A stretch of 64,000 bases of DNA, taken from Yuukianura sp. NJ FZ-2021 (Eukaryota). Positions 1-64,000 of this stretch are shown here, one piece after another. The DNA lies in assembly GCA_046563655.1 (NCBI GenBank), contig CM102284.1, positions 3,038,001-3,102,000 on the forward strand, read 5' to 3'. Positions within the stretch are counted from its first letter, which is position 1. The number at the start of each line of letters is the position of its first letter. A model generated the notes under the pieces. It did not search any database. It had not been told where the DNA came from and saw only the letters and a list, made by a program, of their open reading frames with translations. Made by a program: the position numbers and the translations under genes.

Positions 1-3000
1 CCTCGAAATTTACATTTTATGGAATTTCTATTGATTTCGTTGAGTAGGTACATTTGACTTCTGTCTCTACCTTCGATTACCTTAAAAAACAGAGGTAAAA
101 ATTTTAACATTAAAAATTAACATTAGAGAAACAAGCATGAAAATTTACTTCATTCAAACTTTTCTCCACGCCATTCCGTGTTCGTCCAGAAAAAGTGACC
201 AAGTCATGCAACTGAATTTGGCGAAAGTGAGTTTCACTATTTTGCAGATCTTGAAAACAATGACGAAGGAATGGTTTCAAAATGACATGCGTATTGACAC
301 CACCGAATCCAAAACAATTGATACCAATGTCGCCGATGTTCCATGCGCGATTTTTATCCACAATCTAAAATATTTGAAATAATAATGATTATTAAAAGTG
401 ATCTCAATTAATTATTTTTGAATATTGTAACTATTAATTTTGTTAAATTGATCACTGAGTTACTTCAACTGTGCCATTCCTGACGTTTTTCATGTTGAAG
501 TGTGGACGACCGTAGTGGATGTTTCCAGGAATAATGCTATGTTGAATTATTCCAACTATTTTAGCAATAGAGCAGAGTCCAGAAGCTCCCTCGGCATGTC
601 CCATGTTGCTCTTCACACTCCCAATGAGCAATGGACTCGTACGCTCTCTGTTCAAAACAAAATGGCGACTGATGGCTTTGACCTCTTCAGGGTCACCAGC
701 AGGCGTTCCTGTTCCGTGAGCTTCCACATAGGTGACCTCTGCCGGGTCAACTCCGGCTTCTAGATACACTTCCTCCATTAACTTCTGTTGCATCGTAGCA
801 GAGGGGTTGAAAATGCCTTTGTCCTTGTACCCATCCGTGTTGCAACCAATCCCAACAATGGATGCATAAGCTTTCTTGGCATCACACTTTTTCTGCAAGT
901 AGATTGAAGCTACGGCTTCTGCTCGAACGTATCCAAGACCTGGAGAAAAAATCTTGACATTAGCGAAACGGGTTTGTTCCATTTATGGTGAAAATCCGAA
1001 CGAACTCGAACTAACAGTGACCATGACCTTGAATAGCTGCATGCAAATCATTTATAAAAATAAATCCAAAACAGTTCTTTTTGAATTCTTTTATTAGTTG
1101 AAGTTGTCGACCTGTCTAAAAATTTCGCTCTCCAGATCTATGTTATGTTGGTGCGACAATACTACGTTGAGCGCCACCGAAAAGAGTACACCCCTATTTT
1201 GATTTCCATAAAGACGAGTTGAAAATTATGTAAACATGAGGGGAAAGTTAGCTCAAACTTTGAAACTTCAGCTAACATATTTTTTGAAGGAATTTTTGCA
1301 AATTGCGTTATTTCGATCGCTTTTCCTCCACAGTTGCGAAATTAAACAAAGTACTGATTTTTGGGTGTACTCTTTTCACTGGCGCTCACGGTGCAATGAA
1401 CTCGTTGCTGGCAAAGAGAATGTACAAAACATTACGAGTGAACTTTGTATTACGCAATTACTTCGTAAAAACTTGCACTTTAGAGAAAGGAACAACTTAC
1501 CTAGGTTTATACCAAATACCAACAGAGATAAAGTCACCTAACCTAATAAGTGCTGAGCAAAGAATGCTTCATGATAGTACTAGACGGTTGACCGATAAAA
1601 ATCGTGTGAAAGTTTGCTCAAAGCTTAAAATATTTTTCAAATTTTTTCCTTTCTACGAAGTCTTACAACTGTGTAATTATTACGCTTATATGATGTAATA
1701 TGCGATGTTACAGTCATTGGCAACAATTTGGTCAGATGTAAGAGCCTTAGCGACAATTAGCAGCATTAGAATTGAAAATTCATGTGTTAGGTAGGGTTAT
1801 GTAAGGCAAGGTTAACCTAACCAAAAATTTATAATTGTTTTTGGTCCTCCAGGCTATTTATCAACACTTGTGATACCCAGAATGTGTGTTGAAATTATAT
1901 GCAAATTGTTTTGGTCGTTATTAAAAGCTAGGCTGTACACAGGGGGTGGCAAAAATGCCTTAGCGACCAAAACCGATTCTTGAGTTGTTTACAATTTCAC
2001 TCGAAGTGACGTCACTCCGAGTGAAAATACAGGTTCACCCGAGTTTTTAAGCTATTTTTAAGTTCGCGGCGAAAGTATTGAGACTAAAATGATGAAAATG
2101 TTGAACAGCACTGTAAATGAGTGAACTCGGAGTAAAGAAAATCCCATAGCAACTCGGTTTTGAAAAAACAATTTTAAGCGACCGTACCTTATAAGTATTC
2201 TATTTACCTTGGGCTGTAGATTGGTTTAAAATTAAATCAAATTGAGAGACGTCGTGTTTTCTTACTATATAAATTAAATTTATATTCAATTTTAACCCAT
2301 CTGTGACGTAATTTTACGAAGGTAAATGCAACTCCAATACGACACTTTTTATAAGTTACTCAACAAAAATCTCCATACAGGTTGCAGTTGATTACCTTAC
2401 CTGAAGTTACTCATCTGCATTCAATTGTAAAACTGAAATATAGGTAATCTAATCTGCAACATTCGTTGATTTATGAAGTTGTTCAGAACATCGCAGATTA
2501 GTATGATCTTGTTCATGCGATGATAGACATTAGAAACAGTTGAACTGCACGAGGAAATTATTATTATTATTGTTGTTTGTTTTTGTTATTTGTTCATTGC
2601 AGACTTGTTTTTAAAATTTTTGATTTCGTTAAACGTAACACTAAAGCCTACGTCGCGCTCTACATGTTTGCTGGATATCAATAACTAATGCTCGACACGT
2701 GCTGAAAAAAATGTAGCAATAAATCGATTTCGACGTCAGAATCTCCTGCTTTTAAGTACTCAGCACTCTGATTTTGTTTTTGTAAAAAAGTTTTTCACAA
2801 AACAAAAAAAAAAACAACGAGTATAATAAGAAAAACCTTTGAATGCTAATTTCATATTCTTGTAAAATCTATTTTTGCTGGAGTTTGAAAACATGGCAAA
2901 TACCGGTTGGGATGTTGAACAACACGATAACAACTCGTTACAAAACAAGCTCATTCAAACATTTTGAACAAAACATTGTTCGCAGCAACCGATGTATACG

Positions 3001-3890
3001 TCACCCACTACCAACCTGGAAAAGCGTACAAACTTTGTTCCGCAAAATCGGCAAAACGAGTAGTCACTCACTAGTATACAAAATACAAAGGAAAGAAAGT
3101 TTCCTTGCAAAATGCTATTAGCTAATAGACAACCCGCACTTGCTTAGATATCCGCAATACTTCCAACTACCATCGTTCTAGTATCTTACAGCAGTAATTT
3201 CAGTAGTTTAATCTTACCGTCAGGATCAAAGGTTTTGGTCACTGAATCCTTTGCTAGCATTCCAGCTTGATGACGCATGAGACTCTGAGTTGGGTTCAAA
3301 ATCAAACATGCCCCCATTACCACTGCAGCATCACACCTTCCCGTCTGAATCGCTGTAACGGCAGCATCCAAAGCAAAAATACTTGATGAACACGCCGTAT
3401 CGTAACTTGCACTCGGACCGTGGAAGTCAAAACAATACGAAATCCGATTCGGCAGCATCGTACCGAGTGACCCAATCAAGTTGGCTCCATCCATTTCCTC
3501 AGCAGAGCGACTCCAGAGGTCAAGAGCCTCGTGGGAAATGATTGCCGTGAATACGCCTGTGCGTGACCCGCGTTTTTCGACTGGATTAATCCCAGCATCG
3601 AATATGGCCTCATACGTCGTCTCTAGTCCAATTCTTAGTTGAGGATCCATTTGCTCCACTTGCTTAGGTAGAAAGCCAAAGAAGTCTCCATCGAACCTAT
3701 CAATTTCCTTGAGTGTGCCAAATCCCTTTGGAAGTCCATAGAGACCGGATTTGAAGCGACGATTATTCGAGGTCACGAGGTCACGGCTTTTAAGTAAGTT
3801 GGAAATAAATTCCTTAACGGAACTTGACTCGGGAAATCTACCCGATATGCCTGAAATTACTACTTCTGGAAGACGCTGCTTGTTTTCCAT
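1..3890 (-). CDS. FASN: Type I animal fatty-acid synthase / FAS-like PKS, 5' part (ketosynthase domain); continues beyond the window start
   Basis: Exons 3890-3218, 939-464, 364-149 and about 80-1, with GT-AG boundaries. KS motifs are GISGRFP, DPQLR, DTACSSS (catalytic Cys), EAHGTGT, KSNMGHAEGASG and NCFGFGG. Confidence 0.9.
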
Positions 3891-4157
3891 CCTGGAATGC
3901 TTAATGTACTAAACTGAACTGTAACAATTCAAAATTTCCATAAAGAATTGTGAAAACAGAGGAAGTATTTCAACTTTTCTTTTGAAATCTTGGCAGGGGT
4001 CAACTTATTGACTTCGAGGTCACCTTAAACATGCAACAGCAAACTGAACATGCAGGAAGTTCGGCAAAATATAGTAACATAGACAAACCTGTTTCTTCCT
4101 AACTGGTAATGAGGAGGAAGGAAGATGAAAAACAAAGTTGTAACGATAATTATTTTT

Positions 4158-7113
4158 TTAATTGTTTTGATTCAAGTTCAGCAAAATTTTACAATAATTC
4201 AGAATTTCAGTTTGAAATGATATGTTACGAATAGCTGCAATGAATTTATAGTACTTTGTCCTCAACTTTTTTTTCAATTTCGTGTTTCGTCTTTGCTCAA
4301 ATCCAAACTGAAAAATCGCCAGCAAAACGCCAACACAAAATATAATGAAGATTGCTACCAAATTTGTGTTAAAAGAGAGTGGAAACCATTTTTTTGAAAA
4401 CTGTTCATCCCTGTTCATCCTCTCCCATCGTTTTCGTAAAGCTTTCAAACTCAGCAATTGCTGCCAATAATTAAACAAACCGGAGAAGTAGAGCGAACCA
4501 ATTCTGCTTTGATACGATTCGGTTTCCCATACCCACGGGACATCTTCCCGCGAAATTTCAATTGTGTAAGGAGACGAAAAAAGCGTCTCGGTTCCAAAAT
4601 ACACAAAAGGATTCGTGAGGCGACTCGCCATTTCCTGCAATGCTCTTCCTTTATCAACGAAAATTCGATTCTCACATGGCTGGGATGCGTTGAAATCATG
4701 TTCGCCTAATGAATACGGGAAACCGTGGGGCAAGGTCAAAGCATTCCCGAGTCTGCGCGCCAGATCTCTCTCTTCAGCATTATTGGACAGATTCTCCGCC
4801 GCATCTAAATGGTATTTGAATTGTGCTGAGTGAAGATGTCGCGTGTAATTCTTTGTATGCTGAGGATGAACCAATTTGTCAAATATCGCCCATGATTTCG
4901 CTTCCAGTGGCATTCCTGGGACGATAGCGTAGTTTTTCTCAAGGGCATCTCTAAACGTGGTTATTCTGTCAGGTTTCAATGGCTCCGTTGCTGTTAACAC
5001 TGATTTGTAAGTATTCGTCAAAATCAACGCAAAAACAAAGTATGGAATCATTAAGGTGCCTATTACTTTCAAGCGCAAAAGCTTGTCTGAAATTTGTGTC
5101 ATTTCTAGCAACGGAGCCATCAGAATGAAAACAATTGGGTCATGCTTCAAATTTTTCTTCTTGAAAAATAATTCAAAAATCCCCGCCAACAAAACGCAGC
5201 TACAAGCAACACCAATCCAGAGTTCTGGCTTGAACGGACTAACATAGAAGAGAAATGAAATTTTTCGTTTGTGCTGGTCGTCGCAAGCAATAAACCCGAA
5301 GGGTTCTTGCTCCATTTGCAAAATGTACATTGGCCATTGCTTCCAATCTTTCCAATCTTTTTGCAAAAATGCGGCACTGTCAAACGTTAAGAATCCCCTG
5401 TCTTGTATAAATGGGAAATGTTTTGATTTTTCACGAAGTTGTATATAATGAGAAATAAACTGTGAGCCACAGATTCGATAGGAGAGTAAATCGTTTCGAT
5501 GGTAAAATGAACCAAAAGTTGATCCGGTATAGTTGTGAATGTACGAAATCAAAAGTTCCGCTATGGAAATTTTTCCTTGTGCTACTGTTGCACTCAGGCT
5601 TAGCAATTGACGGAGGTTTGCTGCTGATGACCTCATGAATCCGCAGTGCCCTTTGACGTTGTTGATTCTCCAATACCCCAAAGTTTTGTTTCTGATGAGA
5701 CTCATGTGCCTGTCGTGAATGACTTTGAGTGACCCCCAACCAGTCAATTTCGTTCGTGACATTTCTTGGCGACCCATCGTAGGATATTCCATATCTGGAA
5801 AAAAATATTCGGCTTGAAGCTGTTGCGTAGCACCGAGTTGAATGATGAGGAACGGAAGGCGGCCAATGCTCCATAGAACGTGTATTTTTTCGTTCCTAAG
5901 GAAACTAACTTGTGTCCAATTCCATGTCACATGAATAAGGTGGGTGTGCAAGGAGTAGTGGGTCCTTTCAAAGATGGAATCTGTTTTGGCATTTTCGCGT
6001 CCTGAGTCACAAAAATTGAAAGCGGAAAATTACGACGCTGGATTATTAATTTTTAAATGTATTCCGCGCTTGGAGTTGTGTTTCAATAAACATGCGATGA
6101 TAGCACAAATGGTTGATGTCGATCGTAATTATATTGCACGCTCTGGTCTAACCCATCACAACCATTCAACTCTCCTAGCGCGTGGTAACCTTGAGCATGC
6201 ATGGGAATTATTTTTGATTTTAAAAAACATGATTATTGTAAACCCCCAAGGTGTCTTGACAACAGAAAACTTTTTCTTTAAAGCCCAATTTGTAACCAGT
6301 TTTCCTAGGCAACGATTCCTATCGATATCCAACGATAGGAGAAGTTTGTCGTAGAGCGAAAATAAAATAAATTTTTTAAAGAATCTTATGATTTCATATG
6401 ACATTAAAAGTTCTACGACAAACATTTCCTAGCAAACGTTACCTGGGAAAACCGCGTATAAATTGGGCTTATAGGCAATACGCTAGGCTAGGCTAGGCTC
6501 GTGTGTCATTTTGTTTAGTTGCCTTGAGAAAAAGCCTGTTACAGAAAAAGTATTTGCATTGATCAACCCCTTTACAACGCTAAATTTCCCTAATTTAAAT
6601 TCGCGCTAGAATTTCCGTTTCAGCTCACCTCGTAATGAGGAATTCAATTTCCCGCTTAACGAGTAAAAGAAGTTGCTGCTGACCTGTTGCGTAGAGTAGA
6701 AGTTTGGCCTGAATCCATGGATGACGATTAGCCGCTAAGTGACGAATGGGAGTGCTGGCTTGGACAAAAGCACATCCCACAGAGATTAGAGCCAAGCAAC
6801 GCATTTTACTCAGATAGTGTGATCCGAAGTTTGGCGCCGGTCGATTGTACATTCCCAATGCCGGAAACTTTTCCGATACTGTGTAATTCTTGACCAGAAC
6901 CACTGGAATTTCCAACGGGAACTCAACACGTTTTGCTATGTGAATGTGATCCACCGAAATTACTTCAATCCAACATTTTTCAAAGACTTTCAATACTGGA
7001 GCAATGCATAACTCCTCCGGTTCTGATCCCATTGACTGAAAGACTAAAAAGTACAAAATTCCGACAAAAGGAAGAAATCTAAAACCAAACTTTTTGGGGC
7101 TAACCACACCCAT
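4158..7113 (-). CDS. Divergent ionotropic receptor (IR/iGluR-like) chemoreceptor, 763 aa, 2 exons
   Basis: Exons 7113-6629 and 5964-4158 join in frame (AG|G). There is a hydrophobic N-terminus, an SPF..ELW pre-M1 segment, an M3-like 'LILTNTYKSVLT..P...ITTF.D' segment and an M4-like 'PLS...LVAIFIIFCVGVLLAIFQFGFE' segment. Confidence 0.65.
6281..6470. mobile_element. Degenerate MITE-like element in the IR-gene intron
   Basis: Left arm AAGCCCAATTTGTAACCAGTTTTCCTAGGCAACG matches the reverse complement of the right arm, AAGCCCAATTTATACGCGGTTTTCCCAGGTAACG. Confidence 0.7.
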
Positions 7114-7833
7114 TTTTTTTATCGTCTAACTTGGCACAACCTTAATAAGACTTTGAACTTCTGTTTGAAGGTGGGAAAACATTTTCCTTGATTAATTTAT
7201 GTCATATGTTCGTGACGAGAAACGAAAATGAAAAGAATGCTAAAGTTAAAAATAATTTCTTAAAAATAATTCAAATTTCTTTTTAACTTTTATAAGAACA
7301 AGGTCACTGGCTTGTTCGTCTTAAATTTTTGTGTCCGTTTGGTCCTTGACCACCACTTCCAAGGTCAATCCGATTTCCATGAATCTTGCAAGCCAAAAAC
7401 TCAGAGTGCATTTTGAATTGAGTATCGCTGCTATTGTTTGAAGTGGATTTCAGAGAATTATGTCCTCAGCCTTCCATCAGCAGGAATCCGATGAACTTAA
7501 TAAACAAAAACTGATTGTTTACACAATTTAGCAGTCAACTAAACTGTAACTGTGATTTTCCACGTAAACAAATGAAAGAATAACTAGTGAGCAGGAAATT
7601 AGCGAATGCGTCATCTCTCATTTGACACTCTCCAAATACAATCTTATCACCATCAAAGCTTACTTCATTTTAGCCTATATTTTGCTGCATTCTTCAGATT
7701 TTAGTTCAATTTGCAACAAGCAGACCATCGAACTCAACAAACACAACTCCAGTGCGTGACTGCCAAAAGCCAAAAATCAAGTGCTTCTTTCTATAAACCT
7801 CGTTTAAATTTCACTAAATCTTTTTAATCCAAA

Positions 7834-8705
7834 ATGGACTTTCTGAGGAAGATTCCATTACAACGACGGGCCAAAGTGGCCGGCATAGTTGACATGGTTA
7901 GTATCCAATTTTTCAAAGTGCTAAAAAATGAGTGCTTTTTTCAGTGTTTCAAAATTTCAAGAAAAAACAGAAAATTGCAATTGATTTTGAATACAATTTC
8001 AGATTCTATCGACAGCTGGAATTACTGCTGCTAGTTATGATATTTCATTTCTTTTGGATCCACTCCACTATGACGAGACAGCAGAATACAAACGTAAGGT
8101 TTCTAGAAATGCTTTCTTGAGTTGTTAAAATTTAAAATAGCAAGTTCGAATTTTCACAAATTTTTCTGGTAAATTTTAGGAACAAATACGTTAATCAGCT
8201 TGTACATAACACTTGGAATCTCGATAATCAGATTTATAATGGGATTCATCCTGTGGATTGGAGCTGAAAAGGTAAATTAAAAATTTCGTAATAGTAAATT
8301 TAATTAGTTTAAGCGTGAGTTCCAGACTTTTCAATTACTTAAATGTTCGCTGAATAATTTATTAGTATTAGCCAGCGTTCTTTCGTTTCAAAAATTTTAA
8401 AACGCAATCTGCTTTTTTAAAGAAACTTTATAAACTTAAGTTTTTAATTTTGGATTTTGCTTCTCTTTTTTTAGAGAAACGATCGCCTTTGTACCCAGTG
8501 GCTGTACGCTAGCGTTCCATTATGGTGTTTTCATCTCCTCACATTCATTTTAGACATGTGCTTTGGAACTTTTGTTCTGGGGTCAACCATTGTCAGTGCA
8601 CTGACTACAGCCATTCGAGTCTTTGTCATGGTCAGTGTCTACAGATTCATCAAGGAAGTCCAGTCAGACGAACTTCTGCGCAGAAACTCCGAAAGTAGTG
8701 CATAA
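7834..8705 (+). CDS. Small tetraspan membrane protein (LAPTM/DUF4728-like), 158 aa, 4 exons
   Basis: Exons 7834-7896, 8003-8093, 8180-8271 and 8475-8705 are all GT-AG and in frame. There are four hydrophobic segments, a 'ILWIGAEKRNDRLCTQWL' segment and a C-terminal 'VYRFIKEV'. Confidence 0.75.
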
Positions 8706-8848
8706 ACACTTGCAATTAAACTTTTGTATTTCCAGTTTCTAACTTATCTTCTAAGCATATTTATCAACATGTAAACATACTATAAAACATATAAACATTA
8801 AAATAAATAAATAGCTATAATTTTGTACCGACAAAAAAATTCGAAAAC

Positions 8849-11325
8849 TCAGCTCTCATCAATTCTCGTGCCCCAATTTGGTCTCTCTTGAGCTTCATCA
8901 ATTCCAGTTACGTATTGTCGGCACGGTGCATTTTCTTCTGCGTCTGCGCTATAGTCGATTCGCAGGGTCTTATAGTCATGTGGAAGGAAACTCCAGAATG
9001 GTGTTCCAGAACCAATCAAAAGCGCGTCTTCAACTGTTTCTGGAAGGCTCTGGCCCAATGTCTCCGGCAAAAAAATTGTCGCCAACATACCCAATAATGA
9101 CAAAGCAGCAAACACGTAATATGGGAAGCAGATACGTGTTTTACCCTGTCACAAAAAAAACGCAACACTTCCTCAAAAGTTCATAGGTTGTTTTTTAATA
9201 GAAAATAGCACCTACCAGGTACAAAATGAGTGGCACTAGAACTGAGGTGAGTCCAATTGACGCAGACATGAGTCCAACGCCGTTTGAACGAAGCGTCGTT
9301 GGAAATAACTCTACCGCTTGAAGTGGAACTATGATAGAAGAAACTGCCATTGCACATCTGCAAATAAACAAAAACAAAAAATAAAATTGTCTTGCATTAT
9401 GAACCAAAACAAATGACATACTTTCACACAAAAAAAAACAACGAGAGTTTTTCAGTTTTGAAGAGCCAAAACAATGGCAATAACAAACTAATCCTTACTT
9501 TGCTAAAACTAGGGTAGGAATTAGAATAGCAGATACTCGATTCGCCAATGTCACGTAAGCTACACATGCAAATGCCACTGCGCCGACTCCAAACGCAAGC
9601 ACTTGGGTCCAGCGTCTTCCAGCATTGTCGGCCAGTAAGTAGCCAATCCAGCCTACGGGAATCTCAATGGCAGCAAGCACCAGGAAATTGTAGAACTGGT
9701 TGCCAGGGAGACTCGTTACTCCGTAGTTAATTCCATACAGGAGCATGTAGGTAATGGACGTAGTGAAACAGATTAGGACAGTGTTTTTGGTCAGACGCCA
9801 TTTTGAGAAGAGGTCGAGAAAGGCATGTCCTGATGGATTCATGTTTTTCTTCTGATCCAATTTCACTTTCATCTTCATCAGAATTCCTAGAAGGTCACAA
9901 GAATCAAAAATGAAATCTGTTTTGTTGGCTTTGGCCATTTTGAGCAAAACGTTTTCTGCTGCTGTCATTTCTCCTCGAATGAGTAGCCATCGTGGAGATT
10001 CCAACAGAAATCCAAAACTGAGAAAAGTGAAGAGGAGGGGCAATGGTGTCAGGAGTCCAAAGTTCAGCCAATGGCGTGTGACCATGGCCAGAATTGGCAA
10101 AATGCATAGTCCAAGCACCCTGTTATTGCAAGTCCAGGAGAAATTGAAATTGAAATTGAAAGTTCAAGTGTATGCACACTCTACAAAATTTTTTAATTAC
10201 CATGTAACGAACCGGCAGCTAGAAACCCACGAACGCATGTCTGAAAGAGATTCAAATAAAACAAATGATTTTTATTTAAATTAAATTCCAACTCAGATTA
10301 TTTTGGTTACTTTCATAATTTACCTTTACCGACAGACTCCATTGCAAGTGAAATGCTACAAAACATAATGGCTGGATATGCTGTGCCCATAACAAATTGC
10401 AAAACGAGGAAGAGATGGAAATGGCTTGTAACAAAGAGACTTGCAGTTTTGAAGAAAGTCATTATGAATGTTGCTGCAAAGAAAGTCGGTTTTCTCCCAA
10501 ACCTTCGAATAAAAATGGAATAAAAATGAAAATGGACTTACAATTTAAGCGAACGGACAGTAAAACTTGGGTTTTTTTGAAATAATGCAATTGAAAGCAT
10601 GTATTTTTTTTTTTTGTAAGAAATTCGGACCTGTCTCCAGCCCATCCAATGACAAGAGCGCCGGGACCCGATCCGAGGTTTGCGGATATAAGGGCCTTGG
10701 TAACGTAGTCTTCCTTGTTGCAAACCCAGTCCAAGTCCGTGGGAATAGTTGCGTCAAAATTGGTTTTGTCGTAATCCCACCCTGCGACGCATGGGATTTC
10801 CGCATGGTTCAAGGGTGACACATACATGAGACACTGGCTAAGTCTTTGACTTCCATCCGAACCAACTTCCCTGAAATCGAGATATATTTAACATTATCAT
10901 ACTATTGAGTAAGAAAATGTAGAAAAAATTTTTGAAATTATTTTAGTATACTTTATAGTATTTTGTTAACACTGAACTCTACATACTTTGGTATCCAGAT
11001 ATCTCTGGCAGCAGAGTCACTGATGGGCAAGTGACACCAATGGTCAGGTTCAGAGAAAAGGAAAATTGTGTTGCCATAGGCAACTGGCAGCAGGAAGAGG
11101 AAGGGACATAGGAATCCGTAGAGGAGCCACTTCTGGTATTTCCCATTTGACCCCACTAGTTCCAGTAGGTCATCGAACTCTTCCACGTCAACGCTACTCT
11201 CCGTCGCTACTCCCAAGTTCTTAGTGAAATTTAAAATACAAGCATTTAAAATATATTTTGTATTTTTTAGAATTGCTCCTTACGTCTTGGAATGTCTGAT
11301 AGTCGAATGCCTTGTTTTGAAACAT
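8849..11325 (-). CDS. SLC22 organic cation/carnitine transporter (MFS), multi-exon
   Basis: Motifs include 'FDDLLELVGSNGKYQ', 'PDHWC', 'CVAGWDYD..TIPTDLDWVC', 'ESPRWLL', 'ADNAGRR', 'ELFPTTLR' and 'LPETLGQSLPETVED'. The first coding exon 11325-11284 splices in frame to 11219. Confidence 0.92.
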
Positions 11326-12806
11326 TCCACTACAGTGGATATACTATAGTGGGTCACAGTCACGATAGACGATACCAAAATGAGTCTTTTGGCCATTCTC
11401 TGGGTTAAATCTCGATGGAAAACAAGTTTTGAAATGAAACAGAAGAAACAGGAAAATGACTAGAATGGATGCTGAGATTCGCTAAAGGAGGCAGGTTTAA
11501 ACATCGGACGCCAAACCGGTTTCATAGACAGACCGACAGCTACAAAGAGCCTTTACTTAACCTTTACTTAAGTTCTTGTATTTCCTATAAAACATAAACA
11601 TAACGTGCAACTGGAATTCGGAAGCGTTCTGGAATCGGCTGTCGGTAGGTGATTTAGCAACAACTGAATTAAATATGAAATAAAACAAATCACGCACTAA
11701 ATTCTTTTTAGTGTGAAATTCACCCACATGTTAAAAGAATGAGCAGTGTGGGAAGTGGGATAAAGTATGTGCAATGTGTACATCCTTGTCCTACCGCTCA
11801 TCTTTGTACATTGTAACATACTAGTAGGTATATGTTGGAGGAGGGTTCAAGGCCAAAACAGTTTAATCTTAAGATACAACTTGACAAAGTTGGTATTCAT
11901 AATTTGTCGGAAAACGTTTATCGTCGCCGCAACATAAAGCGCAAAGTGCCTGCGTTTATTAATTGAGGCTAATTCTTTTCAAAATTAGAAGAAAAGTATT
12001 TTTAAAATAAAATAACGCATTAGTATGGTGTCTTTAGTTGACGGGTTAAAAGAAGAGTATGAGTGACGCTGACTCTACAATTTGCAAAGGAAAATTTTAG
12101 AATAATTGATAAGATGAAGCACATAAGGAAGAATAAAACTAAGAAATTACTGATAAAGTATTCAAAGTGACATTTGAATTTTTGCAATACTAGTCTTAAC
12201 GCCTTCTCACACCCATAGTGTGATAATCTTGACAGATTTGTGCATGACTTCCTCCAGTTGCGCAGAACGTTGTACTATTTGAGTGATTTGCTGCTTATCG
12301 TTTAATTACGTCATTGCAAAAATGTTGCAAGAACTTACTATAAAATTGAAGGACAAATTTGATTTCTTATGGAGAGTTCATCTTTCAGTAAAAGACTTAA
12401 CAAGTAGTTGTTCATGCGCTGTCAAAAGCAGTAAGTTTTTTTTTAACTTTCTTTTTCATTGTTTATTTTTCCGTACTTTCAGATTTACTTTACTTACTTC
12501 TAAAAATGTAGCCTTTTGTTCAAACTAATTTTCCAATTCTTCATGTTTTGTTTGAAACAGGATTAACCTCTTGTTTTAAGCAAAGCGTTTAAAGCAGGAT
12601 GTTTAAAACGTCCGTTTAAAACAAGGAGACCCTGATTGTTATTAAGCGTACAAAAGTTCTTCGACTGATCGAGACCTTAGTTTAAATTTGTATTTGCAGT
12701 TAAATTTTGCATATTTCGGATATTTTCTAATGTCTTTCTTCAACTTTTTTTTTTTTTGATAGAATTGCTTCATGAATTGTGTTTTCTCTTTTATTAGAAT
12801 CTTGAA

Positions 12807-13247
12807 ATGCCTACGGAAGTTCTCATTCAAGAAGCCACTACTGCCCAACAAATTGCGCATTGTTGGCCAGCACTAACTGGACTTAATTATACCGTGCTTG
12901 AAAGCGAATTTGTTGATAGAGTGCAAAGGCAGCAGAGGGAGGATCATTACCGACTTTTCTACATTAAAGGACAAGGTGGCAATGTTGAAGCGGCCATGGG
13001 AATCAAAATTCAAAACTCACTTTTCACTGGGAGAACGCTGTACATTGATGACCTTTGTACTGTTGCTACTAGTCAACGGAAAGGCTATGGGGGTCAACTC
13101 TTGAAATTTGCTGACGATCTAGCTAAACTTGAAAATTGTGATACTATGACGCTTGATAGTGGCTACCATCGACACAACGCACATAGACTGTATTTGAACA
13201 ACGGATTTACTTTATTTAGCCACCATTTCTCCAAAACAATGAAATAA
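12807..13247 (+). CDS. GNAT-family N-acetyltransferase, coding region intronless, bacterial-like
   Basis: 146-aa single ORF with 'LYIDDL', acetyl-CoA motif A 'QRKGYG' and C-terminal 'LDSGYHRHNAHRLYLNNGF....HHF'. Confidence 0.88.
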   Translation: MPTEVLIQEATTAQQIAHCWPALTGLNYTVLESEFVDRVQRQQREDHYRLFYIKGQGGNVEAAMGIKIQNSLFTGRTLYIDDLCTVATSQRKGYGGQLLKFADDLAKLENCDTMTLDSGYHRHNAHRLYLNNGFTLFSHHFSKTMK

Positions 13248-14316
13248 AATTTGAGACTAAAAATTATATTAGTTGCAAGCGTATAAATAACGTTCAATTT
13301 TTCAAAATGCTGAGTTGAGTTGCTTTTTTTTTTGTTGAAGAAAGTTATTCATGTTGAGCAGAATTCTGTTAAGAATTTTGAGCAGAACATGCAACTTTCT
13401 CTCCGTATTCGCGAATCGCGACTCTAAAAAAAAACCAGTCCCGCCGTACGCACAAACGTTTTTCTTGCCATTGCAGTACAAAACTTAATAGTTACGAAAT
13501 TCTAATGTAATTAAAAGTCACTTGTTTGACAAACTTCAAATTACACTTATTTAGTTCGGCCGAAATGCTGCAATATTTTCAATTATACTGTTGCATATTA
13601 TTACATTGAATTTGTTTGAGTTGGAATTTTTGTGCGTGTTGTTGTAGCTTTATGTGCAATTAGAATCTAATTGTTCCCCCAATTGAAAGTTAATCAAATT
13701 GAAGAACCGATGTTAAACAACAATTTGTAAAAACGTTACGTTTGTAAAAAAACGTATTTACTTACATAAGTTCATAATATGATTTCCTAATAATCAGTTC
13801 GGATCCAATAATATTTTGTTATTTCACAACAATGGACTTCCGTACGAAAAAACTTTGTTACTAATTCCTCATTATCGTACGTTGGAATTTGGTAATGCTT
13901 TGACAATTAATCGTGCTGGGGAATCTGCATTTGTTCTTGTCAAGGAAAAGATCATCTCTTCTGGGCTTAAAAGCTCCATTTCTATTCAATCTCCTTCCAG
14001 GGACTCACGTGGACTCACGTTCACCTACTTTCGGTGTCTTTTGAAAACTTGAGGAATCTTTGTTTCGTTAATAATCGATTAGTCCATTAGCTTGAAATTA
14101 GATTCCAGTGTCGCAGTCACTGTAATTTGTACACTGTAGTTTAGTTGGTAGCGGCAGTTGCAGTCTTGCAGTTGATGGACCAAAACTGGATTGATTGGAT
14201 TTGGATACAGTGACAAATGAAACAGCTGATCGAAAAGACAACACAAGTGGGTAAGTTCTTTACTTATTGATGATTGGATTATTGATTTTATAGCAATAAC
14301 TAATGTCTAGTTTGAG

Positions 14317-16224
14317 ATGGTTCAACTAAACGATCAACCAGAGTCAGAGTCTAAGGACATGGAGGGTGACACACAGCCGATAAGTTACGCATATGCTGAT
14401 GCAGAAGAAGAGTAAGTGAATCCAAATTATAATGTTAATTTAAGAATGAATTTTGGAAGTTGTGTTAACGAATAGTTGTACATTGTACGTTAGCTATGTG
14501 GCTTTCTTTTAGAACGCAAGAGGTCAAGGTATTCTCCGATGTTAACCTGCAGATAACCAATAACGCAGTATTGAAACCGAATCTCGAGAGAAATGGAACT
14601 GAACTTAATGATAAAGAAGATGACATCGAAATTCTTGAAACTCCACCGAAGCCACCACCTATTATGGTAGATCTGGAAGACGGAAGCGACGCGGAGGGTG
14701 GACATCGCGATGACATTGCTAATCCAGCGTCACCGGCATTATCCGCTGATCTACTGTCCCAGACGGTTCGTGTCAATTTAGGAACAACTCGTTTTTATTC
14801 CGTTATTCATCTTATTAGTTCAATTATTACTTGGTTTATGTTTTGTAGAATTCGGACGATGAAGCCGACACGCAAATGATGATTACGCAAACGTTTTTAA
14901 TACCTGAGACTATTTTGGAGGATTCCAATGATACTTTGATGGACCAAACTCGCCCTAGCAGCTCAACTCGAAGCGCAGACTCTGATTACGAGTCCCAGCC
15001 CGAAACCAGCAAGGTTTCAACTCTTTTGAAACTTTGCTATGAAGTAGTGAAAGCCAACATTGAACGTTTTGAATTTATCCGTCCCGACGATGATGAAACC
15101 TCCGAGAATGGTTCCCGCAAGACATGGCGTGACGTTTACAATGCAAGTTAACTGTTTGATTGCATTTATTCGATTTCGAAATTCAAATTTCAAAATTGAA
15201 ACAAACTTAATTTGCTTTCAGAGACTTGTAGCTGATGCTAACTTCAACACGAATGTTCCTCGCGACTCGGCCACCACTGAATTGGTAAGTAAGAATTTAT
15301 AAATGTTAATGTTGGAACATTTCGTGCACTGATCCTCATTTTTTTTTAAATAAAAGTCCACGGTGCCGGCCGGACCATGTCGAAACCTAAGTCAACCGTC
15401 CACTTCCAGTAGTTCTACTGCTACTATTACATGCCAAGGGGATACTACCGATTCGAATGGACACCGTAGTGACATCAACGCTGACCGGCCTACCACTTCC
15501 ACGTCAACTAGGAATGCTCGTGGAAGGGCACCCACTCAGCCCACCAAGGATATTCTAGTAATTACACTTCCCTGTGATTCTCCTCCACCTTCTCCTCCGC
15601 CATGCGCACCTTACACTGCAATTGGACGTTCAATTTCCAACGAAGTAGTTACATTCCAGGAGAACTGTTACCGGGAAATTCGAGAATGTATCAACAAGCT
15701 GTGTAAGGGAACTCATCAGGTCCCATCTGACAATGTAAGCTTTATTTTTTGTAATCCAAACTGAAACGAAAAATGAATGGAACGACGAAAGAATGTTTGC
15801 TGACTTTTAGACTCTAACGATGCTCTCAATCGAAATGCCTGTAACCTGGACCGAGATGGGAAAAATTCCAGGGATGTCGGAGCGTACCCGTTTCATTTAT
15901 TGGCCCGCCGTTTTAAAAATCACCAAGCGATATCGAAGCGAGAAGTTAAAGTTCTACAAGACTTGCCACTTTCCGACGACGCTTCAACAAGCCAAGGACT
16001 TGTGCTCAACCGAGACAAGTAACGGACGCAACAGAAAAAGAACCAAGGCTAAAAGAAATCGTGCTGGCAAAGGAAAACAAGCTGAAGAAGCGATGAGTAT
16101 TGTCACCTCAGACTCAGAGGATGAGTCGGCTCGTAGCGATTCTCCGGCGGTGACATCGGCATCGCCTCCAGCGAAACGCACCAGACGAGCCAGAGCATCC
16201 AAACCAACCGCATCAGCAGACTGA
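14317..16224 (+). CDS. Uncharacterised ~498-aa largely disordered protein with a BC-box/Elongin-A-like motif, an HRDC-like domain and a basic NLS-like tail
   Basis: Exons 14317-14411, 14513-14765, 14849-15142, 15222-15284, 15357-15734 and 15811-16224 give one open frame, using one GC-AG intron. The start codon is uncertain. Confidence 0.65.
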
Positions 16225-16588
16225 GATTCTTCCAGTTCTAATTAATTTGTATTTACCGCGACTTTGCCGCCGCGATTTTCGCATTCATATCAAACAACAA
16301 TCAGTTGTTTTATTTTGATACTTCTTCACCTTATGACGCTGAAGCAATATTTTTGAAACTACGGTATAATCTCGCACTTGATTGGGAGGTAGTACTGTAT
16401 TAAATTAATTTTGAGAACAAGTTAAACTCATTCTGTTTTTTCCTTGCCTTCTTGACATGATCACTGGAGTTAAGAAGATTTAAAAATTTAAGTTGCGGTT
16501 ACGTTTAGTAAAACTGTTGGCTTCGTCAGACGAAGCAATCTTTTGAAAAATGATTAACTTTGTGGGTCTTAAAATTTTCGCCCAGTCA

Positions 16589-17666
16589 TCATTTTCTTTC
16601 CTCACTTTCAGCTGGAGAAATTCGGCCAGCTTCTACCGAATAGTCGTCAGGAGAAGGATCGACTCCACCGCTCTGTTTATAATGTCGTCGGATTTTGGCA
16701 CTGGTAGCTTCTCCACTGGCTATTTCTCCGCTCTGCGGTTCAAGTTCTAAAACGTTCAAAATATTTCCCTAAAGAAACATGGTTGGCAATTCAATATACT
16801 GAACTAACTGAAGCCACTTCTCACCCAAACTCGTTGTTGCTTCAGCAGGTTCTGCCGGAGTTGTATTCGCTGGAGCTTTGTTGGCGTCACACTTCTTTGG
16901 CCGCTCCACAAAGTACTGGAGGTAGCCCCATGCTGGACTGTCTGCAGGAACAATTCCAGCCGTGAAATCAGCGAATTCTGCCACCGTTGGAAATTGACAC
17001 TGAGTCTAAAAAACAATAAAGGTTAATCAGCATTAATTCACCCAGCATCAACAAAGTTTACTTACGTTGTACGGATCGTGTCCAATACATTTGCATGCTC
17101 TCCTGTCAAAATCGCAAACTCCTGTTCGTGCTCCATGGTTGCATTGACAATCCACCACGCAAAGCTCACGGAATTTGCCTGGAAATTGAACAAAATCGTT
17201 TTCATTTTTTAAACTGGAAGATTTTGCTTAACTAAACAACACATCTATCTGGTCTGTGCTTACCCAAAGGTGCAATACAATGAAGTGATTTCTCTACTCG
17301 TGCTGAAATGGAATTTTCAACATTTCAAACATCAGTTTTAAACATCCACGACAAATCGAACTTTGCAATTTTTACTTACCTCCTTGGAATCTTCCGCAAT
17401 AGCAGTTGAAATCTCCTCTACCCGGCGGTCCGCACATCCCATCAGCAGCGCCATGTTGATAGATGCAGTCATCAGAGCAAGGAAAGAACGTTTGATTGTT
17501 CTCTTCACTGGCCGGACACAAGAAGCTTGGATACCCACCGAAAGCAACTGAAAATTAAAAACAAAGTTAACAATAAAGCTACTTCTAATATGTTAACTGC
17601 TAAGTATTAAATGAACTTACCGTGGGAAAAGGAAAGCAGAACGATTATAACCAGTGGAGTGTCCAT
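16589..17666 (-). CDS. Secreted cysteine-rich protein with two tandem CSαβ (defensin/scorpion-toxin-like) domains and an acidic tail, 234 aa, 6 exons
   Basis: Exons 17666-17621, 17547-17380, 17302-17264, 17178-17066, 17005-16825 and 16746-16589 are all GT-AG with consistent phases. A signal-peptide-like MDTPLVIIVLLSFSHVAFG is followed by two C..CxxxC..GxC..CxC units. Confidence 0.8.
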
Positions 17667-18185
17667 TGCTGCCAAAAACTTAAAAATCCCTGAGAAACGT
17701 TTGAATACTCCGAGGATAGACGACCCACCTCCATTTTTATAATTTCTGAGAACATAAGAAAAAAACGGATAACAAGAAATCAGTCCACTAACGAACCCGA
17801 ATACGCAGATACGTTGACCTCATGAAATCATGGCATGGCGGTGACATTCGATAAATCCCCAAAACTAAATTCTAAATGCTGGGATTCCAGAATATCTAAA
17901 GAGCGTTAATGTTAACTAATTAACCACTTTTCAAAAAGATTAGCAGCAAGACTTAAGTAAAAAGTTTTTTTTTTGCGGTTAAAGTTATAACATTTGCAGG
18001 ATTAGTAGATCTCTTGAAATAACCAATAGGGAACCACATAAGATTTGAAAATTTATTAAAAGACAAATCACATTCAAGACAGCGTAAAATGAACTTTGAA
18101 CGCTATTGTCTTGGTGGTACCGTATTTCACGGCGTATAGGTCGCATTCGCAGCCAAATATAATTTTTTGGGTATTAATTATAACT

Positions 18186-19123
18186 TTATGCAATGGTGTA
18201 TCCTCCATCGACGGCAACTGCCTCTCCAGTAATCATCGTAGCACCAGGACTTGCAAGAAACAAAACCAGATCTGCCGTTTCCGTGGCCTCCAACAACCGA
18301 GGAATCGGAGTGTTTTCAAGGAATTGGTGCGCAAAGCCTTGAAACGCTTCATCTGAGTAAGTCTCGAACAGGGTTGTACGCATCACAGTGGGTCTAACAG
18401 CGTTGACGCGAATGCCGAGCGATCCCAACTCTACGGCCAGACACTTTGTCATCATGGTCACAGCCGCCTTGCTGCAACAGTAGGCCAGTGCACCAGGAGC
18501 AACTTTCCGATCTAGCTGTAAATATATTAAAACAGCATAACACTTGGCTCTCATTTGATACATTTTGATACATTCATATTTACCACTGAAGAGATGTTCA
18601 CAATGCAGGCTCCCTTGACACCGTTGGTGGTCACGCTTTTGGCAAAGATTTGAGATGTGTTTACCAATGCTTTGACGTTGATTCCAAATACACTATAAAA
18701 CAGACAAACAGGACTTACATACAGGTTCTAAAAATTATTGTAACTTTGTCATAAAATGTAACGTTACAAATCGAGCTGCTCCTCGCTGACTTCTGGAACG
18801 AATTCCTCGCTGAGTACACCGGCATTGTTGATCAAAACGTCCAATGGTCCCAGTTTCTCCATTTCCACTTTCACAGCCGCCCAGTCCAGCATATCCAGTA
18901 CCACTGTAGTGACTCCTGGGAGATCACTTTTCAGCTTTGCAAGAGCCTCGACATTTTTGTCCATGACAACAACGGTAGCATTAGCCGCTACAAACTTATC
19001 CACGATGGCTCGTCCCAGGCCTAAAATACAAAATACTTTTAAATCCTGCAACCAGTGACACGCAAATCAAAACTTACCTTTGGCTCCGCCTGTTACAAGG
19101 ACACGCTTCCCGGTAAATGCCAT
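18186..19123 (-). CDS. DCXR: Classical short-chain dehydrogenase/reductase, L-xylulose reductase (DCXR)-like
   Basis: Four exons. Motifs are MAFTGKRVLVTGGAKGLG, LINNAG, IVNISS, YCCSK (YxxxK), 'IRVNAVRPTV' and 'ITGEAVAVDGG'. Confidence 0.8.
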
Positions 19124-20089
19124 TGTAAAAAACGAAAATAGAGATGGAACTACTGCAAGCTTTGTCTAGCTGGACGCAAAGTCTTTGCGATGCTCGGCGA
19201 CAAGGAGTCAAATAAGCCAGAAGGCAACGGAAAATTATCACGGGTTGGTGCGATACTGCTGTGATACTAATGTGATAACATGAATAAGGTTATGGCCCAT
19301 ATAACTTCTTAAGTTTGAAGTTCAAAGTTTGAACTCAGAGGTTATCAGAGGTCACTAAAGTCTTATGAGAAACAGATTCAGTCATTTTTTGGTGTACCAT
19401 GTGATAGCGTAAAGTTAAAACCCGACCTTGCCATTGCCTGTCTGTAGGCGATGGAAAATTTCTTACTACAAACAGCTTTTTCAGTATAAGTTTGTTGGAA
19501 ATGCTTTAGTGCCAAAATTTTTGATTTGCTAAAATTAACATCCGGCGCGCAACGTAGAAAATTAGCCAAAGCAGTTTTTGCATTGAACACAACGCGGTGG
19601 ATGCTGCGATCCATTTTGTGCAAGCAGGTAGAGGTAGAACACAAGAAATTGATGCTAATACTACAACAAAAAACGACAATTTACATGAGAATTTCGGAAA
19701 CTACGGAAAATCCCCTTCACAACTCTGACAAAAACGCTTTGGGTTGCTTGACAAAAACAAAATTTTGTAACTTTATAAAACTCAATAATTAAATTAGGAA
19801 TGCGAAAACGACTTTTTAATTAAAATGTTACATCACGGAACACTCTTCCAAAGGACGTCGTATGTTTTCTTAGGAAAATACAAAAGTTTTCGTGTTAGTA
19901 TACTCCATTAGTAGCACAACAATGGTTAGCAAATGTGTTAGTTAAGAACGTAAGTTAAATCCGGTCAATTTACAAAGATTATGAGTACAAATTAGGGTAG
20001 AAATGGATATATTAAAAAAGGTTCACATGGTTCTTAAATCTAGTTGAATTAATGTTGGTCGAGATACCTCACACATATCTATAACCATA

Positions 20090-20861
20090 TTGGGTAATTC
20101 CACCACAAGAAAGCCAAACGTTTGCGCTTCAATATTTCAAAAACAAGTAAAAAATTCCAAAATGCATTAACCGAACGTTTTGGAAGTGCGTAGTATTTTT
20201 TTTAATTTTCTTAAAACTAATTAACTTGTTTTTTAATTAAATTTAAAAAGTGACTTTGCTGTCAAAAATTGCAAAAAATGTAAACAAACAAACGGGAGGT
20301 CGGGGGATTTCTAAAGCTCACCCCATGTGGTTGCACCCACATTGGGAATACGAAACCTACTGTATTTGGACACCCCAAGTGTGCTGAATCTAATGGTATA
20401 GGTTTCGTATTCCCAATGAGAGTGCAACATGGAAAAAAAATTTTTTGAAAACGGTGAATTTTGAAATTTGTCGCTGGAGTTGGAAAAGGAGTGGACACCT
20501 CTGCTCCACACCGAGCTAGGGAGTGGGAGGGTTTTTCAGGGTGCGCTGCTGCAGTAGCATTCGCAGAATTGGTTTCCGTCCCACTTTTAGCGCTATGACA
20601 CTTATGGTATACTTTCAAAAATTAGATGTAACATAATTAATGATAGTTAGTAGTAAAATACTAACTTTAATTAGAGTTAAAACAGAAAAAATTGAAATGT
20701 AAACAAGCACCTCCACATTACGCGCCAAAGTGAAAAAACATTTGTGGGAGTGGGGTGGGTTGGCGGTGTGTGGCGTGGGGTTTGGATTGGGAGGACGCTC
20801 AGCTCCAAATGAGAAAAAATCCCAACTCAACTTTTGGCTTTCTTATGGTGGAATCACCCTA
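20090..20861. mobile_element. Non-autonomous DNA transposon (Tc1/mariner-like TIRs) with an internal hairpin
   Basis: TIR TTGGGTAATTCCACCACAAGAAAGCCAAA compares with the reverse-complemented right end TAGGGTGATTCCACCATAAGAAAGCCAAA. An internal 30-bp inverted repeat lies at 20330-20359 / 20399-20428. Confidence 0.75.
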
Positions 20862-21090
20862 TTGTAGCCAAGATACTTTAGTTCACGCTGGCTGTTAAGG
20901 GTACAGTTAGTATGAAGTTTACTTTGCATTTCAATTTGAGTGTTTAGGGTAGCGACTAGTTAGTAAAATGTATGAGAATTAGCTCCTGAGTTGAAATCCT
21001 AATCAAGACTTCAAGGCACATCCGGGACGGATTCAATGTTAGAGACCCTGCCATATTTTGGAAACACTAGATTTTCATTTCAGACCTACT

Positions 21091-22901
21091 TCACTCAAAA
21101 TCAAACCGGTCAGGTTGATTTCGCTCCTTTTTGGCTCTTCCACCACGCTTTCGACGTGAGTCATGGGCTCGGCTAGCAGAATTTAGAATATCGATCTGCA
21201 AATAACATGAAACAAAAAACAAAATTAGAGTTTCGTAGTGGCTAACTTGAGATAATTCATCAGTTAAATCCATCTGTGGTAAACGACAATGACCAAAGTT
21301 TCCTTTGAATTCAACATGTCTGGCGGCCATTTGCACTGTGGGATGAAAACTTTAGTGTTTTGTAAGCATCAACCAATTCCTATCAATAATTAATTAGTAG
21401 TAGTACTAACTCGAGCTCAGTGATATTCGATATCAGTACCTCATTTTGACGACGTCGAGTTCTTGGGCCTTTCGGCGGTACGTCTTGCTCCTCTACTTCC
21501 ATGGTTCTAAGTTCTTCATCAGTTACAACCTCTCCATTAGATTCTTCTACGAAAACCCTGTTAGAAAACGTTTGTGTTAAAAGCAGTGAAACGATCAATT
21601 ACTTATTTCGCGTCATATAGGTCGGCGTACCACCAACTTGCCTCTCTGGTCTTACCCGTCTTCAGGAACATTGCTGCTGATGATCATCCCTCCCGCTGCC
21701 ACCAGAAATTCCTCCGTCTCAAAATCCGATCTAGAAGGAGAGACTCCCGCAGAACGTGATCCTGAATGACTCGCACTGGACGAAGAATATAATGGTTCTA
21801 TTTGTTGAATAGCGTCCAGACTCAGGCTTCTCAGGAGATGTTGAGACAGGGTTTCATGTTTTGCAGCCTATGGCAATAAAATTGGAAAAGTTAATAATAC
21901 TTTGTCAAAATATTCGTGAAAAAAGATCCAAAAACTCACTCGAATTACTCCCTTCTGAACTGTTTCGGAAACGGTTTGAATTATCGCCGAGATGAGTCTA
22001 TTTGCCCATTGGTAGATAAAACTGCTTGTTTGACTTTGAATCTTGAAGAGAAACGAGTCGATTTCCTGAAAATAATGATTATAAATTATTACGTCGAGAC
22101 TTGATCTGTTTCCAATTATTAATCTGGAGTTATGTTCCCAGTCATCCTCCTCTGGGCAAAGAGTTCTGAAAATTGAAAACATGTTTACAGTTTTCTGGTT
22201 CTTACTGGTTCATATTTCACGAGTTTCGGATGTAGGAATCGTCTGTAGACGAACCCTGCTCCTCCTGTTTGTGGAGCCATAAGCCAAAGCAAAAAGCAAA
22301 TCTTCAGTTCATAGTAGAACGGAAACCATGGCCCCAAAAAAGTATCAGTGAATGACGTTACGGAAGAATAAATAGCGAAGACTATCCAATACATCATCCA
22401 CTGGACCTAAGTATGAAGTAAGTAAATAACATCGCAATTAAGGCTTATTTTAATTGTCTTGTCGTAACAACAAATATTGGTCAGTCCCTTACATAACCTC
22501 GGACATCCTTGTTTTTTACTGCTAGGAAAGACGCGTACGCCGGATAAAGAAGCCCAAATAACAACCTGAAACCAAAAACATTGAATTCATTCATACAATT
22601 TGTTATGCTTGAACATCATAACTAATTGTAACTTGATTAGTATTTTTCTGAGACATTTTCTAGGAAAAAAAAGTTTAAGTGCTGTCGGTAAGCTTAATTT
22701 GATTTCTAATTAATTCTTGTACTCTTAATAACTGTAATGAAGACATCACGCATCACGTTAATAAAATTCCTAGTTAAAGAATTAAACCAAAGCCGCGTTC
22801 GCGTATCGTCATATAGACTATGAATCATAGTCATAATAACAAGCAACGAAAGACATCAAATCCACTCACCACACAGCGTTTGATATCATAAAGATAATCA
22901 T
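21091..22901 (-). CDS. REEP: Receptor expression-enhancing protein (REEP1-4 / TB2-DP1-HVA22 family)
   Basis: The 32-nt first coding exon (22901-22870) is followed by 'LLFGLLYPAYAS', 'WMMYWIVFA', 'WFPFYYELKI' and 'YRRFLHPKL..YEPEID'. Confidence 0.9.
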
Positions 22902-23209
22902 TCTTCGAAACTCGGCAGTTCGTTTCTTGACTCGGCAATTAGTAGAATTAATTGGTATTTAGTAGATCACATAAAGATGTACGTTGAAAGTCGGCTGGAC
23001 TGGACGGTTTTGTCTCAGATGAAAATGAGGAGCAATTAAATTCTAACCAACAATAAGTTAGTTAAACACTAAATTAGCACTAACGGCAGCAGTAAATCTT
23101 GGACTGAACCCTGAACCCAGTTGATTCAGTTGTCCAATCAGTCCCTACTATTTATTTCCGTCCATTCAAGTCTCCCTTTAGCCCCGTTTTGTGACTTCCT
23201 CCTTCCGGT

Positions 23210-24006
23210 GGTGGCCCACCATAGGTGGGACTCTTCATGAAGAATTCTTCAATGAGGTGTAAACTTCACGAGTTATTCTTCAAATTCATGAATTTTGAAG
23301 GGTGAAGTTTTGAGGGGTACAAATCCGGTGAAGAGTGAGGTGTTGAATTTTTGAGTTGTACGCAGATATGTGAATTTGAAGGTCTGAAGATTTTAAGTGT
23401 ATGTAGGAATTGAAGTTTGAAGTTTTGAATAGTTGAGTGGTCGCTAGCCAGGTGAATTTGAAGAGATGAAGAGATCTTCATTTCACTTCAAGCTATCCAT
23501 GTTGTTGCTCCATCTCTCGCTTAGCATTAGCAAAAAGCGTTGTGGTATGCGAGTTTGAAACAACCGCGGTTGTTTACAGTTTTCGACTACCTTTGTTTTT
23601 TTCTCAAGTATATTCCCGTCTTGACCGAGCCACTTTAAGTGTAAAATCGTTTATAACTCCAATAAAATGACCAGTAAATTTAAGCAAACTGTTTTGGTCA
23701 CAAGTCCTGGTATTGACAAGGATAACGACGTCATGGAGGTTCGTCCAGATGCTGCTGATACCTGATTTTTGAAGTGAAGGTTACATGATGTTGAGGGGAT
23801 GAAGTTTTGAGTTGTAAGACTGCATGTGAGTTTGAAGGGATGAGTTTTTGAAGAGCTCAATTGCAAACGAATTTGAGGGTTGAATATTTGAAGTGTAACC
23901 TAGCCAGTGAAGTTGAAGAGTTGAATATTTGAAGTGTAACTGTGCCAATGAGTTTGAAGAGTTGAGGGGTTCTTCATTTGAAGATTCCCACCTATGTGGC
24001 CCACTG
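23210..24006. mobile_element. Non-autonomous TIR element with internal TTTGAAG-rich short repeats
   Basis: Left end GTGGCCCACCATAGGTGGGACTCTTCATGAAGAA compares with the reverse-complemented right end GTGGGCCACATAGGTGGGAATCTTCAAATGAAGAA. TTGAATATTTGAAGTGTAAC is repeated internally. Confidence 0.7.
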
Positions 24007-24222
24007 GTCCGTGTAGTGCTTTGTTCGTTTTCTTTGTCTCTCCTTGCATAAAATAGCATAATAAACCGAAAATAATAAATATTTTGTCAACAAAAGCCAA
24101 GGCACCCACTAATCGGCAGAAAAGCAGAAACGGCAGAAATTCCACTTCTGCTGTACCTGCGTGAATTTGAACCGCAGTATGGGTTGGATCCACTATTCCT
24201 CAAAAACGTGTGTTATGTTTGG

Positions 24223-24322
24223 NNNNNNNNNNNNNNNNNNNNNNNNNNNNNNNNNNNNNNNNNNNNNNNNNNNNNNNNNNNNNNNNNNNNNNNNNNNNNN
24301 NNNNNNNNNNNNNNNNNNNNNN
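24223..24322. other. Assembly gap (100 N)
   Basis: Run of 100 n characters. Confidence 1.
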
Positions 24323-25184
24323 AACAGCTCTGAGAACCGTACTCGGATTACACCGGCTGTTGAGTAAGCGCTTAATCCGAACCGCGTCACTCTGTTCAGT
24401 CTTTTGTGTTTGAGTAAAATCCAAACGAATCTGTTTTGCCTAAGCGGAACGAAAATCATAGATTATTGACAAATAAAGCACATGCTGCAAATTCCGTTTT
24501 GAACAAACCTTCGCTTGAACTCCACATGTACTAGTACCGGAACTCGCTTCATGATTCAGCCTGGACTCCACCCGTTGACGTTTCGGTGCCTTTTGCTGCT
24601 CTACATTCGTCAGCGACGATTTTGCTAACTCATTTCTATCGGAGGACTCCTAAATGACAACATAGAACAATACGTTATTTTAATGATCAAGAATAAAATG
24701 AAATAGTTGCAAACTCGTTCCTCTCACCTGTTGAATGGCATTCATAAGGGTCCGCAATTCCTGTGGCCCGGCACCACTAATCATGATATCTACGTAAGGT
24801 CGTCTCATTTGGAATGTAATTTTACCTTCCCGGACAAAGTTAGCCACAATGTGATCCATGTCTCTAACCTTGAAACCCCAAAACCAAACCAAAATTTCAT
24901 TGCTTACCTACGTAGTCAGATTTTCTTAGGATCGATTTAAACTTGAGATCGCATCAAGGTTATTTCTAGTAACATACGAGAAAACGTCGTCCATTTAGAG
25001 AGTTAACGGTGGATAAGGACAATTCCAGGTATCCTTGGGTATTCTGCGTCAATCCAATGACAGTTTTGCTTTTTGACATCCCGTATCCTTTGCCAGCATC
25101 AGGTTTCGTCCCGAGCAATGACAGTCGTGGTTCAATCTGACAACTGGCACGAAACTCCAACGCCATCACTGTTGAACGTTCCAT
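24323..25184 (-). CDS. PIF1/LRR1-type PH-domain protein (LRR1-like), interrupted by the assembly gap
   Basis: Spliced exons encode 'FVREGKITFQMRRPYVDIMISGA...LRTLMNAI', which resembles the N-terminal PH-like domain of LRR1/PIF1. The frame stays open into the gap. Confidence 0.55.
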
Positions 25185-25540
25185 TCAAACGATTTCCCTG
25201 AAAAACAAACAAGTGTGACAGCAAAAGTGTTGTTCCGGATCGGTTTACATTGACAATTTGGTCGAAGTAAACTTTGGTCTCCCGCTTGTTCCCACCCGTT
25301 CAAATTTTCGCGCTGCCTCTACATATTGTACCCACCCAGTGATCAAAATTTAATGATTTAATCAAAAGTCAGCTAGGTTATTTTACCAAAAAGACCCATC
25401 CATCAAAATAGAATTGAATGGTTTAATTTTATTTTGACAACATAAAGTTACAGATTCCTTCGTGACTTTGTTTCTTGGAATTGTAAGAAAGGGAAGTAGG
25501 TAAATGAAAATGATTTTTGGTGTTTGTTCTATTCTTGTTA

Positions 25541-28005
25541 TTAGAATGACGACAATTTGTGCTGGACACGATTCAGCTCCTCGTATACTTTGGCTCCTGC
25601 CTTTACATCACGTGCTTCGGGTGACAAATCAGGGTGGAACTGAGGATCTTGCAAGTACAACTGCTTGGTTATGACCGGTAGTCCTGCCATTCGTTGCTCC
25701 AACGCTAAAAGCACTCCCAATGAGTAATCGCCTTCAACACTGAAAATTAGCAAAATCGCACCTTTTAGTAGTTGTTTTAGAAAACACTACCGCAATCATT
25801 ATATAAATATAACAAACATTTAAGATTCATTTACGTGTCCAAGTAGCAGAAGGTAGTAGGGGGAGACGGCACACTTTGGTTCACATTCTGCGCGATGTAC
25901 GCTCGGATCTGGCTTTTTAGGAGACGATAGGCTCTCATGCGATTCTCAGTTGGTGCTTTCAACGTTTCATAAAACGTAAACTGAGCGTCGGGTAAAGTGA
26001 CTTCCAACAAGGTCAGACGATTACTTAGTCCTTTACCAGTATTCGCAAGGTGTCCGTAATGACTTTCGATAAGAATCAGTAGACGATCAGGGACAAAAGC
26101 AGTAGGCCAAGGAAGTACTGGTTTTCTGTTCAAAGGAGGAGGTCGAGTACTGGTCATGCTGGAACAAGTGGAGCTGGTATTGCTGAGCAATTTGGAGTTG
26201 ACCCTTCGGCGTGAGAGGTTCAACTTAACATAGCCCAAACCCACCAGAAACGTTCCAGGAGGGACAGCTAAAGAGTGAACATAAGAGTCCAATTGGGAGC
26301 CTGACATGACGACAAGGATCAAACAAAATTTACTTTTTCTCAGCAAATTTCAAAAATCGACAATTTATCGGAGGATTGAAAAATTGTAAACAGCTTATAG
26401 TTTCGTATTTGTAACAATTCACGATTCTGGTCGTCAAGGCATTGGAAGATTCAATTTAAAACATCAATTGGGTCACATCACAATTACTTTTATTCCAAAA
26501 GAGAAAAAAAATGAGCATTAGATTGGATTTTTAAAAAAGGAAATTCTGAGTAATATAACTTATGGTCCACAAAATCGTAACCAATCGAAGGAAAAAGTAG
26601 TCAAACCGAACGCCTCATGTTGTCGTCTGGCAACATTCGTCCCGACTCTACTAAACCGTCTGGTCTTGCTAGTCGAAAGCATAAATTCTCACCGTCCAAT
26701 TCAAATACATATTCTCCAGGAACCAGCATGCTAGAGTCGTGGTCAATTAGAAAATTGCTCAAGCTCGGAAGTAGCAACGTATCACTCGTACTATGAGTTT
26801 GACGAATAGCTGACATTTGAGGTGGTTCTCTACGTCGGGTTTCTTCAGATAGAGATATTACTGCCTGATCCGCATGTCGATCTGCAAGGGCCGCGGAACT
26901 AACCTGGGAAATACTATCGTCATTCCGGCCCGGTAGCGCATTGTGAGTTCCTTGAGGTTTGCGTCTTAACTTTGCGGAACTCAACCTTTTATTTCTTTGA
27001 TGTCCGGATCCAGAGCCAGGGCCAGGAAGTTTAGATTCAATTCGTCCATCAGGCGGCGGCGAGGTGTTTACCGCGGGGGCTGTACTTGACTCTACCAACA
27101 TCAATTTTTTCCCAATTTTGCCGTAGGTAAATCCCATCCGTTTCAATATACGACGAAAACTTGTTCGGGATCCAACAAAATTTATACTCTGCCTTGTAGC
27201 CGCCAAGATGGACGGAATATACGTTGGTATTCTGTTTTGCAAACCGCAAAAAGTTACATTATTTGTCCCATTTCACATATACGAATTGATACAAGAAACG
27301 TGTGAGATTTGTTTACCGTTGTAAGTTCATTTGATGTATGATATTTCGAATAGCACTTTCGTCATCCTCGCTTACGGTATCCAGAATTCTCTTCTTGACT
27401 TTTCTCTTCAGTGCTGCTTGTTCCAGGATGCCACGCTTCCAATTGTTCCTCAGCTTTTTAATAACTGAAGCGGATACATTGAGCACTCGAGCGGCCTTTT
27501 CCTGCGGAGTCCTAATACGGCTCTCTAAATAAGTGTCATTTTGGTGATTTTGTAAAAAATGTAGTACATTGAGTATCAACTTCTGTGATTGCTCGTTGAA
27601 GATTTGTCCAGCATACTGGAAAGGTAGTGGTGCAGAATCATTCCTTCTTTGACGTTTCTTCAAAGTAGTATCAGAAAGTGTTCCTAGTGAACTTTCTGGA
27701 TCAATCATCACGGCATTAGTCTCAATTACATTTTCAATCACTTCGTCCACATGTTGGAAAATCAACATCATATCCTGCTCGCTACGAACAACGTCATGTT
27801 TCTGTTGCAGGCGTGAATTAGGGAAAGCTACGTTAGTGTCGTTGCAGCTGGAGCCGATCACAACTTCCTGAATTTCATGAAAATTAACGTTGGAGAGGAA
27901 TTCGTTACTGTCAATAACAACGGGGAAATATTGACGCGAGGAATCAGCAGTCAGCGACGGTTCTGCCTCTGTCCCTCTCTCTGCTGTGGTCACTTCCGTT
28001 TCCAT
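25541..28005 (-). CDS. Transposase-derived protein: IS630/Tc1-type DNA-binding region without DDE, fused to a degenerate C48/Ulp1-like domain, ~657 aa, 4 exons
   Basis: Exons 28005-27317, 27231-26612, 26300-25835 and 25739-25541 are in frame. The HTH-like region reads 'AARVLNVSASVI..IRNIIH..PT..FVGSRTSFRRILKRMGFTY'. The donor at 26611 (GTTCGG) is weak. Confidence 0.6.
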
Positions 28006-28127
28006 CAGTATCACTCCTTCTTCTACTTATTTAGAAAATCCTGGCGACTGTTCAAAAATGATTTATAAAAATTCGAGAAGCCAAACCAACTCCGAGTCAG
28101 CTGATCATTTTTTTAACAATAATAGTC

Positions 28128-28192
28128 GTGTCTGCCTATTCCCCTCACCGTTTTGCTTAACTCGATGAGCAATCAGGAGAATAGTCAGACAC
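28128..28192. repeat. Short inverted-repeat element (family copy 1), upstream of the transposase-derived gene
   Basis: GTGTCTGCCTATTCCCCT ... AGGAGAATAGTCAGACAC, 18-bp arms with 2 mismatches. Confidence 0.8.
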
Positions 28193-30375
28193 TCTATTGT
28201 TAGCAATCGAGACCGAGACGCCAACCGAACAAGGTTACAAATCAAAGAATCCTGGTGTAAACATCGTCGGAGGAATCCTATATCCGACCTTTAGCCAGCC
28301 CATTTTTGTTTCACTGTTGAAGATGAAATTTGAATTTAGGGGTCGCTACTATTCGGCACATATATCAGATAAACCAGATTTTCGTATTATGGGGGGAAAC
28401 CAATGTCCGAATTGTGTAATCGAGCCACTTATATTACAAACGCATCGCGGTTTGGGGAAAACGGTGTTGAGGTGGTTTCCGTTCGCAGTTACCGTAAATA
28501 TCCTATAAGAAGCGCGCGTATATAATTATTTTGCCGGTTTTCGGCTGCGATATAATTGGAAACATTTTTTTTTTTGCATTTCTGGCAATTTGTTTTCGGT
28601 TCGGCTACGTCAAAATCTAAACAGCTTGAGGGTGCACAGTTTCCATCTTTATGGGCTTTGGAGTTCCTAGTACCTAATGAATTCTAACCTGCATTTTATC
28701 ACGATTCAGCTCTTGAAACTGCTGTGGATTTTTTGTTCGAGGCGTTGAGGAGAAAGTTTGGAGCAATGCTGCGACTGGTGCAGATGAACTTTCACTTTTC
28801 TCTTCTGTATGCCCATTCTGTTTATAAGGAATAAAGACGTTATACAGATTTCGTCTGTTATTTCAATTTTGAACTAGGGGTCTATTGATCGGAAGTATTA
28901 CTACTATGCACCTAGGCTGCTGATGACAGGAGATAGCAGTAGGTTGCATGTTCGACTCACTTCTTTCCAAAAGTGAAAATTCCCTGAACCAACTTTCTCC
29001 ACCTTCCTCATTTCTTAAACATGAGGCGTCAGCTGGTGAAAGTACTTCTACTGCTCACTAAACGGTACCAAAACGATGCTACTCATCGACTGATTACGTT
29101 TCGGTTGCACCCAACACGCCTTGACCTGGTGCGCTTAATCAATAAGCTGGTATCCAAATAAAGGTAAGGAAATTGTCATTCTTTTTTAATTTCTGGCATT
29201 CCTTTTACAAATTATCACTTGCCTTAGAATATGATACTTTTACACCTGAAGGTGAGTTCGACGTATTGTTCACATAGTTATATTAGTATGTTACGCAATT
29301 TAATGAACACGGTTGACAGGTTACAGTCACATGGCAAAATAACGGACGTCAATGTAACTTGTTCAAGTCAATTTATCAAAAGTTCAAAAATCGGTCGTAG
29401 CTTAGGGATTTTTCAAGTTTATAGAATATCGTCGCTCGTGGGTGAAATTATTAGTTGCGTTCTATAACAATACACAAAGCTTGGGTTACTATTTCAAAAG
29501 TTATGTCGCTGGACATTTGCATCTTTCGTCCATCAGTTGCTCCTATATTGGTGAGTCAGTAACTCAATCGTTTGGAAAGCAACATGATTCAAGTGTTTAA
29601 TTAATATGCACTGTGGCTCCCGGCGCCTGCTTTCCTCACTTTTCCTACTTTGGTATGTGCCTTGCCCTTTTGCGACTCACAGAGTGAAAGTAAAAAATTG
29701 AGAGCCTTAAAAGTGAGTTGAATTCAAGTGGAAGAAAGCAATAAACATCTCTTTCCTTCCTTGTTCATTCAGTCGTGAAATTGTTCATTACGCCTCAATT
29801 TTCCTATTGACAACTCCATAAAGGAACAACAGGACGAATACACGGGTTCAAGCATTAAAAAAAGTATACTAGTATAGTATGTTACAAGAAGCTTTTAGAG
29901 CAAACTGTAAAAACACCGATGACAAGCGTGATTTTTGCCATAAAAGATGAGTCATACAGAAGAACTCTCGGAAGGACGCTGTTCCCAAGAAGCCCACGAG
30001 CAGAACGAAGGACATTGCAGTTGGCCCAGTCCCATTTGGCCAGCACTGCACTGCGTCACAGTAAAACATTCTTTTCAAAGGCACATGATTTTAAGTATAG
30101 CCAAAAATATGCAGTTGCCTTGACGTTTTGGAAGGAGTAAGCATTTTAAATAAACATAAAAACTAAATTACACGTTCCGTACTGTCTTCATTTCCTTTAT
30201 TTCAGCAGAAGCGAGGAAATAGCAAAGTAAAACTGTTTTTGAAGTGTATTGAGTAAAAACGTATCTAACTTTTGATTTTTGTTGAAATTTCAGTAGAGTG
30301 TCAAACTGGCAATTCCATCAGCCGTGGAGAAAATAGGGGAGATCGGCTCAACGCGCGACATTACAAGTTTGAAGA

Positions 30376-32725
30376 ATGCATGGGGTGGAGGTTAAGAATG
30401 TTGCACCAATTCCGGACGGAGGGTGGGGCTGGGTCGTCGTCTTTGCCTCATTTATGATCCATGTCATCGGTAACATTCAATTCCAAATGTTCTTTCAAGT
30501 TTTGAAACTAAACTGCAAAATTAAACGTGTTTTAAAAAAAATTGTAATTTTAAAAAATTTGATTGCTTCGGTTTTTGTAGCTGACGGAGTCGCCTACACC
30601 TTCGGACTTTTCATCGCAGAAATTGTGACGGAGTTCGGATCGAGGTAACAATATTTTGTTAAGTTAATTCTTCAAAAATCTTTCAAATCAATTACATTTG
30701 ATAGCATGAGCGTTACTTCTGCAATTCCATCGATCATGGCGGGAATGACGTACTTGTCAGGCCCAATAGCTGGAGCATTTGTAAACAAATGGGGATGCCG
30801 ACCAGTGTCCACTATGGGGTCCATATTGGCATCACTTGGGTTTGGCCTAAGCTATTTCGCACAACATGTTGTACACCTCTATGTCACTATTGGTCTTATG
30901 GGCGGTAAGCGTTTCAGAAACAAACGTTCAAGCGTGATGGTCGCTGATACTTACATTAACATTGCATTTCACTGCATTTTTAGGTTTGGGCCTGGGCCTT
31001 ATATATCTTCCGGCCATTGTTAGCGTCAGTTGCTATTTTGAACAAAGGCGGGCATTCGCGACTGGAATTGCGGTGTGCGGCTCTGGTATAGGAACGTTCA
31101 TACTCGCACCTCTGACGTCACTACTCGTAAGTACAGCCGACAGATATTCAAAAGCTAATTCTAAAAATTCCATTAGGAATTAATATTTTGTCAATTTTTC
31201 CGATTGAAAATTTTTCCGAAGCACCGATTCTTTTATCTTCTAGATTCTTAAATTCGGCTGGAGAATTTCACTTGTGATTACAGCTGGAATTCTTCTGCAG
31301 TGCGTTTTCTTCAGCCTTCTGTTCAAGCCCCTTCCAGAACTCCCTGAAGCGCCTTCACCCCTAGGATCTCCAGTCGTCTCCATCTTTCGCGCTAGTAAAT
31401 CCCCTGAATTCGGAGATAATACAGGAGAACACTTAATTCCACCATTTCTCGTTTCTCCCGAAGCAGGGTTCGATCCGCGGGAATCTGTGGAACCACTACT
31501 GTCTCCACAGGGTAGGAAACTCACAGGGTTAGAACGGACCAAACGAACAGATCTCCCCATTTCCGCAAGTCATCCCGTACTTCCAGTGACTGCTCCTGAA
31601 TCTTCTCATGTTGCCATTAGAAGACACTCCCTTAAAGGCCCCCTTCCATTCCACAGTTCAGCTCAACTCATTATAAACCGACGAGACATCTTTTACTCAG
31701 GAAGTTTAGTTAAACCTTAATCTGCAAACCACTTCAAGAGGTCAACAACTTCCAGCAACACAAAAGATCAAAAGCAATCGCAGGTTTCTGGACCACTGCT
31801 GCCCAGAAGAATTTTTGGCAGCACTTCAACGGATGATGGACTTTTCACTGCTCAAACTTCCCATCTTCCTTTTCTTCGCCATTTCCAACTTCTTGACGTC
31901 CATTGGCTACAATGTTCCCTTCATTTACATTGCCGTAAGTTTTGTACTCTTTCTTTTAAATCAAATTCAAAACTTAATTTATCTTAAATTCTAAAGTTTC
32001 GTTAAGTTAAAATCAAACGATTTCTTGCTAGAATTTGTCACTTATCGGTGGAAACGACAAAAAATCGTCTGGATTCCTGTTGTCCATAATAGGAATATCT
32101 AATACATTGAGTCGAGTTATTCTTGGGTACGTCAGTGACAAGCCTTATGTTAACCGTCTCTACCTCTACAATGCAGCATTGACAGTCGCTGGTATTGGTA
32201 CGTTCTGGCTTTAGTATAAGTACCACATTGCTATTGAAATTTTATGAAACTAACTTCCTATTTACTATGTTTTAGCCACTGGTCTCGTCTCCCACACGAC
32301 TAGTTTGACATGGTTGAGAATTTACGCTGCAACCTTTGGTGTGACTGTTGGCGTGTTCGTGTCCCTCACTTCGGTGATTCTAGTGGATTTGCTAGGACTA
32401 GAAAACTTGACCAGCGCATTCGGCCTCTTACTGTCCTTCCAAGGAATAGCAACACTCATCGGTCCGCCAATAGTCGGTACGTCTTCGTGCCAAAACCAAA
32501 AATTCAAACGAACAGCTAACTCCAACAGGATTTGATTCTAACATGATTTTAATGGTTGTTTCATTTTGCGTTGTCGCAGGTAAACTGTTCGATGAGCTAC
32601 ACGACTATCGCGGAGGATTTTGGATGGCTGGAGGACTAATGAGTTTAAGTGGCATCATGCTCTTTTTCATTCCTTGTATCCAGAAGAAGGAGGTTCCCAA
32701 AATCAAGAGTCAAACACCAACCTAA
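30376..32725 (+). CDS. SLC16 monocarboxylate transporter (MFS) with an apparent 1-nt frameshift near 31712
   Basis: Motifs include '[14 protein letters not shown]', '[20 protein letters not shown]', 'DIFYSGS', 'MMDFSLLK', '[16 protein letters not shown]' and 'GPPIVGKLFD'. Confidence 0.9.
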
Positions 32726-33085
32726 ACGACAATGACAATCAATAGCGGCCTCTGCTAGCGCTTATACAGAAGGTTTTAGTTCTGTAAATTTTAAGTCTTG
32801 TACATGGAAACCGTTCTAACTTGGTTAAACTAGGAGAAAGTAAAAGGAAGCTCTGCTAAGAAGAGTGTGTGATTGAGTATGTAATCCAATTTCTGTATGG
32901 TTCGTTGGTTCCAGCTTCAGCTTGCTCGTAAACAATTTACATGTTTACGATTGAATGCTAGGGAGAGTGCGGACCACTCGTGGGCTTCCTTCTTTTACAA
33001 GTAATTGAATTTGAAAGTCCAGTTCAGACGAGTACAGTAAGGAACCAGAATTGGATTATGGATTAGAATCAGAATACGTTCCACA

Positions 33086-36000
33086 TTATAGAGTATTTTC
33101 CAGCAAAACTGGCAACGTAACTCCAGCCTCTAAGTTTTCGAGTGGCAAGGATTCAAATCCCAGAAGTTGATATCTGAATTATACAAATTGAATGAAATAA
33201 TTGAAAAAAACATAACTTTTTCCAGAGAATAAGAGCATCACTCCTTCCTCACTAAAACCAAGGTTCGTTCACAACGAAAAGTTGGTTCTTTAACAGGTTG
33301 AGTACTACCTCCTTGTTGACAAAAAAAAATGAAAAAACAAAACAAAAAGTACTACAAATTCGTATGTATTTAAAAAATTCGGCTGAATTGTCATGAATAC
33401 CATCCCCGGAAAAGGAAATCGAAATAACATAAGGTATTACTCAACCTGCTAAACAAAATCAAAGTCTAAAAACCTTGACTAAAACGTTTTTAAAAAGAAG
33501 TAATAATCTTACCTCATGGCCAAGTCCCGTCTATATGTGAGTGCCCTGGACCCAGGTCCTAGTCCCAGCCTTTCAACAAGCTCTTGCCTCTGAAGTCGAC
33601 GACGTCGGAGACATGGCTTCTGTAATTCTTCTGCATTCGTCTGCACGTCAACTGGTACACCAGCCTCAGTCTCAATGTCTCTCAACCGCGTCAATACTTT
33701 GTTAAACAATTCATCGCTGACTAGAGATCGATGAAGTCCAGTACGTTTCAGCAATTCTACAACAGAAGATTCACGGCGTCGACGAGTGCTGGAGCTTGTA
33801 GGGACTTTGGCGACTTGCGGTTCATCTTTACCACGCAAAAGAATTGACCAATCAACTCCCAATGCATCTACGATTCCCTGCTTTTTCTGCAAAGCTCCGC
33901 TGTCGTCCAATTCATCATCGGAAATCTCTTCAAAGTCCATGTTATCCAGAATAGAATCTTCTAGTAATGAATCGCCACACGCCGCAACTTCGCCTGTCGG
34001 TTCAACTGCCGTTCTTCCAGCAACATCGTCCACCAAAGTAGATGTGACTTCAAGGTCTTCTTTTTCTGAAGGCGGCGGTGCCGGTGATGGAAGCGTAGCA
34101 GAATCCTCAAAGTCACTGATTTCGCTCAATATTTCTTCTACTGGAGGAAGGACAAGCGGAGTTGCTGGCAGTGGTGACGGAACACAACTGTCGTCTGCCT
34201 TTATTTTCTTCGGAGGATTTATAGTTTCTCCAACCCATTCCGCCACTCGATTCTTCACGGAAATTTCTTCAACTTTCGGTCCGGTTTGTTTGAGTGGAGA
34301 ACACACTGATGGAAGCTCACGACTAACAAAGTAAACAATAAAATTAAAACATTACGATGTCTTTCATTGGTCAGCAGTCGATTTGTAGCGAAGCACTGGC
34401 AGTAACTGAATTTCTAAAAACAATATTAAGCGCCGATGTGCCTTCAGTTACTTTTTTTTTTAAAAATAAACAATAAACCTAAGCGTCCGTTTAGACGTTA
34501 GTTACTCGGTTGGTTTCGGCGTAGAATACAACATACCGAAGGTCTGGAAGAAGCGGTGGCGGTTGTCTGTTTGCTATGAAAGCACGCTGACTTTCTCCTA
34601 GATGAGGGAACGGTTGTCGTCTCAGCTCACATTCGGGTAGCAAGGGTGGAATTCTGTCACTCCTGGTCGGAGTACGTGCTGGGGCTAAACGTTCCACTGG
34701 GCGCCTCTCGCTTCTACCACTGCGAACATCTTCAGTAAAAACAAACGCAAAAATAGGTTTCCCACATTCTAGTCATGTTTCCTCGACAGGTTTGCTAGAA
34801 CTCTTTTATTGCAGTAAGGAAAGAGCTTTTGTTCTAAAGTAAAGACGTTGTGTGTACCTGTTGTTGGAAAATTCCGGCTATCAGAACGAGAGCTTGCCAT
34901 TGGACTGGAGTACCTCGTGTGCATATCAGATGGTGCTGGTCTTCCGCCTCCATAATTAGATGGCACAATTCTAAGAATTCAATAAAAGAATTTTGTTTGT
35001 ATTCGATTAATTCTCCGGTAAGTCTAACCCTAGTAATCTCTGATTCTCCGTAGTTTTTGTTTTTATACCTTATTCGGTTGCGGCCTCTATCAGATTCAGT
35101 ACCGTCGCGGTTGCCGGAATTTTTGCCAACCACCGGGCCCCTGCCCCTGTTATAGTTGTCATCTACTGGTGTTCTCCGCAAAGGTGGAGTCTGACTTTTT
35201 GATTCAGGGGCTTCATATTTTGCTTGTTTCCAATTTTCTAATTGAGACAAGTTAGGGGCGGCTTTTCGTTTCAGCGACGATGATTCTGGACGTGGATTAC
35301 TCGCCCCTCCAACCTGTCCATGCCTTTCAATTGCAGTATTCCGTTCCCTGTCCGTTGTAGCATATCGTTTTTGTTTCTGCTCTAGTCTAAAATCATTTTC
35401 AAATTGAACATTTTCCCCGGCATGCTTCTTTCGGTGACGGATTTGCACACTGGGAACAGAACTACTGGAAGTCGTTGTAGCTGCAGTTGAAGAACTAGAA
35501 GATTCTGTCGTTGAGGAAGACTGGCTTGTGGATGTCGAATCATCCTCGGATGAAGTGTCATCGTCCGAGGTTTTAGGACTTTCTTTACCGCGGCGTCTGG
35601 AGGTCAATTTCTTTTCCCTGTATTTATGGCCGCGATGTTTCTCGTGTTTTTTCTCTGTTCTTTTTCGATTTGCTGAACTCTGGAAAACGATATGACTCAT
35701 ATTTCTGCAATACTTATGTACTACTTTAAAGGATGGTAATTATAGGAAGTGGTGCAGCTTTTTAGACCGAGTCTGCCTGCATGTGTCGGGTTTACACCGC
35801 GGGAACGTTTAATTAATTTTGTTTAGCTTAATTAATCATTTGGGAAAAACCTGAATTATGGTCTCAATTGCTGGCGTTCGGCAACAATTAGCTGAAAACG
35901 GAAATAAGTCCCGCCTAAACTGTACTAAATTGGGCGTAAAATGCTTACTTCATTAGTTGACCTTGACCTGTCCGGAAATAAGCCTTTACTTTTGCTGGTA

Positions 36001-36301
36001 CTTCTGGATCGATCACGGGTTACACTAAAAATTCAAACAGAAATGTTTGTTAAAAGATTAACTAACGGTCAGTGGTGAGTCAAAAAGCATCGGCTTCGGC
36101 TTGCGTAAGTAAACACAGAATTCTTAGGAGGTTTTGCATGTAGAAGACGTACCCTTTCGTTCCCAAACGATCGAATACACTAGGCCGCTTCTCAGCTGGC
36201 TCCTCAATGGACCTGCGACCTAGTTCACTTTTATGGTAGTAGTGACCAGCGGTACCAACTTTTTTGTATTCGTCACGCTTATTATGATGACCTTTCGACA
36301 T
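33086..36301 (-). CDS. ZC3H13: ZC3H13 / Flacc-like subunit of the m6A writer-associated complex
   Basis: N-terminal 'KRPSVFDRLG'. C-terminal 'FEEISDDEL', 'DALGVDWS' and 'RALTYRRDLAMR|YQLL'. The last exon is 33173-33086. Confidence 0.8.
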
Positions 36302-36407
36302 CGTGCAAAATACTACACAATAAAGGTCGAAAACCCAAATCCAACAAACTAAACTCAATAACTTTTCGTGTGTCACTAATCCTGATAATTTGTTAAAATT
36401 TCGAATG

Positions 36408-36485
36408 GGTCTGACTATTCCCCTGACCCTTTCATTTCCCATGGCGTTGAACGAGAAAAGAATTGATTAGGGGAATAGTCAGACC
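36408..36485. repeat. Short inverted-repeat element (family copy 2), upstream of ZC3H13
   Basis: Perfect 17-bp arms GGTCTGACTATTCCCCT / AGGGGAATAGTCAGACC. Confidence 0.85.
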
Positions 36486-37153
36486 TAATATTAAAGTTGG
36501 CAAATGAGTGTACGGTCGTACGTTTATCTGCTAACTTCAGGATTTCCCCTCTCCTTTTTAATATTTGTAACATTTGCAGATGACCGGAATAGTACTAAAT
36601 AATGTTTTAGTTTGACAATAAGCGGTTGCGGTTAATTCCACTATGTTCAAAACACTGCTCGTCCTCGGTGGAACAACCCGAAGTGAGAAACTCAATGGAA
36701 GCAGCAATTGTTGTCTGGTAGTTAGTCATAAAGTTGCGATAGTATGTCCGTGAATTTGAACCGTGCCGTGGTATAATCGCGGTATGGAAAACTGACTAAT
36801 CTTCGGAATAGAAATACTTACCATAACTAACAAAGGTTTCCGAGGAATAGTCGAAGCAGTAATCTCTAATCGGATTCTTTCAAACGCAACTCAAGAAATC
36901 AGAAGAATCCTATCTTTAGGCAGACTGGCTTCACCGCAGAAGCAGAGCACGTGTGTTGCCCTTGCCGGTCGTTCTTTCAGAATTTAGATTTTAGTTTTTA
37001 CCTAGTTTTGTTCTCATCATCATGGTTTCATAAGTTGTTTTGGATACGGAATTCGTGTTAACACTCATTCCATCAATAGAACCTTGAGAAGAAGAGTGAA
37101 CAGTATAAAGGAATTTAATACTTTTGTCTTGCACAATAACGAAGGAAACTGTG

Positions 37154-40100
37154 ATGGAGCATTTGGAGCGTATATGGATTGAAATCTTTCAAGGGTCATC
37201 GGCGTCTGATTTACACCATGAACAATACGTGTACCGCGATATTCTTGGCGTTGGAGACTCGCATCGGCTGTGGAACTCATCAGTAAGACAAACTAGGTTA
37301 CCTTATAGTAAAGAACTAGTACCTAGAGAGAACTTATGAGGAAGTGACAAGACGAGTTATGAAAAATGAACTTTGTGTTAAATATGGCTTGAACTTTTTT
37401 TTATAGTCAGATGACACTCTACGCCGGGTTATCAGTTGCATCAATTCAAAATTGAATGACATCCAAACTCGAGAGTACGGGATGGTGGCGTTGTGTAGAT
37501 TTATAGAGCAAGTTGATCCTGGGCGCCTCGTCGCCATTCAGGATCACTTGGCTTCTTCTCTACATCTGTCCTTGAAGTCGCTTGAATTGGAAACTACCCA
37601 TCAATTTCTTGGTAGGCGATATTTTGTACTATCATTTTTCAAATTCCGCCAAGAAACTTAAACGAACCATAATCTTTCCTTCTTTGTTTTAGGGAAGCTC
37701 ATCCAGCATTGCCGCGAAATACCAGAATTAAACCAAGTTGTTACCAGTACCGGGGTGCCGAAAATTTTGTCTACCTTTTGCAATTCCAATCGAACTCCAT
37801 CCAAAGCTGAGTTGAATCTAATATGGGTTTGCCTTACGCGATACCGCGGTCCTTGTGGAAATCAACGACAAAATCTTGAAAATAAGTTAGTTTCGACGCT
37901 GGACTTTTTGGAGGATTCAAATCAACTTAAACACATTTGTCTCGTTCTTCCGCTCATTTCTTCTGCTGGTGGTGGAGGTTCAAGCGGAATGAAGCACTCA
38001 GAAGACTGGTTGGGGATGATCCGCAAAGTAATGGCAAGTGTTGAAGATTGTCTTGTATTGCTTCTAGGAGACGCTGTTCCAGCAATCATCGTAAGCACAT
38101 TCCAAACAAGTTATTGTTAAACATTCTAAACAAGAAAAACTTAAGAAAAACAACAGACCAAGAAATTCAGAAAAAAAAAACAATCTTTTGCAGTCTGATG
38201 TGTCTTCACTCACTCTCTCTTAGAAGTTTCTGTTAGAAATTGCGTAAATCAAATAGTAATCAGAAGGTTTTAATTTCAGACGGAAACCATGGTGGGACCC
38301 CGTTTAGCTCTGTCAGCCTGCGAGGAAGCAAACGTTTTTCAAAGGATAAGTGCAATCAAGAACCGTTTATTGAAGCTGATCACACTGCTTGGTCACTATT
38401 TAAGGTAAAACAAAAATGTTTTCCGCTTGGTAGTGTTTTCCACAATCGTTAATCAGCTAGCAGCACAGCATCTTGTTGCATCATTGAATCGACTAAAAGT
38501 GTTTCTGTCTGTTCATTTTTAGTGATCCCTTCCCGGCTCCGAAACCAGTACCATTGAAATCGATTTTGAACCTTGTGCGGAAAATGTTAATTTTGGATCC
38601 ACTTAACATTCTGAAAGCCTATGTAAATCCACCCAAAGAACATGTCTACCTCTCCGTAGTCATTCCTGAAATCCGATATATGGCTTATATTCTTCTCCAG
38701 TCCCTTACTCTCACGTAATGTTAATTCACTTACTTCTCCTTGTAGCAAGTTGAAAGTTAATTTTATTTTTTTTTTACACATTTCCAGCGTGGGATCTAAT
38801 ATTATGACTCAAGCCTCCACTGTGGAAGAACTTGTCTTGCAAGAGCTCAAATGGATGGCGGAGCATTCAGCGGGTTTTGGGTAGAAGGATTTTACTTGTG
38901 TTACATGTCTAGCAAGGCGTTTATAATTTTTTTTTCGTTCATAGGAAGCTCAAAATTGGCCTCTATTCGTTCATTTTGTCCTACCTGGACTGCACGAAAA
39001 ATAACATTGGCGAAAAAACATGTGCAGAATGGACAAAGTATTTATTATCCGAGATTGAAATCAAAAGACGGATGGTTGAGCTCAGTCAGCCTCGTGCCTT
39101 GAGACATAATCACCAATCCAAAAAGAAGGGCTCACTACAACGTGGAAGTAAAACAGAAGCCAACGTCTTATCAAGCATACTAACTTCGAATGGAGTCGAA
39201 GACATCCTGCCTTCAGATCCTGCCGTTGCGACATTAGCACTGACAATTTTAACTCGGCTGATTCACACCATGGCGGCTCCAGTTCACAAGGTATGTACCT
39301 TGTTCATTTTAACCCGCTACACTCTTTCTACATCCCTGCTATTTGATTTATTCAGTCTTTTTTGTATCTTAAGCTCGTGCACGTTACAATTGGACGTTTG
39401 GTACTGAATGTATTTGAATCTGAGTCTTATCCTGCCCCTTATGATGACAAAAACTGTCGGCGGTCATTGTATCGGGCGGTGCTTAGCCTTGTCAAAAGTC
39501 CGAATCCTCTGTCACCAGTTTCTTTGAGCTTCTTTACTGAGTTGTTGAGCAGAACCGAATTTGACCCGTTTTCGTCAGCAGAGGGTTATGAAATCAGATC
39601 CTGGTTGGAACGCGTCGCTCACCCAATTGGTCCAACTCTGAATTTCCCTGTAGTTATACCTGCAGAAGAAGTTCGACTAGAAGTTGAGAGTGTGAACGAA
39701 ACTCGAACTCCACGCGTTGAGCTCTTGGATAACTTCTGTCAAACGGAGACGTGCGTGGAGATTTGCTCTGATCAACCTTACACGCTAATGCCACAACCGA
39801 ATTTAAGTGCTATCAAGTCTGGTTTAGCGGAAGTAGAAATAGATCAGCTAGTAAGAATCGCTGTTGAATCGACGCTCAAAGGATTCATGGACACGAAATC
39901 ACCTAACGCTACTATTCGTCTCGGAAATACTATTTGTAGTGAACGAGTTTCGCCTGAGTCAGACTCAGATGGTGAATGTGTCTTCACCTCGGCTGTTTCA
40001 TCACCACATGAACCTATACCTACCGATAACAGCGCCTCCCTGCACAAAAGAAAATATACTGAAATGTCATCAGAGTTGCCGCAAGGTACAAACGTACTAT

Positions 40101-40240
40101 CACATATCTTTAGCACTACTACTACTACTACCCATGAACCCCTTGATAATGCAAAAAGATTCAGGAATGCTGAAAGTTCAACAGATACGGATTGTCAACT
40201 TAGTTTCGAGTCCATGTTACATGACTTCGTCGAAGTTTAA
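37154..40240 (+). CDS. PELP1: PELP1/Rix1-like rixosome subunit, multi-exon
   Basis: Helical N-terminus 'INSKLNDIQTREYGM', then 'RRSLYRAVLSLV..PNPLSP' and 'HPIGPTL', with an acidic C-terminus ending 'MLHDFVEV'. The start codon is inferred. Confidence 0.7.
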
Positions 40241-40463
40241 CATCTCAACACCGTGTATTCATGCCTTCCAGCAGTAACAATTATTCTTTGTAAGTCGTTG
40301 TTTTCTGTTTAACAATGCATTAAAAACAAAGAATCCAATACTAATTTCATTTTCCTTCGCTGTAAGCTATATAACACTTCACCAATCCAGTAACATCGGA
40401 ATGCGTGAGCAATTTCCAAATACAAAATGGTTTGAAAGAGTGGACGAACGAAGTGGTCATCTA

Positions 40464-43400
40464 CTAGCGTGGCAAGTAGCTTAACGACTTCAAGCTAATT
40501 CCCATTGCTTGGTGTAGCGCAGCTTTGGAAGCGACAACATCCGGAATTGACTGTTTCACCAATTCAATCAAATTTTCCGTGACGCGGTCAGCAAGCTGTA
40601 CTTCATTTTCAGACGGAGGTTGAACGTATGGATGCTGCGATAGAGTGGGGAGACTAAGGCGTTCGTGTTGAAGTTTCTCAAGATTTTCAATTAGGGTTGC
40701 CGTTTCTTCTAATTTTCCACTGGCACTAAAAACGAAAGGAGAGTTGTACTGTTGGTAAAACGACTGATTTTGATTTTTAACTAAATAAATATACAGCATG
40801 AATAAAATGTAGTTTTACCTGGACGTGCAACAGGGTTTCAGATCCTCAATAAACTGCATATCTAGTCCAAGCTCTGTTTGAAGACTCTTTAGAGAATCAA
40901 AGTCAAATCCTTCAATTGGCTCCGTCGTTGCTCCCAAAGTAGGCAGACCTATTTCTTCGACAAACTTCCACTGCTCCCGAATTGCGGCTTCATAAGCTTC
41001 TTGTTTACGCTTCAACTCTGCATCCGCTTGATCCATTCTTTTTCTTTCCTCTATCAGTCCAATGGTTCGAGAATGTTCTCCCTTTGTCAAGGTATCCAAC
41101 ACTTCGTCCACCATTCTCATCGCATAATCACACCCTTTGGCAAACTCAATTATACTGGAATCAGAACAGATAAGACAATTAGAAACAAGAATTTCCGAAA
41201 GTCTTATACAAAACGAGCTAATAATATTAAAATAAGCGTAAGTAGTCGTAAATAAACGTACCTATCAGCATATTGCACAGCTGTATCATCTCCATACGTT
41301 GCTTGAACCAGCTCCTGCTCGTCTGCACTAAGTCCAGCAAAAGTAGAGTCGTGGCTTGGAGCGAAAGAACTGAAAGGGCCGTAGTTAAGAGGTTTAGCTA
41401 AAACAAAACAATCGAAGGTGCTATACTTTTATACATTTCAATTTAGATAAGCTTCTATTTAGGGTGTTCTGTCTCACCAGCTCTTGCGTATGTTTTCTTA
41501 TCTTCCCTTGGGACTTGAACTTGAGTACTCCCGGAATGCGGAACCTTTCCCGTCAGAACTCCTAAACTAACTGGCTGTTCACGAGTTCCAGGCGCCACGC
41601 CGTTCGAAGGAGTTAATATTGCCAGCGATGTACTACCGTCCTCACGCTGACGTAAAAATCCCATCTAAAATTGAGATCCATACGTGAGTATTTGCATTAC
41701 CAGGCATTATCAAAGGTAGCTTCTAAATGTAATTCAAAGTACGGTTGCATTCGGTCTTTTAGCAGCAAGACGATTTGCAGCATCCCGCGCAGCAAGTCTG
41801 GCTTGGGTAAGGATGTCTTCCGTTGTTGCGTCTTCACTGAATGCTCCACTTAAGTCACTAGAAACCAAAACCATAAAACGATAGTAATATCATCAGCTTT
41901 CCACAATTTAACTACTCCATATAAATTACAGATCACTCACGGCGGGTCGTTAGGATGTGGCGGTTGGTAGTGAATACTTTTTGTAGGATCTAGGCATATC
42001 GGTTCACAAGGTTCCTCTTCCGATTGGCTCACCGCTTCAGTGACTTCTGAGGGAACCGCGTCTGAAGAATCTAAGTGTCCTCCAAGAAGTAAGGGAAATC
42101 CCAATTGTTCCTCATGCAAATTTCGTATAAATGGAAGTATGGGAATAAGGGATCTAATTTTGTCTTCATCCAAAATCCTGGAACCAGCCTGAAATAACTT
42201 CTTCGCGGCCTGTGAAACAAAATAACAAAAAAGAGGTGTTTAACGCGTATCCGACTTCAAAGGTTCGGAGAGGACGGGCCAACATGTTTGGAATCACTTA
42301 TTAGTATAAGAATCCGGCAAAGGAGTTCCAAAATGGACGGACACTTCTATTTCTATCGTTAGATTCCGGCTGGTACCGTCCCGAATCGGTATTATTGAGT
42401 CATTACCTTGTAGTAGAGAGTGTCCACATGATTATAACGCATGGCATTGTTACACATCAAAGCGAAATCGTCCTATAAGACACAATTCATGCAATTTATT
42501 TAATTGTTTGAATTATTGTGTCGTCAGTTCTAAGAAAAAGTAGACTTTTGGAAGAGCGTACCTTAAACTGGGTTAAACTGTCGTACTCTAGCCGCTCTAC
42601 TTTCTTCCTCATAGTACTCAAATCCATTGGTTTACTAATAATTGAAAAGTACCCAGGAGCAATTTTATCAGTCACTGGCCACGCAAAGACTTGATGGGAG
42701 TCTTTCTTCTCCAAGCCCTAATGTTCAAAGTAATTCAAAAAAACAAAGTGAAAATTACGTCCTTCACATGAAAAGTCCAGGTTGCAAATTGTAATGTATA
42801 AGTCACAAAAAATCTCTTCACGGCAAACGAGAAATAAAGTGGTTGGTGGGTTAAATTTTACCCGAAGAATGTGCTCCAAGAGTTTCTGTAGTAAACCCTT
42901 GTCAAACACTTTGGGCTTCTGAATCGCTAGGACTGGCTGAGGTACAAATTGGTTGTTGCCTCGGACTTCATTATCTAGCGATGGTATTCCGGGTGCTGAT
43001 TCGAGTTCTAATCCTCTGTCTGACTCTATCTTGCTGTCTGCGTCAATTTCAGCAATATCCATTCGCCCATCGTCAATCTTCACTTCGTCCTCCACGGCAT
43101 CTGAGGATTCACCTTTCATTGGAATTGGAACTACTGAAATGGGAATGAACGAAGCCGAATTCAGTTCAAGCTCGTCCCTCTCCCGTCGTTTCTTTTCCTG
43201 CAACCATAATCGATTAAAAAAACACAGAAACATTACTACGTAAGTTACATACTTTATGGTGTTTGTGCTTCTTATCCTTTTTCTTTTTCTTCTCCTTCTT
43301 CTTAGCTTTCCGCATTTGAGCGTACGACAATGCTGAGTTGGAGTCGTCGTCGTATGGAAGTATATTCACGATGTGTGACATTGCAGGTCCAGGGGAATCC

Positions 43401-43840
43401 GAATGCTCTGGCGTTGACGACCCTCCAACTTTCAGAATTAATTTGAGACGGGCGTTGCCAGATGAAACACTCGGGACTTGGCCCGTGTATCTACCATCTG
43501 AAAGCAACAAAATGGATAAAGTGTATTAATTGGGAAAGGTACACGAGGAAGCTGATGGAATGCAACACGATTAGCTAAAATGTCAGCTTAATATTGGTTA
43601 CTTTTCCAGTAATAGACAAACTTGCGCGGTTTCCTGAATTACTACGAGTACAGCATCCGACTGATCCTAATACATTGGGTTGAAGTTAGCGACTACATAC
43701 CGTTCTAATTTGGCATTTGGCTACGTAATGATTATATGCATTGTTTAGAGTTGTCTCAGTGAACTCAGCTCACCATCATAACGATCCTTTTTGTGTTTTT
43801 TGTGTTTCCTGGATGAAGATTCCGGGTCCGGAGAATACAT
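40464..43840 (-). CDS. BRD7: Bromodomain-containing protein 7/9 (SWI/SNF)
   Basis: Motifs are 'KHKKHKK' and 'LKLILKVG'. The bromodomain reads 'KDSHQVFAWPVTDKIAPGYFSIISKPMDLSTM..CNNAMRYN'. The DUF3512-like region reads 'YGPFSSFAPSHDSTFAGL'. The C-terminus has 'ALHQAMGI'. Confidence 0.92.
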
Positions 43841-45019
43841 CTCGATGTGGTTAGACACTGAACTGTCGGCTGCACAGTGCACAAGCACAAGTTAACTATC
43901 AGTGTTCTTCTTGTTCTCGGATTCGGATCTTGTGATATCGTTGTTGGCACTTGTCTTATTACTTTTTAGGTTGGTTTGAATTGACGGCTTGTTACTTGTT
44001 GTTGGTTACGGATTATGTATGTGAGTCTTTTTATCGGTGGGAGTAAGGCATAACGATTGTCATTGCAATCACTCCAACTTTTTGCGGCTGCAATAAATAT
44101 CGGCACAGTGTAGTAATTATGTTCCATATGTTCCAACGTTATGGGTTAGGCTGATTTAAAATGTGTAAAAATGTGTACATTGTGTCAGTGCATTTTAGTT
44201 ACCACTTAAGGGTAGCCACCGATTGTAGCCACGACATAATACGATGACATAATACGATACGATGACGAGATCGTAACAATCCTTACGCCGACCAAGTCTG
44301 CTAAAAGCTGCTTTACCCGGCTAATCCTCGTAATTCGCATGAAGCTAACGACGCATATGAATTTTAAACATTTTCAAGTGGTACGGTATTTTGCAAAGGC
44401 TGCCCTTGCAAAGGCTTAATTTCGCTACGAGGTAGGGAAAATTGTCGAAATTTACCTATTGGAACTTCAAAATTTTTTTTTCCAATTATGGCAAAAAACT
44501 TGGTCCCGATTCCGAAATAACTGGGTATAACTTTTTTGTCAAATGTAGACAGGAAAAACCCTCCACCCAATATTTAAAATGACGAAGTTACTAGACTACA
44601 ACTCGTGGTACTAACGTAGCACCTGAAACAACAATGTCAAGGTCTACTTCTGTTTCTGTCTAATAGTGCGATTTCACGTACGAAACGGAAGTAAACGGTG
44701 GTGCTACCGTTCTCAAAAATGCAGTCTCTATGAAACTGTCTGGAAGTGAGAGACGAAAGAGTCCAACCAATGGAGCACAAGGGGTTGGCGTTTATTTGAA
44801 TTTCAATGCACTTTCGGTGAAAAATTTTGATCTCAATAGAAAGAATATTACAAAAAAATAGTAAGTAAACTACACAGTTCGAGGTTAGGCATTGAATACT
44901 AGTTACCTATAACTAGTCCGTTTGATTTAGAAACTTCGCAATATTTCTGCTGGAGACTCCTAAATCAAGAATGAATACGACAGATGAAGAGATGTGTACA
45001 AGGCTCTGTGGATTTCAAT

Positions 45020-46212
45020 TCAATGCTTCTCCACAATAAGATCATATTTTGAAACTTCTTCGAACTCCATATTGGTTTTTCGAATCCAATCAATTGCATC
45101 GGCATCCAACTTTGGCAACTGTTTCAAACAAATCGGGTTAATAAATACTAGCAGAGGATTAGGTGATTAAGTTTTTGGTACATTGAAAGTATTAATTCGA
45201 CAGTAACTTACCTTTGTTTTAACTGGTTTCACTTTGAGCGATTTTTGTACAGTTCCTTCGTCACATCCCTTTGCCCTTTTACGTTTGCTCCTCTCCAATC
45301 TGGATTTGCTTGATGTTGTTCCATTTTGACGTGCTTTTCGCTGCTCTCCAGTGAGTGGAATGTGAAGTCGATCGGTTTCAAAGTCCTAAACGAGTACATC
45401 ATATGACTAATAAAATACAAATACAGTTCATTGGAATTAGTAAGTGTTACAATACAGGAAAACTTACGGCGTCTCTCCCTGGTGCAGCTGGCTTAACGGC
45501 TTTATATGTTTTGACGTGTGCCGGCTCAAGGTGAATGCGAAGGTCCGACTGGTCCCCATTATTTCCTTTGTCGTCGTCATCGCCATATTTGTCGACCAAC
45601 GCTTTGAAATCCCGAATTGGTTCTGCCTCCGTCACAACTATGACATCCTCATTTTCTTTTGAAACATTTTCAGGCATGATACGTAGTATTTGCTTGGTTT
45701 GTCTCGTATGGTTTACAAGTGGCTTTGTGTGTGACACTGAAGTCGAAGTGGGCCGTTGCTCTGAACGAAGGTTACGGGTGTTTTCCGTTTCGAGTTTCTT
45801 TATAGGTGACAGAATTGTCAAATTCGATTCCCGATTGTTGGCTAGTACACAGCGGTTTGAGTTATGGTCTAAGCCATGCTTTTCTGCCAGAATTGGTGTT
45901 GATGTCATTGGGTACTCACAATGTTTGACCTTCCAGTCAAGGCGGCCTGTGTCAAACAATACAGGTACAGGTACAAAAGTTTACAATTAGAAAACATTCT
46001 TTTTTTTTATAACATCCAATCGCAACTAAAAATGACCATGTGTCTCAAAGATAGAATGGCACCGAAATGCTGAATCAAAATGTTTACCCACCATTGAACG
46101 TTTCGGTGAAAGATGGTGTTTTATTCACACTCTGAACAACGCGAATATGCCTTTTCGGGTTTTCTTGATCGATTCGACGACTGGATCGTCTCAACTCCCG
46201 CCCATTCTCCAT
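45020..46212 (-). CDS. Sororin/Dalmatian-like cohesin regulator, 290 aa, 4 exons
   Basis: Exons 46212-46092, 45946-45468, 45385-45212 and 45118-45020 are in frame. The C-terminus 'DWIRKTNMEFEEVSKYDLIVE' fits the Sororin C-terminal motif, and a KEN box is present. Confidence 0.72.
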
Positions 46213-47877
46213 GTCTTCCAGGCTCCAGGACCTATCTGGGAAGACTGTAGTTGCAGTCGTACTCTTCTTATAAGCAAGTGATGATAATGGTTCGAAAGAA
46301 CAAGGTTTTTAACTGTTTTTAAATGTTTGAACTGTTGTTTAGTAGTATCGCTGCTGACGGTTCCTCCACTGTAAAAAAAAATCCGTCTCCTTCACTCTTC
46401 ATTACACAAAAGAAAACAAAACTGGGACAAACTGAATTTCGGCGTTGGTTAAACTGGATTTGTATACATTGTAACCACGGTGTTGTACAGAACGGGTGGG
46501 TGATTGTAGCATAAGTGGTTGCTGCAATGAGGTGGGTATGCAACAATAGAAAAAACTGAAAAGAAAAAACTAACTATATTTTATTTTGAATATTTAAATT
46601 TTATTTTAACTACGGAGCGATCACAAATATTGCGGCGGTAGTGGTTACACGAATGGTTACAACGGTTGCACTTCTGGGTTACTCGCATTTAGCGTTGACG
46701 TACCACAGAAATGCATATGTTGTTATTCCGCACGCACACATTCGTCTGTTAGAGCAGAGCTACACATACTTTTGTTAAAACTATATTTTATTAATTGGTT
46801 TCCAGAATTTTGCATAAGAGCACTAGCTTTCAATTACTCTTTGTCAAAGTAAAGGATACTGCAGAGCGACATTGCAATATTGCAGATATGAGCCTTTCTA
46901 ATGCTATGAAACAGCGAACCTCCCATAGAATCGGAGGATTGTCATGCGATGTCACCTTTCAACAAAGCTGAGGATTAGTCGTTGCACAAATTGCCGCGTT
47001 TATGAATGGAGGACACTAATCCATTGAAATGTGTTATTTTCTACTGAATATATTGAAAACGGGATATAACGACAATCAATCTGCGATTGAATTCAGAGAT
47101 TTCAATGAGTTGATGTGCGGCTTGAGAAATTGATTTTATGCGTGACGAGTGTGCATGCTCCAGCTGTTTAAAAATGGCGTTTAGAATGATTGCGCACGGA
47201 AAAATAAAACGAAGGTCAAAAATTCGGAAATATTTTCTGACAATGCAGCAAAGGGCTAAAATTTCAGTTAATTGTTATAGTAATACATAGTTCGGAAATT
47301 CTAAGTCAGCAGAGTTTTCACGCTTCTAAGAACTTCTAATAAGAGGATTCCGACACTTTCAGAGTATTAGTGAATGTCAAATAGCTCGGATTTCGTCGAC
47401 TTTTTCTTCGTCGTCTTCGTCAATGTTTAAGTTTACGAAAGGTACAACCGAGGAGAAGCCTATCATACTCGTTATAAAAATCATATCGAGGTAAATTTAC
47501 TCGTACTATACCTAAAGTTAGTCGTGGCTGTGTTGGATTTATAATTAATTTCCTACTGTTGTACTAATTAATCAGAATCACAATCGAAAAGGAAGAAACT
47601 TTAGACAACGTTAGAAAATTTTGACTGCGTAAGGTTATGTACATGCATTACCTCCAATTTAACGTAAACAGTACGCCTCATATTTTCATGTTGTTATGTG
47701 TATGTCTTTGTCTATGATCTGAAACTGACTAACTTCTTTTGTTTTTCTAATAATTTCAGTATTCATTCCGGAATAAGATTTCCTTAAATTCGGCATCACT
47801 TTGACGAAGCTTTACGAAACAACTTGCTTAAACCTACATCCGCCTGTCAGCGACTTACTTTTTAGCAAAATTCACCC

Positions 47878-50232
47878 ATGGGTCGAAGGAGCAGGTCTCG
47901 ATCCCGTTCCGGGTCAAGAGTTTCGCCAGTAGCCAGGAACTTTAGATCATCTCAGTCCCGCCACAAAACGAAGAAGAGTCGTCACACCTCCAGCGTCAGG
48001 AGGTCAAGGTCACGTTCGCCACGAAATCGAGAACGGAATGGAAGAGACGGTCACCGCCACCGTCGCGGTCGTGACCATCGAAAAGCTCGGAAACGCAGTG
48101 TTGACAAAGGCAAGCGTCCCAGATCCATCTCGCGGTCTACTGGCGTCAAGTAATAACCACACATGATTCTTAAATCTCAGCAGGAGGTTGAGTTAAAACT
48201 ATGGATTATTGCTTTGCAGGCGTTCATTATCCTCAAGCACTAGTAGTTCAAGTAGTAGCTCCAGATCATCCACTAGAAGTCGCAGCAGAAGCAGTAGTCG
48301 ACCCACCAAAGAAATAGAACGATTGGCCGAGCTCGAGAAGCAGCGGTAAGTCTTAATTAATCAAAGTAAGATGAAACTCTTCGGGCGATTGTTAATTAAG
48401 GTGGAATTGATTGATTTTTAGACGACAGCGTGAACTGGAAGCTAAATTAGTAGAGGAAGAGACTGCTAAACGAATAGAGGAGCTTGTTGCGCAGAGAGTT
48501 GCTGAAGAGCTGGAACGTCGGAAAGATGAGATTGAAGCCGAAGTTTTGCGCCGCGTGGAGGAAGCCAAGGCTACAATGGAGCGTGAAATGATGGAAGAAC
48601 TTCACCGACAAAAGGCAGCACAGCTCGAGGAGGAGCGAAGACGAGAGGTAGCTACAACTCTTTGTCTTAAATCTCTTAAGCTTTGTCCGCATCTTGCTCA
48701 TGGTTACCGTGCAGAGGGTCAAGTGGTCGCACTTGCTGCCAATCTATTAGTTCACCTTTCTGGAAGCGACACTGATGACAAGTATTCTAAAGAATGTTGT
48801 TCACTTTTCGTATTTTCAGACCTCTTCTTTTTAGTTCTGCTCCATTCCTTTTCCTTATCCAAGTATTAACGCTACAAATATTCCTGTTTATTTGTTTACT
48901 TGTTGAAGCGGCGGCAAGTTGTCAGCTTAAAAGTCACACCTTACTAGGTTAAGCGCAAAACGTAAAGTTTTAAATTGTTCCCGTTCATCCGTTTCCTCGA
49001 ACTGATTCGACCGAGGTTTCCCATTCCATTTGCATCATTCCTGCTATGACCGTGAATTTGTTGGGATAATAAAGATTAGAGTAACGAAGAACTTTTTTAT
49101 CCGCAACGCTTCCTAAAAATAAAAATTTGATTGAGTCTGGATATTGTTTGAGCAAAAATTTTCACAATTCTCGAACAAAATGGAGAAGAGCCTAATTTTT
49201 GTCTGGAACTGAGCTAGTATTTGTCAGACAGTTTTAGCGTTGTAAATTTTACTTTAGTACAGAGGTGTAAATGCTTTACATTTCCGTACTTTGCGAGAGG
49301 CGATCCCATCAAACGCAAATCCAGTTCACTCAAATTTGGCGTTTCGAAATAATCTCTATTTCATTTTTGTATTTTTTATCTGGGTTAAATTTTTACCCTA
49401 ACGCTTTAATAATTTTATCCTCTTGATTAAATTCAAAACAAAAGTTAGACATCATGGATTGAATTTGCAGCTTTGAAAAAATGAAGAAAGTATAAAGTGT
49501 AGTAGATTGGCGATTGAAAGTAATCGGAGCCTCTGTTGTTAACCGGGGTTTGTTGTTGGTAAGTATTTTTGTTTACTCATCTCAACCTTCCCAAAGAACA
49601 GGTACATCACAAGCATCAATTGACTACAAACTACTTTCAACTTTGGCATAAGCCAGGATTACAGATGGACTTTCTCGCTTCGACAACACAAGGAAAACGA
49701 AGAAGCCAAGAAGATTTGGCATCGGTTTCCAGCATCAAACATTCAAAGCTACCTTAATAAGTCTAATTGTAATTAATCTATTCGTACTTATAAAACTAGG
49801 TACAAATCACAGGGCTTTCTTATTCTCGATTCATTCTTTTTTCATATTGAAATTCAATGTGATTCCCTTTTTTCAGGAGGAAGAACGCAGGGCTCGAGAG
49901 GAACTCAACCGAATCATGGAAGAAAATGATAGAAAAATTGAAGAAGCTCAAAGAAAACTCGTAAGTTCAAAACAGATAACTCTATTACAATTTTGAAGAA
50001 ATCAAATTCACTATACTGGAACTGCCATATGTTGTTCCGGTAATAATCAGTTTCTGTTTTCCAGGCCGAAGAGAGACTAGCTATGGTAGAAGAGCAGCGA
50101 TTAATCGACGAAGAACGACAGCGAATGAAGAGAGAGCAGGACAAACGCGTAAAAGAAGAGCAGAAGAAGATTCTTGGGAAAAATAATTCCAGGCCCAGAC
50201 TTTCGTTTGCTCTCAAGCCACTTCAGGATTAA
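47878..50232 (+). CDS. ARGLU1: Arginine- and glutamate-rich protein 1
   Basis: RS-rich 'MGRRSRSRS' N-terminus, coiled coil '[26 protein letters not shown]' and C-terminal '[15 protein letters not shown]'. Confidence 0.95.
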
Positions 50233-50334
50233 GGAACGGACCTAAGTAGTGTCAGAAATACGCTGTCAGGTTTCCGGAAGTTAATTACTAGTAATCAAGT
50301 TCCGCCAGCGTTTGGTTCTTTTTCAAACTCTTCT

Positions 50335-53300
50335 TCACCTAACTTTTCGTTTTACATCGTTTTCGTTGACATACGAACTTGTCTAAGGGTAGGATAAGGT
50401 AAGTGTACAATTGTTTTTTGATAAATAAATTCTCGTTCCCTTTAGACTTTATTCACTTTTAATTTTGACGCGTGAGTATTTTTGTGTTGAACGGTTTCAT
50501 AAGGTGACATGCCAAGGACTTTCGATGTCTCTTTTAGGTGCAGCTTTTGTACTAAATCAGTAAACTTAATGCCGGCATCGGCTAAGGGAAGTACAATCTT
50601 CGGCGTTGGAGTCAGTTGAGGCTTGCGAGGCGTCAAGGCTAATACATTTTGTCGTGCTGTGTGCTTTGTCAAAATTCTGTAAAACATACAAAACGTTACC
50701 CCAAAAGTAGCAGTATAATTCTAGTTCATTACATTGACATAATGTATTGAATTATGCGTATAAGTGCTGGGAGGTTACCCTGGCCAATCGGCGTCTTTGG
50801 TTAGCTTCTTCCCACTGACCAAGAGTTCGTTGGAATTGAAATGCGAAAAGTTCAGGGTGAGTGGATTCTGGCGGTAAATAAGCTCGAACATCCCAGTATC
50901 CGCGTTTCGATCATTTTTCCGATCCACCACCACTAAAAATACAAAGGGAACTCTATAGAAATCACGGCGCGCTGTGATATCGCCGCAGTACTTTTGAGTA
51001 ACTTGATGATAAACTCTTACCTTTGATCGTATCCTCTAAGCATTGGGCACACATCTATAAAATTGAATCTATGTAATGAACTACTTTTGATTGATATTCG
51101 GAATAGTTTGAGATTAATTGATAGTTTTAAGTACAACACTTACGCGAGCTGTGACGCTGGTACTCCCGGCCATACATGGGCAAGAGTTAATTTCAATTAG
51201 CCATGGCTTGAAATCTTCTGTGAACATGTAGTCAGCACCGTATAGTTCGAAACAGTTTTTCTTCGCTTCCGCAGAATCTTGTGATGCGAGCAAAACCCCC
51301 AAGATGCCTTGTTTCATTCCTGGATAAATCACTTTTTCCCACATGTCCAATTTTCCAATCGTCCTAAACGCAATATAAAACAAATAGAAACAAGTTGTAG
51401 TCACTAGCATCAGTAGTTAAAGTAAAATTCTATAAGCTTTAGTGGTCTGGTGTCTTTTCATACTTGAGATACGCCTGGAAGGTATAGCAGTCCCACATGT
51501 TTTCATCCGGCAAACTTGGATCACGATTGTGTGCGTTTGTATATTTACATTGGACTGCATTGTTACAGAGATGAATGCTCTCATGGAAGTCTTCCAAGCT
51601 GAAAGGCTTCGTGCAGAACCGGACATAACTTTCTCTGGAAAAGTTAGAAGAAATTAAATGTAACAAAAGTAAGGAATCGCATCAATGTGATAATTCCATA
51701 ATACAGCGATCTAAATAGAATACTTACTTGGCAAACCAAACTGTAAGCGGCGCCCAGTCTGTAACAATGAACCATTGACGCATGTCGAACTTCGTCTTGT
51801 AAATTAGCATTGGCTTTTCAATATACTGCAAATCAAAGAAATATTATATATTTGTAAGAACCAGTCTATAATTGTGTAAATTCTTAAGATTGGATTCTTC
51901 CTTACCTTCTGAACGACCCAGTTAGCTTCTCTGGCCTGCGATTGATTCAGTAGCCCAAGAATCTTGTCCAACTGATTCATAATCACGATTCCTTTACCAC
52001 GCGACCGGGCACCTAAAATTATTGCAAAACCAAGAGCGTTCAATTAATAATTTTGGTCCGCTTTCGACTTGAATAAAATAGTAATTTACATGCTTTTCGT
52101 CTTACCAGGCTTGCAAATCCAAACATTCATGATCCCATCCGCAGTGATGGTTCCCCATACTTTAGACAGAGTTTGAAGTGTCTTTCTGATGCTGTCATAC
52201 TTTATCTAAAACAGTATACTATTTCAATAGGAACCACTAATTCAAAATCCACCTTCTGCAAATCATACAGCATTACCTTAACTGGCTCCGACATGTCCGA
52301 AGGATTCAGTTTTGATTTTTGGTGAACGACGCCGTAGTACTGGAGAAGAAAGATTTCCCAATGTTGGCTCAAGTAGGCTGGTGGAAGTAGCCAATCGATA
52401 TCTTCATGGTGTCGCATTCGAATGTAATTGTTGACTTGTCGTACAGCAAAGTCAAGTGAGAGACTGTTTATTTTGGATGTTGAATCAAAGACGCCTCTTT
52501 CTGCGTGCGTCTCATAGTTGTTACAAAACCAACGCAAGAGTCCAACGCAAGCTGTTAGCCGGTAGTCGTCTAAGAACGCTTGTTTTTCTTCTTCCATGGA
52601 AAGTCTGTAGCACCGAGGAAAGTACGTACTAGAAACCCCGGGTTCACAGAACCAGTGTAATGACTGAAGGCAAGAGGCTATGCCAACCTGAAACAGAAAT
52701 TATAAAAACTACTTCCGGATTTAGAAGATAGGCAATTGGAGAATTTAGAAAGCATTTGACATCACCTTGGTTGTAAAGTAGGCTCGTGGGAAACGATTGA
52801 TTGTTTGGTCACGTTGCATTTGTACCCATGGAATATTGTCTCTCCGAATGACCCAAATAAAATCTGGAGCATAATTGGCTAGGACACGTTGCGTGTACGC
52901 ATTTTCAGATTCGTCTTCCGAACTGGGTTTGAAGTCCACGTCTGGAACGAGAGGATAAATTATGTCAATGGAAACCTACAGAAAATGTCAAAGATTTTAG
53001 GTCAGGGTAAATTCGGAAATGGACGCGGAGACAGGATCGTGGTGGTACGATTTCCAGCATTCCTACAGAATTAGAAATGCCAAATATAAACTTGCGCCAG
53101 CGACGCAAAGGCGTTTCTAATTTGGAACTTTGTTCCTGATAATGACGGAGAAATTGTGGGGAATGTTCATCCTAAACGCTGGCATTCAGTGACCCAGAAT
53201 CGGGGGTCCCTTGCACCATAACTTCTCCGTTTCCATTAGCAGCACTACCATAACACCAATAATTTTTTTGGGGGATTGCCCCCTTCCAGAAATCGCAAGC

Positions 53301-54063
53301 AGTCATACTTGATCCCATGTTCCAAGAAAATTCAAAGTTTTCAGTTTAATTTTACTTCAATTAAAATAGAACAAACAAAAGCGTTGCAAATTGGCGTCAA
53401 TGCCATAACCTTCAAAAAAAAAAGTCAAATAGACAACAAAAGAGTGAACCAAAAAGAAAAATAAAAAAAAAAAGAAACATATAGTAAATTTAAATTAACT
53501 GACGCTTACAATAAATTGATTTGCTAAATTCTTGTGGTACAAAATCTCATCTCCTATTTCTTAGATTAGATAAACAAAATATCGTAATGGTTCACCTTTT
53601 TGTAAATGCGGCCCGATGATTGACCTCATGTACTGTGGAGTACTTGTATGGACAACTTTCTCTATCCATCCACGCTTCCGAAGTGCAGCTCTAACAGCGG
53701 GATAAACACCTCCAAGACAGAAGACTTTATTCTCCTGCAAAGGTTAAAAACCAAACGATTGCTGTATTTCTGGAGAAGGAATTTGAATAAACTAAAAGAA
53801 TTAACTACTTAAATAAGTGAGTTTACTCTAATTGCTTTGTCCACCGCCGCGATATGATTGGCGTTAATTTGCTTCGACGATTTTTGCGAAGAGGAATTTG
53901 AAGGTATGGATCGTATAGTCCTGGACGTGTCAAAGGTTGTGCCGTTTCCATTGATGTTACCTCTCGACGTCGGCCTCGACTTCCCGGTTGACGAATTTGA
54001 TGGAATTGTGCGAATACCCTTGCTTGACGAGGACGACGACGGCACAACCTTCCCTCCCAACAT
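50335..54063 (-). CDS. TTLL3: Tubulin monoglycylase TTLL3/TTLL8-like
   Basis: Motifs are '[14 protein letters not shown]', 'YFPRCY', '[11 protein letters not shown]', '[14 protein letters not shown]', 'KFDMRQWF', 'HLCNNAVQ' and '[19 protein letters not shown]'. The terminal exon is inferred. Confidence 0.9.
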
Positions 54064-55949
54064 CTCAATTTGGACTGAACAGATGATGGGGCAAACAAAA
54101 ACCTTACAAATACAAACCACACAATCAAAACACCCATACCTGAAAAAAGCAAAAGTAAACACCCACAACAACTACACATCCGAATTTTGTTGCCGCAGCA
54201 CAACTATCAAACTACGGTAAATAAACGCTGCTGCCGTATAAATTCACGAATCATTATTTTAATATGCGGCGAGTGACCGCTAAAAATATCGTTAAAGCAA
54301 TGCATTTTAAATGAAATGTTCTCGTACCTAAGAAAATATTCAAAAAGCTAATACACACAAAAAAATTAAGTCTCGCCTGATTTATTTTCAATTTCAATTT
54401 TGAAAATTGCAATTTCCCCACACAGACACATGTTAATTTTTTAAGATCCCATATTCCATTTTGCGGAACCTATATCGTTATACTAGAAACATTGTTTATA
54501 AAACCAATTATATAAATTATATTATTTATATTGTATATTGATAATAATAAATAACTATATAAATTATTATAATAAACCATACTAATATAATATAAATTTT
54601 TAAAACCCTACCGAACCCAGTTTAACAAAATAGAAGCAAAAACCTGATTTTTAGAAAAATCTAACATGCGACCTTATGGGAAATTACAATTTATAAAATT
54701 TAAAAAAAAATACTTCCAAGACTGACCGAGATTTTTCTTTCGCTTTGCAAAATCAGAAGAGGTACTTGATAGTAAATTCTTACCTTAAATTAAATTACTG
54801 TTGGGGACATTTGTGTTAGAAGGAATGGCTAATTATAATGTTTAACACAAAGTCAACGTATGAATCATTGTCAGTGGTGTGCAGTTCAGTGGCGTGTGTT
54901 GTTGGCGCCTTCTTACTTTCCATTTTGTCTGCGAAAATGATGCGATCAACAGTAAAAGGGGGGAGAGGCAGGTCCGTAGATAATTTTCCACCAATAGATA
55001 CCGAGAGGTGGCATAGCCCTGACTTTTCAGTATGCACCCCTCTGTGACCCCCATCGGCACTACGAGTTGCGTAGCTTCCATCCAACAGCAGCAAAGTTCC
55101 CAATCCAACAAACACTTTTCATCTCCTCCACTTGTTTTCACACAGAACACAGAAAGAACAGACAGAGAGAGAGGCGACGAACGGACCAGAGCCAACAACA
55201 GCTACTGACAGCATCACCTTTAGTCGAACCCACACAAGTGACCCCGACACGACCGCAACCAGCCACCGAGTTCTACGTATTCTAGGGCCCATAAACAGTC
55301 TCTACACCAGTTTTCAAAGTAAACCGACTTGTAGTTTGCCGTGTAGCCGCCTTCAAAGGTCAGGCATGAAAACCAGGATTCAACGATTGCCTTTCAAGCC
55401 AGTGACCAGGACAAGGATTGACCATAGTGCGCAATTAACGGCATACGACGATTAGCAAAGGCTGGCTGTACAATTTTCCGTGACAGGTGAGATACGTTGC
55501 AATCGGTAATGGCCGAATGCGGGCGACCAATTTGAGGGCAATCGCCTTCTGATTTCCCTATTCCATTCCATTACCTCTTTTTGAGCTGCTGATCTCTCTC
55601 CTGTGTATGTTTGATGGTGGCGACATTTGGCAGTGGCGGAGGAATTCCAAAGAACCCGCGTCCATCTCTTCTATAAACAATCCTAATCAATAGTGGGTTG
55701 AGCTATACATATAGACTAGTTAGTCGTAGGGATATAACATATGCATCAGATTAATGCGGATGTCAATGCATTACAGTAAATAAGCGGGAGAGAGAATCTG
55801 TCGTTAGAATATTAATCCTAATTGTTACATGATAATTATGACCTACTGGTACTTTCGAATAACATGGCTTATGGATTTTTTATTTCTAGGATACAATTCG
55901 AGCCTGTGCCCACGATCGATCACGTCCAAGAAAACTTAACCCTTCAACG

Positions 55950-58900
55950 ATGTCCACGACCAGTGGAATACCAGGAGGTGGGCCTGAAAAAGGCGAAGTG
56001 CATACGGAAGCTCCTCAGGCAATAGACCTGGCCCATGGACATGGTCATCACGCTGTTCCCCATCCAATTCATCATACAACGCACGTCTTGAGAGCCAGTA
56101 GCGCTGGAGCTACATCCGTAGTACAAATTAGACCGGTGAAGACGTTTTTAGCTCCGGGTGCAACTTTGGTTGGTGGAAAGAGTGGAGCATCGATGAGTCT
56201 TCCGACTGTCGTTACTGCTTCACATCCTTCAATACTTGTCAACAGAGGTGGTGGACCATTGACGCTAGTACCGAGAGCAACTGGGAGTCAGCTGACTGGG
56301 GTTGCTACGTCACAAAATTTGTCCACGCTCCAATTTGCTCGTGGAACGTTGCTAAGCAGCGTTAGGCCCAATTTGAACACGGGACAACACACGAACATTA
56401 CCGTTACACCAATTTCTGCATCCAGGTAAGACGTTTTTCTTATTCTTTCGAATTTGCAGTTCTAGTCTGCTCTTCTGCCTCGTTAAAAAAACAAAATGTA
56501 ATGTAAATGTATATTCTTCTAGTTTCGGCACATCAATTAGGATAGGTACCCCGGTAAACAACGGCTCCTGGGTGCAAAGCACTGGGTCGCCAGGGACGAG
56601 TTTTACCTCTGTACGACCTACAACGATTCAAGTAACGAGTCGTGCCGTAAGACCGGAAGGCGGAAAAATAATTCACATTCCTCCAGGTGGAAGCGTTCAA
56701 CATTTGACTCACGTAAGGAGAAATTGGTTGTATCGGAAAAATCGGTGTCGGAGTTAGATGTAAGGTTTTACATTAACCCGATTTTTTGTTTTACAGCTTC
56801 AAGTAGTTGACGGCAAAGGGTCCATCTTGAAACCAACAACTCCGATCAGTGTTCGCGGTACTCTTCAACAATCAGGTTCAGGAATTACTTTGGGACCGAT
56901 GCCACCGTTCACTATCCGAGCAACTCCAATTCACAGGCCTCCAGCGCCCGTAATAACAACGTCGTCACCGTAAGGGAAATATTTTTAACAATATTCATGA
57001 ACTTTCACTGTACAAAAAAAAATGGTTTTCAGGGCCCAAAAAGTAATCACTCAACCTGCCCATGGACCTCCAATAATTGTGAACACGAATCAAAAGTTCA
57101 CTCAAATCCAAAATTTTAGTTCTCTGCAACGTATGCCTCCAGTTATTTCAATTGCTGCGAACGGTGAGAAATAATTTCAGTTTTTAAATTAACTAAATAT
57201 CGTGATATTACAATCGCAATTATGCGTTGCACTGTGACTATTCCTTTTTAATCTTTTTCCTCTGATTACGTTGGTTTGGGGAGAAGTGCGAAGTAAATAA
57301 AGAATCTAAAAAACGTCTGGGCAGACCAGAATTTCGTCCGCGGACAAGTCTGGTAACCATCGCCACCGTGCTTGTAACATAACCACTTTCTGATTAAATT
57401 GGGTGGTTACAATGAAACAGCTTTTCATTTTAATACTAGCCACTAAACAAGCAAATAGATTGGGGATACTTATCACATGTTTTTTGAATTTGTTTTCAGG
57501 TGGAAGCACCGTCATCACTGGTTCAACTCCCTCCATCGTTGGTGTGTCACCGAGACAAAGTTCAAGTATAATTATGAGCGCCGCTGCTGGAACTTCCACT
57601 CCAACACAACTCGCCAAAGTGTACCCTATTTCATCCCGGGACATCAACACGACATTAGTCGAAACGTACATCAACCAAGGTCACGTTCAAGTGCAACCCC
57701 AACAAAATCACATTAATTCTCCAACTTTGACTGTAATGCCTAATGCGGTCACTTACAGCAATACTTCTCCTTCAACAATCCGACCATCTTTCGTCATCAC
57801 TTCAAGCCCAAGTTCGCTAAAGACTCTCAGTCCTTCATCTCATCAAATTGTTCAAGTGCAAACCCCGGCCACTGCTAACAGTAACAGTGGAACGTCGCTC
57901 ACCCTTCCGAACTACTACATTGAACCAAAGAATCTTCCAACCAATGTCTCAATTTTCCCTGCAGGGACGAAGCGGATATCTGTGGTTGAAAGCGGGGAAA
58001 AGCGATTTGAAAAGGGGACAGCACTAGTCACCGCTTCTGGTGGGCATATGATTCTTACACCAGCGAGTACATCCGGTCTGTCAGCGGCAATTCCTCAGGA
58101 CTCTGCGACAAGTGGTGGTCTAGTTGCTCATTTCGCCCATCCAATTCCATTGCAAACAACTTCCAGCTCTAGTAGTATTCAAATCACCGCCCATCCTCTG
58201 GCTGTTCACAAGGGCACTCCACTGTCCTCAATCCCACATTCACAAATTTCAATTCATCCACACTCCATTCAAAATGCAATTTCATCTGCCATTATTGCGA
58301 CCTCTGTCACGACAACCATGCTCTCCGCAGGTACTGTCACCTCCACAAACACCTCCGTTGTAACTCTGAGCTTGAGTAACTCTGGAAACAACGGAAATGG
58401 AACAACGGCCATCAGTTCCATCACAACGAGCACAACCGTTTCACCGCCTTCTTCTTGTGTGACGACTTCCATTACCTCAAGTTCTGCTCAGTCTCCAAGC
58501 CAATCCAAATCTACTCTCAGTCCGAGACCATCCATTCTCCGTAAGAGGGAAGCCGGTGCTTGTGAAGCGAACTTTATCCCGCTAAGGGCTCAACGGAATC
58601 TCTCCGTTAACTTTTCATCTGCAGGTAGTGCAGTACCTCCGATTGGACTTGGACTTGGTCAGGGTAATGGCGGTCTCAGCTCCTCTTCGTCACCCGCTAC
58701 ATCAAATGTTCTTATTTCTACAGTATCAAACAAAGAAAACAGTCAAAATACTAACCTCGGTGGAAGTTATGCCAATTCCCTGTCAAATTTTGGTCTCAAC
58801 GTAAATCCATCAAATAGCACTGGAGGAGGCCATCCAGGCATATCAATTCTCAAGAAAGAATTCCTGCCTCCCAATGAAGAGTCTTCTTGGCAGTCCTCAA

Positions 58901-60687
58901 GTTCAACTTCGAGTTCCGGCTCAACCACAATTTCAGCGACTTCTGAGACGGCAGAACTTCCGGTGGGAGACACGGGGTTTTTACCTTATCAACAACAAAG
59001 TCTATCTTCCGTACCAATCCAACAAACTTTGTCGAATGTTTCCGGGCAAGTCCTTCCTAGGATTTCGCAGTCGTCTGCATTGCCTCTTACAAACGTAAAC
59101 CCACTTCAAAATGGAGTTTTTGTAAGGTCGAGACCGCCTACACTTTCAAGCTCATTCACTGGTCTCTCATCGGCGGTCTCCATTGTTTCCGGATCACACG
59201 TAACCCCACCACGTCACAGGGCAGCAGCTTTACCAAAGGGCAGGGAGGCTAAGAACAGGTCAAAAGAAGTCGTGAGTCCAAGGAAGAAACCGCGGAAACA
59301 ACAACTGTGAGTGACAATATGATTTTTACTTGTGAAGATTCGAACTGATAGTTTGTACTTTGTAATATCCCGGTACGGCACGATGGAGTTCATTTTAAAT
59401 ATCAACTCTGTGCTGATGCAACACATAACCCTCGTTTCACAATATTACCCACAGCTGATACTTGAATCTGTGAATCTGAATGCCAGAAAAAAATAACGCA
59501 TGTGACCATGAGTATGAAATTTGCGTTAAAAGTTTCACTTTTCTTTATTTTCGCTTCAGATTTAATAGAGTTGGAGTTGGCAAACCGATTGGTGTGTGCG
59601 ATTAGGCCGGAAGTTCTTGTTCTTTTTCTAATAACTCATGTTTGTTTGTTTCAGAACTACCAGTGACTTCATCGAGTCTTCGTCACCAGAGATCTCTTTC
59701 TACCAATCAAAACGGTTCAAAAGGAGCAACGAACCCGGTTAGTCCATATAATTGTTACTTAAACGATTTATGTCAAGGTATTTTTGAACTGCAGAGTCCT
59801 TACTTAGCTAAATTTTGTAATGCAGGATTGGGGAAAGGTGATAAGGCAATTGACCAATCAGCAGTGGCACCACCCATATCCATCCCACCAATTCCACAAG
59901 CGCCACCGTCCCAACCCCAGGAAGAAAGAATTTTATACGTTATCCAGAAACCACGAACGTCCATCTTCGAAACGAACAAATATGTTCCTAATCTCCGCCA
60001 TAATCATTTCAAGCGATACTCCGATGTTAAACCAAAGGATGAGCGAAGACCAACTATTAGTGACTTGGCGAATCAAAAAAATGTTCTACTCAAAATCAAG
60101 GGTTGGAAGTTAAAACATTTGACAACTCAAATGGACCGAGTGGTTAGTGAACTCTGTCATTCCTAAATTAAAAATTCAAAACCAGAGCCCATAGTAATTT
60201 CAATTTGAAGTTAGTACTTATGCTGTTGTGAAAAATAGTTAAGGCTCCTTGCCTGGTATATTTTGAAATTACTAAAAATTACTTTACTAAAATGTGATTG
60301 GTAAATGTGCAATGACGGTTACCTGGTTTTTAATTTGTAGGTGGAATCAGAAGTAGAAGTTGTTCAGCAATTTAATCGTCTCCTCTTTGAATTAAGTTCA
60401 GAGGACTTCATATCGAATACCAGTTCCAGTCGCGATCTCATCAGAATCGAGGATTTACTCAAGGTAAGAACATTCAAATGTTATGATTGTTGTGTTGATA
60501 AAGCTCGGCGGCTGACTTGATTTTTTTTCTTTCGCAGGGAAATCTCCAACGGTGCAAAGTTGTCAAAGACCAATTGGTAGAATCCAAAAACCAAGTAAGC
60601 AAAGTTTTGGAACACCATCCCCGAATTCTGGAAGTTATCGGAAAGCACATAAGCAAGAGACCTGTGAAGAAGCGTGAAAAGTTATAG
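55950..60687 (+). CDS. SAP130: Sin3/HDAC complex subunit SAP130
   Basis: S/T/P-rich body with 'SPRPSILRKR', 'SPRKKPRKQQL', 'HFKRYSDVKPKDER' and 'GNLQRCKVVKDQLVES'. Confidence 0.9.
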
Positions 60688-61894
60688 CCATTCAGTAATT
60701 TTACCGACATTCCAATGGTGCTAACGTGATGAGGGCTCGAATTGAAGCAATAGTCGACCAAACTCATTCCCGTCGACGCAGCACTGAGTTGATTCTAAGC
60801 TGCTGGGTATTGCCTCCGAAAATATAATAGCACTACCAGGTTTCACACACGTCGCTGAAGAGGGATAAGAAAACGCTCAGTACGGGATGTTTACCGAAGA
60901 TCCTTTTTTTGTAACGCTACTGAGACTTCCGATCACCTGTACGAAGAGAGAAATGGAGCTACTGACAACGCGCTTCAGTGAGAGTATTCCTCTTTGGAAA
61001 TTGGAGAAAACGATTACGACTGACGTTAAATTCAAATAATTTTATTACTTTTAAATAAGGGATAACGAGGCTTTTAAACTAATATAATATTTGTAACACG
61101 TTTTAAAAAAATGTAAACTGAAAAACTTTGAAGAAAAAAATTAACGGAGTAATATGACAGGAACTTGTGGTACAAAGGGAAACTTGGGAAAACTCACGAA
61201 GGTTTCGTTTTCAAACACAGTTGTTTTTGTAAGTTAAAACTAACATCCATTTACCCATTTGAGTATAATGAAGGTAGTGAGAACATTACCAAATATTTGT
61301 TAAATACTAGTAAGCTACCTTAAGATTTATTCCTGTACCTCCGTACTATGGTGAAATTATATTACTACTGTAGCTATTACAATTTTAAAACTTGACGAAG
61401 AAGAGTAAATATTTTTATTTTTGTTTTTCAAGTATCTTTACAATTTACAACTGTGTTGTTACTCATGTAGATGAAGCTAAAACGTATTAAAGGATTTTAC
61501 TAAACTTTCTCTCGATGCATTCTAGTATGTGATTTTCTTAAGATTAATTTCGGAAGTACTCATGAGTTGACAAGTTTGTCGCCAATTAGAAAAGAGTCAT
61601 ATTTTCTACGCTCCAATAGTCGCTTTCATTCTAACTTGTATATTATTGGGAGTATAGCAGGTGAAATTCTCAGAATAATTTGATCAAACATGAAATGATG
61701 AAAACGTGAAAATGGCATTCCTTACGAATGGTAGGTTTAGCTTTTGTAGGGTAGTTTTTCTTACGTTCCATCTTCTCGTTTTTTGACCTTTTTAACCTTT
61801 GCACTTTTTGGCGAAATTATTTTTTTCAGCATATATTGCGTAGAAACTGTTGTAAGTTGTAGTATTTGATGGTATATAAAGTATAGTGCCTCAA

Positions 61895-63722
61895 TATTGC
61901 ATTCAAAAATAATTTTGTGCAATGCAATTAACAATTTTTAGCAACGCAGATTGCAACGTGAATTAATGCATAACTGTTGTTTTGCAATATTATTGCCGCT
62001 GAAATCAACAAAAAGAATGCTGGTTTGACTCAGTATTTTTTGCGTTGTAACACTTTCGGTGCTTCAAAATTGTATTCAAAAATAATTTTATACAATGTAA
62101 TTCACAAGCACTCAGTGCTTAATTTTTAGCAACGCGGATTGCAACGTGAATTAATGCATAACTGTTGTTTTGCGATATTGTTTCCGCTGAAATCAACGAA
62201 AAGAATGCTAGTTTGACTCAGTATTTTTTGCGTTGTAACACTTTCGGTGCTTCAAAATTGTATTCAAAAATAATTTTATACAATGTAATTCACAAGCACT
62301 CAGTGCTTAATTTTTATCAACGCGGATTGCAACGCGAATTAATGCATAACTGTTGTTTTGCGATATTGTTTCCGCTGAAATCAACAAAAAGAATGCTAGT
62401 TTGACTCAGTATTTTTTGCGTTGTAACACTTTCGGTGCTTCAAAATTGTATTCAAAAATAATTTTATACAATGTAATTCACAAGCACTCAGTGCTTAATT
62501 TTTATCAACGCGGATTGCAACGCGAATTAATGCATAACTGTTGTTTTGCGATATTGTTTCCGCTGAAATCAACAAAAAGAATGCTAGTTTGACTCAGTAT
62601 TTTTTGCGTTGTAACACTTTCGGTGCTTCAAAATTGTATTCAAAAATAATTTTATACAATGTAATTCACAAGCACTCAGTGCTTAATTTTTATCAACGCG
62701 GATTGCAACGCGAATTAATGCATAACTGTTGTGTTGCGATATTGTTTCCGCTGAAATCAACAAAAAGAATGCTAGTTTGACTCAGTATTTTTTGCGTTGT
62801 AACACTTTCGGTGCTTCAAAATTGTATTCAAAAATAATTTTATACAATGTAATTCACAAGCACTCAGTGCTTAATTTTTATCAACGCGGATTGCAACGCG
62901 AATTAATGCATAACTGTTGTTTTGCGATATTGTTTCCGCTGAAATCAACAAAAAGAATGCTAGTTTGACTCAGTATTTTTTGCGTTGTAACACTTTCGGT
63001 GCTTCAAAATTGTATTCAAAAATAATTTTATACAATGTAATTCACAAGCACTCAGTGCTTAATTTTTATCAACGCGGATTGCAACGCGAATTAATGCATA
63101 ACTGTTGTTTTGCGATATTGTTTCCGCTGAAATCAACAAAAAGAATGCTAGTTTGACTCAGTATTTTTTGCGTTGTAACACTTTCGGTGCTTCAAAATTG
63201 TATTCAAAAATAATTTTATACAATGTAATTCACAAGCACTCAGTGCTTAATTTTTATCAACGCGGATTGCAACGCGAATTAATGCATAACTGTTGTTTTG
63301 CGATATTGTTTCCGCTGAAATCAACGAAAAGAATGCTAGTTTGACTCAGTATTTTTTGCGCTGTAACACTTTCGGTGCTTCAAAATTGTATTCAAAAATA
63401 ATTTTATACAATGTAATTCACAAGCACTCAGTGCTTAATTTTTATCAACGCGGATTGCAACGCGAATTAATGCATAACTGTTGTTTTGTGATATTGTTTC
63501 CGCTGAAATCAACAAAAAGAATGCTAGTTTGACTCAGTATTTTTTGCGTTGTAACACTTTCGTTGCTTCAAAATTGTATTCAAAAATAATTTTATACAAT
63601 GTAATTAGCAGGCACTCAGTGCTTAATTTTTATCAACGCGGATTGCAACGCGAATTAATGCATAACTGTTGTGTTGCTGATATTGGTTTCCGCGTTGAAC
63701 ATCAACAAAAAGAATGCTGTTT
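61895..63722. repeat. Tandem satellite/minisatellite array, 188-bp unit, about 9.5 copies
   Basis: Near-identical units recur at an exact 188-bp period (62165, 62353, 62541 ... 63481), with degenerate edge copies. Confidence 0.97.
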
Positions 63723-64000
63723 TGATTATTATTGACCCCTAAACCCCTAATAATACCGAGGTATAAACAAAAATTGAAATTCATACATCAATGGAGAAGT
63801 TGGCCATCCGCAAAGAGAGAGGCAATGGAAATGAAATGGAAAATATACTTTTAAATGTAAGTGGACATTCAACTGGATTTTTAGTGTATTGATTTATTCG
63901 ACTGTCGCAATTTTAGGATTTGATGTTTTTCATTCTAATTTTATCAAATTGAAATCTCGTTATTAGCGAGCCTCATCTTTAGTTCACAAACCTTTGCCAT

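Follow-up and report, generated by a model that had tools for sequence, protein, structure and literature searches.

Bacteria have frequently passed GNAT genes to various eukaryotes living in the same niche (Noon & Baum 2016, PMC4828791). The cyst-nematode GLAND1 GNATs described there are secreted effectors of actinomycete affinity and in this differ from the gene reported here; in the main text of that paper, arthropods and mites had 0 occurrences each. A preprint on ticks and Mesostigmata (bioRxiv 10.64898/2026.03.13.711553) describes a GNAT of bacterial origin with a single coding exon, a 5'-UTR exon, and host-like codon use, which is the architecture we propose for our gene. However, the preprint gives the tick/Mesostigmata GNAT as absent from Acariformes, whereas the family studied here includes the acariform Panonychus. 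As set apart by that description, the tick gene is probably a separate GNAT and represents a separate event.

The named animal kin of our protein are annotated as 'N-acetyltransferase YhdJ-like'. Their distribution appeared patchy, with three sciarid flies (Bradysia coprophila, XP_037036888.1; B. odoriphaga, KAG4080312.1; Pseudolycoriella hygida, KAJ6647160.1), one spider mite (Panonychus citri, XP_053200399.1), and one springtail (Orchesella dallaii, CAL8112387.1), in a database where about a quarter of the proteins carry names. These proteins of about 140–165 aa are 42–52% identical to ours and share its Y-I-D-D-L, L-D-S-G-Y, A-H-R-L-Y, and H-H-F motifs, but they keep L-R-P-H, which our protein has lost; orthology is uncertain at this distance. 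Bacterial stand-alone GNATs (Myroides odoratimimus, Rapidithrix thailandica, and many metagenome genes) are single-domain proteins with similar length, motifs, and fold at 30–48% identity. Unlike our gene, they lie in gene-dense bacterial DNA with varied neighbours, have GC3 values of 0.18–0.83, and do not use codons in the manner of the host. The solved GNATs 3t9y (Staphylococcus aureus), the polyamine acetyltransferase DpA (8a9n/8a9o), AAC(6')-Iy (2vbq), GNA1, and SSAT have the same fold (TM 0.75–0.83), but as they are just 12–20% identical, no shared substrate can be inferred from them.

The window, that is, the whole 64-kb stretch of DNA that was analysed, contained the following features around the gene.

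9495..10887, − strand: exons of a sugar/organic-ion transporter-like host gene upstream of the ORF, in pieces 9495–10163 and 10462–10887
12431..12436, + strand: GTAAGT, candidate splice donor inferred from a pattern scan
12445..12686, strand not applicable: 242-bp indel polymorphism in the candidate intron, seen in run contigs, with a multi-copy repeat core at 12583–12634
12781..12797, + strand: splice-acceptor-like pyrimidine tract and AG, seen in the sequence, with acceptor use inferred
12807..13247, + strand: GNAT N-acetyltransferase coding region, stop included, a single exon of 146 aa from the ORF list
13074..13091, + strand: codons of the putative acetyl-CoA motif Q90-R-K-G93-Y-G95, from the translation and the general GNAT motif definition
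13243..13248, + strand: AATAAA, possible polyadenylation signal, seen in the sequence
14496..16224, + strand: downstream host gene, three long ORF pieces, low-complexity and Ser/Pro/Thr-rich, from the ORF list

The 146-aa protein scored 41.7 bits on PF00583 (Acetyltransf_1; gathering cut-off 20.7, E 1.6e-10) and 31.2 bits on PF13508 (cut-off 27). Its AlphaFold2 model showed a mixed alpha/beta GNAT fold with a mean pLDDT of 95.1 and a pTM of 0.89. At E<=0.001, a Foldseek search with the model gave 460 matches in the PDB; those listed were GNATs only, with TM values of 0.72–0.83. Judged from its sequence and predicted structure, the ORF is a complete GNAT acetyltransferase gene, and no second ORF of the family was found in the window. 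The motif string LYIDDL..LDSG..R..AHRLY...GF....HHF, which the preliminary description had quoted as a signature of bacterial stand-alone GNATs rather than animal NATs, proved to be the true family consensus in a 97-sequence alignment. The bacterial assignment itself held as well, as bacterial 3t9y matched at E 1.1e-07, compared with 0.64–0.89 for the best animal structures, and the 3t9y match improved to E 2.9e-12 with a family profile. The animal enzymes SSAT2 (2bei, E 0.64) and NAA30 (7mx2, E 0.89) had no significant similarity to our protein, and this search of solved structures ruled out an animal AANAT, SSAT, or NAA-type identity. Several more specific identities were rejected on curated cut-offs: PhnO aminoalkylphosphonate N-acetyltransferase (NF007530; 30.5 bits, below the equivalog cut-off of 142), RimI (TIGR01575; 18.3 bits, below 86.4), and the AAC(6') aminoglycoside acetyltransferases (NF000021, 14.4 bits against 310; NF000158, 12.7 against 270).

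From its sequence relatives, the family is overwhelmingly bacterial. At E<=1e-3, 1270 representative proteins matched, of which 364 reached E<=1e-10, the nearest Atlas clusters were 93–100% Bacteria, and 389 of the 407 metagenome pattern stretches encoded relatives. Among the 80 metagenome loci kept, 76 were gene-dense, with 0.64–1.00 of their length in ORFs of at least 100 aa, compared with 0.42 for the window. In the phylum that holds Myroides, 10 of the 201 sampled genomes had a match at E<=1e-25, the best being 44.6% identical to our protein. Flanks were surveyed at 22 loci (21 gene-dense metagenome loci and the Myroides genome locus), where 32 of the 44 flanking proteins belonged to ordinary bacterial families. 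GntR-aminotransferase, PhzF, CxxCxxCC, and Polysacc_synt neighbours were each seen twice in bacterial loci. PALP was a fusion partner twice, followed by DinB_2, a GDSL lipase, a methyltransferase, NUDIX, HIRAN, and an adenylyltransferase piece. These bacterial neighbourhoods and fusions were heterogeneous and pointed to no substrate.

The two closest relatives (53% and 45% identity) lay in eukaryote-like contigs, and no relative above 53% identity was found among 5.8 billion proteins. Two eukaryote-like metagenome contigs, L004 and L008, carry the GNAT, and the gene has no coding intron in either of them or in the window. Two further candidates, L050 and L074, had an ORF coverage of 0.39 but were not counted as eukaryotic, since both are 1.1-kb contigs and group in the tree next to L010, which is gene-dense. 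Most close relatives (P0002, P0003, P0056, P0057, P0178) and most tree rows carry no taxon name. The horizontal acquisition proposed in the preliminary description stood in part: the protein is of bacterial type, but an acquisition private to this host was not borne out, the nearest relatives being other eukaryote-context and arthropod genes. The outcome of the phylogenetic check was likewise mixed. In a 102-row mixture-model tree the backbone collapsed and our protein fell on a polytomy with bacterial-context and eukaryote-context rows. A FastTree clade of 18 rows with all 13 eukaryote-context/arthropod rows (SH-like 98) was not upheld by this tree, and an AU test did not reject a single clade of the 13 rows (p 0.175). 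The tree therefore shows no branch-by-branch nesting among bacteria, and together with the AU test it singles out neither a donor nor a number of transfers. The alien index was near zero (best bacterial-context match 3.7e-30, Bradysia cluster 6.1e-30), and it is uninformative here because the sole animal matches are themselves transfer candidates.

The GNAT is physically part of an animal chromosome. Metazoan-type domains (FAS, ARGLU1, SAP130, and BRD7/9-type by Pfam) occurred in the window on both sides of the ORF, and host exons lay 1.9 kb and 1.2 kb away from it in the same 64-kb stretch. The upstream transporter piece 9495–10163 matched Sugar_tr (E 6.4e-08), and a 3,062-nt contig from the independent run X5 extended over the downstream gene, which had no Pfam family of its own. 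This run, which has a different organism code, sample, and study, also gave an 804-nt contig over 12707–13519 and a 1,458-nt contig over 11265–12736, so the ORF and both flanks were recovered from a second organism, in agreement with the earlier view that the gene is not a contaminant. Its ORF contig differed from the window at 12 of 804 bases, and the neighbouring contigs at 38 of 1,458 and 55 of 1,510. The flanks were AT-rich (GC 0.35 and 0.34), and their eight ORFs of 55–81 aa belonged to no family except for one chance-level match (E 0.089), so that no bacterial gene flanked the GNAT. Its GC3 of 0.354 was within the host exon range (0.326–0.48), and its codon use followed the host exons (RSCU r of 0.65), compared with −0.40 to 0.45 for eight homologues.

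As first noted, the ORF is a single exon amid intron-split genes: the ketoacyl-synthase N and C domains of FAS lie in separate ORF pieces, and the transporter is divided into exons. The FAS exon adjoined bacterial and fungal PKS clusters in Atlas, and a PDB search placed it with animal-type FAS. An SDR exon in the window had distant matches only, the best named animal being Copidosoma at 44%. A 623-aa ORF at 4158–6029 had no homologue, and Rfam detected no RNA family in the window.

The transcript signals claimed around the ORF were present in the sequence. Of the 15 bases before the AG (12796–12797), 13 were pyrimidines, and a gap of 9 nt separates the AG from the ATG. Acceptor-like sites of this strength occurred at 0.48 per kb per strand in the window, and such a site lay within 35 nt upstream of 16 of 950 ATGs (1.7%). 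The tract before the ATG is thus unusual, although it is no proof of splicing. The tracts of L004 (11/15 pyrimidines) and L008 (10/15) were weak, as 9 of 81 other loci also reached 10/15. The TAG at 12795–12797 is an in-frame stop, so an unspliced reading frame could not extend further upstream. The candidate donor at 12431 was the sole GT[AG]AGT between 10900 and 12807, and with the acceptor it would define a 5'-UTR intron of 367 nt (12431–12797), with the first exon of the predicted transcript non-coding. The frame that ends at 12430 contains stops and no usable ATG; any upstream exon would therefore be non-coding, and a coding N-terminal extension was rejected on the same stops. The AATAAA overlaps the TAA stop (13245–13247) as previously described, but this hexamer occurred 61 times on the + strand of the window, so the overlap is weak on its own; the next AATAAA/ATTAAA downstream was at 13510. 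Inside the candidate intron, contigs of X1 and X2 joined 12444 directly to 12687, and loose contig ends were observed at 12583 and 12634 in all four runs. The 242-bp insert was rejected as a MITE, having no terminal inverted repeat.

Among the near-invariant columns of the family alignment, 21 of 23 were present in our protein. The two departures were R67, replaced conservatively by K, and R27 of the L-R-P-H motif, replaced by N. The Q/R-x-x-G-x-G/A loop is the acetyl-CoA pyrophosphate-binding motif of GNATs, and a conserved Tyr lies in a helix after it. G93 and Y129 are both present in our protein and nearly invariant in the family alignment. The Q90-x-x-G93-x-G95 loop would bind acetyl-CoA, and we infer an activity in which a small molecule would receive the acetyl group on its amino group and Tyr129 would probably act as general acid. 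The pocket is lined by conserved D81, D82, D117, R122, H126, R127, H139, and H140; such an Arg, His, and Asp lining suggests that the acceptor is a small polar, perhaps anionic, amine. A protective (detoxifying) role, as raised in the preliminary description, is a guess.

Taken together, we consider it likely that the ORF is a functional gene that descends from bacteria and has been part of an animal genome for a long time, the host probably being an arthropod. Its most likely history is an old transfer followed by domestication, a kind of event already described in mites, springtails, fungus gnats, ticks, and nematodes. Alternatively, it might be a silent integrated relic of bacterial DNA, kept open by chance or by recent arrival and neither expressed nor used. 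The loss of R27 from a near-invariant motif and a His18-to-Leu change in one haplotype (at 12859) are in line with such a relic. Nevertheless, the frame is uninterrupted over its 146 codons and keeps 21 of 23 near-invariant residues, and the ORF contig of the second organism showed fewer differences for its length than its neighbours. Moreover, the host-like codon use indicates that the gene has been in the genome long enough for an ORF under no constraint to decay, and we regard the relic as unlikely.

Vertical inheritance of an ancient eukaryotic or arthropod GNAT, lost in most animals and bacterial in look through deep conservation, would account for the eukaryote-context or arthropod setting of the closest relatives, and it agrees with the unrejected 13-row clade and the FastTree clade. 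Against this, the named animals among the matches were limited to five arthropod species in three distant lineages, and bacterial-context homologues (44–48%) are as similar as the named arthropod ones (42–47%, full length). The lack of a coding intron in the gene, be it in the window, L004, or L008, and of any close solved animal GNAT also speaks against vertical descent, which we consider quite improbable. Bacterial contamination or a chimeric assembly join has the bacterial affinity of the protein family in its favour and nothing further, and is extremely improbable given the nearby host exons, the same flanks in a second organism from a different study, the AT-rich flanks without bacterial ORFs, the host-like codon use, and the 53% identity ceiling.

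A point against a functional gene is the loss of the nearly invariant L-R-P-H Arg, which could reflect relaxed constraint rather than new specificity. A different and doubtful, though possible, proposal is that one bacterial GNAT subfamily was captured several times independently, or passed between arthropods, because it neutralises one amine toxin, and that its loop has since been remodelled. The carriers (sciarid flies, spider mites, springtails, and the window's host) would then be linked by their soil- and plant-associated life, and the toxin would be one particular microbial or plant amine. In this proposal, the loss of L-R-P-H in our lineage would represent a remodelled substrate loop with new specificity.

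Taken as a single gene, the GNAT adds an ordinary case to a phenomenon that has already been described. Animal-domesticated bacterial genes are rare enough for every well-supported case to be informative about the functions that are worth keeping. Small arthropod-like animals of at least four unrelated groups, living on decaying matter, fungi, or plants, carry this same small acetyltransferase family. Its substrate, if found, could name a chemical pressure common to the animals that carry it.

The GNAT frame has no second copy in the window, since tblastn of its protein against the window returned only the gene itself and a chance match (E 6.8). The pyrimidine tract and AG before the ATG, and the AATAAA across the stop codon, were found as the preliminary description had noted them.

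12807-13247, + strand: GNAT coding frame, ATG to TAA, 146 residues (sequence and ORF list)
12796-12797, + strand: AG of the acceptor-like site with pyrimidine tract, 9 nt 5' of the ATG; 13 of the 15 preceding bases are pyrimidines
13243-13248, + strand: AATAAA, overlapping the GNAT stop codon
12431-12797, + strand: candidate 5'-UTR intron, 367 nt, from a GTAAGT donor to the acceptor-like AG

The protein scored 41.7 bits against Pfam Acetyltransf_1 (cut-off 20.7) and 31.2 bits against Acetyltransf_7 (cut-off 27). None of the NCBIfam equivalogs was reached (PhnO, 30.5 against 142; RimI, 18.3 against 86.4), and scores for the AAC(6') models were far under the cut-off. The AlphaFold2 model, built from a 97-sequence alignment, had a mean pLDDT of 95.1. 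Its Foldseek matches were exclusively GNATs at 12-20% identity, among them DpA polyamine acetyltransferase (TM 0.83), AAC(6')-Iy (TM 0.82), GNA1, and SSAT. In sequence searches the nearest solved chain was the uncharacterised 3t9y of Staphylococcus aureus (E 1.1e-07; 2.9e-12 with a profile), whereas solved animal enzymes gave E 0.64 or worse, in agreement with the bacterial type assigned earlier. The acetyl-CoA loop Q90-x-x-G93-x-G95 and Tyr129 were present, and 21 of 23 nearly invariant family columns were retained. The two changed columns were R67, replaced by Lys, and R27, replaced by Asn; R27 belongs to the L-R-P-H motif in the loop between helix 1 and helix 2. We infer an active enzyme, in which the acceptor pocket may be altered. 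Several family members (P0012, P0079, P0102, P0104, P0127, P0138, P0157, and P0199; Orchesella included) carried a low-complexity insert of 10-45 residues at one shared position, in the hairpin between the two long strands, and some of these looked eukaryotic by composition.

Five sequencing runs matched the stretch, four from one organism A sample and the fifth (X5) differing in organism code, sample, and study. These are contigs from short data rather than single long reads, the DNA label of all listed runs is a guess, and the comparison covered 8000-18000. X5 gave the following contigs.

11265-12736: 1,458 nt, 38 differences; overlaps the 804-nt contig
12707-13519: 804 nt, 12 differences; spans the entire GNAT ORF and both flanks
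13965-17013: 3,062 nt; next downstream

The window also contained fatty-acid synthase exons of the animal type (E 1.1e-63 to pig FAS) and sugar/organic-ion transporter, short-chain dehydrogenase, ARGLU1, SAP130, and BRD7/9-type domains. With these animal domains and the X5 contig carrying ORF and flanks, the earlier reading of integration, not contamination, holds: on the evidence of contigs, the GNAT ORF truly belongs to the animal genome. Its flanks were AT-rich (GC 0.35 and 0.34), and their eight ORFs of 55-81 aa had no family match except one at chance level (E 0.089). The GC3 of the ORF was 0.354, against 0.326-0.48 for ten host coding pieces, and its RSCU correlation with the host pieces was 0.65, against −0.40 to 0.45 for eight homologues. 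This host-like GC3 and codon usage argues for long residence in the host.

Within the ORF, an X1 contig had T for A at 12859 (His18 to Leu), and a synonymous A to G change at 13082 (Lys92) was common to X1 and X5. Elsewhere in the window, a 623-aa open frame at 4158-6029 (−) matched no Pfam family, and none of 7,744 candidates was a homologue at E ≤ 0.001; this frame adjoins a 166-aa ORF at 6625-7125 (−), also without family, and the two are possibly a lineage-specific gene. A 237-aa ORF at 27313-28026 (−) matched RWP-RK below the threshold (20.6 bits against 29.3), probably by chance.

Scored simply as a 15-nt tract with YAG, acceptor-like sites of this strength occurred in the window at 0.48 per kb per strand, and 16 of 950 ATGs (1.7%) had one within 35 nt upstream. 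AATAAA occurred 61 times on the + strand. Against these backgrounds the site before the GNAT ATG stands out and the AATAAA does not. Because the TAG containing the acceptor-like AG stops the reading frame, any upstream extension would require splicing. A pattern scan for GT[AG]AGT between 10900 and 12807 gave a single case, the GTAAGT at 12431. As the frame running up to 12430 contains stops, the first exon would be non-coding. A spliced non-coding first exon (12431/12797) is a candidate gene model, proposed from sequence. A 2026 tick preprint (10.64898/2026.03.13.711553), in its available part, describes a domesticated GNAT with its coding sequence in one exon and a further exon in the 5' UTR, exactly the architecture modelled here, although probably for a different GNAT.

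A 242-bp insert within the candidate intron (12445-12686) is polymorphic, because some X1 and X2 contigs join 12444 to 12687; no terminal inverted repeat was found in it. Its 52-bp core (12583-12634) is a dispersed repeat, as loose contig ends were seen there in all four runs. Two metagenome loci with relatives showed similar signals: L004 had an 11/15 pyrimidine tract and AG 4 nt 5' of its ATG, and L008 a 10/15 tract about 30 nt 5' of its ATG, a level also reached by 9 of 81 other loci. This post hoc comparison suggests a parallel with the window gene.

An exhaustive HMMER search of 1.84 billion representatives returned 1270 proteins at E ≤ 1e-3; of these, 364 reached E ≤ 1e-10, and no protein reached E ≤ 1e-30. 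A word-indexed search, of a collection from which the window's own protein was absent, gave 53 proteins with a top identity of 53%. Of 407 pattern stretches in the metagenome scan, 389 contained relatives, and 80 loci were retained. In 76 of these, 0.64-1.00 of the length lay in stop-to-stop ORFs of at least 100 aa, compared with 0.42 for the window; among the 48 loci of at least 3 kb the share was low in L008 alone (0.45). Flanks were scanned at 22 loci (21 gene-dense metagenome loci and the Myroides genome locus), giving 44 proteins. Pfam families were assigned to 32 of them, all ordinary bacterial (GntR-aminotransferase regulators, Mur ligase, T9SS sorting domain, and PQQ dehydrogenase included), and no partner recurred more than twice. 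In the Myroides phylum, the one phylum sampled, 10 of 201 genomes had a match at E ≤ 1e-25 (the best one 44.6% identical to the window protein), and the Atlas clusters nearest the window protein were 93-100% bacterial. Judged by these loci, flanks, genomes, and clusters, the family is a bacterial accessory gene with a patchy distribution.

Organism names were looked up for 30 clusters, and few matches carried one. The named bacteria were a Phycisphaerae MAG and Rapidithrix. The named animals were the springtail Orchesella dallaii (42%), the spider mite Panonychus citri, Pseudolycoriella hygida (52% over a 102-aa fragment), and Bradysia coprophila and B. odoriphaga, in the 90% cluster of P0007 (45%). 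The top match overall was L004 (53%, identical to P0001), on a 1,252-nt contig with AT-rich flanks and no other long ORF. L008 (45%) lay on a 7.7-kb contig of low coding density with a 667-aa leucine-rich-repeat ORF and Gly/His-rich ORFs, a eukaryote-like context. In both loci the GNAT gene is also a single open frame. L004 and L008 share a metagenome record prefix and are placed far from each other in the tree, so two lineages of the gene may coexist in one eukaryote community or in one genome.

The FastTree analysis used 262 rows, after proteins above 200 or below 100 residues, SDR matches, surplus members of clusters, and four rows duplicating locus ORFs were dropped. It grouped the window protein with all the named arthropods and L004 in a clade of 18 rows (SH-like 98). 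The IQ-TREE LG+C20 tree had 102 rows (the 63-row neighbourhood, the L008 group, named bacteria, 22 random rows from the remainder, and three added named proteins), with about 160 excluded. Its backbone collapsed, so that the window protein shares a polytomy with rows of both bacterial and eukaryote context. With bootstraps not fully settled, it supported Sciaridae (100/99), L004 with P0002 (100/98), and Orchesella with two unnamed proteins (100/98); Sciaridae with Orchesella was weak (80/65). Constraining 13 arthropod or eukaryote-context rows, picked after the first tree was known, cost 21.3 log-likelihood units, and with a p-AU of 0.175 a single such clade was not rejected. The distribution may go back to a single old transfer followed by many losses, to several transfers from donors related to one another, or to spread from arthropod to arthropod. 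The direction, bacteria to animal, is supported by distribution rather than by the tree.

Flanking genes of the family loci were heterogeneous, as were the fusion partners in 16 longer family proteins (PLP-dependent enzyme twice, tandem GNATs, DinB_2, GDSL lipase, methyltransferase, NUDIX, HIRAN, and an adenylyltransferase piece). Some are compatible with the modification of antibiotics or xenobiotics, or with the chemistry of amino acids, and no neighbour or fusion partner among these loci and proteins defined a substrate. In P0063 and P0166, from a cluster of four metagenome proteins, the GNAT domain follows a PLP-dependent (PALP) serine/threonine ammonia-lyase-like domain, which may point to a substrate related to amino acids. 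GNAT activity of the window protein is predicted with good confidence. Our favoured guess is that the enzyme N-acetylates a small polar amine and has a protective role; a detoxifying role, earlier raised as possible, is rather doubtful.

Full-text literature searches turned up no description of this family in sciarids, spider mites, or springtails, and supplementary gene lists may well include it. The available text of the Archegozetes genome preprint discusses transfers and never names a GNAT, and that of PMC8601627 concerns a different gene, common to nematodes, Folsomia, and Bradysia. Of the horizontal acquisition proposed earlier, the core stands: a bacterial-type GNAT is integrated in an animal genome. 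The transfer is not private to this genome, given the relatives in sciarids, Panonychus citri, and Orchesella dallaii. According to the portions available, GNATs were frequently transferred from bacteria to eukaryotes (Noon & Baum 2016, PMC4828791), and GNAT transfer is reported for ticks too (10.64898/2026.03.13.711553). The window gene is most likely a further case of this known kind of GNAT transfer.

Follow-up and report, generated by a model that had tools for sequence, protein, structure and literature searches.

The stretch of DNA analysed here (the window) comprises 64,000 nucleotides from Yuukianura sp. NJ FZ-2021 and corresponds to positions 3038001-3102000 of contig C2; the genome that was searched consists of 22 contigs with 98.7 Mb. 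The minus strand of the window carries a gene for a protein with two cysteine-rich modules, A and B. The gene model contains six exons, whose open frame of 705 nt codes for 234 amino acids and a stop codon, and which are separated by introns of 73, 77, 85, 60 and 78 nt (introns 1 to 5), every one of them with GT-AG borders.

17621..17666, minus strand: exon 1, carrying the start codon and the larger part of the predicted signal peptide
17380..17547, minus strand: exon 2, acidic module A with six cysteines and, in its first loop, an N-glycosylation sequon
17264..17302, minus strand: exon 3 (39 nt, phase 1-1), last part of the 13-residue linker, followed by Cys1 of module B
17066..17178, minus strand: exon 4, module B core, in which an extra cysteine lies two residues after Cys3
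16825..17005, minus strand: exon 5, eighth cysteine of module B, predicted C-terminal helix, 15th cysteine, then a Pro/Thr/Ala-rich tail
16589..16746, minus strand: likely exon 6, acidic low-complexity tail with KIRR, then the stop codon

The methionine of exon 1 is the sole in-frame methionine back to the upstream stop, and a TATA-like sequence (TATAAAA) is located near 17740, by exon 1. By exon 6, an AATAAA is found at 16314 on the minus strand. A signal peptide of about 19 amino acids, which spans exon 1 and the start of exon 2, is predicted from the sequence by eye. The initial annotation had proposed a spliced six-exon gene, and this structure is borne out by the GT-AG junctions and the open frame and, for exons 2 to 5, by a syntenic orthologue, L014. 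Exon 6 is likely part of the gene, since it scores coding-like in its predicted frame and in that frame only (0.178 bits/nt versus a maximum of 0.086 among 298 non-coding windows, using a small Markov model trained on the ORFs of the window). Similarity between exon 6 and the tail of the L014 orthologue was not detected (shuffle p 0.61).

The region around the gene contains a number of further features. A fast-evolving multi-exon gene at about 14470-16224 on the plus strand converges on the two-module gene and has a syntenic orthologue in L014 with about 30-37% identity; the poly(A)-type signals at 16399 (plus) and 16314 (minus) would make the 3' UTRs of both genes overlap. Directly upstream of the two-module gene and on the same strand lies what we take to be a short-chain dehydrogenase-like gene (about 18186-19100, minus). 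At about 20247-20535, a short stretch recurs inverted, with the same peptide word in ORFs on both strands, and is possibly a small inverted-repeat element. The minus-strand stretches 452-982, 3186-3908 and 4158-6029 presumably comprise ketosynthase-like exons, belonging to a synthase of fatty acids or polyketides, and a long ORF in a single exon that is similar to divergent ionotropic receptors.

When the window was scanned in all six frames for the pattern CxxxC..GxC..CxC, exactly two sites emerged, which are the two modules, and the same scan returned no site in any of 30 block-shuffled windows. Both cysteine domains quoted in the initial annotation are present as written in the spliced frame; the first is indeed acidic, with a core charge of -5, and the three extra cysteines noted at that time are there, two of them being family-wide. 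Module A has the spacing C-x12-C-x3-C-x10-C-x9-C-x-C, and the loop between Cys1 and Cys2 comprises 12 residues in A and 10 in B. Both modules contain the framework C1..C2-x3-C3..C4..C5-x-C6, by which the CSαβ superfamily is defined in the accessible text of PMC5234102, and Cys1 of B, which is encoded by the small exon 3, is confirmed by L014. The glycine two residues before Cys4 is invariant (alignments A9 and A10), a D-C..H-G signature occurs in both modules, and the extra cysteine after Cys3 of module B is invariant in all 12 rows of alignment A12. The eighth cysteine of B likely pairs with this extra cysteine, thereby giving a fourth disulfide by which a helix is attached. In the predicted model of a relative, P0015, the order helix-strand-strand occurs twice and a helix is located at residues 171-187. 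Both frameworks, both Gly-x-Cys4 motifs, the family-wide extra cysteines and this model support the earlier reading, which predicts a secreted protein of CSαβ type with two domains and additional disulfides. Profiles constructed for A and B from separate exons recognise each other (E 4e-5, probability 70%), an indication that the modules go back to an old internal duplication. Across the family, the core charges range from +1 to -5 for A and from +3 to -3 for B, and are thus not cationic.

The suggestion that the protein is toxin-like in function is not supported. Module A matches the Pfam family Toxin_3 (PF00537) with 16.8 bits, which is below the curated cut-off of 21.5, and the window protein matches Toxin_31 (PF08119) with 16.8 bits, below the cut-off of 25; none of 16 relatives reaches a Pfam cut-off, the best of them scoring 21.1 versus 21.5. 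The best matches of a fold search were mostly defensin-type proteins of plants, fungi, nematodes and insects and one tick protein. The tick protein FS50 and scorpion toxins occur among the fold matches and, together with the sub-threshold Pfam matches, would speak for a scorpion-type ion-channel toxin; however, the Atlas scores of 0.83-0.84 are lead-level, with plant defensins and toxins scoring equally, and neither family expansion nor fast evolution was found. Springtails are not known to be venomous either, and we consider a channel toxin extremely unlikely. It is very unlikely, too, that the gene encodes a two-headed protease or amylase inhibitor on the CSαβ scaffold, comparable to the ATTI-type inhibitors of plants: the trypsin inhibitor ATTI-2 was the best match of the module B profile among PDB sequences, but its E value of 0.61 is not significant, and the alignments show no conserved basic P1-like residue in the first loop.

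A metagenome scan yielded two genomic loci from 73 pattern matches, and L014 was used as orthologue test. Over exons 2 to 5, 102 of 140 aligned residues are identical between L014 and the window gene (36/50 in exon 2, 9/12 in exon 3, 26/37 in exon 4 and 31/41 over the first 41 codons of exon 5). The introns of L014 coincide in position with introns 1, 2 and 4 of the window gene, exons 3 and 4 form one contiguous exon in L014, and the phase-1 intron after exon 1 is found at the same place in both L013 and L014. The orthologue of the convergent neighbour gene is located on the same side as in the window. The 15th cysteine, encoded by exon 5, is common to the window gene and L014 only and makes the cysteine total odd. 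L014 ends in a different acidic tail, which lacks both intron 5 and KIRR; the KIRR site highlighted in the initial annotation is thus present in exon 6 but not conserved. A precursor with a basic site, which had been suggested as well, is weak, since KIRR belongs to this non-conserved tail and the mature chain has an acidic net charge of about -9, as calculated from exon sums. Between the window gene and L014, 77.2 differences at 87.3 synonymous sites stand against 54.8 at 332.7 non-synonymous sites (Fisher p 1e-36); exons 2 to 5 are therefore under purifying selection in an old gene.

A search of 1.84 billion representatives with the module B profile returned 11 proteins, eight of which have the framework, and the other three were dropped. 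The named relatives of the window gene come from springtails only: P0016 is CAL8143764.1 of Orchesella dallaii and P0020, with which P0019 clusters, is XP_021946282.1 of Folsomia candida, both being listed as unnamed or uncharacterized proteins. Fused A+B relatives are found in both Orchesella and Folsomia, and the orthologue-type gene of F. candida is LOC110844397. Subfamily 1 comprises P0015, P0016, P0018, P0020, L013, L014 and the window gene, and all seven members have a module A with six cysteines, a cysteine-free linker of 13-14 residues and a module B with the extra cysteine after Cys3. The eighth cysteine followed by a helix-like segment is present in every member except L013, whose 3' end was left unmodelled; five of the seven have the N-glycosylation sequon within A's first loop, and one subfamily-1 copy was found per genome. 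Trees of A and of B, which are based on short alignments and in the case of A contain long branches, each split subfamily 1 from a second subfamily (support 99/99 and 93/94), which consists of P0011, P0014 and split genes on contig C7. Module B without module A occurs in P0013 (282 aa), where a further Cys-rich region follows, and in P0010, which has two extra N-terminal cysteines and a long insert. The cysteine pattern also caught six near-identical long-ORF copies on contigs C2, C3 and C7 (L027-L030, L032 and L033), which were rejected as family members because they represent a dispersed multi-copy element.

A search of the genome for paralogues, which the initial annotation had recommended, revealed two loci with module B on contig C7.

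L005:663-1832, contig C7 near 1.148 Mb, opposite strands: head-to-head pair of an A and a B gene
L004:1284-2528, contig C7 near 6.176 Mb, opposite strands: head-to-head pair of an A and a B gene

At both loci, a stand-alone B gene is arranged head-to-head with a stand-alone A gene, with 389 and 310 nt from ATG to ATG. Neither the conserved family nor these split versions of the modules had been noticed in the initial annotation. The B genes have their own signal peptide and the same phase-0 intron preceding the eighth cysteine, and the A genes stop directly after the last cysteine motif; given this stop and the opposite strands, A and B are made as separate chains. The intergenic stretches of the two pairs have one 11-mer near a start codon in common. 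The end of what is presumably an otopetrin-like gene (L005:1-440, plus) converges on the stand-alone A gene. Between the pairs, pS is near saturation (0.78 and 0.90) versus a lower pN of 0.34 and 0.27; for the last B exon, the difference between pS and pN is not significant. A recent fusion of C7 genes was rejected as the origin of the window gene; fission is the simpler reading, since fused members occur in both subfamilies.

Assuming signal cleavage as judged by eye, A has seven and B nine cysteines in both C7 pairs, which leaves one spare cysteine in each chain. The spare cysteine of A is located in the mid-helix motif, that of B in the region corresponding to the linker of the fused forms. 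In the fused protein P0011, a single chain contains both the helix cysteine and a linker cysteine, P0014 has two linker cysteines and no helix cysteine, and the window protein has neither spare cysteine. Wherever the helix cysteine is present, there is one linker cysteine (3/3 units), and where it is absent there are none or two (8/8). In the CSαβ fold, the residue in the middle of the CxxxC helix points away from the sheet, so a cysteine at this site would be available for bonding with a partner. Against a disulfide-linked heterodimer count the common ancestry of the three odd-cysteine units, the odd total of P0011, which is due to tail cysteines, a cysteine at the predicted cleavage site of one B gene and the B-only relatives P0010 and P0013. 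Alternatively, the fused protein might be a precursor whose linker is cleaved, thereby releasing two independent defensin-like peptides, which the C7 genes would make separately and whose odd cysteines would be free or in homodimers. Dibasic pairs do occur in the linker of three of the seven subfamily-1 members (P0015, P0016 and P0018), the window protein and L014 have a single Arg there, and B-only relatives exist; however, the window linker has no dibasic site, none is found at a position common to the members, the linker is constant in length in all seven, the odd cysteines come in matched pairs (3/3), and A stays beside B at both split loci. We regard such a cut precursor as quite unlikely. 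The constancy of the linker length, the continued pairing of the split genes and the matched spare cysteines rather argue that A and B belong together.

We propose that the window gene encodes one acidic, secreted two-module protein, in which A and B act jointly as a target-binding defence unit on a microbial target, and we give this reading close to an even chance. The modules would derive from an old internal duplication, and the fused form may be ancestral, as both subfamilies hold fused members. The C7 pairs would then have arisen through gene fission, and their chains may be re-joined by a disulfide from the spare helix cysteine of A to the spare linker cysteine of B; the window protein would hold A and B together via its peptide linker. 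It is predicted to fold as two CSαβ domains with a C-terminal helix and is likely secreted and glycosylated. Because the protein is acidic, conserved and non-expanded, charge-based membrane lysis is unlikely and specific target binding fits better; the A/B unit would bind a specific conserved target rather than lyse membranes or act as a toxin. This target might be a microbial, most likely fungal, surface molecule, which is the least certain step and draws on the usual roles of CSαβ proteins only. More broadly, and with an expectation somewhat below even, we suggest a springtail two-module CSαβ machine with two interchangeable builds, either a single chain or, after fission, a disulfide-stapled heterodimer encoded by head-to-head genes with a shared promoter, both of which would present a composite A/B surface to one conserved target.

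The same A+B structure could also belong to a non-microbicidal secreted ligand or matrix protein, which binds a host partner in signalling, reproduction, the cuticle or the gut lining. The CSαβ scaffold is mostly defensive in other animals, which speaks against such a role; we consider it unlikely, but it is the rival that deserves the most weight. The acidic charge, the sequon in five of seven members, the strong purifying selection and the single subfamily-1 copy per genome are all consistent with it, and kB sites were looked for and none were found. The ability to kill has been lost in X-tox proteins and in many acidic defensin-like peptides; according to the available part of PMC2728511, X-tox proteins do not undergo processing to active defensins, and the available part of PMC5234102 separates acidic or neutral fungal defensin-like peptides from antibacterial ones.

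The family shows that the CSαβ scaffold persists in springtails in a form that is missed by homology searches and is strongly constrained in at least two springtail families. Should the split pairs be covalent heterodimers, they would provide a natural experiment in which an interchain disulfide takes the place of a peptide linker, and one of the rare instances in which a defensin fold acts as an obligate hetero-pair. As the laboratory species F. candida carries LOC110844397, the function is directly testable.

Multi-domain CSαβ proteins (X-tox, MtDef5 and Bizyarsin) and dimers formed by spare cysteines (LVP1) are already known. The literature searches listed neither a description of the window family nor one of a CSαβ pair that is both fused and split. 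The closest arthropod parallel is lepidopteran X-tox, which, as far as the accessible text of PMC2728511 goes, is likewise a secreted protein with tandem CSαβ motifs and without conserved cleavage sites; it is restricted to Lepidoptera, contains 3-11 motifs with variable spacers and the consensus C-x4-C-x3-C-x7-G-x-C-x3-K/R-C-x-C, and Spod-11-tox is cationic. The window protein departs from this consensus in loop lengths and charge, and its family, whose named relatives are springtails, has two specialised modules, longer loops, a constant linker length and split forms. Plant MtDef5 also consists of two CSαβ domains with a short linker in between, but is described in the available text of PMC5700942 as a highly cationic protein, in which a 7-aa linker joins two 50-aa defensins, whereas the window protein is acidic and has a 13-aa linker, an extra helix and a tail. 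Another multi-domain CSαβ protein, fungal Bizyarsin, appears in the part of PMC5234102 at hand. Springtail CSαβ peptides are represented by the defensins of Sminthurus viridis, which the accessible portion of PMC10051947 describes as single-domain peptides of 63-72 aa with the pattern C1-X5-6-C2..C4-X7-C5; the window protein has 234 aa, two modules, C1-x12 and C1-x10, and its net charge (A core -5, mature chain about -9) differs from that of a cationic mature peptide. The survey found defensins in only one of five species of springtail and proposed that many lineages may have lost them, and since none were found in Orchesella cincta, it did not, in that portion, report the window family. For the C7 pairs, scorpion LVP1 serves as an analogue without a claim of homology: in the excerpted text of PMC10721645, it consists of two CSαβ chains, alpha and beta, related to Na+-channel toxins, in each of which a spare cysteine forms the dimer, and both C7 pairs have one spare cysteine per predicted chain; unlike in the window family, a fused single-chain form or head-to-head genes are not described there. 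Seen against the CSαβ defensin superfamily as a whole (plant defensins, brazzein, drosomycin, heliomicin, nematode ABF and copsin), both modules share the six-cysteine framework with CxxxC, GxC and CxC and the predicted helix-strand-strand order, with sequence and fold matches being weak; the window protein is set apart by its two dissimilar modules per chain, its acidic charge, the extra cysteine pair and C-terminal helix of B and the D-C..H-G signature, and stays below the cut-off of all Pfam families.

Follow-up and report, generated by a model that had tools for sequence, protein, structure and literature searches.

A four-exon gene in the window analyzed here (the whole 64-kb stretch of DNA) joins a transposase-type DNA-binding region to C-terminal exons of much less obvious origin, and the question that it raises is where these exons came from. 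A sequence-only reading had taken the locus for a putative domesticated transposase in which the DNA-binding domain is fused to a catalytically dead Ulp1/C48-like domain. The transposase-type helix-turn-helix (HTH) region, the introns, and the lack of bracketing terminal inverted repeats (TIRs) in that reading all stood up to analysis, while the dead C48 domain did not. We consider it moderately probable that the locus encodes a host DNA-binding protein made from an entire IS630/Tc1-type transposase that has lost its catalytic activity, one more member of a known sort.

The features of the gene are collected in Table 1. The start codon is the first ATG past an in-frame stop, and exon 1, which ends in the donor ACG/GTAAAC, encodes an acidic extension at the N-terminus, the basic patch KKRQRR (27660-27643), and the first HTH. 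The 3' end of exon 2 is uncertain: the donor chosen previously (GTTCGG) agrees with 3 of 9 consensus positions, whereas the alternative (GTGAGA) agrees with 7 of 9 and leaves the phase unchanged while shortening the protein by 27 residues to 630 aa. All of the peptide strings on which the previous interpretation was built were located in minus-strand translations, namely KLMLVES (27107-27087), LLILIES (26082-26062), SNRLTLLEV (within 26037-25999), FTFYETL (25980-25960), DYSLGV (25729-25712), and AGLP (25687-25676). In RNA data, one metatranscriptome run contained 6% of the sampled words and yielded a single 234-nt contig (26757-26990), which lies inside exon 2 and is identical to it at 233 of 234 bases; no read or contig in these data crossed any splice junction, including 26612/26300.

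Table 1. Features of the four-exon gene and its flank, in window positions.
Feature	Positions	Strand	Description
Whole CDS	28005..25541	minus	Four exons, GT-AG introns, single 1974-nt frame, 657 codons
Coding exon 1	27317..28005	minus	Residues 1-229 plus 2 bases
Intron 1	27232..27316	minus	85 nt, phase 2, GT-AG, within second HTH
Coding exon 2	26612..27231	minus	Remainder of HTH, then long Ser/Pro/Arg-rich linker; alternative 3' end at 26693
Intron 2	26301..26611	minus	311 nt (392 nt with the 26693 donor), phase 1
Coding exon 3	25835..26300	minus	Low-complexity stretch, then predicted strand-strand-strand-helix-strand; last codon is Asp591
Intron 3	25740..25834	minus	95 nt, phase 2, GTAAAT...CAG
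Coding exon 4	25541..25739	minus	Includes stop codon 25543-25541
Bipartite HTH, IS630/Tc1 transposase type	27102..27549	minus	Residues 153-273, interrupted by intron 1; hhalign and HMMER
Linker/insert	26146..27101	minus	Residues 274-488 (215 residues), 65% polar or Pro/Gly
Putative degenerate DDE (RNase H-like) core	25544..26145	minus	Residues 489-657, interrupted by intron 3; hhalign
FHPDLSPEA, putative counterpart of the IS630/Tc1 signature YSPDLNPIE	25613..25639	minus	Segment of third catalytic residue; Ala in Glu column
AATAAA, possible polyadenylation signal	25428..25433	minus	Begins 108 nt past stop codon; sequence only

Judging from profile comparisons, the N-terminal DNA-binding region is clearly transposase-like. 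Against a profile of 13 full-length bacterial IS630 transposases, hhalign scored the HTH region at 39.1 (P=2.8e-5, probability 74%) over 118 columns, corresponding to template columns 21-146, and none of 100 shuffled sequences scored as high; HMMER gave 15.9 bits (conditional E=3.7e-7), a score that none of 1000 shuffles attained, with both helix-turn-helix units covered. The assignment to the IS630/Tc1 type that had been made by eye is thus above chance by both methods. A Pfam scan of three templates from this set of 13 showed that they carry HTH_23/28/29, HTH_32/33, and DDE_3. The profile alignment runs unbroken across the exon 1/2 junction, which bears out the previous observation that an intron interrupts the HTH region. 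Because this intron splits the domain, Pfam sees on single exons only a sub-cut-off RWP-RK match (20.6 vs. 29.3 bits). The nearest protein-language-model neighbors of residues 125-229 were arthropod hypothetical proteins (0.96), followed by clusters with DUF7769, HTH_psq, HTH_Tnp_IS630, HTH_23, and HTH_28/PAX. It had also been claimed that the resemblance to transposases stops at KLMLVES, where the DDE domain should begin. This is partly right: the HTH match ends in "...MGFTYGK(IGKKL)", just ahead of that string, but a weak resemblance returns in exon 4.

The C-terminal exons had been aligned by eye to the Ulp1/SENP pattern, and the proposal that they form a catalytically dead clan CE fold reading SUMO or ubiquitin, aimed at DNA by the HTH, has some points in its favor. 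Ulp1-like domains are carried by some DNA transposons; the three positions picked out by eye are 17 and 51 residues apart, similar to the spacing in Ulp1; and the predicted order of three strands, helix, strand, and helix suits clan CE, although it suits RNase H equally well and comes from a low-confidence model. In this model, a single-sequence AlphaFold2 prediction, exon 3 (E72-81, E92-101, E106-114, H117-139) reached a mean pLDDT of 38.4 without any residue above 70; a separate model of exon 1 reached a mean of 38.8. The likeness to Peptidase C48 is limited to this order of predicted elements and the spacing of the three positions. Peptidase_C48 was absent from the Pfam results for exons 3 and 4 at E<=10, and sequence searches of the PDB with the same threshold returned no C48 chain. 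Against a profile of 14 bacterial C48 domain sequences, hhalign gave 10.9 (P=0.62) and 10.8 (P=0.55; reached by 92 of 120 shuffles) and did not reproduce the by-eye register; single exons gave 10.9 and 8.2 (P=0.40 and 0.71), and HMMER gave -1.7 bits, a score reached by 465 of 1000 shuffles. Even in the register originally proposed, Arg, Glu, and Leu stand where a C48 protease has its catalytic His, Asp, and Cys, and the string FHPDLSPEA is left unexplained by a protease. By these scores the by-eye C48 pattern is within chance, and we find a dead Ulp1/C48 domain scarcely credible. In a broader form of the idea, exon 3 would come from outside the transposase, as an alpha/beta module that was captured and now lies between the transposase HTH and a remnant of the transposase C-terminus. 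The module might have a new fold, or it might read SUMO or ubiquitin and resemble a dead clan CE protease; this would make the product a DNA-targeted pseudo-enzyme of undescribed architecture, and we regard it as very improbable. The lesson is that a pattern of three strands, helix, strand, and helix with every catalytic residue "substituted" fits several folds by eye.

The tail bears more resemblance to the decayed catalytic domain of a transposase than to an inactive SUMO protease. Exon 4 alone was compared with two IS630 profiles by hhalign, giving 19.5 (P=0.0069) and 18.4 (P=0.023), scores that none of 80 and none of 60 shuffles reached, respectively; both times it fell on the correct template segment, with PQFHPDLSPEA placed on PaYSPDLNPIE. 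The 188-aa tail scored 18.5 against IS630 in one run (P=0.038; reached by 6 of 200 shuffles) and 22.0 in another (P=0.019), the latter score being reached by 2 of 120 shuffles and by none of 130 segments taken from unrelated real proteins; whole-tail P-values ranged over 0.019-0.056. All of these hhalign runs used bacterial templates and a greedy setting (-mact 0.05), and their P-values are uncorrected across several comparisons; a whole-protein run with alternative alignments over-extended and was set aside. The tail alignment occupies template columns 143-337, colinear with and directly following the HTH columns 21-146, and in it the first Asp-Glu strand is matched by LLILIES, the second Asp strand by CYLDTVEGDYS, and the Glu helix by PQFHPDLSPEA. 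Exon 3 alone was at chance level against the IS630 profiles (15.4, reached by 11 of 60 shuffles and aligned to the wrong template columns; 10.7, reached by 62 of 80), and because of this the mapping of strands 1-4 comes only from the combined alignment. HMMER did not detect a DDE domain in the tail (-1.0 and -1.8 bits, each reached by 75 of 1000 shuffles), nor did Pfam report DDE_3 for either of exons 3 and 4 at E<=10. Taken together, these comparisons weakly suggest that the final 60-170 residues are what is left of an RNase H-like catalytic core that belonged to the same transposase. The catalytic columns of the hhalign alignments hold Ile514 or Leu513, Asp591, and Ala634, so that the D, D, E/D triad is absent and the second Asp alone is kept. 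Since the triad is incomplete, the gene product would not be an active member of the IS630/Tc1 family.

The surroundings of the gene were searched for signs of a mobile element. There are four inverted-repeat pairs within 23500-30000, none of which brackets the gene, in agreement with the previous failure to see TIRs, and neither a second copy of the gene nor any other IS630-like element was found within the 64-kb window. Rfam and tRNA scans of the whole window also found nothing. Homologue searches with exon 3 (among longer proteins), exon 1 (among proteins of near length), and the HTH part of exon 2 gave no scored match, and the searched collections did not return the gene itself either; therefore these collections probably lack this lineage, and the blank results say little on orphan status. 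Against 1.84 billion protein representatives, exon 3 gave a single match to a bacterial repeat protein, which was discarded as covering the low-complexity stretch 27-67. The Atlas search with exon 3 gave no usable match, metagenome scans for homologues gave nothing, NCBIfam and PDB sequence searches gave chance-level rows only, and motif patterns for eukaryote-type Tc1/IS630 transposases in viral contigs returned 0, 0, and 2 irrelevant loci.

Two other origins have to be weighed against that of a whole transposase kept as a host gene. The transposase HTH alone may have been co-opted, with exons 3-4 being an unrelated, unclassified alpha/beta domain in which HPDLSPE is a coincidence. Co-option of only the HTH is a route described for Drosophila in the available part of PMC13548663, and such an origin would agree with the lack of IS630 profile signal in exon 3, with the failure of HMMER and Pfam to see a DDE domain, and with the searches of representatives and the Atlas, which returned nothing usable for exon 3. 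It is rather unlikely, however, in view of exon 4, which two IS630 profiles place on the expected template segment with shuffles at 0/80 and 0/60, and of the combined alignment, which is colinear with that of the HTH, sets Asp591 on the second catalytic Asp, and attains a score that 0/130 unrelated real segments reached. Alternatively, the locus could be an immobilized or still repetitive transposon copy, perhaps from a family that carries introns, and not a single-copy gene that has been domesticated. Its copy number is known within 64 kb only, which leaves room for such a copy, but we hold this to be quite improbable: no TIRs bracket the gene, the N-terminal extension of 150 residues and the insert of 215 residues are both missing from the templates, and the 1974-nt frame is open across three GT-AG introns although only one of the three catalytic columns survives and the core can hardly be recognized. 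A core worn nearly beyond recognition in a frame that stays open across four exons suggests long-term selection, that is, domestication and not a decaying copy. Domestication itself is what we infer from this.

In the explanation that we favor, the ancestor of the gene would have been a whole IS630/Tc1-type (DDE_3-like) transposase and not just the DNA-binding end of one. The signature YSPDLNPIE would have changed to FHPDLSPEA, and of the three catalytic acidic residues only the second (Asp591) would be left. Such a protein would no longer be able to cut DNA, and its probable role in the nucleus would be sequence-directed DNA binding, for example as a regulator of transcription or chromatin or as a binder of relic transposon ends. 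The acidic N-terminal extension and the mostly disordered insert could offer interaction surfaces. This insert has no family match and is absent from the IS630 templates, and its second half, which is more hydrophobic, may be structured.

The IS630/Tc1/mariner (ITm) transposases, with the architecture HTH_23/28/29, HTH_32/33, and DDE_3, resemble the gene product in their bipartite HTH, the order and spacing of which are alike, and in a DDE core with which its tail appears colinear, including a recognizable version of SPDLNPIE. They differ from it in that this gene has two of three catalytic columns non-acidic, no TIRs, and three introns, carries an extension of 150 residues before the HTH and an insert of 215 residues after it, and encodes a core that HMMER does not recognize; in addition, the second Asp lies about 43 positions from the Glu column, compared with about 35 in the IS630 templates.

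CENP-B and the TIGD/Jerky genes are pogo-derived domestications of whole transposases that retain a dead DDE-like domain. The present gene shares with them the lack of TIRs and, as far as its sequence allows us to judge, an N-terminal transposase HTH kept for DNA binding; by analogy, its degenerate catalytic domain may likewise have been retained for a structural role or for interactions. It may belong to another ITm branch, IS630/DDE_3 instead of pogo/DDE_1, to judge from its matches to profiles built on templates of the IS630 type.

The Tc1/mariner-derived genes of Drosophila share a source superfamily with the present gene, and the same diagnostic criteria apply to them (PMC13548663, available part). 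The available part of that survey describes CG4570, cag, and toy as products of the DNA-binding route and CG14478 as a product of the catalytic-domain route, and gives as criteria for domesticated genes the lack of a TIR or target site duplication (TSD), low copy number, and an intact ORF, along with homology to a transposase, syntenic conserved orthologues under purifying selection, a monophyletic clade distinct from transposons, and expression as a single spliced mRNA (PMC13548663). Intact coding capacity, the lack of a TIR bracketing the gene, and transposase homology, all taken from the criteria in this part of the source, were found at the present locus. There, too, the Drosophila genes retain one of the two modules, HTH or DDE, whereas this gene seemingly has both, the DDE in degenerate form, and at 657 aa it is much longer than CG4570, which is given as 225 aa (PMC13548663).

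If our explanation is true, this gene is another case of a whole IS630/Tc1-type transposase made into a host nuclear protein, with the DNA-binding module and the dead catalytic shell both kept, while in the Drosophila survey, as far as its available part extends, one module or the other was co-opted and not both (PMC13548663). Present views on transposon domestication would stay unchanged by it, and such genes would be candidate regulators or transposon-end binders.

A 1974-nt frame of 657 codons was obtained by joining four open stretches of the minus strand through GT-AG introns with phases 2, 1, and 2, introns 1 and 3 being 85 and 95 nt long, respectively. Its start codon, ATG at 28005, is the first downstream of an in-frame stop, and an AATAAA begins 108 nt past the stop codon. 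The strings quoted in the sequence-only reading, which proposed a transposase helix-turn-helix (HTH) region fused to a catalytically dead Ulp1/C48-like domain, were all found in place in the minus-strand translation, and the observation as a whole was confirmed. Judging from the splice consensus, the exon 2/intron 2 junction at 26612 is doubtful: this donor (GTTCGG) matches 3 of 9 positions, while 7 of 9 agree at an alternative, same-phase upstream donor (26693, GTGAGA). Use of the latter would give a 630-residue product, and the 27 residues thereby lost may be intronic or alternatively spliced. RNA support is limited to a 234-nt contig, assembled from one metatranscriptome run, that matches 26757-26990 with one mismatch; it lies wholly within exon 2 and covers no splice junction.

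Exons of the gene, and strings of its C-terminal part (exons 3 and 4) placed on the IS630 template
Feature	Coordinates	Strand	Basis or counterpart
Exon 1	28005-27317	-	open frame and GT-AG junction
Exon 2	27231-26612	-	open frame and GT-AG junctions
Exon 3	26300-25835	-	open frame and GT-AG junctions
Exon 4	25739-25541	-	open frame and GT-AG junction
'LLILIES'			first Asp-Glu strand (tail hhalign alignment to IS630)
'GLSNRLTLLEV'			next conserved strand (same alignment)
'CYLDTVEGDYS'			strand of the second catalytic Asp (same alignment)
'YLQDPQFHPDLSPEA'			'yLPaYSPDLNPIE' (same alignment)

A G+C content of ~40%, short introns, and exons for a GNAT acetyltransferase, a short-chain dehydrogenase, an MFS transporter, and a ketoacyl synthase of the fatty-acid-synthase type give the window the look of an arthropod-type nuclear genome. 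The C- and N-terminal domain exons of the beta-ketoacyl synthase (452-982 and 3186-3908, both minus strand; Pfam E=6.1e-38 and 1.6e-54) are part of a fatty-acid-synthase or PKS-like gene extending beyond the window start. The GNAT domain (Acetyltransf_1, E=1.7e-10) occupies an uninterrupted plus-strand frame of 149 codons (12798-13247), which appears intronless beside intron-bearing neighbors. A 623-codon minus-strand frame (4158-6029), an unclassified large exon with hydrophobic membrane-like stretches, has no Pfam family at E<=0.001; a Ser/Thr/Pro-rich plus-strand frame of 638 codons (57394-59310), likewise without a Pfam family, probably represents a large exon of low complexity from a nearby gene. 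A tandem array at 61933-63722 (188-bp unit, 9.5 copies, 98% matches) is also visible as a ladder of near-identical short minus-strand frames.

The spliced protein was compared by hhalign and HMMER with profiles built locally from fetched sequences: an IS630/DDE_3 profile of 25 distinct ORFs from viral contigs; a full-length IS630 profile of 13 transposases (nine from Pseudomonadota genomes plus four from the same viral contigs), three of which were scanned against Pfam and contained HTH_23/28/29, HTH_32/33, and DDE_3; and a Peptidase_C48 profile of 14 bacterial domains seeded by E. coli ElaD. The IS630 templates are all bacterial, and the hhalign P-values carry no correction for the several comparisons made.

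Profile comparison showed that the N-terminal part is a bipartite HTH of the transposase type. Residues 121-290 scored 39.1 against the full-length IS630 profile (P=2.8e-5, probability 74%), a value reached by none of 100 shuffled sequences (mean 13.3, SD 2.4), with 118 columns placing residues 153-273 on template columns 21-146. With HMMER the match reached 15.9 bits (conditional E=3.7e-7; 0/1000 shuffles as high), and the alignment spans the first and second HTH unbroken over the exon 1/2 junction, which supports the splice there as well as assignment to the IS630 family. Resemblance stops at '...RILKRMGFTYGK', immediately ahead of KLMLVES, just where it had been said to end.

Because Ulp1-like domains are present in some transposons, a C48 domain in the tail was not an unreasonable idea. 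The C48 profile lent it no support: hhalign gave 10.9 (P=0.62) with the 276-residue tail, in a register different from that originally drawn, and 10.8 (P=0.55; 92/120 shuffles as high) with the 188-residue tail; exons 3 and 4 taken singly gave P=0.40 and 0.71, and HMMER gave -1.7 bits (465/1000 shuffles as high). A dead C48 domain is very improbable, and of the original interpretation the transposase origin stands.

With the full-length IS630 profile, the same 188-residue tail gave a score of 22.0 (P=0.019; 2/120 shuffles as high), where 130 unrelated real segments of equal length reached at most 21.9, and it gave 18.5 with the viral-contig profile (P=0.038; 6/200 shuffles as high; reversed sequence 12.9). 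It aligns on template columns 143-337, directly following those occupied by the HTH. In this alignment the three catalytic columns of the DDE core, the RNase H-like domain of such transposases, would be occupied by Ile514 or Leu513, a retained Asp591, and Ala634. Exon 4 alone found the correct template segment in both IS630 profiles (P=0.0069, 0/80 shuffles; P=0.023, 0/60), and the extreme C-terminus is probably, with moderate support, a relic of the catalytic helix region from the same transposase as the HTH. Exon 3 alone was at chance level (10.7, 62/80 shuffles as high; 15.4, 11/60, wrong columns). We infer that it may be a degenerate strand 1-4 part of the core because of its colinearity and the low-confidence strand-strand-strand-helix order predicted by AlphaFold2 (single exons, no alignment; mean pLDDT 38.4 for exon 3 and 38.8 for exon 1). 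What speaks against a DDE core is that HMMER detected no such signal in the tail (-1.0 and -1.8 bits, 75/1000 shuffles as high both times), that the hhalign P-values are uncorrected, and that the templates are bacterial. It is nevertheless somewhat unlikely that the HTH alone was co-opted and the tail is unrelated.

Library searches gave little. Pfam returned a sub-threshold RWP-RK match in exon 1 (residues 165-185, E=4.2e-4, 20.6 bits vs. a 29.3-bit cut-off) and no family at E<=10 in exons 2-4, hence neither Peptidase_C48 nor DDE_3. NCBIfam and PDB sequence searches gave rows at chance level only, and word-indexed searches and metagenome scans found nothing. When 1.84 billion representatives were scanned in full with HMMER, a single match came back, a bacterial repeat protein aligned to a low-complexity stretch, and it was discarded. 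Since no self-match appeared, this lineage is probably missing from the libraries searched, and the blank searches are therefore weak evidence for an orphan gene. A protein-language-model search with residues 125-229 provides a lead: arthropod hypothetical-protein clusters at 0.95-0.96, followed by lower-ranked DUF7769, HTH_psq, HTH_Tnp_IS630, HTH_23, and HTH_28/PAX clusters.

The most economical reading, which we consider somewhat probable, is that of a whole transposase, domesticated and catalytically dead, because an open frame persists over three introns although the core is almost unrecognizable and has lost two of the three catalytic columns. A 215-residue insert (65% polar) between the HTH and the putative core, and ~150 residues N-terminal to the HTH, are without counterpart in the IS630 templates. 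A non-domesticated copy is unlikely; no inverted repeat was found bracketing the gene, in agreement with the sequence-only reading. Neither a second gene copy nor an IS630-like element elsewhere was found within the 64-kb window.

A domesticated transposase gene of this sort is of an already known kind, with CENP-B and the pogo-derived TIGD genes as examples. Drosophila Tc1/mariner-derived genes are further examples (PMC13548663). The product of the Yuukianura gene would be a putative DNA-binding nuclear protein.
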